This document shows positions 1 through 32,000 of a stretch of 32,000 nt of DNA, piece after piece. The notes beneath the pieces are model-generated. The model was given only the letters and a program-made list of their open reading frames with translations, was not told the DNA's origin and ran no database searches. The position numbers were made by a program, and so were the translations under genes. Positions within the stretch are counted from its first letter, which is position 1; each line of letters opens with the position of its first letter. Source of the DNA: Ktedonobacterales bacterium (GTDB lineage Bacteria; Chloroflexota; Ktedonobacteria; Ktedonobacterales; JADMIN01); NCBI GenBank assembly GCA_030167145.1, contig CP126532.1:4350001-4382000 (forward strand), read 5' to 3'.

Positions 1-759
1 TAACGCATTTGCTTGTACTTTCAGGATTCCTTGAATATCCAGCCATTGCCGCTCGGAGGTTTCTCCGCCCATCCTGTACCATTCGAGCTTCGCAAGGATG
101 GTGTCTTCGGGTGACGGCCACACAAACGCGGGGTGCGTAGCTGCATCGCCTGGCTCCTGCCTGCGTATCCGGCTGAAAGCTTCGTGGTCAAATGGCCGTG
201 ATTTGAGAACAAAGACATCAATCTTGACGGTGGTATCGAAGTGGATCAGGTTGAAGGAACTCTGCCGCTGAATAGCATCACGGGCAGCTAGCTCATCAAC
301 GTAGTAAGTATTCTGAAGTTGTGCTATGAATGGCTTCACGTGCTCTAGTTTGAGGTCCGCAACGAGGTCAACGTCCATAGTTGAGCGCGGCCTGCCATAG
401 AGCGAGCTAGCGACGGAGCCACCAATGTAGTAGGGGATGCCCATCTGCTCAAGTGCGTCGATAACCGGGACCAGCGCCGCTAAGACTGATGGCTGCATAT
501 TCACGATGGTTCTCCCCAGTAAGGATATGCGCACCCGCTCCGCGAGTGGCAGCACATATCGCGAGGCGAGTGACGCGAGACGCACTTCATGCTCATCAAA
601 TTCTGGGTGAAGCTCTCTGATTCCTTGCCAGGAAAGCTGTAGTACCCATTGACTCAGCGACATTGCCAATTCCAGGCGCCTGGCGGGGGAGGCGCGACGC
701 AGCAGTTCGATCTGCACGCGCTCGGCTTCGGGGGTGGTGTCTGGGGATTGGGTTTTCAT
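1..759 (-). CDS. Nucleotidyltransferase-fold (pol-beta superfamily) protein with an approx. 85-aa helical N-terminal extension; 3' end runs off the window
   Basis: Absent from the ORF track because it has no stop in-window. My translation from ATG at 759 (cat 757-759) is open to position 1: MKTQSPDTTPEAERVQIELL...MGIPYYIGGSVASSLYGRPRSTMDVDLVADL...PEDTILAKLEWYRMGGETSERQWLDIQGIL. It carries the GS...DxD nucleotidyltransferase signature. Confidence 0.65.
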   Translation of the reverse strand, partial: MKTQSPDTTPEAERVQIELLRRASPARRLELAMSLSQWVLQLSWQGIRELHPEFDEHEVRLASLASRYVLPLAERVRISLLGRTIVNMQPSVLAALVPVIDALEQMGIPYYIGGSVASSLYGRPRSTMDVDLVADLKLEHVKPFIAQLQNTYYVDELAARDAIQRQSSFNLIHFDTTVKIDVFVLKSRPFDHEAFSRIRRQEPGDAATHPAFVWPSPEDTILAKLEWYRMGGETSERQWLDIQGILKVQANAL

Positions 760-865
760 GTGTGGTGGCCCTTTGGCTCGCGCGGAGAGGCGGCGTCTCC
801 TCAGCTACAGGATAGCACGCGCGGCGCGGGAAAGCGAGCGACTGTCGCGACACGGGAGTGGTGAG

Positions 866-1246
866 TTAGAGGGCGTTCTGGTCGGTCGGATGTTCGCGCA
901 GGGTTTGGGCACGCCGCCAGGGCCATTCGCCTTCGATCTCGACTTCGAGCGACCAACTCAGGAAGGTGCGGACGAGGACGATCAGCCCCAGGACGATGAC
1001 GCTCTGGAGTGTGGGCGCTACCGCGACGGTGCGAACGATGTCGGCGGCGATCAGGAATTCCAGGCCGAGCAGGATGGCAGAGCCAAGGTTGCGGCGCAGG
1101 CCACGATAAGCCGCCCGCATGTTGCGGTGACGGACGAGCACATCCGCGTAGCGCACCAGGGCGATGACAGCGCCAAGCACGAGCAGGGCGACGCCCACTG
1201 CCTCGAAGACTGATCCGATGTACTCTACGGGATGGGCAACATCCAT
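866..1246 (-). CDS. DUF1622 family small membrane protein
   Basis: 126-aa ORF. The motifs GLEFLIAADIVRT and LVRTFLSWSLEVEIEG match my memory of the DUF1622 consensus. Hydrophobic helices are present. Confidence 0.75.
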   Translation of the reverse strand: MDVAHPVEYIGSVFEAVGVALLVLGAVIALVRYADVLVRHRNMRAAYRGLRRNLGSAILLGLEFLIAADIVRTVAVAPTLQSVIVLGLIVLVRTFLSWSLEVEIEGEWPWRRAQTLREHPTDQNAL

Positions 1247-1319
1247 GAATTACGCTCCTGGGCAACCAGATTCGCGCACGGTGGCGGCACACTCTGATGG
1301 CCCACAGCGCATAAAATGA

Positions 1320-1343
1320 GCCACCCGCGTTACGGCGGGTGGC
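1320..1343 (-). terminator. Hairpin terminator downstream of the flotillin gene
   Basis: 9-bp GC-rich stem gccacccgc / gcgggtggc with a 6-nt loop. On the minus strand it is followed by tcattttat. Confidence 0.5.
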
Positions 1344-1378
1344 CTGGGTGTTTCGCGTGCGTCGCGTGCGCCCGATGC

Positions 1379-3112
1379 TTAGCGGCTGCGTTGGCGGCGC
1401 GGGCCGGATGGGCGCGTGTTGTTGGTCGCGCCGCCACGTGTTGGCGCGACGCTTGCTGTTGTGTCGCTGTCACCGGTTGAGACGGCGGCGGTGGAAGTAT
1501 CGGATGTATCGGACGGGTTGGGAGTGTCATTAGGTGTGCCGTTGTTTCTCGCCATGGGTGTGCCAGTGGCGTCCGTGTCACTGGTAGTATTCTTTGGCGG
1601 CTCAGCGGTTTCGGAAGCTGGAGTCGCGGTGCTATCTACGACGGTTCGCAGGCCCGGCACACGCGCCAGCAGTTCATCCATCTGCATGCCAGTGAGCGCC
1701 TGGAGGACCGCTGGCACCTGCGCCAGCATATTCACCATGTCGCCGGTGATGCGGCTCGCGCCAAGACTGCCGTCGCCGTTTGCGCCGGTGGAGACGATGC
1801 TGATGCGGTCCACTTTGCTGAGCGGCTCGGCCAGCGCGCGCACGATGTCGGGCAGGTTGCTGACGACTTTATCGAGGACGGCGGCCTGGTTGTATTCCTG
1901 ATATGCTGCCGCTTTGACGCGCATCGCTTCAGCTTCGGCCTCGCCCTTGGCGCGGATGACCTCGGCTTCGGCGAGGCCGCGCAATCGTGAGGCTTCGGCT
2001 TCTGCAGCGCCGCGCACCTTCGCCGCTTCGGCCTCTGCCGCCGCCTGCGCCCGCAGTGCCGTCGCGCGGCCCTCGGCTTCGAGCGACATGCGCTGGCGCT
2101 CGGCCTCGGCCAACTGCTGCACGCGCTGCTTTTCGGCTTCGGCGGCTTTGATGACGGTGGCCTCTAGCTCCATCTGACGGCGATGGGATTCAGCTTCCTG
2201 CACCTTGATCTGCGCGGTCTTCTCGATCTCTTGCGCGCGGGCGGTTTCGGCGACGATCTGCTGCTGGACCACCTGCGATTGCAGATCGCTGGCCTTGTCG
2301 GCAACTACCTGCTGCTTCTTGACTTCGGCATCGTAGGAGGCGCGCTTGAGCGCGAGATCGCGCTGGAACTCAGCCTGTTTTGCCTGAGAGGTGGTCTCGG
2401 CCTCGACACGCGCCTGATCCGCGGCGGACTTGGCTACCGCTGATTCGCGCGTGGCGGCAGCCTGCTGGATCTGGGTATCGCGTGCGGCGAGGGCGGCGGC
2501 GATATTCGCCTCTTTCTTGATGCGCTCGATCTCCGGGCGGCCCATGTTGGCGATATAGTCGTTATCGTCGCGCACTTCCTTGATGGTGAAGCTCACGACT
2601 TCCAGCCCCATTTTGGCGAGGTCGGCGGAACTGGTGGTGCGCATCTTTTCGCTGACCATCTCCGGCTCTTTAACGATCTGTTCGACGGTGAGCTGGCCGA
2701 CGATGCCGCGCAGGTGGCCTTCCATCACCAGCCGGATCAACGCCTGCCGTTGATCCCAGGTCTTGCTGAGGAATTGCTCGGCGGCGGTGAGGATGCTGTC
2801 GCGGTCGTTGCGCACCTTGAGTTGCGTCACCGCCTCGACCATCACCGACACGCCCTGATTGGTGTAGAGATTTTGCTGAGGCGCGACATCGAACGACATC
2901 AGCTCCAGCGAGAATACATCGGCGCGCTGGATGATGGGAACAACGAGCCTACCTGTGCCGGTGAGCGCATGCATCTCGCCTTTGCCATAGACGATGAGCG
3001 CCTGGTTCGGGCCGACTTTGCGGTAGAGCCGACTGTAGAGATTGATGACCAGGATGACCGCCAGCACCAGCGCCAGCGCGACGACGATGACCGTTACTAA
3101 CACGCCGCTCAT
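1379..3112 (-). CDS. Flotillin (SPFH/band-7 domain; FloT/YqiK-like) with an Ala/Glu-rich coiled coil and a long low-complexity C-terminal tail
   Basis: 577-aa ORF with an N-terminal TM helix and an SPFH core (NQALIVYGKG...VPIIQRADVFSLELMSFDV...). EA-repeat flotillin region AEAEAAKVRGAAEAEASRLRGLAEAEVIRAKGEAEAEAMRVKAAAYQEYNQAA. An NfeD-like gene lies immediately upstream. Confidence 0.9.
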   Translation of the reverse strand: MSGVLVTVIVVALALVLAVILVINLYSRLYRKVGPNQALIVYGKGEMHALTGTGRLVVPIIQRADVFSLELMSFDVAPQQNLYTNQGVSVMVEAVTQLKVRNDRDSILTAAEQFLSKTWDQRQALIRLVMEGHLRGIVGQLTVEQIVKEPEMVSEKMRTTSSADLAKMGLEVVSFTIKEVRDDNDYIANMGRPEIERIKKEANIAAALAARDTQIQQAAATRESAVAKSAADQARVEAETTSQAKQAEFQRDLALKRASYDAEVKKQQVVADKASDLQSQVVQQQIVAETARAQEIEKTAQIKVQEAESHRRQMELEATVIKAAEAEKQRVQQLAEAERQRMSLEAEGRATALRAQAAAEAEAAKVRGAAEAEASRLRGLAEAEVIRAKGEAEAEAMRVKAAAYQEYNQAAVLDKVVSNLPDIVRALAEPLSKVDRISIVSTGANGDGSLGASRITGDMVNMLAQVPAVLQALTGMQMDELLARVPGLRTVVDSTATPASETAEPPKNTTSDTDATGTPMARNNGTPNDTPNPSDTSDTSTAAVSTGDSDTTASVAPTRGGATNNTRPSGPRRQRSR

Positions 3113-3379
3113 ATGTTCTCAACCCTGTCGCGGCTGATTGTGGCCGCGCCCTTTCTCTGCCTGCGAATGCGCTCCTCGCGCCGACTTTGGCGCCCACCGC
3201 TCGTGTGCTGGCAGGCGTATGGATGTTGTGTTGCGGTGCTTGCTTCGCTCTATTTCAGACGAGTTTGTAATGATTGGATGTGGTTCGTATGGTCCGCGCT
3301 GTCCTGCGCTGGATGAACGTCAGTGTTCATCGTCGCTGAGGCTGATGTTGCTGTGCTTTGGATGTTTCAGAATAGAGTC

Positions 3380-4165
3380 TTACCCTTGCCGGTCAAGCGG
3401 CTCCAGTTGTGGCGTATCACCCGCGCGAAGGCTGGCAGAGAAGTGGTCCCATGACTGGACGCTGGCGATGCCGTCGCGGTAGTCCAGCACGACAATTTCG
3501 GCGCCCGTGGGAATCGCCTCGCCATCCACGGAGCGCGCGCCGACGCTGCTGCGGGCGCCGGTGACTCCGGGATAGATGACTTCGCCGATGCCGCCGGGAC
3601 GAATGGCGATGCTCACCGTGCCAAGGCGTCCTTCGAGTTGCGAGCTGGCGCGGGTGAGCAGGCCGCTGTCGTCATCGCCGACGAAGAGCCGAGCCAGCAG
3701 CAGGCTGCTGCCTACGGCGGAGATGAGGCCGACGAGCAGCGCAACGGCTATGGTGGCTACCGCGCCGAGGTTCGCGACGTTGTTCAGCAGGTAGCCGACC
3801 AGACCGAAGATGAGCAGGAAGATGAGCAGGCCGTAGAGATTCAGGCTGGCGGAAAGCGCGTGCGTCAGCATGCTCAGCGGCGAACTGGCGACGGTGGACG
3901 ACGTGCTATCCGTGCCGTTGGCGGTGTGCGCGGTGTGCGCGCCGTTGTGGACCGCGTGGCCGGTATCAGCGACGTGCGCCGCATGACCCGCATGGCCGGT
4001 GTCACCGCTAAGGTGCAGCCCATGGCCGCCGGTGTCGCCGCCGAGGTGAACGCCATGCGCGTGGCCCAGGCCCGTCACCGTGGAGATGACAAGGAATCCG
4101 CCAGAGAACACGATACAGCCGATGCAAAGCAGTGACAGCGGATCGGTGGCGATCATCTGTGCCAC
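3380..4165 (-). CDS. NfeD/YqiJ-like membrane protein (flotillin partner) with an N-terminal His-rich tract and a C-terminal OB-fold-like domain
   Basis: 261-aa ORF. The C-terminus GRLGTVSIAIRPGGIGEVIY...GAEIVVLDYRDGIASVQ resembles the NfeD soluble domain. TM helices lie in the middle. Position upstream of flotillin matches the yuaF-yuaG and yqiJ-yqiK arrangement. Start is ambiguous: GTG 4165 or ATG 4156, with AGGAGG upstream. Confidence 0.75.
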   Translation of the reverse strand: MAQMIATDPLSLLCIGCIVFSGGFLVISTVTGLGHAHGVHLGGDTGGHGLHLSGDTGHAGHAAHVADTGHAVHNGAHTAHTANGTDSTSSTVASSPLSMLTHALSASLNLYGLLIFLLIFGLVGYLLNNVANLGAVATIAVALLVGLISAVGSSLLLARLFVGDDDSGLLTRASSQLEGRLGTVSIAIRPGGIGEVIYPGVTGARSSVGARSVDGEAIPTGAEIVVLDYRDGIASVQSWDHFSASLRAGDTPQLEPLDRQG

Positions 4166-4200
4166 TTGCCTCCTGTCGCAGTGGCCGGGAGCGCCATTGG

Positions 4201-4518
4201 TTAGCGCTCGACCGGCTCAGGAATGGGGCGTGGCTCTTCGAGCCGCGCCTCGGAGAATTGCCGCACACGCTGGACGACCGCAGCGAAGTTGATACCCCAG
4301 CCAAGGCCGATGGCGTGTGGCGCGAGTATACTCTCGTTTGCCGGGTTCCAATACTCGCGTGCGATGTCGCTCCAATCGCTGAGGCGGAAGTTGTAAGGCA
4401 CACCCGCGACCTTTCCCTTCCAGGTGCGCTCTTCCGGCTTCTTTGCCAACTCCTGCCCGATGGCCGCGGCGGTCAGGCCCGTCACGACACCGGTCATGAA
4501 TGAACTCAGCTTGCCCAT
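4201..4518 (-). CDS. Small membrane-associated protein, DUF5808-like
   Basis: 105-aa ORF with ATG start and an N-terminal TM helix (MTGVVTGLTAAAIG). The motif IGLGWGINF resembles the GxGWxxNF core I recall for DUF5808. Confidence 0.55.
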   Translation of the reverse strand: MGKLSSFMTGVVTGLTAAAIGQELAKKPEERTWKGKVAGVPYNFRLSDWSDIAREYWNPANESILAPHAIGLGWGINFAAVVQRVRQFSEARLEEPRPIPEPVER

Positions 4519-4679
4519 ACGATTTTCTCTTCCCCTTGCCGCCCAGTTTCGTCCGCCATCCTCACATCTATCTTCACTACATCATTACGCATAACGATGC
4601 GCGAACGTTGCGCTCTGGCCCGCATGCTCGTCGCGTTTCGCGCTTCTTGGGGTGGCTCTGGCCGAATCGCGCTGGATTC

Positions 4680-4708
4680 TTGCCGCCGCGCCCCGTGGCC
4701 TCTATACT
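4680..4708 (+). promoter_or_regulatory. Candidate sigma-70-type promoter for galE
   Basis: ttgccg (4680-4685), 17-nt spacer, tatact (4703-4708), about 85 nt upstream of the galE ATG. Confidence 0.35.
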
Positions 4709-4794
4709 GAATGCGCCACAGGGGCAGCGGCGAAGGCGCCGCGCGACACAGGAGCGGCGGCCTGCCGCATGAGTGATGGATGGGAATGTAGAAC

Positions 4795-5772
4795 ATGCAG
4801 GTGTTGGTGACCGGCGGGGCCGGATATATTGGCAGTGTGATCGTGGAAGAGTTGGTACGCGCGGGACATACGCCGGTGGTCTACGATGCGCTGGCGAAAG
4901 GGCATCTGAAGGCGCTGGCGCCAGAGATTCCGTTTGTGCGCGGGGAGGTGGCGGACGCCGACCGGCTGCGGACTGCGCTGCTGGAATATCAGATTGAAGC
5001 GGTAATCCACATGGCGGGGCTGATCGAGGTTGGCCTTTCAGTGACGAATCCCGACCGCTTCTTCGAGACGAATGTGGGCGGCACAATCAGTGTCTTGCGC
5101 GCGATGATTGACGTGGGTGTGCGGAAGCTGGTTTTCAGTTCGACGGCAGCGCTCTACGGCGACCCGGAACAGTTGCCGATTGCTGAAGATGCACCGACGC
5201 AGCCGACGAATCCGTATGGGCAGTCGAAGTTGATGGCGGAGCAGATGATGCGGTGGGTGGCTCCGGCGCACGGACTGACCTGCACGGCGCTGCGCTACTT
5301 CAACGCGGCGGGCGCGACGGAGCGCAACGGCGAGATGCATGATCCCGAAACGCACCTGATTCCGCTGGTGCTGAAGGCGGCGGCGGAGAAGCGCGCGATT
5401 CCGATCTTCGGGACGGATTATCCGACGGCTGATGGGACGACGGTGCGCGACTATGTGCATGTGGTGGATCTGGCGCAGGCGCATCTGCGGGCGCTGAGCC
5501 GCGAGGAGCCGGGGCTGCGCATCTATAACGTGGGCAACGGCAACGGCTATTCGGTGCGGCAGGTGATCGAGGCGGCGCGCGAGGTGACGGGCGCGGAACT
5601 GCCCATCGAGGAGCAGCCGCGCCGCGCGGGCGATCAGGTGGCGACGGTGGCCAGTTCGGAGCGCATTCGCCGCGAGCTAGGCTGGGAGCCGCAGCACGCG
5701 GACCTGCGCGACATCCTGGGCAGCGCGTGGCGGTGGATGCAGAGCCATCCGAAGGGGTATGAGGAAGCATAG
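4795..5772 (+). CDS. galE: UDP-glucose 4-epimerase
   Basis: 325 aa. N-terminal Rossmann motif VLVTGGAGYIGS, an SDR YxxxK region (PYGQSKLMAE) and LRYFNAAGA, all typical of GalE. Confidence 0.9.
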   Translation: MQVLVTGGAGYIGSVIVEELVRAGHTPVVYDALAKGHLKALAPEIPFVRGEVADADRLRTALLEYQIEAVIHMAGLIEVGLSVTNPDRFFETNVGGTISVLRAMIDVGVRKLVFSSTAALYGDPEQLPIAEDAPTQPTNPYGQSKLMAEQMMRWVAPAHGLTCTALRYFNAAGATERNGEMHDPETHLIPLVLKAAAEKRAIPIFGTDYPTADGTTVRDYVHVVDLAQAHLRALSREEPGLRIYNVGNGNGYSVRQVIEAAREVTGAELPIEEQPRRAGDQVATVASSERIRRELGWEPQHADLRDILGSAWRWMQSHPKGYEEA

Positions 5773-5779
5773 TCAATCT

Positions 5780-5818
5780 TCTGCCCCCTCATTGGTATCT
5801 TACGCCTGAGGGGGCAGA
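5780..5818. terminator. Hairpin between convergent galE and the CysRS-family gene
   Basis: Perfect 12-bp inverted repeat tctgccccctca / tgagggggcaga with a 15-nt loop. There is no clear U-tract on either strand. Confidence 0.45.
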
Positions 5819-5831
5819 GATACGGCCCAAA

Positions 5832-7070
5832 TTAGAGCGTCAGGCCGAGTACGCTCGCCAGGTTGCGCAGCATGACGGACTGCGCCGGGGAGCCGCTGGC
5901 GTGGGCGCTGGCGGCGAGGCGGTCGAGCGCGGCGAGCGCGCGTTCGGTGTGGAAGTCGTCTTCGAGCGCGGCGAGGAGTTCCAGGCACGCCTGCTGCGAG
6001 GGGTCTACTCTCTCTCCTGGCCCTTCCTCCACAGAGAGCGGGGTGGGCGACTCGTCTTCCACAGGGAGTGAGGCGCTGAGTGTCGCGGCATCTTTCAGGC
6101 GTGCGGCGAGGGCGGCGGCGGCGCGCATATCCGCATCGGTGTATTCCCAGGCGTCGCGGTAGTGATGTGAGAGCAGCATCACGCGGATGGCGTCGGGTGA
6201 GTAGTCGGGCAGCAGGTTGCGGACGAGGATGAGGTTGCCGAGCGACTTGCTCATCTTCTCGCCGTCTAGCTCTACCATGGCGCAGTGCATCCAGATGCGG
6301 ACGAACGGGCGGACATCGGTGGCGTTCTCGCTCTGGGCGATCTCGCAGGTATGATGCGGGAACATCAGGTCCGCGCCGCCGCCGTGGATGTCTACACGTG
6401 GGCCGAGGTATTTGACGGCCATGGCGCTACACTCGATATGCCAACCGGGCCGCCCCGGCCCCCAGGGGCTGGGCCACGCTGGCTCGCCGGGCTGCTGTCC
6501 CTGCCATAGCACGAAGTCTAGCGGGTCAATCTTGCGGGGGTCGTCGGGGAAGTTGCCGCGCTCGTTGGCCGTCTTGAGCCAGTTTTGGTAGCCTACGTAG
6601 CCAGCGGCGTCGGCCAGCTTGCCGAAGTCGGGGTCGCGCTTGACGGCGAAATAGACCCAACCATCGCGGATGTAGGCCAGATCTTTGGCCAGCAGGGCTT
6701 CGATCAGTTCGATCATCTTGGCGGTTTCCTGGCTGGCGTAGACGTAGTGGTCGGGTATCGCGACGTTGATCGCGCGCAGATCACTGAGGTAGCGGTCGGT
6801 TTCGCGCCGGCCAAGCCCGTCCCAGGTCATGCCCAGTTCGCGCGACTTACGTAAGATATCGTCGTCAATGTCGGTCACGTTCTGCACGTAGGTGACACTC
6901 AGCCCGCGCCAGCGCAGGTAGCGCACGAGCGTGTCGTAGATGACGTTGATGAAGGCGTGCCCGAGGTGTGTCGTATCGTAGGGCGTGATGCCGCAGACAT
7001 AGAGCGTGACGGCGTTATTGACCGGAGCTAGCGGCTCGGTCTCTTGGCTCAGCGTATTAAACAGGCGCAT
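5832..7070 (-). CDS. cysS: Class-I cysteine ligase of the CysRS family (annotated most simply as cysteine--tRNA ligase, but with short MshC-like architecture)
   Basis: The true start is most likely ATG at 7070 (MRLFNTLSQETEPL...), giving 412 aa. HIGH-type motif THLGHA, KMSKS present, WPSPWGPGRPGWHIECSAM, DIHGGGADLMFPHH. The upstream 117 codons of the maximal ORF overlap tatD and look non-coding. Confidence 0.85.
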   Translation of the reverse strand: MRLFNTLSQETEPLAPVNNAVTLYVCGITPYDTTHLGHAFINVIYDTLVRYLRWRGLSVTYVQNVTDIDDDILRKSRELGMTWDGLGRRETDRYLSDLRAINVAIPDHYVYASQETAKMIELIEALLAKDLAYIRDGWVYFAVKRDPDFGKLADAAGYVGYQNWLKTANERGNFPDDPRKIDPLDFVLWQGQQPGEPAWPSPWGPGRPGWHIECSAMAVKYLGPRVDIHGGGADLMFPHHTCEIAQSENATDVRPFVRIWMHCAMVELDGEKMSKSLGNLILVRNLLPDYSPDAIRVMLLSHHYRDAWEYTDADMRAAAALAARLKDAATLSASLPVEDESPTPLSVEEGPGERVDPSQQACLELLAALEDDFHTERALAALDRLAASAHASGSPAQSVMLRNLASVLGLTL

Positions 7071-7884
7071 GGAAGCTGGTATCCTCCTGTGGGTCGAGCG
7101 GTGGCAAGCGAAAAAGTGCGGTTGCGTTGCGGGTGGTGGCGTCGGCGAGCGCATCGAGTGTGAGGCCGCGAGCTTCCGCGATGCGGGCGGCGACAAGCGC
7201 GACATGGCGCGGCTCGTTGCGTTTGCCGCGGAAGGGCGGCGGAGCAAGATAGGGGCTATCGGTCTCGACCAGGATGCGGTCGAGCGGCGCCCAGGCGGCG
7301 ACCTCAGCCAGTTCGGTATTGCGTGGGAAGGCAACCGGCCCGGCGAAGGAGAGATAGAAGCCAAGGTCCAGCGCGTCGCGCGCCATGCTTTTGTCGCCGA
7401 TGAAGCAGTGGAAGACGCCACGCAGCCCCGCGCCGTGCTGGCGCAGATGGGCGATCATGTCGGCGTGGGAGTCGCGGTTGTGCAGGATGACGGGCAGATC
7501 AAGTTCACGCGCCAGGGCAAACTGGCTGATGAGCGCGCCGCGTTGGGTGTCTTGTGGTGAGAGGTTGCGGTAGTAGTCGAGGCCAATCTCGCCGATGGCG
7601 ACCACGCCGGGTGAGCCGGCTAGCTCACGCTGAGCGGCGAGGGCATCGGGCGTGAGGGTGTCGGCGTCGTGTGGGTGAGTGCCCACGCCCGCGAAAATGC
7701 GCCCCGGATACGCGGCGGCAAGCGCGACGGCCTCGCGGCTGCTCTCTACCTCGATACCCGGCACAATCATGCGCCCGATCCCTTCGGCGAAGGCGGCGGC
7801 GATGACCTCGGGGCGGTCGGAGTTAAACTGACGCACCTGAACATGTGCGTGGGAATCTATGAGCAAGGGATAAGTCCTCAGCAT
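7057..7884 (-). CDS. TatD family metal-dependent hydrolase/DNase
   Basis: MLRTYPLLIDSHAHV... with HxH at the N-terminus, plus later VGTHPH, GEIGLDY, VILHNRDSH and ETDSPYL motifs. Preferred start is ATG 7884; GTG 7944 is the alternative. The stop overlaps the next gene's start by 14 nt. Confidence 0.85.
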   Translation of the reverse strand: MLRTYPLLIDSHAHVQVRQFNSDRPEVIAAAFAEGIGRMIVPGIEVESSREAVALAAAYPGRIFAGVGTHPHDADTLTPDALAAQRELAGSPGVVAIGEIGLDYYRNLSPQDTQRGALISQFALARELDLPVILHNRDSHADMIAHLRQHGAGLRGVFHCFIGDKSMARDALDLGFYLSFAGPVAFPRNTELAEVAAWAPLDRILVETDSPYLAPPPFRGKRNEPRHVALVAARIAEARGLTLDALADATTRNATALFRLPPLDPQEDTSFHAPV

Positions 7885-8116
7885 AAGGATTTCGACAGGC
7901 GTCTGCCAGACGCCCCTACGGGTTGGGAGCGGATGGGCGTCCACCGGACGCCCCGACGAAGCGGGACGTATGGCGGCACTTCAGAAGTATAGGGAGCGGG
8001 ATTGCATGCTGTCAAATGTGAAGCATAGCGAGTACAATAGACGTTACGTATCCGTCAACCACTGCCAGCGCTCAATGCGCATAGGCAATCAGACCATGTG
8101 AGAGAGTGAAGGTTGT

Positions 8117-9340
8117 ATGAGCGCCACGGCTGAGACAACCCTGACTTACCGCCAACTTTTCAGCGTTGGCGGTTTTTTCCGGCTGGCGTCGAGCGCGCTG
8201 CTGGCGCGGGCGGCAAGCCAGATGTGGCAGGTAACGCTGGTGCTCTTCGCGCTGGCGTCGTTTCATTCGCCGGTGCTGGCGGGCGCGGTGGTGTTTCTGA
8301 GCATCGCGCCAGGGCTTTTGCTGAGTCCCATCGAGGGCGCGCTGCTCGACCGCCACGGACGTGGGCGGCTGATCCTGGTGGATTATGGGCTGGCCGCTGT
8401 GCTGGCCGGGGCGCTGGTGCTGCTGCTGGTGGCTGGCGCGCTGACGCCGCAATTGCTGCTGATCCTAGTATCACTTAGCTCGCTGACGCGACCGCTGAGC
8501 TTTGCGGGCACACGGTCATTCTTTCCGCTACTGGTGCCACCGAGGCTATGGGATCGCGCGAACGCAGTGGATAGCGGCAGTGAGGCGCTGGCTGCCGTGC
8601 TGGGTCCGGCTATGGCGGGAGTGCTGCTCGGCTGGGCGGGCGCGCCGTGGGCGTTCATGGCGACCGCCGTGATGTTCGGGCTGGCCACAGTGGCCCTGGT
8701 GGGCATCCGCGAGCCAGCAACAAAAACGCAGCCGGGGGATCGCTTGTTGCCCGCCGCGTGGGCTGCGGTGCTCTATGTGGTGCGGCATCCGACACTGCGC
8801 GGGGTGATGTTCACGCTGTGGCTGAACAACATCGCCTACGGCGTCCTGACGGTGGCGCTGCCCGTGCTGGTGCTGCATGAACTGCATGGCACAGCGGACG
8901 CGGTTGGCGGGCTGTGGGCCGTGATGGGCTTCGCTACGGTCGCCACCGGGCTGACGGTGGGGCGGCTGAGCACGCGCGGACGCGAGCGCACAATTGTGGC
9001 GTGGACGTCGGTGGTCTTCGCGTTGGCGCTGGCGCTGATAGCGGTCTGGCAGAGCGCGGCGGGACTGATCATCTGTATGGGGCTGATGGGCCTTTCGTTT
9101 GGCGCGGCGGACGTGAGCCTGTTCTCGATTCGCCAGCGGCGCACTGATCCGCTGTGGTTCGGGCGGGCATTCGCCGTCGCGATGGCGCTGAACTTCTTTG
9201 CGATGCCGGTTGGATCGGTGCTGGCTGGTCCCGCTGTGCAACAATCGCTGACGCTGACGATTCTGCTGGCGGCGCTGGCGGCGCTGGCGGGCGGTGGTGT
9301 GGCGCTGCTGACGATTCCGAAGGAAGGGCGCGAGCGCTAA
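8117..9340 (+). CDS. MFS transporter
   Basis: 407 aa with about 12 predicted hydrophobic helices. The loop motif LLDRHGRGRLILV lies between TM2 and TM3, as is typical of MFS transporters. Confidence 0.8.
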   Translation: MSATAETTLTYRQLFSVGGFFRLASSALLARAASQMWQVTLVLFALASFHSPVLAGAVVFLSIAPGLLLSPIEGALLDRHGRGRLILVDYGLAAVLAGALVLLLVAGALTPQLLLILVSLSSLTRPLSFAGTRSFFPLLVPPRLWDRANAVDSGSEALAAVLGPAMAGVLLGWAGAPWAFMATAVMFGLATVALVGIREPATKTQPGDRLLPAAWAAVLYVVRHPTLRGVMFTLWLNNIAYGVLTVALPVLVLHELHGTADAVGGLWAVMGFATVATGLTVGRLSTRGRERTIVAWTSVVFALALALIAVWQSAAGLIICMGLMGLSFGAADVSLFSIRQRRTDPLWFGRAFAVAMALNFFAMPVGSVLAGPAVQQSLTLTILLAALAALAGGGVALLTIPKEGRER

Positions 9341-9410
9341 ATATGCTCGCGCTTTAGGGGTTGTTCGGGTTGGGGGCAGGCTCTCAGCGCCGAAGCGATG
9401 CCCTCCGCGC

Positions 9411-9659
9411 TCAGTCGCGGAAGTCTGGTCCGCGTGAGCGGTGGAAGCGCCAGCGGCGGGGCGTGTCGCTGGGGATCGAGGTAAGGAGGAACATACCGAC
9501 GGCGTAGAGCACGAGGCCCGCGACAATCACGCCACCGATGAGCGGCCAGTTGATTTCAGCATTGCTCTCCAGCCCGGCCATCGCCACGAGGAAGCCGACT
9601 GCGGTAAATCCCGCTATCGCGCCTGCCAGCATGAGCGCGCAGCCGATGCCCCGACGCAT
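9411..9659 (-). CDS. Small two-TM membrane protein, unknown function
   Basis: 82-aa ORF with two hydrophobic helices. Its ATG overlaps the TGA of the upstream GDPD gene (tgatg), suggesting translational coupling. Confidence 0.5.
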   Translation of the reverse strand: MRRGIGCALMLAGAIAGFTAVGFLVAMAGLESNAEINWPLIGGVIVAGLVLYAVGMFLLTSIPSDTPRRWRFHRSRGPDFRD

Positions 9660-10468
9660 CAGCGACCCCCTTTCCCGATCTTCTCCGGCGCGGTCTGGTC
9701 TGCCGTCGTCGCTAGCGCGGCGCGGGCTTGTATCACGCGCTCTGGATAATCGCTGAAGAGGCCGTCCACCTGCCAGGTGAGCAGCTTGCGAATTGTGGCC
9801 CAGCGGTTCGCGGTCCAGACGTTGGCGCGCAGGCCAGCGTCGTGGGCGCGGCGCACCAGCTCGTGCGTACTGAGATTTACTCCGGGGTGGATTGCCTCGG
9901 CGCGCAGCGCCAGCGCGGGGGCGATCAGATTGCGGCCTTTCCAGTCAGTCCCATACAGTGCGGCAATACGCAGACCAGGCAGGCGCTGCTTCAGGAGGGC
10001 AAGCGCGGGATGCTCGAATGATGAGACAAGGATGCGCGCCAGAAATGCGGGATCGAGCGCGGCCAGCACGGGCGCGACGGCCTCCGCTGTGCCGACCGAT
10101 TCGGCGACCGACTCGCCCTTGATTTCTAGATTGAGCGCGCCGCCGCGCTCGCGAACCAGCGCCAGCGTTTCGTCGAGTGTGGGGATGCGCTGCGGCTGCC
10201 GCCAGCGCGCCCCGGCGTTCAGCGCGCGCAGTTCGGCAAAACTCTGCTCGGCCACCGGCCCCGTGCCGTCGGTGGTACGGTCTACGGTGCCGTCGTGGAT
10301 AATGACGAGGCGCCCATCGCGGCTACGCTGCACATCGCACTCGATGGCGTCCGCTCCGAGATCGAAGGCCACAGCGAAGGCATGCAGCGTGTTTTCGGGC
10401 GCAGCGGCGCGTGCGCCACGATGCGCGTAGCAGATTACGCGCGGTTGTTCGTTCCTCTGTGTCGCCAT
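9659..10468 (-). CDS. Glycerophosphodiester phosphodiesterase (GDPD family)
   Basis: MATQRNEQPRVICYAHRGARAAAPENTLHAFAVAFDLGADAIECDVQRSRDGRLVIIHD, i.e. the HRG...E.D...D...HD catalytic pattern. ATG 10468 is preceded by aaaggagg about 10 nt upstream. The longer track ORF (to 10573) looks like a spurious extension. Confidence 0.85.
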   Translation of the reverse strand: MATQRNEQPRVICYAHRGARAAAPENTLHAFAVAFDLGADAIECDVQRSRDGRLVIIHDGTVDRTTDGTGPVAEQSFAELRALNAGARWRQPQRIPTLDETLALVRERGGALNLEIKGESVAESVGTAEAVAPVLAALDPAFLARILVSSFEHPALALLKQRLPGLRIAALYGTDWKGRNLIAPALALRAEAIHPGVNLSTHELVRRAHDAGLRANVWTANRWATIRKLLTWQVDGLFSDYPERVIQARAALATTADQTAPEKIGKGGR

Positions 10469-10665
10469 CGCGCGCCGGCCTCCTTTCGCCCGTCGTGCAT
10501 GCGCGCTCATCGTAGCACAGGCGCGCACGCGATTCATACGTGAGCGAAGCATCATGTTCGGGAGTGGTCGCACGAGGAATATTTGTTCTACATCACGTAT
10601 AGTATTCAGTGTAAGATCTGGTAGCGCGGATAGACGCGATTAGGGCAAAGAGGAGACGGGCGCCG

Positions 10666-11019
10666 ATGAGCCATTCAGCTATCACCCCCGAAGAGCGTTT
10701 TGCTACACTTGCCGAGGAGTTTCTTGGCGTGCCGCATGTGACTTCGCCAGCAGCGGGAACGCAGGCGAAGAAAGGGTTCGGCTCATCAGAATTGAAGGTA
10801 TATGGGAAGATATTCGCGATGCTGAGCCAGGGCAGGTTGGTGGTGAAGCTGCCGAAGACGCGTGTAGATGCGCTGGTGGCGGCGGGCGAGGGCGAGCGAT
10901 TCGATCCGCGCCGTGATGGCCGGCTGATGAAGGAGTGGCTATCTGTGGAGGCAAGTTCTGAATTGGAGTGGCTGGCGCTGGCACACGAGGCATTGGAGTA
11001 TGTGGCGGCGAAACGTTGA
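10666..11019 (+). CDS. TfoX N-terminal-domain-like protein
   Basis: 117 aa. FGSSELKVYGKIFAMLSQGRLVVKLPKTRVDALVAAGEGERFDP...GRLMKEWLSV fits my memory of the TfoX_N pattern. SD gaggag lies upstream. Confidence 0.55.
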   Translation: MSHSAITPEERFATLAEEFLGVPHVTSPAAGTQAKKGFGSSELKVYGKIFAMLSQGRLVVKLPKTRVDALVAAGEGERFDPRRDGRLMKEWLSVEASSELEWLALAHEALEYVAAKR

Positions 11020-11230
11020 GGACGGCATGGCATAGCCACGCATGCCCGTTTGCGCGATACAATAGAGGCTGGCCACACCGGACGCATGTGAGCGCGTGTG
11101 GCGACATTTGCACGACACCGCTCAATGCGGACCGCAGAGATCGCAGAGCGGTGTACATCTGAGACGCACGGGCCGGAAGCCGCAGCGTGGCGGCATGTCG
11201 CCCAGACAACACCAAAGAAGGAAGGCAGAG

Positions 11231-12157
11231 ATGCGCAACAAAGTAACCGTCGTGGGCGCTGGCAATGTCGGCGCGACCCTGGGCCAGCGCGTGGCCGAAC
11301 GCGACTACGCGGATGTGGTGCTGGTAGATGTGATTCCTGATATGCCGATGGGCAAGGCGCTCGATATTCTGGAAGCGGGTCCAGTGCTGGGCTACGATTC
11401 ACTGGTCATCGGCGCGAACGGCTACGATGAGACGGCGGGGTCCGATATCGTGGTGATTACGTCGGGCATCGCGCGCAAGCCGGGGATGAGCCGCGACGAC
11501 CTGATCCGCACCAACCAGGGCATCGTCACACAGGTGACACAGGAAATCGTGAAGCGCTCACCGAATGCGATGCTCATCTGCGTCACCAATCCACTGGACG
11601 CGATGGCGCAACTCGCCTATTCGGTAAGCGGATTTCCCAAGCAGCGGGTGATGGGTATGGCGGGGGTGCTGGATACAGCGCGCTTCCGCACGTTCATCGC
11701 GCAGGAGTTGGGCGTTTCGGTGCGCGACGTGCAGGCGTTCGTGCTGGGCGGCCACGGCGACACGATGGTGCCCCTGGCGCGGCTCTCGACGGTGGCGGGC
11801 GTGCCGCTGCCCAAGCTGATTGCCGAGGAGCGGCTGGCGCAGATCGTCCAGCGGACGCGCGACGGCGGCGCGGAGATTGTGAATCTGCTGAAGCAGGGCA
11901 GCGCCTACTATGCGCCTTCAGCTTCGGTCTTGCAGATGATTGACTCGATCCTGCTGGATAAGAAGATGATTATGCCCTGCGCGACGTATCTCGAAGGCGA
12001 GTATGGCATCAGCGGGCTTTTCGTCGGCGTGCCGGTGAAGCTGGGGTCGAAGGGCGTGGAAGAGGTGATCCAGCTTGAACTGTCCGAAGATGAGCGCGCG
12101 CAACTTCAGAAGTCGGCGGACTCGGTGCGCGAGCTGATTGGCGTCATGGGGATTTAG
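11231..12157 (+). CDS. mdh: Malate dehydrogenase (LDH-like type)
   Basis: [18 protein letters not shown] Rossmann motif, [25 protein letters not shown]. The full length resembles Chloroflexus/Bacillus-type MDH. Start is ATG 11231 with a gaagga SD; the track ORF's 45 extra codons look spurious. Confidence 0.92.
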
Positions 12158-12168
12158 CTTTCACGGGT

Positions 12169-12200
12169 TTGCCCGCTCAGATTGCGATTTGGGCGGGCAA
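12169..12200 (+). terminator. Hairpin terminator after mdh
   Basis: 8-bp stem ttgcccgc / gcgggcaa followed by ttt. Confidence 0.45.
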
Positions 12201-12250
12201 TTTCATGGCTTGGGGCGGGAAAGAGCGGCGTGAGGCTGACGCGTGCAGGT

Positions 12251-13081
12251 TCACGCGCCGGTGCTTTCGCTGGCGACTGGCTGGGCGAGCGCTTCGCGCA
12301 CGAATGCCAGGGACGACCGTAGGCGCGCTAGCTGTTGTTTGCGGCTGAGCAGCGGTAGGTACTTGGGGTGGATTTCCAGGGTGATGAGGCCGTCGTAGCC
12401 ATCGTGCGTGAGGCGTCCGAGCAGTTCGCGCAGGGGCAGCGAGCCTTCGCCAGGGGGGACGTGGGTGCGTACCAGCCCGTCAGGCTCCCAACGCGCATCG
12501 CTCAGGTGAATGTTCACCAGCGCCGGGCGCAGCAGTTCGTAGGTGGCGAGGATGTCTTCGCCGTTCGCTCCGGAGTGGCAGGTGTCGAATGTGACGCCGC
12601 AGCCGCGCTCAGTGGCGAAGCGCACCAGCGTGGCCACGTCGTCGAGCAGGTAGCGTTCGGGACGCTTGTTATACTGGCTGGTTTCGAGGCCGATGCAGAA
12701 TGCGCCGCCAGCGCCAATCTCCAGCGCGCGCTGGATGCCGAGAGTATAGCGCCGGGCGCGCCGCCAGCGTTCATCCAGCAGATGTGGCGTATGGGCCACG
12801 ATCACCCCGGCGTCAACCGCACGCGCCAGTTCGGCGATATAGAGCCATTTCTTGACGACAGAGCGCGGCCAGCCGGGGAAGCGCACGAATGGAGGGTGTA
12901 CGCTCAGCACGGGTACGCCAGCGTCGCGCACGATACGCGCCACCCGCTTCGCGCCACCAAACATGTAGTCGTGTCCGGGGGAGAGTTCCACGCCGTCATA
13001 GCCTGCGTCGCGGGCGAGCGCGAGGATGTAGCCGAGGTTGCGGTGATAGAATGTGCCGGTCGAAAAGCTGATACGCATCAT
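12251..13081 (-). CDS. Sugar phosphate isomerase/epimerase (xylose-isomerase-like TIM barrel)
   Basis: MMRISFSTGTFY..., GYDGVELSP, a conserved His/Asp/Glu pattern (VAHTPH, GLETSQ, FDTCHS, HLSD, LTLEIHP). The start could instead be 13129 or 13078. Confidence 0.8.
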   Translation of the reverse strand: MMRISFSTGTFYHRNLGYILALARDAGYDGVELSPGHDYMFGGAKRVARIVRDAGVPVLSVHPPFVRFPGWPRSVVKKWLYIAELARAVDAGVIVAHTPHLLDERWRRARRYTLGIQRALEIGAGGAFCIGLETSQYNKRPERYLLDDVATLVRFATERGCGVTFDTCHSGANGEDILATYELLRPALVNIHLSDARWEPDGLVRTHVPPGEGSLPLRELLGRLTHDGYDGLITLEIHPKYLPLLSRKQQLARLRSSLAFVREALAQPVASESTGA

Positions 13082-13130
13082 GCTTGACACGATACCCCAT
13101 AGGGGTGCCCTCGCGTCAAGCGCGGACATA

Positions 13131-13442
13131 TCACGCGACAGTCACGCGGCGTCTCTTCAAGCGCCAGAGGACGAGTCCCGTGGCGAAGGCACTCGACAAG
13201 AGGAGAGCTACCAGGAAGAGGAGATGTGTTGCTTGATCCGGGAAGGGGTCAGAGCGCATGGGGATGAAAGAACCGACCAAGCAGAGTATGACCACGGGCG
13301 GATACAAGAAGCGCGCGACAAATTGCTGAAGCTCAGTAGAACTGAGGGGCTGCTTGTTGCCTGAAATTGGAAGAAGCCACCAAATAATGGCCTGTGCAGC
13401 GAAAATGCCACCGAGGATCAGATCCCAAGGATGGATGGTCAC
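13131..13442 (-). CDS. Hypothetical 3-TM membrane protein
   Basis: 103-aa ORF with GTG start and an aggatg SD-like element. It has three hydrophobic segments, a lower GC than its neighbours, and no recognisable family. Confidence 0.45.
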   Translation of the reverse strand: MTIHPWDLILGGIFAAQAIIWWLLPISGNKQPLSSTELQQFVARFLYPPVVILCLVGSFIPMRSDPFPDQATHLLFLVALLLSSAFATGLVLWRLKRRRVTVA

Positions 13443-13623
13443 GTGAACATCCTATTCGTTCGGATTTGATAAGATGCTACCAGTATAGCATGAGAAATGC
13501 GCATACTAACGTGCAACATTGGCGTTTCTCTCTAATTCCTTTGCTTAGCACTTAGCGAAGATAGCTCGGCGAGTGCCAGTCACCGCGTGGTAGACTGATG
13601 AGGTGAATTGTTAGGGGGATGGC

Positions 13624-13974
13624 ATGAGAGTTGATGCCCACCAACAGCGGGCGCTTCAGTTGGAACACGCAATTTCCCTGTTAGGAGATCCGGCCGCCGA
13701 TGCTGACATTGGGCCGAGCCTGATCGAGAATTATTGGGCTGCAGCCTTTCATTGGATTGCCTATGGCTGTCAGCAAAAACATGGGCAGCATAAGGAGAAC
13801 CATACCCAACTTGGGCGCTACCTTCGCGATCTTGGTGAACCAGTTATCGCAACGCGCTGGGACGCGCTTGAACGCACTCGCCAGGGAGCTATGTATGCAT
13901 ACAATGCGACTCTCGCCGATGTTGAGCGGGCGCGTGATGATTGGCAGGTGATTCGCACATGGGCACTGACCTGA
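13624..13974 (+). CDS. HEPN-domain-like protein (classical PF05168-type pattern; no Rx4-6H RNase motif seen)
   Basis: 116 aa with ATG start and an aggggga SD. AAAFHWIAYGCQQKHGQHKENHTQLGRYLRDLG and LERTRQGAMYAYNATLADVERARDDWQVIRTW fit the all-helical HEPN layout. The gene is paired with a nucleotidyltransferase gene. Confidence 0.6.
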   Translation: MRVDAHQQRALQLEHAISLLGDPAADADIGPSLIENYWAAAFHWIAYGCQQKHGQHKENHTQLGRYLRDLGEPVIATRWDALERTRQGAMYAYNATLADVERARDDWQVIRTWALT

Positions 13975-14483
13975 ACCAGACTACGCAAGATGCGGGTGCG
14001 CCGATAAACACTGTACATCCGTATGTACCAGTGGTCGCGTGGCTGGACGCGGAGACCGCCGCAAGCGTGGAGGACATTACACAATCGCTTGCCGAGCAGC
14101 ATCCAGAGGTTCTGGCGGTGATTCTCTTTGGCTCGGTCGCACGCCATGAGGAACGCTCACTCGACGATCCCATGCCGAGTGATGTGGATTTGCTGGTGCT
14201 GATTGACCCAGGCGTCGCCGATACGGCAGTCGAGCGACTATCAGCCGAGCGGGAGCTTGCCATTACCGCGACAATCGGCGAAGCAGACTACCGGCATCAC
14301 GATGCGCCCCGTGAGGTCAAGACTATCTTTATGTATCGCGACCTTGCTCATTGGGATCCTCTGTTCATCGAAAACGTGGCAAGGGATGGTATCTTGCTGT
14401 GGGCGCGCGGCCCACTGCCATCGCCGCTTTCGCTAATCGAGATGCGAGACAACACCTTTCACATGACTGCGTCTTCGCGCTGA
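13959..14483 (+). CDS. Minimal nucleotidyltransferase (MNT/pol-beta superfamily)
   Basis: LAVILFGSVARHEERSLDDPMPSDVDLLVLI (GS...DxD) and the C-terminal ENVARDGILLWARG. ATG 13959 overlaps the upstream gene by 16 nt; TTG 13941 is the alternative start. Confidence 0.75.
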   Translation: MGTDLNQTTQDAGAPINTVHPYVPVVAWLDAETAASVEDITQSLAEQHPEVLAVILFGSVARHEERSLDDPMPSDVDLLVLIDPGVADTAVERLSAERELAITATIGEADYRHHDAPREVKTIFMYRDLAHWDPLFIENVARDGILLWARGPLPSPLSLIEMRDNTFHMTASSR

Positions 14484-14505
14484 GTGGGTGCAGTAATACG
14501 CCTGC

Positions 14506-15375
14506 TTATATCCCATTGTGCGCCAGCGCATCAAGCAAGGCGGCGAGGAGCGCGTCGTTGCCTGCCGCGAGCACGCTGTAGGGCTTGGTGAACTCGACTG
14601 TGCCGAGGGGATGCCCGTAGCCGTCGGTCAGTCGCGCGCCTGCCTCGCGCAGCACCAGCGCCGGAGCCAGGAAGTTCTCTGGGGTCAGCCGGTCGCGCAG
14701 ATCCACATAGCCGTCATATGCGCCCTGGGCGACGTAGCAGAGGTCGAGCACCGTCGCTCCCATGCGCCGCACCGTCGCCGCGCGCTCCAGCAGGCGCCAC
14801 ACCTGGTCGAGCGGGATGCGCTGCGTCGCGGCGTCTTCCACGTCGGCTTTCGGCGAACGCTCGCGTCCGATGTTCGCGCCGAGCATGGCATAGCGCAGTT
14901 CGCTCATGCGCGAAGCGACGCAGGGCACACCATCCAGCGTCGCGCCCTGCCCACGCGCCGCCGAATACACCGCGCCGGTGAAGATGTCGCCACAGACGGC
15001 GTATTCGACTAGATCGGGGTCCAGTGGCGCGCCCACGGGAAGCGCCGCCACGGCAAAGCCCACGGAACGGATGCCGCGCTTGAAATTGTTGCTGCCGTCG
15101 CAGGGGTCAATCACCAGCGTCCACTGTGGCTGCTCACCGATCTGAATCTCGCCAGCCTCTTCGCTGAATGCGCGGAACGACCCAAGCCCCTGCTGGGCGA
15201 CCGCCAGCGCTATCTCTTCGGCGCGGGCGTCGAAGCCACGAGTCGCCTCGCCCTTGGGGTTCGTCGCCACGGGGGCGCGCGCTTCCAACGCCTGTCCCTC
15301 GCTCAGCAGGTAGCGCCGCGCCGCCGCGAACATCGCGACAAAGACCGGTCGCGGATCGGTTATCTCACCTGGCAT
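14506..15375 (-). CDS. Inositol monophosphatase family phosphatase (IMPase/FBPase-like)
   Basis: WTLVIDPCDGSNNF (the DPxDG(T/S)xNF metal site) and the FSEE motif. Start is ATG 15375 (MPGEITDPRPVF...); the longer track ORF is rejected. Confidence 0.85.
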   Translation of the reverse strand: MPGEITDPRPVFVAMFAAARRYLLSEGQALEARAPVATNPKGEATRGFDARAEEIALAVAQQGLGSFRAFSEEAGEIQIGEQPQWTLVIDPCDGSNNFKRGIRSVGFAVAALPVGAPLDPDLVEYAVCGDIFTGAVYSAARGQGATLDGVPCVASRMSELRYAMLGANIGRERSPKADVEDAATQRIPLDQVWRLLERAATVRRMGATVLDLCYVAQGAYDGYVDLRDRLTPENFLAPALVLREAGARLTDGYGHPLGTVEFTKPYSVLAAGNDALLAALLDALAHNGI

Positions 15376-15558
15376 ATGTCTCTCTATCCTGACTGCCGTT
15401 GCGCATTGCATGTGCCTCCACGGAACGGAGTCATGCGGAAAGCAGCTTCGGCTGCTCCATCGTGTTATCATACCCCACGGTACACGACATGCCCTACTGC
15501 GTCAGGACGAACGGCGGCGTATCCCGCCTCTGGCGCATTCTCTGGAGAGTGATTCCAC

Positions 15559-16932
15559 GTGCGTGAAGCGCAAGCAGTTGCCGAATCGCCCGCTTCCGCC
15601 AGCCCACGCTGGCGGCGGTGGTCGCTGCGTCTGCTCGAATTCGGCGTGCTGTTTGCGGTTCTGCTCTTCACGCTCTGGCTCTCGGACCGCTGGCTGCTGC
15701 CCAATGGCGATGTGGACGAATACTACGCCTACGCGCTGGCCTTCTGGACACAACACCCGTTGCTCCACGCGCTACCTGCGGAGTATCCGCCACTGGCCAT
15801 CATACCTTTCACGCTGACGCTGCTGCCCTCGCTAAGCAACTATCATCTGGTCTTCGCGGCGTGGATGGCGGCGCTGGTGCTGCTCGGCTACGCTGGCTTT
15901 CTGCGCTATGCCGGGCGCTCGCGGGCGCTGGTCTATATCGTCTATCTGCTGCTCGGCGCGGTGGCGACGCTGCTGGCGCGCTTCGACATCGTGCCGGCGC
16001 TGGTGACGCTTGGCGCGCTGCTGGCGGCGGAACGGCGGCGCTTCGAACTGGCATATGCGCTGGTCGCAGCGGGCGTGCTGCTGAAGCTGTATCCGGCATT
16101 TTTGCTGCCGGTGATCGTTATCGAACACTGGCGCTATCTGGCGGCGCGGGCAGTGGACGAGGGCGCAGGGGAGACGCCCGCGCGGGAAGCGTGGCGGAGG
16201 TTGCGCGGGCATCCGGCGCTGGCGCCGGTTGCACGCGGCGCGGCGCTATGCCTGGGACTGATTGGTGTAGGCTTCGCGGGCGCGTTCATCCTGAATCCAG
16301 CGGGGGCGCTCTCGACTTTCACCTACGCGGGCGGGCGACCGCTGCAAGCGGAATCCACGCCCGCCTCGCTGCTGTGGCTCGGCTCGCTCTTCGGCATTCC
16401 GGCGTTTCCCAACTATTCCTACGTCTCGTTGAATCTGGTTGGCCCGCTGGATGGCGTGCTGAAGCAACTCTCAGCGGTGGCGCTGGTCGGAGGCTGTCTA
16501 ATCGTCTACTGGCGGCAGGCGCGCGGCAAGCTGACAGTCGGGCGCGCGGTGATCGCCTGCCTGTGTGTCGTACTAGTGACGAATAAGATCTTCAGTCCGC
16601 AATATCTGATCTGGGTGCTGCCAGTGGTGGCATATATCGAGGGGTTTAGTTGGGCGTGGATTACCATTTGTTTCCTGACCACCTTGGACTTTCCCTTTAT
16701 CTACCAGATGCGGCATCCGATTCTCACCGTGCCGTATAGCTGGCAATTCTTGCCAGTCGTCGCCGTACGCAACGGATTGTTGCTCTGGATGACGTTCCGT
16801 GCTATCATCGGCCCCGAAGTCGGCAGCACACACGCGGCGGATGTCGCTATGGGAGCGGAGCCGATTTCGGATACCATCGAGCGCAGCGAGGATGGCAGCA
16901 AAGCGCCTGCCCCGCTGGGACAAGGGATATAG
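15559..16932 (+). CDS. Polytopic GT-C-type membrane glycosyltransferase, DUF2029/GT87-like
   Basis: 457 aa with GTG start and ggagag 10 nt upstream; about 10-11 TM helices. An acidic first-loop motif NGDVDEYY is present. LLKLYPAFLLPV and KIFSPQYLIWVLPV resemble DUF2029 (PimE-like) proteins as I recall them. Confidence 0.7.
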   Translation: MREAQAVAESPASASPRWRRWSLRLLEFGVLFAVLLFTLWLSDRWLLPNGDVDEYYAYALAFWTQHPLLHALPAEYPPLAIIPFTLTLLPSLSNYHLVFAAWMAALVLLGYAGFLRYAGRSRALVYIVYLLLGAVATLLARFDIVPALVTLGALLAAERRRFELAYALVAAGVLLKLYPAFLLPVIVIEHWRYLAARAVDEGAGETPAREAWRRLRGHPALAPVARGAALCLGLIGVGFAGAFILNPAGALSTFTYAGGRPLQAESTPASLLWLGSLFGIPAFPNYSYVSLNLVGPLDGVLKQLSAVALVGGCLIVYWRQARGKLTVGRAVIACLCVVLVTNKIFSPQYLIWVLPVVAYIEGFSWAWITICFLTTLDFPFIYQMRHPILTVPYSWQFLPVVAVRNGLLLWMTFRAIIGPEVGSTHAADVAMGAEPISDTIERSEDGSKAPAPLGQGI

Positions 16933-16937
16933 ATAGC

Positions 16938-18077
16938 ATGCAGCCAGTACGAGATGAGAGCCGTCTCTTCGCATTCGGCCTGGCTTTTCTGTGGGCAGCG
17001 GCGGTGCTGCCGTTGTTGCTCTCGCTCTTTTCGGGCAACGCGCTCTCTGGCATACCGCTGGTGAGTGTGGTGCTGTGGTTTTTGCTGCTGCGGCTGGCAC
17101 GCTGGCGTTCTCCGGCGGCGCGCGCCGATGTGTTGCTCACGCGCGGCAAGGCGACCGAGGCGCTTTCGCTGGCCACACGTGCGCTGGCAATCAAGGGCTT
17201 TGGCGGATGGAATGGCGTGCGGCGGCTGGTCTGGCTGAACCGGCGCACCAGCGCACTGCTGGCGCTTGGGCGCTGTGATGAGGCGCTGGCCTCGGCATTG
17301 GAAGCGATGGCCCACGGCGCTGATCCCGAAACCATTGGCAATTGCGCGCTGGCGTTGCTGCGGCTCAACCGCTATGAAGAAGCGGCCAGCGCGGCGCGTC
17401 TGGTGCTTTCACTCACCCGCGAACGGTCAGTGGTGGGCAATAGCGTGCTGGCGGCGGTGATGTTGGGGAGACGCCAGCCCGCTGAGGCAGAGGCGCTGGC
17501 GCTGGCTGGCCTGGAAGATGTGCGGACGCTGCTGCCCTTCGTGCGCACCGATCACTATGTGCTGTGCCTAGCGGTGCTGAGCCGCGCGCTGCGATTGCAA
17601 GGCAAAACAGATCTCGATGCGTCACGACGGGCAGCGCGCCATCGCGCGGATCTGCGGAAAGCGGCGGCACGCACGCCAAATCTGCGGGCGATGGCGCTGC
17701 TCGAAGAAGCCGACGCGGTCAGTGCGCTGCCCGAACAGCGCCCGCGTGCGCTGGGACTGATCTCTGCGGCGCTGGCCGCCGACTTGAGCTATACGTATTG
17801 GTATGTCGCCCAGCCGGGAACCTTCAAGACGCTGCGCCAGGAAGAAGTGGTCGCCTCCATCGTCGAAGCGGCGGGGCAACAGTTCGCGCAGTGGCAGACG
17901 AGCGCACCATCCAACGAGAGCGTGGCCGCTGGTTTGCAGCAGGCACGACTCCATGCGCGCCCCAAGCCACCGATGCGGTCGAGCCAGCTCGCGCTGACGA
18001 CGCAGATCGCGACGCTGGCGGGCACTGCGGCGCTGCTGATGATCTGGGTCTGGCGCTTCTTCCTCTTCGGCTTCTGA
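16938..18077 (+). CDS. Membrane-anchored TPR-like repeat protein
   Basis: 379 aa, starting 5 nt after the glycosyltransferase stop. It has two N-terminal TM helices, one C-terminal TM helix, and a central Ala/Leu-rich TPR-like region (GKATEALSLATRALAI, GRCDEALASALEAM, NRYEEAASAARLVL). Confidence 0.55.
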   Translation: MQPVRDESRLFAFGLAFLWAAAVLPLLLSLFSGNALSGIPLVSVVLWFLLLRLARWRSPAARADVLLTRGKATEALSLATRALAIKGFGGWNGVRRLVWLNRRTSALLALGRCDEALASALEAMAHGADPETIGNCALALLRLNRYEEAASAARLVLSLTRERSVVGNSVLAAVMLGRRQPAEAEALALAGLEDVRTLLPFVRTDHYVLCLAVLSRALRLQGKTDLDASRRAARHRADLRKAAARTPNLRAMALLEEADAVSALPEQRPRALGLISAALAADLSYTYWYVAQPGTFKTLRQEEVVASIVEAAGQQFAQWQTSAPSNESVAAGLQQARLHARPKPPMRSSQLALTTQIATLAGTAALLMIWVWRFFLFGF

Positions 18078-18132
18078 TCGTTATGAAGCGCGAAGAATGA
18101 CGCCAGCTAGCCATGTGTCAGCCAGCTACACG

Positions 18133-18162
18133 TTGACACCCTCCGCGCAACACAGATACAAT
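18133..18162 (+). promoter_or_regulatory. Near-consensus sigma-70-type promoter upstream of the etf operon
   Basis: ttgaca (18133-18138), 18-nt spacer, tacaat (18157-18162). This would give a leader of about 300 nt before etfB. Confidence 0.4.
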
Positions 18163-18470
18163 GGCCTGTAGCCTGTATCCAGGAGACAACGGTGTTTCCC
18201 GCGCATGGCTCCGGCGTTGCGGCACTTATGGCATCACAGCCCATCTGGCCCCGCGCCACCTATCCGCAAGCACCTCACCCTCCCGGCTGCACCCGCTACA
18301 ATCAAGAGTTCGTCGCGAATCGTATGCCAGATGCACTGGCATCGCGCGCGTCCTGTCTCGTTTGACCCTACGTAGCTAGGCGCGTGGAAGGCAGGCGCCA
18401 CATTCGATTCCGCTCCACACGGAGCGCGGGATGTGTGGCTGGCCCAGCCCCATGTTGGAGGTACTTGTAC

Positions 18471-19250
18471 GTGAATATCGTCGTCTGCATGAAGGAAACG
18501 CCGTCAACCACGGCGGAGAAGAGCTTCAGCCCGGATATGCGGCTGGAACGGCGCAAAGAGGATGCCATTCCCAATCCGTTCGATGAGTACGCCATCGAAG
18601 AGGGGCTGCGCCAGCAGGAGAAACACGCTGGTAGCACCGTCACCATCCTCTGCATGGGGCCAGCCACCGCGACCGACACGGTTCGCAAGGCGCTGGCGAT
18701 GGGCGGCGACCGTGGTGTGCTGGTGAGCGATGACGCACTAGCTGGCTCGGATGCCATCAGCACCGCGCATGTGCTGGCCGCCGCGCTCAAGAAGATCGGC
18801 TTCGACCTCGTCATCTTCGGCAATGCCGCAGCAGACGCCTACGGCGGTATCGTCCCCAGCGCGACGGCTGAGCTACTTGGCGCGCCGCTGCTCTCCTACG
18901 CCAGCAAGCTGGATGTGGATGGGAGCACGGCGACTATCGAGCGGCAGGCCGACATCGGTTACAACACAGTCGCCGCGCCCATGCCCACGCTGGTGAGCGT
19001 CGTCAAGGCTATCAACGAGCCGCGCTACCCTTCGATGAAAGGCATCATGGCCTCGAAGAAGAAGCCGCTGGACACCTTCGCTCTGGCGGACCTGGGCATT
19101 GACCCGGCGACGGTCGGAGCGGCGGGCGCACGCGAGAAGGCGCTCAGCGCCGAAAAAGTCTCCACCCAGCGCAAAGGCGAAATCTTTATTGGCAACGAAG
19201 GCGCAGCGGATCGGGTCGTGGCCTTCCTGGTCGAGCAGAAGGTACTCTAG
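18471..19250 (+). CDS. etfB: Electron transfer flavoprotein beta subunit
   Basis: GTG 18471 is preceded by ggaggt 8 nt upstream. VNIVVCMKETP..., ELLGAPLLSYASKLDVDG, INEPRYPSMKGIMASKKKP are typical of EtfB. Confidence 0.9.
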   Translation: MNIVVCMKETPSTTAEKSFSPDMRLERRKEDAIPNPFDEYAIEEGLRQQEKHAGSTVTILCMGPATATDTVRKALAMGGDRGVLVSDDALAGSDAISTAHVLAAALKKIGFDLVIFGNAAADAYGGIVPSATAELLGAPLLSYASKLDVDGSTATIERQADIGYNTVAAPMPTLVSVVKAINEPRYPSMKGIMASKKKPLDTFALADLGIDPATVGAAGAREKALSAEKVSTQRKGEIFIGNEGAADRVVAFLVEQKVL

Positions 19251-19252
19251 AC

Positions 19253-20296
19253 ATGTCGAACGACGTTTGGGCACTGGCCGAAATCCCCAGTGGGAAACTG
19301 GCGAACATCTCGCTGCAGCTCGCCAGCAAAGCCGCTGAGCTTGCTAAGGCGCTGGGCGGCGAGCCGGCGGCGGTCGCCATGGGCGCGGGGGCGCGCGACG
19401 CGGCGCAGGATTTGGGTGCATGTGGCGTGAGCAAAGTCTACGCATCTGAGGGCGCGGTGTATGGCGAGTATCTCGCGCAGCCCTATGTGGCTACGCTGGC
19501 GGCGCTGATTCAGCAGCATCAACCGAAACTGGTGCTGTGGGGAGGCACCAACTTTGGCCGCGATGTGGCGGCACGGGTCGCGGCGCGGCTGGGGCTGGGC
19601 ATCGAATACAACGTCAACGAGGTCGCGCTCGATGGTGACCAGATTGTGATGTCGGTGCCTGCCTTCGGCGGCGCGCAAACGGTGAAGATGGCCTTCCAGG
19701 GTGAGGGCACGAAGCTGCTCGGCGCGCGGCAGAACGCCTTCCCCACCGTCCGCACGGGTGGCAGCGCTACGGTTGAGGATGTTGCCGCGCCCACTGCGCC
19801 CGCCAACGGCGCGAAAATCACTGGCACGTTCGGCACGGAGGGCGCGCAGGAAGCTGGGCATCTCGGCAAGGCGTCCGACGGCCACGACATCTGGATGCCT
19901 GCCGCCAGTCGCGCCAAGCTGGAAGAGGCGCAGATTGTCGTCTCTGGGGGGCGCGGCCTCGGCGGCCCGCAAGGCTTCGCGCAGATCGAAGACCTGGCGG
20001 CGGCGCTGGGCGCGAGTGTGGGCGCGTCGCGTGCGGCGGTGGATGCCGGGTGGATTCCCTACGGCCATCAGGTAGGCCAGACCGGCAAGACCGTCAAGCC
20101 GACGGTGTACATCGCCTGCGGCATCTCTGGCGCGGTGCAGCACAAGGCCGGCATGGGCACGTCGAGTCTGGTCATCGCCATCAACAAGGACAAAGACGCG
20201 CCGATCTTCGGCTTCTGCGATCTGGGCATCGTCGGCGACCTCAACGTTGTCGTGCCACAGCTTACGGCAGCGGTGAAGCAGCGCAAAGGCCAGTAA
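19253..20296 (+). CDS. etfA: Electron transfer flavoprotein alpha subunit
   Basis: 347 aa. The C-terminal FAD-binding region VVSGGRGLG...[11 protein letters not shown]...[29 protein letters not shown]...[12 protein letters not shown] is diagnostic. It starts 2 nt after the etfB stop. Confidence 0.9.
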
Positions 20297-20407
20297 AACA
20301 AGCGAGCAGGCAGCGAGCGTGCCGTCATAGTGGCGGCGCGAGAACGAGGAGCGGCGTGGCGGGAGCAATCTTTCTACGCTGCTCACTCAGATAAAAGGAG
20401 CACTCGT

Positions 20408-22576
20408 ATGGGCCAACCCTCATTCTGGCCGTCCGGCGGAGTGATCGGGGCCGTCATCTTTGGCGTGCTGCTGGTCGCCGCCTGGGTAGCCTTCGCGCTA
20501 CGCATCCGCAAGCTGGTGCGGCTGATGATGCTGGGCCGCCCGGAGAATCGCTTCGATCACCTCGGCGAGCGCGTCAAATATTTCGTGCTGATGGTGCTGG
20601 GCCAGCGCGGCGTGCTACGCGACCCCCTGCCCGGTATCGCGCACTTCTTCACCTTCTGGGGCTTCATCATCATCCAGCTTGACGCGCTGAACCTGTGGGC
20701 GCAGGGCTTCAATTTCACGCTGCCCGTCATCGGCAGCCGCGTCTTCGCGGTGATTCTGGATATTCTCATCGTGCTGGCATTCCTGGCGCTGATCGAGTTC
20801 GGCTACCGGCGGCTCGTCGTGCGGCCCCGGCAGTTGCAGAGCACGACCCACGGCCAGACCGACGCCTTCATCATTCTCGGCATGATTATGCTGGTGCTGG
20901 TGACGCTCTTCTTTTTCGAGGTCTTCGGCTATGTCGCCTCTGGCGGCGCAGACTGGACGCTTTTCGGCGCGCTGATCGGCCCGGCGTGGAGCGGCATCCC
21001 GCAGCAGACGGCGCTGGCGCTGGCCTCGGTCTTCTGGTGGGCAAATGTGCTGGTGGTGCTGAGTTTCCTGATCTACATCCCCAACTCGAAGCATCTGCAC
21101 CTGATGGCAACGCCGTTCAACGTCTTCTTCCGGCGCATGAAACCGATGGGCGCACTCGACCCGATTGAAAATCTGGAAGAGCGCGAAGATTACGGCGTGC
21201 ATCAGATCAACCAGTTCACCTGGAAGCAATTGCTCGACGGCTACGCCTGCACCGAGTGCGGACGTTGCAATAGCGTCTGCCCGGCGCTCGCCACCGATAA
21301 GCCGCTGTGGCCGAAAGAGATCATCCTGGCGGTCAAAGAAGAATTGTTCGCGGCGGGCGATGTGATGCTGGTCGGCATGGGCGAGACCGAGGCCAAGGCC
21401 AAACGCGAGCCGATGGTCGGCGGGCTGATCGCGCATGAATCGCTGTGGGCCTGCACCAACTGCGGCGCGTGCGTGGAGATCTGCCCCGTCTCCATCGAGC
21501 ATGTGCAGAAGATTGACGACATGCGCCGCTACCTCGTCATGGAGGAGAGTGATTTCCCCCAGGAGGTGACGCCGCTCTTCACGAACCTGGAGCGCAACCA
21601 GAACCCCTGGGAGATCAGCAACGATACCCGCGCCGACTGGGCGAAGGCGGTCGGCGTGAAGACGCTCTCGGAAGATCCCGATGTGGAGGTGCTCTACTGG
21701 GTCGGCTGCATGGGGTCATTCGACGCGCGCAACCGCAAGGTGGCCACAGCCTTCGCCAAGGTGATGCAGCATGCGCATGTGAGCTTCGGCATCCTCGGCC
21801 CGGAGGAAAGCTGCACCGGCGACCCCGCCCGGCGCATCGGCAACGAGTACCTCTGGTCTATGCTGGCGCAGCAGAATATCGAGGTGCTGAACGGCTACGG
21901 CTTCAACAAGGGCGAGGCCGCGACGGGCGCGAGCAACGACCACGCGAATGGGGCAAACGGCAACGGGCGTGCGCCATCGGTGGGCGTGCAGCCTGGCCGC
22001 GCATACAACGTGAAGACAGTGGTGGCGACCTGCCCGCACTGCTTCAACACGATCAAGAACGAGTATCCGCAGCTTGGCGGCAACTACGAGGTGATCCACC
22101 ACACCGAGTTCATCAGCCGGTTGATTGATACGGGCCAGCTTGCGTTGCCAGCGGGTTTCGACAAGCGTAAGCTCACCTACCACGACCCGTGCTTCATCGG
22201 GCGCTGGAACGACATCTACGATGAGCCGCGTCGCGTGCTGAATGTCATCAATATCGATGGCGTCACCGAGATGCGCCGCAATCGCAACCGCTCGTTCTGC
22301 TGCGGCGGCGGTGGTGGCCGGGTGTGGATGGAAGAGAAGATCGGCAAGCGCATCAACAATACGCGCGTCGAGGAGGCGCTCGCCACCGGCGCGGACGCGA
22401 TGGCCGCCGCGTGCCCCTTCTGCATCACCATGTTCGAGGACGGCATCAAGGCGGTGGACGCGCAGGACAAGTTCGGTGTGGAAGACATCGCCGAGATTCT
22501 GGCGCGCGCGCTGGAAGCGCAGCCGGTTGCGGCGGGCGGCGAGTCTGGCGCGGCCCCTGGCGGCGCGCACGCCTGA
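20408..22576 (+). CDS. Membrane-bound (Fe-S) oxidoreductase: NarI/DsrM-like multi-TM N-domain + 2x[4Fe-4S] ferredoxin + two CCG (HdrD/GlpC-like) domains; EtfD/EMO-type candidate ETF:quinone oxidoreductase
   Basis: ATG 20408 with aaggag 8 nt upstream. About five TM helices with conserved His (GIAHFFTFWG, NSKHLHLM). CTECGRCNSVCP and CTNCGACVEICP are present, as are CCG-type motifs (WVGCMGS...ESCTGDP; HDPCF...SFCCGGGGG). Confidence 0.85.
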   Translation: MGQPSFWPSGGVIGAVIFGVLLVAAWVAFALRIRKLVRLMMLGRPENRFDHLGERVKYFVLMVLGQRGVLRDPLPGIAHFFTFWGFIIIQLDALNLWAQGFNFTLPVIGSRVFAVILDILIVLAFLALIEFGYRRLVVRPRQLQSTTHGQTDAFIILGMIMLVLVTLFFFEVFGYVASGGADWTLFGALIGPAWSGIPQQTALALASVFWWANVLVVLSFLIYIPNSKHLHLMATPFNVFFRRMKPMGALDPIENLEEREDYGVHQINQFTWKQLLDGYACTECGRCNSVCPALATDKPLWPKEIILAVKEELFAAGDVMLVGMGETEAKAKREPMVGGLIAHESLWACTNCGACVEICPVSIEHVQKIDDMRRYLVMEESDFPQEVTPLFTNLERNQNPWEISNDTRADWAKAVGVKTLSEDPDVEVLYWVGCMGSFDARNRKVATAFAKVMQHAHVSFGILGPEESCTGDPARRIGNEYLWSMLAQQNIEVLNGYGFNKGEAATGASNDHANGANGNGRAPSVGVQPGRAYNVKTVVATCPHCFNTIKNEYPQLGGNYEVIHHTEFISRLIDTGQLALPAGFDKRKLTYHDPCFIGRWNDIYDEPRRVLNVINIDGVTEMRRNRNRSFCCGGGGGRVWMEEKIGKRINNTRVEEALATGADAMAAACPFCITMFEDGIKAVDAQDKFGVEDIAEILARALEAQPVAAGGESGAAPGGAHA

Positions 22577-22593
22577 TCGCACGAGCGCAAACA

Positions 22594-22626
22594 AACCGGC
22601 GGATAGCGTCAAGCTATCCGCCGGTT
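22594..22626. terminator. Strong hairpin between convergent genes
   Basis: Perfect 14-bp stem aaccggcggatagc / gctatccgccggtt with a 5-nt loop. On the minus strand it is followed by tgtttg. Confidence 0.6.
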
Positions 22627-22638
22627 CTCGCTCAAACA

Positions 22639-23031
22639 CTACTTGTTCTTGAGTCCGTGGTTCAAGGAGACTAAGCCAAGGAAGGTATGGATGATGGGAG
22701 CAAGGCCAGTGAGGCTGAGGCCGAGAATGGACGATGCGGTGAGCAGCCCACCAGGTGCGTTGACGCCTTTGAGCAGGTGGATGTCGAAGCCGCCTAGAAT
22801 GCCCAGGATGCCTACAACCGTGAAGATGACGCCGATGATGATGTCGTAGGGCTTGGCAAATTTGCCCTGGTTTAGCCAGTTTTGCGAGACCAGAATGCCC
22901 AGCAAGCCGCTCACGAACAACCAGATAGATTCCGAACCGACTGTGTGATTATTCTGGTTGTAGAAGAGCAGTCCCCCGATGACGCCAAAAATGAGGAACC
23001 AGAACCAATAGTGCGCGTTGCGGTGCGACAT
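22639..23031 (-). CDS. Small 4-TM membrane protein (possibly DUF4383-like)
   Basis: 130-aa ORF with ATG start, four hydrophobic segments and lower GC than the flanks. The family assignment is from memory of N..H..G-type motifs only. Confidence 0.55.
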   Translation of the reverse strand: MSHRNAHYWFWFLIFGVIGGLLFYNQNNHTVGSESIWLFVSGLLGILVSQNWLNQGKFAKPYDIIIGVIFTVVGILGILGGFDIHLLKGVNAPGGLLTASSILGLSLTGLAPIIHTFLGLVSLNHGLKNK

Positions 23032-23555
23032 GTGATGCGCCTCCCATGTGTGTTGGCCGGGCAGCGAACGGCATTCCCAGATGCCGCTACGCCCGAAAGA
23101 TGCCAGCCGGTGCGGTCGCGCGCTTCGTCGCGTCGGAGATGAGGATGTGCGTTGCGCTGGCGACGATGGACCGCTACCCGGCTATTCGTTGCCGGAGACT
23201 AACCGGCGCACCGATTGTACACCTTTGTCGCGCGCAAGGCTACAAGCTATTTCGGGAAGGGCGATTCTGGTACAAAGCGGTAGAGGATGGAATGTGGCAG
23301 GCGAGTATGTCTCATATCTAGCGGACATAAATATAGGCGACAAGCGCATGACCTGCCGCCCCAGTGTTTTGGGACTACACCCGTCTGACCACCGCCGCGG
23401 TTGTGTGGCACACGCAGCCTGTGATGCCGACGTGAGCTTCCACATCGCTGATGAGAGCGGCCTGTGAGATATCCAGAGTTACATTTTCTGGTGTGAAGGT
23501 ATGCTCACACCGCCCCATCGAGTCATCGCGCTGTGAGCATGAAAGGAGAGCCGAC

Positions 23556-23987
23556 ATGAGGAATCCTCCTGTGGTCCTGGTGGCGCCTGATCGTGACCTA
23601 CGCGAGACGTTAGCGGCAATTGTGTCGGAAGCGGGCTACCGTGTCGTGGGGGTGGGCGACACAGAAATGGCCCTGGTCGCGCTACGCGCTACGACGCTTC
23701 CGCAGGTCGTCGTCCTCACCGATGGGCTCGCCGATAACACTGCACTATTAGTGTTGCAGCGGCTGCCGTACCTGCCCAAGCATGTCTATCTGGTGCTCAG
23801 CACAGACCAGAGCCATGCACCTGCCGTCGTCAACATGTACACCGCTAGGCAGATACCAGTGATAGAGGAACCCTTCGACCTCGACAGGTTTCTCGACCGT
23901 GTGGATGAGGCGGCAGCGCTCGCCGCCACAAGCGCGCCAGTTGCCCGTGTTGCCGAGAAGACACTGGTGGAGCCAGCATCGGAGTAG
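23556..23987 (+). CDS. Stand-alone receiver-domain-like protein (atypical/pseudo-receiver)
   Basis: ATG 23556 with gaaaggagag just upstream. VVLVAPDRD...VVVLTDGLAD...LVLSTD...IEEPFD follows the CheY-like beta-alpha pattern, but Glu replaces the conserved Lys (KPF becomes EPF) and the first acidic pair is PD. Confidence 0.6.
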   Translation: MRNPPVVLVAPDRDLRETLAAIVSEAGYRVVGVGDTEMALVALRATTLPQVVVLTDGLADNTALLVLQRLPYLPKHVYLVLSTDQSHAPAVVNMYTARQIPVIEEPFDLDRFLDRVDEAAALAATSAPVARVAEKTLVEPASE

Positions 23988-24144
23988 CGCAGCCCACCAC
24001 GGCAGCGAGAGGCCGAGGAAGCCAAACTTCTCGATGGGCTTGTGATTCAGTTCGTCCATCCATAGTGCCGCTGGCGGAGGTTGTCCGGCTACGGGGAACG
24101 TAAGTGCGAACCACATCACCGTAGTCGGACACGCGCGCGGAGGG

Positions 24145-25539
24145 TTATGCGCCGGCGATGGTCAACTCGGCGAAGCGCACCGCCGCCGGACCGTAGTAGA
24201 CGCCGTCGCTGTAGGTCTCCGAAGAGAGGCGCGCATCGGCGAAGGCGCTGAAGACGTTGCCCGCGAGCGAGCCGCCCTTGATCGGGTGCGTGCCGCTGGC
24301 GTCGTGGCGATAACCGAGCTTGATCTCCGCCACGAAGTCGCCGGAGACGTTATCGGGGTTCATCCACGAGAAGGAGGCGATTTCGTAGAGCGGTCCGCCG
24401 GAAGCGGAGCGCAGATCGGCGATGGGCGTCGCGCCAGGCCGCACGGTGATGTTGGCGAAGGCGCCGGTTGGCGGGATGTCCAGGTAGGTGGCGTAGCGCG
24501 TATCGGCCCAGCGGCGCGCGAAGACGCCGTTCTCGACCACGGTGACGCGCGCGGCTGGCAATCCCTCGCCGTCGAAGGCATGCGTCTCCACACCGAACGG
24601 GCGCAGCGGGTCGCTGCTCACCGTCAGCCGGTCGCCGCGTGGCTCCGCGCCGGTGACGAATTCGCCTGGGGTGAGGCGGCTCAACTGCTGATAGGCCGCC
24701 TCGGCTGAGGTGTGGAAGGTGTATGGCCCGCCAAAGCCCAACCCAACGCTCGGATTGAACAGGTTGCTGAGCGCCTCGCCGCTGAGCAACACCGGCCCGC
24801 GCACGGTGGGCGGCGTCTGGGCGCTGAGCGAGTGGCGCGCGAACGTGGCATAGGCGCGCACGATGTCTTCGATGACGAGGTCGGCGAGACGCCGCCGGTA
24901 GAACTCGCCGTGGAACTCCGCTTCGCGTCCGCCCGCGCTGGCTATGAGCACGAAGTCCAGCATGACGCGCGTGCCCTGGCTGGCGGCGCTGATGCCCCGG
25001 CTGTTACGCAGCGTGGCGCTAGTGCGCGTGGCGTAGAGTTCGGCGCTGCTGAGCCGCACATTGCGCTCGCCCGCGACTGCCGCCTGGAGCCGCGCCATCA
25101 CCGTTGCCAGCGCGGCGTCCATTTCGCCCTGGAGCGCGGGATCTTGCGTCTCCACACGCGGGTAGCCGCCCGCCGCTGGCTGCGGCAGCGTGTAGGGCGG
25201 ATTGTCCGTCAGACTGGCGATGGTCACGCCATCGTTCAGCCGGGCGGCAAGCAGATCAGGATGTGCTATATCGCTTGCCAGAAATGTCAGCGTGGTCGCG
25301 CCGCGCGCCTGCCCCTCTCCGGCCTGCGCGGGGTGGTCGTTGTAGAGCGTCACGCGGGCGCGTTCATTGGTGACATCGCGGCGCGCTTCAGTGCGGTCGC
25401 CAATGAGGTAGAGCTGCGCCTCTTCATCGTGGATGGTATCAATCTGCCAATCGCTCACGCCTGGCGTCGCGGCTACCGCCGCGCCCAAGGTATCCGCCGC
25501 CAGGGCGCTCTGGTTGGCTATGCGCTCATTCGCTACCAT
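24145..25539 (-). CDS. PmbA/TldE-like subunit of the TldD/PmbA metallopeptidase family
   Basis: 464 aa with no HExxxH. The C-terminal GDFVAEIKLGY...IKGGSLAGNVF pattern is typical of the PmbA_TldD fold. It starts 1 nt after the TldD stop. Confidence 0.8.
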   Translation of the reverse strand: MVANERIANQSALAADTLGAAVAATPGVSDWQIDTIHDEEAQLYLIGDRTEARRDVTNERARVTLYNDHPAQAGEGQARGATTLTFLASDIAHPDLLAARLNDGVTIASLTDNPPYTLPQPAAGGYPRVETQDPALQGEMDAALATVMARLQAAVAGERNVRLSSAELYATRTSATLRNSRGISAASQGTRVMLDFVLIASAGGREAEFHGEFYRRRLADLVIEDIVRAYATFARHSLSAQTPPTVRGPVLLSGEALSNLFNPSVGLGFGGPYTFHTSAEAAYQQLSRLTPGEFVTGAEPRGDRLTVSSDPLRPFGVETHAFDGEGLPAARVTVVENGVFARRWADTRYATYLDIPPTGAFANITVRPGATPIADLRSASGGPLYEIASFSWMNPDNVSGDFVAEIKLGYRHDASGTHPIKGGSLAGNVFSAFADARLSSETYSDGVYYGPAAVRFAELTIAGA

Positions 25540-25540
25540 G

Positions 25541-26932
25541 TTAGCCCAGCCTCGCTTTCATCCGCAGGTGCGGTCCGCCACTGGAGACCGGCACGAACTC
25601 TTTGTGTCCCTTGCCGCAGGTGGCGCCGCCGAGTAGCTCGAAGTCGCTGCCGACCGCCGTGATGCTCTTGAGCACATCGGGCACGTAGCCTGTGATGCCG
25701 ACGGGCGCGAAGAGCTTGCCAGTCAACTGGCCGTTGACGATTTCTTCGCCGTAGTGCGCCGTCACCTGGATGCCCCAGCCCATCGGGTCTTCCATGCCGC
25801 TTTCGGGCCAGCGCAGATAGACGCCGCGCTCAACGCCCGCGATCATGTCGGCGGGCGCGACATCGCCGGGCGCGAAGAAGGTGTTGGTCATGCGCGCGTA
25901 GGTCTTGCGGGTGAAGTCCTGCCGCCGCCCATTGGCGGTATGTTCGCCGGGGGCGTAGGTGGCGGAGGCGAAATCGCTAATCGGCAGTACGAATACGCCG
26001 TCGCGCAGAATCTGGACCGGGCGGGCAATCTCGCCCTCGTCGTCGAAGAAGTACGAGCCGTAGCCGCCGGGGACGCTAGGATCATCGAACATCGAGATAG
26101 TAGGCGCGGCGACCTGCTTGTTCAGATATTGCGCGGAGAGCGCACGGCCCTTAGGGAACAGATCTAACTCAACGCCGTGGCCGAAGCTCTCGTGGGCGAT
26201 GACGCCTGAGACGCCGCTATCGGCGACGACATCGTAGTCACCTGGCTCGATCTTCTGCGCTTCGAGTAGCCGCAGGGCGACGTCTACCGTCTTGCGTAGC
26301 TCCTCGTCGCTGATGCGCGTGACCTCGAAACCCTTGGTGCCGGCGTTGACGGTGAATTGATAGCGCACCTGCGAGCCATCCGAGACGGCCACCAGCACCG
26401 CCAGCAGCGTCCGCGTGACCTGCTGGGTGAGGCGCCGTCCGCGGCCTGTGTAGACGCTTTCGCGTGTGGTGTCGCCGTAGCGGACCTGGGCTTGAACAAT
26501 ACGGGAGTCCATGGCTTTGGTGCGCTGCTGGATGTCGCGGATGAGCGCGAGTTTGTCTTTCAGCGGCACGGAGGTGGGGTCTATTTCCATTGCCACCTGG
26601 AACGACCGCTCATCGCGCGAGCCGTCCGCAGGCGCGCCTGTTGCGAGCGGTGGGCCATCGGTGCGGCGGGTGAGGCCGCTGGCCCACTGGCGCACGCCAC
26701 GGGCGAGGCGGTCGGGGTCGAGGTCGCTGCTGGCGTATTCGTCGAAGACCGCGCCGTCATAGACAGTGAAGACGACACCACGGCTGGGGTTGACCTCGCC
26801 CGCGCTCTGTTCGCTACCATTGTCGCTGATTTGGATGCCAGAGGCGCCGCTGAGCAGTGCGGCGGCATAGGGGAAGCGTTGTTCCAGGTCGCCAACCAGT
26901 TCCCCGATGACACGTTGGAGGGTATCGGTCAT
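25541..26932 (-). CDS. tldD: TldD-like zinc metallopeptidase
   Basis: ATG 26932 (MTDTLQRVIGELV...). Contains the HESFGHGVELD (HExxxH) motif and a PmbA_TldD C-terminal region. The 45-codon upstream extension in the track is rejected. Confidence 0.85.
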   Translation of the reverse strand: MTDTLQRVIGELVGDLEQRFPYAAALLSGASGIQISDNGSEQSAGEVNPSRGVVFTVYDGAVFDEYASSDLDPDRLARGVRQWASGLTRRTDGPPLATGAPADGSRDERSFQVAMEIDPTSVPLKDKLALIRDIQQRTKAMDSRIVQAQVRYGDTTRESVYTGRGRRLTQQVTRTLLAVLVAVSDGSQVRYQFTVNAGTKGFEVTRISDEELRKTVDVALRLLEAQKIEPGDYDVVADSGVSGVIAHESFGHGVELDLFPKGRALSAQYLNKQVAAPTISMFDDPSVPGGYGSYFFDDEGEIARPVQILRDGVFVLPISDFASATYAPGEHTANGRRQDFTRKTYARMTNTFFAPGDVAPADMIAGVERGVYLRWPESGMEDPMGWGIQVTAHYGEEIVNGQLTGKLFAPVGITGYVPDVLKSITAVGSDFELLGGATCGKGHKEFVPVSSGGPHLRMKARLG

Positions 26933-27008
26933 GGCATTCTCGTCCTCTTCGTTGGTGTGGGCGCGTCCTGCGGGTGGTCGCGTCCTCGCATGTGTAGCTC
27001 CAAGGAAA

Positions 27009-27037
27009 AGCATAAAACATTCGCCCGATTGCCACAA
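27009..27037 (-). promoter_or_regulatory. Candidate promoter for the tldD-pmbA operon
   Basis: On the minus strand: ttgtgg, 17-nt spacer, tatgct, located between the tRNA terminator and tldD. Confidence 0.3.
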
Positions 27038-27050
27038 GGCTAAAGACATG

Positions 27051-27084
27051 CAAAAAGGCGGCCCCAATATTTAGGAACCGCCTT
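27051..27084 (-). terminator. Rho-independent-type terminator after tRNA-Pro
   Basis: On the minus strand: aaggcgg, 16-nt loop, ccgcctt, followed by ttt. Confidence 0.5.
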
Positions 27085-27087
27085 GCG

Positions 27088-27164
<77 letters not shown>

Positions 27165-27228
27165 ACGCACCATCACGATAGCATACCGGGGTGGCTTCGT
27201 CAAGCGACAAACCGATATTCGAATGAAA

Positions 27229-27624
27229 CTACGACGACTTCTTCTTCTCCGAGGACACCTGCCCACGGATGAGCGTGTAGAAGACGCCGATCACAATAGC
27301 GCCCAGCAGTGCGGCGACAATGCGCACGCCTTCGAGCGAAAAGTCGAACCCCAGCTTCACGTACTGGGTGCAGAGGTAGGAGCCGATCAGGGTGATGATC
27401 GTCGCCGCGAGCAGGCCGCCCACCTTCTTCGACGTCAGCCGTTCCGCGATGGCGTTGACGGCAATCGCGATGATCAGGATGATGATCAACTGGATCAAGT
27501 TGATGTAGAAGGCAGGTTTCAGCAGACCCAAGATCTGAATCGTGACGGACGTTTGATGGAAGAGCTGGTCGAGGAAACCACTGTTGGGGATGAACTGGAT
27601 GTTGGTAATGCTGGACAATACCAT
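27229..27624 (-). CDS. GlsB/YeaQ/YmgE-family (transglycosylase-associated) stress membrane protein with N-terminal extension
   Basis: ATG 27624 is preceded by aaaggag 7 nt upstream; the TTG 27648 of the track is less likely. AIAERLTSKKVGGLLAATIITLIGSYL...VAALLGAIVIGVFYTLI resembles YeaQ. Confidence 0.65.
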   Translation of the reverse strand: MVLSSITNIQFIPNSGFLDQLFHQTSVTIQILGLLKPAFYINLIQLIIILIIAIAVNAIAERLTSKKVGGLLAATIITLIGSYLCTQYVKLGFDFSLEGVRIVAALLGAIVIGVFYTLIRGQVSSEKKKSS

Positions 27625-27971
27625 CGTGGTGCTCCTTTGCGAGGTCAACCTCGCCGAATATAAGGGCTACCGCGCTGTAACCCGCTGGATGTACTAGCCG
27701 AGGGGCACATGCGCTTGCGCGCTATACTAGCGGACTTCCCGCCATCACACAAGAGGCTTACGCACGGCCACTCAGCCACCTCAGGGGGAGGCCGACCAAT
27801 ATCAAGCATATTACGTGCCAAAAAGGAAGGCGACTGAGGTGGAGTAGCTGGGACGTGCCGAGGGCGGGGGGATGGGCATGAGAGGGCGGGCACTCGTATC
27901 TACCCGCATCGCTAGCCAATCGCTTGCCATAGCCTGTATACTGCGAGCAGGCGTAGCGCAAAGCGGGAGGA

Positions 27972-28346
27972 TTGGCTATAGGATGGCTGTCGGGAGTATT
28001 TCGGCGTGGTGGCGCGCAAACGAGCGATGGGCAAACAAGCGCGAAACGGCTGAGCAAGTGGGATGCGCCGCTGGGGAACAACTCTGCCAATGATCGGCTT
28101 GAGCGCAAAGTGGCGAGAATTAGGCGCGGACTCGTGCGGCGTCCGAACAACGCACTATTGTGGAGCGATCTAGGTAATGCGCTGGCGAGACTAAAGCGAT
28201 ATGATGAGGCGCTGGAAGCATTTGATCGCGCGGTTGAGCTATCCCCTTCATCTCCGGTAGCGTGGAACGGATGGGGGTGGGCGCTCTGCGCGCTTGGTCG
28301 AGATCAAGCGCGCCAACTTCGCTCAAGCGCGCGGCCACAATATTAA
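27972..28346 (+). pseudogene. TPR-repeat ORF, probably a 5'- and 3'-eroded fragment
   Basis: One clear TPR (ALLWSDLGNALARLKRYDEALEAFDRAVELSP) plus half of a second (PVAWNGWGWALCALGR), which then degenerates to DQARQLRSSARPQY-stop. There is no in-frame ATG. TTG 27972 sits only 1 nt after the gggagg element. The stop overlaps the stop of the convergent vWA ORF. Confidence 0.35.
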
Positions 28347-29230
28347 TCGCCGGAATCGTTCATTGAGCCAGAGCGATCGATCAGAAAGGCGTAGTCGATC
28401 GGAGTCTGCGAGATCTGGCGGATCCGAGTGACTTCCTGCCACGTCATGCTACCGACATTCACTTGTGTGCCAACCACTCGTGTTGATACCTCCAAGGCTA
28501 TCTTCAGAAAGACCAGTTCCAAGAGCGGAAATGCTTCAATGGTAATTGTGGGGATACCACCATAGTTGCCAACCGTGTTCAGGGCGTTGACATCAATATT
28601 GTCGCCCTCGCCTACACCAATGAGGAACATGAAATTGGAAGCCTCCTGGTTGTAGCGTGTTGCGATACGGCGACCTATCCCGGTGGGAGTGCCATAGGCA
28701 CCACCATCGAAATAGTTCTTGCCATCGGTAATAACTGTGAGGAGCCATGGACGTTTTCTGTCACCCTGATCCCAAAAGGATTCAATTACGTCAGCGATTG
28801 AATCATATAGGCGTGTTGCCTCATTGGTAACCGATCGCATGACACCTTGGAGTGTTGCATGCAATAGCCTTTCATTTCCTGTGAACGGCTGCTCTACACG
28901 GAAGGTATTGCCAAAGGTCGCGATCATACCACGATCAAAGTTCTCAGTGTGAAGGTGCTGAATAAACAGGCTAGCTGCCGCGCATGCGTATTCGATCTTT
29001 CTCATCAGCGGTCCCCTCTCTTTAAAACTCGAATGAAACAAGGTGCTATTAGACCATGTCTCACCGGTAAATACCGCAGCGAGCTCTTGACATGCCACTA
29101 TCGTGCGCAATGACTGGCTTCTGCAGTGATGCGGCATGATTGCCTTGCAAATCTCGGGCGCACCTTCATGAGCCACTGCAAATCGGTGGATTGGAAGCTG
29201 TAGCGCATCTTGCGCATGAAAGTCCATCAA
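28343..29230 (-). CDS. vWA-fold protein with the MIDAS DxSxS strand at the C-terminus (apparent circular permutation, or a rearranged remnant)
   Basis: From M76 (ATG 29005, gagagggga SD 6 nt upstream): RKIEYACAAASLFIQHL, DRGMIATFGN, FRVEQPFTGN, SVTNEATRLYDSIADVIE, PWLLTVITDGKN, NFMFLIGVGEG. This is vWA helix a1 through strand b6. IDYAFLIDRSGSM follows, 7 residues before the stop. GC was about 45-47% in two hand-counted 60-nt lines. The 5'-most starts (TTG 29230, ATG 29227) lack an SD. Confidence 0.65.
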   Translation of the reverse strand: MMDFHAQDALQLPIHRFAVAHEGAPEICKAIMPHHCRSQSLRTIVACQELAAVFTGETWSNSTLFHSSFKERGPLMRKIEYACAAASLFIQHLHTENFDRGMIATFGNTFRVEQPFTGNERLLHATLQGVMRSVTNEATRLYDSIADVIESFWDQGDRKRPWLLTVITDGKNYFDGGAYGTPTGIGRRIATRYNQEASNFMFLIGVGEGDNIDVNALNTVGNYGGIPTITIEAFPLLELVFLKIALEVSTRVVGTQVNVGSMTWQEVTRIRQISQTPIDYAFLIDRSGSMNDSGD

Positions 29231-29541
29231 GAGTACAGATACGCGCTAGGAGGTACGCACTAAGTTCATCTCATTGCTTGAGACGTTACTGTTGTGGTAA
29301 TAGTGTTTGAATTAGTAGGTCACATCCTTTACGGCTTTGTCAAATAGGATCGGAATCGATATATCAAGTGGATTAGGTGATGATCAACACTCAACACGAG
29401 TGATCTAAGAGTGGTACCATAGGGAGTACATTCTCTGGTGCGGGAGCATGCAAACCGCAACTCAAACAAAATCAGTGCAGTCATTCTTAACCAAGCGAGA
29501 AGCGCCGTGCCCCATCGCCCAGCGTTTCCTATCAGCCAGTA

Positions 29542-30819
29542 TTATGCGGAGGCGGGCAGGAAGCCCTGGTCATCGAAGGAGCCGCCGAGCACAGCGGCGG
29601 AGGGCGCGCCGAGCCAGCGGTCCAGCATGGTGGCGTAGATCGAGCGGAAGTCGGTGGTGAAGACGAGATTGCCCGCGTTGTCGAGCCGGGTAAGGTCGGG
29701 CGGCTCGCCGTAGATGCCACCCTGCACGGCGTTGCCGAGCACGAAGAGCGGCGCGGAGGTACCGTGGTCGGTGCCCTGGTTGCCATTCTCCTCCACGCGG
29801 CGGCCAAACTCGGACCATGTCATCACCACCACGTCATCGGCAACGTTGTGCGCCTGAAGATCGGAGTAGAAGGCGACAAGACCTTCGGCCATTTCGGTGA
29901 GCAGCTTGGTTTGCGTATCCGCCTGGGCGGCGTGCGTATCGAAACCGCCGAGCGTGACGTAGCCCACGCGCAGCCCAAGCCCCTGCGCGATCACTTCGGC
30001 CAGTACTTGCAGCCCCTTGGCGAAGTTCGTCTGCGGATATTGCACGGCGGGCGTGTAGGCGGAGGCGACGCTTTCGAGTTGCTTCGAGCCTTGCACCGCG
30101 CTCTGAGCGGTGGCATCGAGCAGCGCGGCGTAGGGAGCGGAGCGGGGATAGGTATTGTAGAGCTTCAGCAGCGTTTGGATGCGCGCTTCTGCCGCGCTGA
30201 GTTGGGTCTGCGCGGTGGGGTCGGGCTGGAGGCGATAGGTCTTGGGGTCGGCGACGACGGGCACATCGGCGTTGAGCGCACGCAGCGCGGTGGGCAGCGT
30301 GGTGCCGACGGCGAGCGACTGGAACGGGTGGCCGTCCTGGTCCACCAGACCGGAAACGTATTTGCCGAGCCAGCCCTGGCCCGCCGCCGCGCCGTTGAGG
30401 TCCAGCGTCTGCCAGATGTCCATCGAGACGAAGTGAGAGAGATTGGGATTGGGATAGCCAACGCCTTCGACGACGGCGAGCTTGTTCTGCTGCCAGAGCG
30501 GTTGCAGCGCCTTGAGCGCGGAGTGCATGCCCAGGCGGTCGTTCAGCGCCAGCACGTTGGGCTGCTGAATCGCCAGGGTGGGCCGAGCCTGATAGTACGC
30601 GCTATCGGTATAGGGCACGATGGTATTCAGGCCGTCATTGCCGCCCGCCATTTGCACCACGATCAGCGTTTTGCCCTGCGCAGCCTGCGCCCAGTGGGAG
30701 CCTTCGCGCGCAGCGTTGGAGGCGGCGCGCACGGCCCGCGCGAAGATGGACGGCATAATCATGCCCGCGCTGACGGCGAGCAAGCCGTCTTTTATCATGG
30801 CCCGGCGAGTAAGCTGCAT
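29542..30819 (-). CDS. DUF1501 domain protein (sulfatase/alkaline-phosphatase-like fold) with twin-arginine signal
   Basis: 425 aa. The N-terminus MQLTRRAMIKDGLLAVSAGMIMPSIFARA is Tat-like. GGNDGLN, GGFDTHA, SEFGRR and GTDHG motifs are typical of DUF1501. Confidence 0.85.
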   Translation of the reverse strand: MQLTRRAMIKDGLLAVSAGMIMPSIFARAVRAASNAAREGSHWAQAAQGKTLIVVQMAGGNDGLNTIVPYTDSAYYQARPTLAIQQPNVLALNDRLGMHSALKALQPLWQQNKLAVVEGVGYPNPNLSHFVSMDIWQTLDLNGAAAGQGWLGKYVSGLVDQDGHPFQSLAVGTTLPTALRALNADVPVVADPKTYRLQPDPTAQTQLSAAEARIQTLLKLYNTYPRSAPYAALLDATAQSAVQGSKQLESVASAYTPAVQYPQTNFAKGLQVLAEVIAQGLGLRVGYVTLGGFDTHAAQADTQTKLLTEMAEGLVAFYSDLQAHNVADDVVVMTWSEFGRRVEENGNQGTDHGTSAPLFVLGNAVQGGIYGEPPDLTRLDNAGNLVFTTDFRSIYATMLDRWLGAPSAAVLGGSFDDQGFLPASA

Positions 30820-30828
30820 AATCGTCCC

Positions 30829-32000
30829 TCAGTTCATCTGGTATTCGGGCATGGACATCAGCAGGTAGAGCGTATTGCGGACGCTGGCGGCGGGCACTGT
30901 GGCGTTGCCCGCCAGTGCGAAGCTGGGGCCGGTGGCGCGCTGGCTCACCGCGTCATACAGCATCGCCCGGCGGTCGGCACCGAGCTGGTTATCGGCGAGC
31001 GCGGCGATAAAATAATCGGCCACGGCATGCGGGGTGGAGACCTGGCGCGCGGTGATGAGCCTCTGGAGCGCGGAGTTCGCCGTGTTGGCGCTGCCCCTGG
31101 CCTGCGCACCGCCTTTGACCGTGATACCGGAAGCGCCCGCGAGCAACAGATTGATGAGGTTGACGCGCGTCATCCACGCGCCGGTTGAGACCCAGGAGGC
31201 GCTGACCTTGTCACCATCCCAACCGGAAACGTTCGGCGGATCGAACGGCACCTGCCCCATCTGCTGGAAGGCGAGCGAGACGCCCTTGAGTTCGGTATCC
31301 AACCCCAGGCCGCGCACCGCGCCCGCGATAAACTCGACGGGACTCTTGACCCGCGAGCGATACGCCTGGGCGCTGAGGAACGCGGGCGAGGCGAACATCG
31401 CCTTGATCATCGCGCTGATGCTGTGGTTGCTGTGGTAATAGGCGTCGGCCACGGGCTTGAGGTCGCTGGCGCTGGGATTTTCGGAGACGAAGAAGCTCCA
31501 CATGCGCCAGGCGATGTGATAGCCGGTGGAGGGATGGGCGCAGACGAGCCGCACCACGTCATTGAGGCCAAAATTGCCGGTGTGGCCAAGGAAGGTGACG
31601 GAACCGTTGTAGTGCTGGGCGGGCGAATAAACACCCTTGCTGTTTTGGATGCGCCAGCCGGTGAGCGCGAGTGCCCCCTGATGCACGTCGTTCTGCGTGT
31701 AGTTGGGCTGCCCCGCGCTATTGGTGACGCCGAGTGTGAAGAGTTCCATCAGTTCGCGAGCGTAGTTCTCGTTGGGATTCCTGCCAGTGCTGCGGTTGCC
31801 GTCGAGCCAACGCAGCATCGCCGGATCGGTCGAGACTGCGTGGATCAGGTCGTCAAAGCGGCCCATAGCATGCGCGCGCAATAGTTGGTTCTGCTGCGCC
31901 ATCAGCGGATAGCCCTTTTTGCCACCAATCTTGAGGATGCTGCTGGTGAGCACGCCATGCCAGAAGAGCGTCATCTTCTCTTCGAGCGGACGCTGCGTGT
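30829..32000 (-). CDS. DUF1800 domain protein, 5' end outside the window
   Basis: The frame stays open upstream of the track's ATG 31974 to the window edge (..TQRPLEEKMTLFWHGVLTS). LFWHG, NENYARELMELFTLGV and PPNVSGW are typical of DUF1800. It ends 9 nt before the DUF1501 start. Confidence 0.8.
   Translation of the reverse strand, partial: TQRPLEEKMTLFWHGVLTSSILKIGGKKGYPLMAQQNQLLRAHAMGRFDDLIHAVSTDPAMLRWLDGNRSTGRNPNENYARELMELFTLGVTNSAGQPNYTQNDVHQGALALTGWRIQNSKGVYSPAQHYNGSVTFLGHTGNFGLNDVVRLVCAHPSTGYHIAWRMWSFFVSENPSASDLKPVADAYYHSNHSISAMIKAMFASPAFLSAQAYRSRVKSPVEFIAGAVRGLGLDTELKGVSLAFQQMGQVPFDPPNVSGWDGDKVSASWVSTGAWMTRVNLINLLLAGASGITVKGGAQARGSANTANSALQRLITARQVSTPHAVADYFIAALADNQLGADRRAMLYDAVSQRATGPSFALAGNATVPAASVRNTLYLLMSMPEYQMN

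Follow-up and report, generated by a model that had tools for sequence, protein, structure and literature searches.

The vWA domain with its MIDAS site is a much-studied adhesion and assembly module, known from integrins, complement, Rpn10 of the proteasome, TFIIH, and bacterial MoxR systems. In the archetypal MIDAS domains, the site captures an acidic residue of the ligand, both termini lie opposite the MIDAS face, and activation is transmitted by movement of the C-terminal helix; vWA allostery depends on the points at which the chain enters and exits the domain. The N and C termini adjoin, as seen in integrin I-domains. Some vWA-like domains have lost MIDAS residues, and bacterial vWA modules occur with Ser/Thr kinase, FHA, and PP2C signaling genes.

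The canonical order of elements, β1-α1-β2-β3-...-α6, is absent from the protein encoded at positions 28343..29005 (minus strand; 220 aa and a TAA stop) of the window, the whole 32,000-nucleotide stretch of Ktedonobacterales DNA analyzed here; the order observed is α1...α6-connector-β1. We consider it probable, at about 0.82, that this gene encodes a soluble single-domain vWA protein with a natural circular permutation, self-contained in that its own β1 completes the fold in cis. In NCBI the product is listed as OJF49_004215, a hypothetical protein from a Ktedonobacterales MAG, and the homologue search returned a 220-aa protein (P0001) 100% identical to that of the window. The gene lies within an open reading frame (28343..29230, minus strand; 295 aa from a TTG start) that is present as an earlier note on this DNA had described it. 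Residues are numbered below from M76 of that frame, and positions in the longer frame are given as ORF residues.

A vWA fold read from M76 and starting at α1 rather than β1 had been proposed from the letters alone, and the profile searches agree with it. Pfam VWA_2 (PF13519) matched ORF residues 76-170 at profile positions 18-106 of 107 (E = 5e-7; 30.6 bits, cut-off 27), leaving positions 1-17 unmatched; as the match is above the cut-off and begins at position 18, the vWA domain is real and comes without its N-terminal β1/DxSxS part. The match begins at profile position 16-27 in each member of the family tested. Both Pfam models scored higher with the permutation undone, that is, with the C-terminal 24 residues moved to the front: VWA_2 reached 40.8 bits (30.6 in native order) and covered positions 2-106 of 107 contiguously; PF00092, at 19.5 bits in native order, reached 28 and exceeded its cut-off (23.8) only in the re-permuted form. 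Canonical vWAs, in turn, align to the family profile as swapped blocks. In the integrin αX and αM I-domains, profile positions 200-218 correspond to chain residues 6-24 and positions 29-106 to residues 50-131. The nearest canonical sequence relatives found (P0238, P0224, P0245, P0248, and P0247, a vWA-FHA protein) matched the family profile with E-values of ~1e-11 to 1e-13 when the whole library was searched, always in two swapped blocks, profile positions 198-219 being followed directly by positions 4-201; P0238 reads VIDRSGSMEEAGKITGAQAAARAF, the family's C terminus joined to its N terminus. The relocation of the DxSxS strand to the C terminus, put forward in the earlier note for this one protein, proved to be common to its homologues.

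The vWA core, from helix α1 to helix α6 in canonical order, comprises residues 1-178 (28472..29005, minus strand, as are all parts of the protein). DSSP on the AlphaFold2 model places helices α1, α3, and α6 at residues 3-18, 66-80, and 159-178 and strands β2 to β6 at residues 25-31, 35-42, 87-93, 125-131, and 153-156, in agreement with each of the secondary-structure elements named beforehand. Within the core lie MIDAS residues Thr64 (28814-28816) and Asp94 (28724-28726), the latter in an invariant TDG. A connector (residues 179-203; 28397..28471) with one helix (189-198) leads from the old C terminus at the end of α6 to the relocated strand; since the canonical relatives match the family profile up to position 201, it probably derives from the canonical C-terminal helix. 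The relocated β1 and MIDAS loop 1 (DYAFLID-R-S-G-S-M, residues 204-215; 28361..28396) contain a DSSP-assigned strand at 204-210 (DYAFLID) and carry D210, S212, and S214. The chain closes with a five-residue tail, NDSGD (28346..28360), before the stop; the family consensus is x-E-x-G, and of the 151 members without a gap at position 217, 116 have an acidic residue there.

For the 220-aa protein, AlphaFold2 predicted six strands and seven helices at high confidence (pLDDT 89.1, pTM 0.90). Residues 204-210 form a strand of the sheet (pLDDT ~96) and residues 2 and 218 a β-bridge, and both features recurred when the 295-aa ORF was modeled in a second run; the C-terminal segment, which had been suggested to insert into the sheet, is thus docked in both predictions. 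All top 50 Foldseek matches in the PDB were vWA domains, among them BatB (3ibs; E = 2e-6), RPN10, TFIIH p44, and vWF A1/A3, with TM scores of 0.55-0.60 over ~170 residues at ~3.3 Å. Together, the DSSP assignment, the high pLDDT, the bridge between the termini, and the superposition on canonical vWA folds suggest that strand 204-210 occupies the central slot between β2 and β4. Mean-field DCA, aimed at the β1-β2 and β1-β4 contacts, placed the pairs E62-R211 and V91-I209 at ranks 25 and 27, both weak and nonsignificant in an alignment too shallow for contacts (Meff 56), and was set aside as evidence.

A model of a single chain cannot distinguish insertion in cis from strand exchange in trans, in which the C-terminal β1 of one subunit would fill the central slot of another and produce domain-swapped dimers or head-to-tail polymers. 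Exchange would be favored by the connector, which is long (~25 residues) and the lowest-confidence part of the model (pLDDT 66-78), and a reference cited within PMC9278004 reportedly describes domain swapping in circular permutants engineered from other folds. We nevertheless regard exchange as unlikely, given that the monomer model is confident (pTM 0.90), that the strand and the termini are placed alike in two runs, and that the connector helix is already present in canonical relatives. Moreover, as the old termini of a vWA domain adjoin, closure in cis would take place without strain. A related and doubtful idea is that the C-terminal β1 segment, which supplies three of the five MIDAS ligands and has a free tail at its end, is itself a working part: its reversible withdrawal, or its donation to a neighboring subunit, might switch metal or ligand binding or drive the head-to-tail, metal-dependent polymerization of signaling scaffolds. 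If true, this would be a β1 strand-exchange mechanism new to vWA domains and common to bacteria and eukaryotes.

All five MIDAS ligand positions counted in the earlier note are present and nearly invariant. Among 169 aligned members, D210 and S212 are each found in 167 and D94 in 165, whereas T64 is found in 161 with Ser in another 6, and S214 in 160 with Thr in another 6. A rival reading is a degenerate vWA truly without β1, in which the C-terminal DxSxS-like peptide would lie outside the fold and serve another purpose, for example as a short linear motif. This is very unlikely: no segment of the family is better conserved than residues 204-215, whose hydrophobic pattern is that of a strand buried in the fold. 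In integrin I-domains, canonical bacterial vWAs, and the CoxE profile, the part that aligns with these C-terminal 12 residues is β1 with MIDAS loop 1, and the model makes them a strand at pLDDT ~96.

The evidence on the start site argues against a product of 295 aa. The frame is open for 75 codons upstream of M76 (29006..29230, minus strand), and translation from TTG 29230 or a nearby ATG would add an N-terminal His/Cys-containing domain. This extension is covered by none of the homologues, every match spanning 74-75% of the 295-aa query; it has no match in Pfam, ORF residues 1-71 model as disordered (pLDDT <50), and the DNA upstream of the Shine-Dalgarno element is not conserved with a 75%-identical homologue. 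Two independent gene calls give the 220-aa product. The Shine-Dalgarno-like GAGAGGGGA (29012..29020, minus strand), which the earlier note had seen 6 nt ahead of the ATG at 29005-29003, stands precisely at the N terminus of the family, and in comparison with the locus of the closest homologue, GAGAGG and the ATG are the sole conserved upstream stretch. We therefore correct the product to 220 aa starting at M76 and consider translation of the full frame highly improbable; this settles the doubt already voiced about the 75 codons, which are not part of the protein and most likely an untranslated 5′ region. An Rfam search of the 535-nt upstream spacer found no regulatory RNA. Directly 3′ of the stop codon, a GC-rich inverted repeat with 14-nt arms and a 17-nt loop (28288..28332) is a possible transcript-end hairpin, though without a T-run.

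The homologue search gave 104 matches, nearly all of 215-235 aa and spanning exactly ORF residues 76-295 with both termini in common, at E-values as low as 1e-142, far beyond chance. In total, more than 160 homologues have the same order, starting at helix α1 (MKKIEYA...) and ending in DYAFLIDRSGSMxExG and a stop. The chain extends at most nine residues past the profile end in 146 of 163 full-length modules (~90%), including modules fused behind other domains, and even in fusion proteins of 600-1175 aa the module still ends at the protein C terminus. The window's gene shows no sign of decay; the single decay remnant observed in the family (L020) comes from a genome that is unrelated. Tandem canonical vWAs do hold the permuted frame internally, as repeated [195-219][26-177] blocks (P0223; P0105 with 12 repeats), but the earlier note's competing explanation, that the gene is left over from a decayed tandem-vWA gene and represents its middle, domain 1 minus β1 through β1 of domain 2, is refuted by closest homologues that are ~220-aa proteins with the same termini and not two-domain proteins, by exact termini and lengths common to more than 100 homologues from different genomes, by the Shine-Dalgarno element and ATG at the family N terminus, by the C-terminal position of the module within the fusions, and by a six-frame profile search that found no further vWA coding sequence up- or downstream in the window. 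P0105 itself (2,693 aa; E = 5e-113), the top match of the representative search, was rejected as a member, its score being summed over 12 tandem canonical vWA repeats, each matched weakly.

The members are distributed over Chloroflexota bacteria and some fungi, algae, and protists, and the family, here called cpvWA, is apparently both conserved and undescribed. Our full-text literature searches turned up no permuted vWA domain, and we found this topology neither in curated family models nor among solved structures; the nearest literature items concerned permuted GTPases beside normal vWA domains and knots in VWA5A. Few of the 104 homologues are named by any source, and those mostly as "hypothetical protein," and for about a quarter a Pfam match is absent from the record. 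Annotation pipelines under-call cpvWA proteins because current models cover just ~80% of the domain and leave out the key motif.

On the preferred reading of a self-contained permuted domain, the chain runs through α1, β2-β3-α2-α3-β4-α4-β5-α5-β6-α6, and the ~25-residue connector, with β1 and the DxSxS loop last; β1 would then take the central slot of its own sheet, in cis, and complete a normal MIDAS from D210, S212, S214, T64, and D94. The site would bind a divalent cation and thereby an acidic or phosphorylated group on a partner protein. Known vWA structures suggest that a cut between the MIDAS loop and α1 places both termini on the ligand-binding face and not on the opposite face. Such a placement would explain why the chain stops almost always four to six residues after the motif and why the module stands last in fusions behind TPR, kinase-TPR, TRAF-zinc-finger, and Gly-rich domains. 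The permutation may have originated when a canonical bacterial vWA_2-type domain was duplicated in tandem and then lost the first β1 and everything beyond the second. A natural family with both termini on the ligand face and the old termini tied together would offer a test of how connectivity relates to MIDAS function and folding, and it would give protein engineering a new architecture with fusion partners placed next to the metal site.

The fusions include STK-TPR-cpvWA, TPR-cpvWA, TRAF-zf-cpvWA, and cpvWA-TLDc among others, with Hanks-type kinases in P0106, P0107, and an ORF at L012. A kinase gene lies at most 5 kb away in 5 of 14 loci (L001, L008, L012, L015, and L020), Chloroflexota being kinase-rich, and a gene pair of TPR-cpvWA and a coiled-coil kinase is kept across two classes; a sixth clustered locus, L003, was rejected as its neighbor encodes a PBP-like protein instead. 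Fusions and kinase neighbors suggest a metal-dependent protein-binding adaptor, which in Chloroflexota would act in signaling assemblies linked to Hanks-type Ser/Thr kinases. The stand-alone genes, that of the window included, have no conserved neighbors, and no kinase is nearby in the window's own locus; what suggests a signaling role for the stand-alone gene is extrapolation from its fused and kinase-adjacent relatives. A relation between the adjacent TPR ORF (27972-28346, plus strand) and the TPR portion of TPR-cpvWA fusions was rejected, as the two show no significant similarity. The family may mark an unexplored signaling module of filamentous Chloroflexota and of early-diverging fungi, algae, and protists.

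The window's copy was probably acquired recently and horizontally, as its codon usage appears foreign: its GC3 is 0.54, against 0.80-0.86 (about 0.83) in the neighboring genes. A tRNA-Pro lies 1.2 kb off, but there are no att-like direct repeats, and a tRNA-linked island was rejected. A phage, plasmid, or defense origin was likewise rejected, as PADLOC models assigned the protein to no defense family, tblastn against phage and plasmid collections gave no match, and the best PHROGs match reached just E = 0.0085.

Among known systems, the canonical vWA_2 or BatA-BatB-type proteins (PF13519; BatB 3ibs) are alike in fold and MIDAS motif, and across the cpvWA cut point the local sequence of canonical P0238, DRSGSMEEAGKI..AAARAF, is nearly that of the family. 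The cpvWA proteins differ from them in having β1 and DxSxS last, in lacking an N-terminal transmembrane segment, and in having no Bat operon; neither the window nor any of 13 other distinct loci showed a MoxR-class AAA+ ATPase or Bat operon genes. The sole AAA+ neighbor was a ClpB-like gene 2 kb away at L005/L006. Integrin alpha I-domains and vWF A1/A3 have the same six-stranded α/β sandwich and DxSxS...T...D site, and the family profile aligns to integrin αX/αM while the cpvWA model superposes on vWF A1/A3; as cpvWA would have its termini on the MIDAS face and a covalent link between the old ones, the archetypal allosteric route would probably be constrained in it. The bacterial vWAs linked to kinase, FHA, and PP2C genes share kinase fusion or adjacency with part of the cpvWA family but, unlike it, have the canonical order. 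As an evolutionary event, the closest analogy is found in the circularly permuted GTPases (the YlqF/YawG "YRG" family; cpRAS, PMC2430557), a family-wide natural permutation of a nucleotide- and metal-binding α/β domain with rotated motifs, which resemble cpvWA also in their scattered phyletic distribution and multidomain occurrence. They belong to a different superfamily and are not relatives; in cpRAS proteins, the permuted GTPase has as its neighbor a vWA domain of the ordinary, unpermuted kind (PMC2430557).

The minus-strand ORF first described at 28343–29230 is present in the window (295 aa, TTG start), and the ATG at 29005–29003, encoding M76, follows GAGAGGGGA after a 6-nt spacer, as the earlier note had read. 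That note left open whether the 75 codons upstream of this ATG are translated; homologue coverage, upstream DNA, Pfam and model confidence all point instead to M76 as the predicted start. In a search of a 5.8-billion-protein collection, all 104 homologues of the 295-aa query covered only 74–75% of it, nearly all were 215–235 aa long and most had their exact N-terminus at the equivalent methionine. The upstream codons had no Pfam match. When the closest homologue, 75% identical as a protein, was compared at the DNA level, upstream conservation did not reach beyond GAGAGG-N-ATG. AlphaFold2 run on the full ORF gave a pLDDT below 50 for residues 1–71. The annotation of the source MAG (Ktedonobacterales) already contains a 220-aa hypothetical protein here (P0001), and a second, independent gene call also yields 220 aa. 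The gene (28343–29005) is intact, with no sign of decay.

Pfam VWA_2 matched ORF residues 76–170 from profile position 18 to 106/107 (E=5e-7, 30.6 bits, cut-off 27 bits), and the match is thus to a vWA domain without its first 17 positions, which hold strand b1 and the DxSxS motif. This order and its termini are shared across alignments of 25 and 101 family members, which begin with MKKIEYAVGAAGLF in helix a1 and end with P-x-DYAFLIDRSGSM-x-E-x-G-stop. Searching 1.84 billion cluster representatives with the family profile gave 149 clusters at E<1e-10, of which 53 had E<1e-30. Of the 163 proteins in the pooled set that carry the complete module, 146 extend at most nine residues past the profile end; those ending right after the module include proteins of 580–1175 aa in which it is the last domain. 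The five metal-site (MIDAS) ligand positions, noted earlier as all present, are near-invariant among 169 members (numbered from M76: D210 in 167, S212 in 167, S214 in 160 plus 6 Thr, T64 in 161 plus 6 Ser, and D94 in 165). An acidic residue stands at position 217 in 116 of the 151 nongap members; the canonical relatives are acidic there too, and we therefore give it no special role as a pseudo-ligand. The competing explanation, a fragment of a tandem-vWA gene, is refuted by the shared termini, the module ends and the near-invariant MIDAS, and the homologues are not two-domain proteins. On this evidence, the permuted order is a trait of the family and not a truncation.

Permuted and unpermuted queries behaved as a circular permutation predicts. 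Moving the last 24 residues before M76 raised the VWA_2 score from 30.6 to 40.8 bits with a contiguous match (profile 2–106/107), and the PF00092 score rose from 19.5 to 28.0 bits, over the cut-off. Against solved structures of integrin I-domains (aX and aM), the family profile matched in two blocks of swapped order, profile 200–218 to chain 6–24 (b1, DGSGS) and profile 29–106 to chain 50–131. The nearest canonical-order proteins (P0224, P0238, P0245, P0247 and P0248), ordinary full-length vWA domains by Pfam, matched profile 198–219 and directly thereafter profile 4–201. In P0238, the sequence VIDRSGSMEEAGKITGAQAAARAF corresponds to the family C-terminus (IDRSGSMxExG) fused to the family N-terminus ((M)KKIEYAVGAAGLF), and the cut therefore separates the MIDAS loop from helix a1. 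The re-permuted Pfam match and the swapped blocks establish the protein of the window as a vWA domain that is truly circularly permuted, and we put its structural identity as such at a probability of about 0.9.

An AlphaFold2 model based on a 101-sequence alignment (mean pLDDT 89.1, pTM 0.90) contained helices at 3–18, 45–56, 66–80, 107–117, 139–149, 159–178 and 189–198 and strands at 25–31, 35–42, 87–93, 125–131, 153–156 and 204–210. The C-terminal segment was not left undocked: it forms the sheet strand 204–210 in a block with pLDDT of about 96, and DSSP assigned a beta-bridge between residues 2 and 218, so both termini touch in the model; the strand, at high confidence, and the bridge recurred in the second run on the 295-aa ORF. 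Given the sheet-strand assignment, the confidence values, the contact of the termini and the preservation of the rest of the fold, we infer that this strand would be central, between b2 and b4; covariation analysis of the family was too shallow to inform on its position. Foldseek against 350,542 PDB chains returned canonical vWA domains only (BatB 3ibs, Rpn10, TFIIH p44, vWF A1/A3, anthrax receptor and complement factor B); some 170 columns aligned, with TM 0.55–0.60 and about 3.3 Å. This level should be expected of an order-dependent aligner if all but the relocated strand and the connector (179–203) superposes in the model. As no match scored higher, none of these chains appears to have the permuted connectivity.

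In canonical vWA domains, b1 rises to the MIDAS face and a1 returns down, and the opposite face carries the N- and C-termini side by side. A cut between the DxSxS loop and a1 would bring the two new termini to the MIDAS face, and the old termini would be tied together through the connector, whose helix is probably the C-terminal helix of the canonical relatives, since their profile matches extend to position 201. This placement of the termini offers a rationale for two features of the family: a chain that in nearly all cases ends 4–6 residues past the motif, and fused domains joined straight to a1, next to the ligand site.

A pattern scan of 185,579 prokaryotic species, one genome each, gave hits at 11 loci, none of them outside Chloroflexota (Chloroflexia, Ktedonobacterales, Anaerolineae and Roseiflexaceae). 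Eukaryotic members occur in Glomeromycota (Rhizophagus, Diversispora), the chytrid Rhizophlyctis, the charophyte Klebsormidium and EukProt protists; contamination is unlikely because they lie on long contigs and are fused to eukaryote-type domains, namely TLDc, ZZ-like, TRAF-zinc-finger or ALK/LTK Gly-rich (P0130, P0124/P0254, P0101, P0134, P0184 and P0161). The permuted frame is found internally in tandem canonical vWA proteins (P0223, P0105), and an origin by duplication and then truncation would fit this. P0105, a metagenomic protein of 2693 aa, has twelve near-identical tandem canonical repeats separated by Thr/Pro-rich linkers; we rejected it as the top family match, its rank coming only from summed weak per-repeat scores, with tandem arrays mimicking a permuted match.

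The copy in the window is a small, compositionally foreign insert. The vWA gene has GC 0.50 and GC3 0.54, the flanking DUF1501, DUF1800, TldD-like and membrane-protein genes have GC3 0.80–0.86, and 28343–29540, comprising the gene and a 535-nt upstream spacer, has GC 0.47–0.50 against 0.64 for the genome. The insert is bordered by a 139-aa membrane-protein gene and tRNA-Pro(GGG) (27088–27164, minus strand) on one side and the DUF1501/DUF1800 pair on the other; no direct repeats were found flanking it, and no counterpart of the gene was found in phage and plasmid collections. A convergent plus-strand ORF at 27972–28346 (124 aa, GC3 0.54 and as atypical as the vWA gene) overlaps the vWA stop codon by 4 nt and has clear TPR repeats (TPR_2 E=1.6e-11). 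It has no gene call in the other assembly of contig CP126532.1, bears no relation to the TPR portions of the fusion proteins described below and may be a fragment brought in with foreign DNA. Starting 11 nt past the vWA stop codon, a GC-rich inverted repeat at 28288–28332 has a 17-nt loop and 14-nt arms that are 86% complementary. It may form a hairpin at the end of the transcript, but it lacks a T-run and the terminator scan did not report it. Elsewhere, a frameshifted family remnant (locus L020, 3088–3313 and upstream), recognizable only over residues about 131–219 in two frames, abuts an IS-type integrase- or transposase-like ORF and looks like a copy destroyed by insertion.

The window protein had no Pfam, NCBIfam or PADLOC match beyond generic vWA models, and the absence by eye of a hydrophobic N-terminal segment suggests a cytoplasmic location. 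Stand-alone genes had no conserved neighbors among the loci compared. In fusions, the module follows a Hanks-type Ser/Thr kinase and TPR (P0106, P0107 and an 812-aa ORF of Anaerolineae CFX8, locus L012), TPR (P0084, P0085 and P0108), Gly-rich ALK_LTK_GRD (P0154, P0161) or seven TRAF-type zinc fingers (P0184), or precedes TLDc (Rhizophagus), GNAT or ZZ-like zinc-binding regions. Of 14 distinct loci, five (L001, L008, L012, L015 and L020) have a kinase gene no more than 5 kb away, which is a raw count; L003, of the same cluster, was rejected as a sixth, its candidate being PBP-like and not a kinase. In two Chloroflexota classes (L012 2249–7826 and L015 1–4220), a gene downstream of a (kinase-)TPR-module gene encodes a protein of about 700–780 aa that combines a long coiled coil and a kinase domain with a conserved N-terminal domain. 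The two proteins are orthologous, 33% identical end to end (E=3e-134); a TIR-domain gene lies directly upstream of the fused gene in L012. L015 also has a second, stand-alone paralogue between the fused gene and the coiled-coil kinase gene. The best-supported reading, which we hold tentatively, is that the module acts as a MIDAS-dependent protein-binding adaptor in kinase/TPR signaling assemblies. A divergent subfamily has a short extra tail (…GDISRAQIV; L005/L006, L007). Its genes in two related genomes are followed on the same strand by a gene of 170–174 aa with no Pfam match (L005/L006 6789–7337 and L007 6765–7241, both plus strand), a possible partner; a bPH_2-like gene (158 aa) also follows in L007.

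No curated model covers the permuted family: Pfam gives a partial vWA match only and NCBIfam a sub-threshold generic one, and few members are named by any source, mostly as "hypothetical protein." The earlier note knew of no such family, and full-text searches across 8 million open-access papers and preprints likewise turned up no permuted vWA domain. The observation of the note is confirmed, and family, profile and model evidence support its interpretation as circular permutation. The domain is an apparently new topological variant of a very well-known one, conserved across kingdoms and with a role that is still predicted. The closest analogy is with the circularly permuted GTPases, including cpRAS, which adjoins an ordinary, unpermuted vWA domain.
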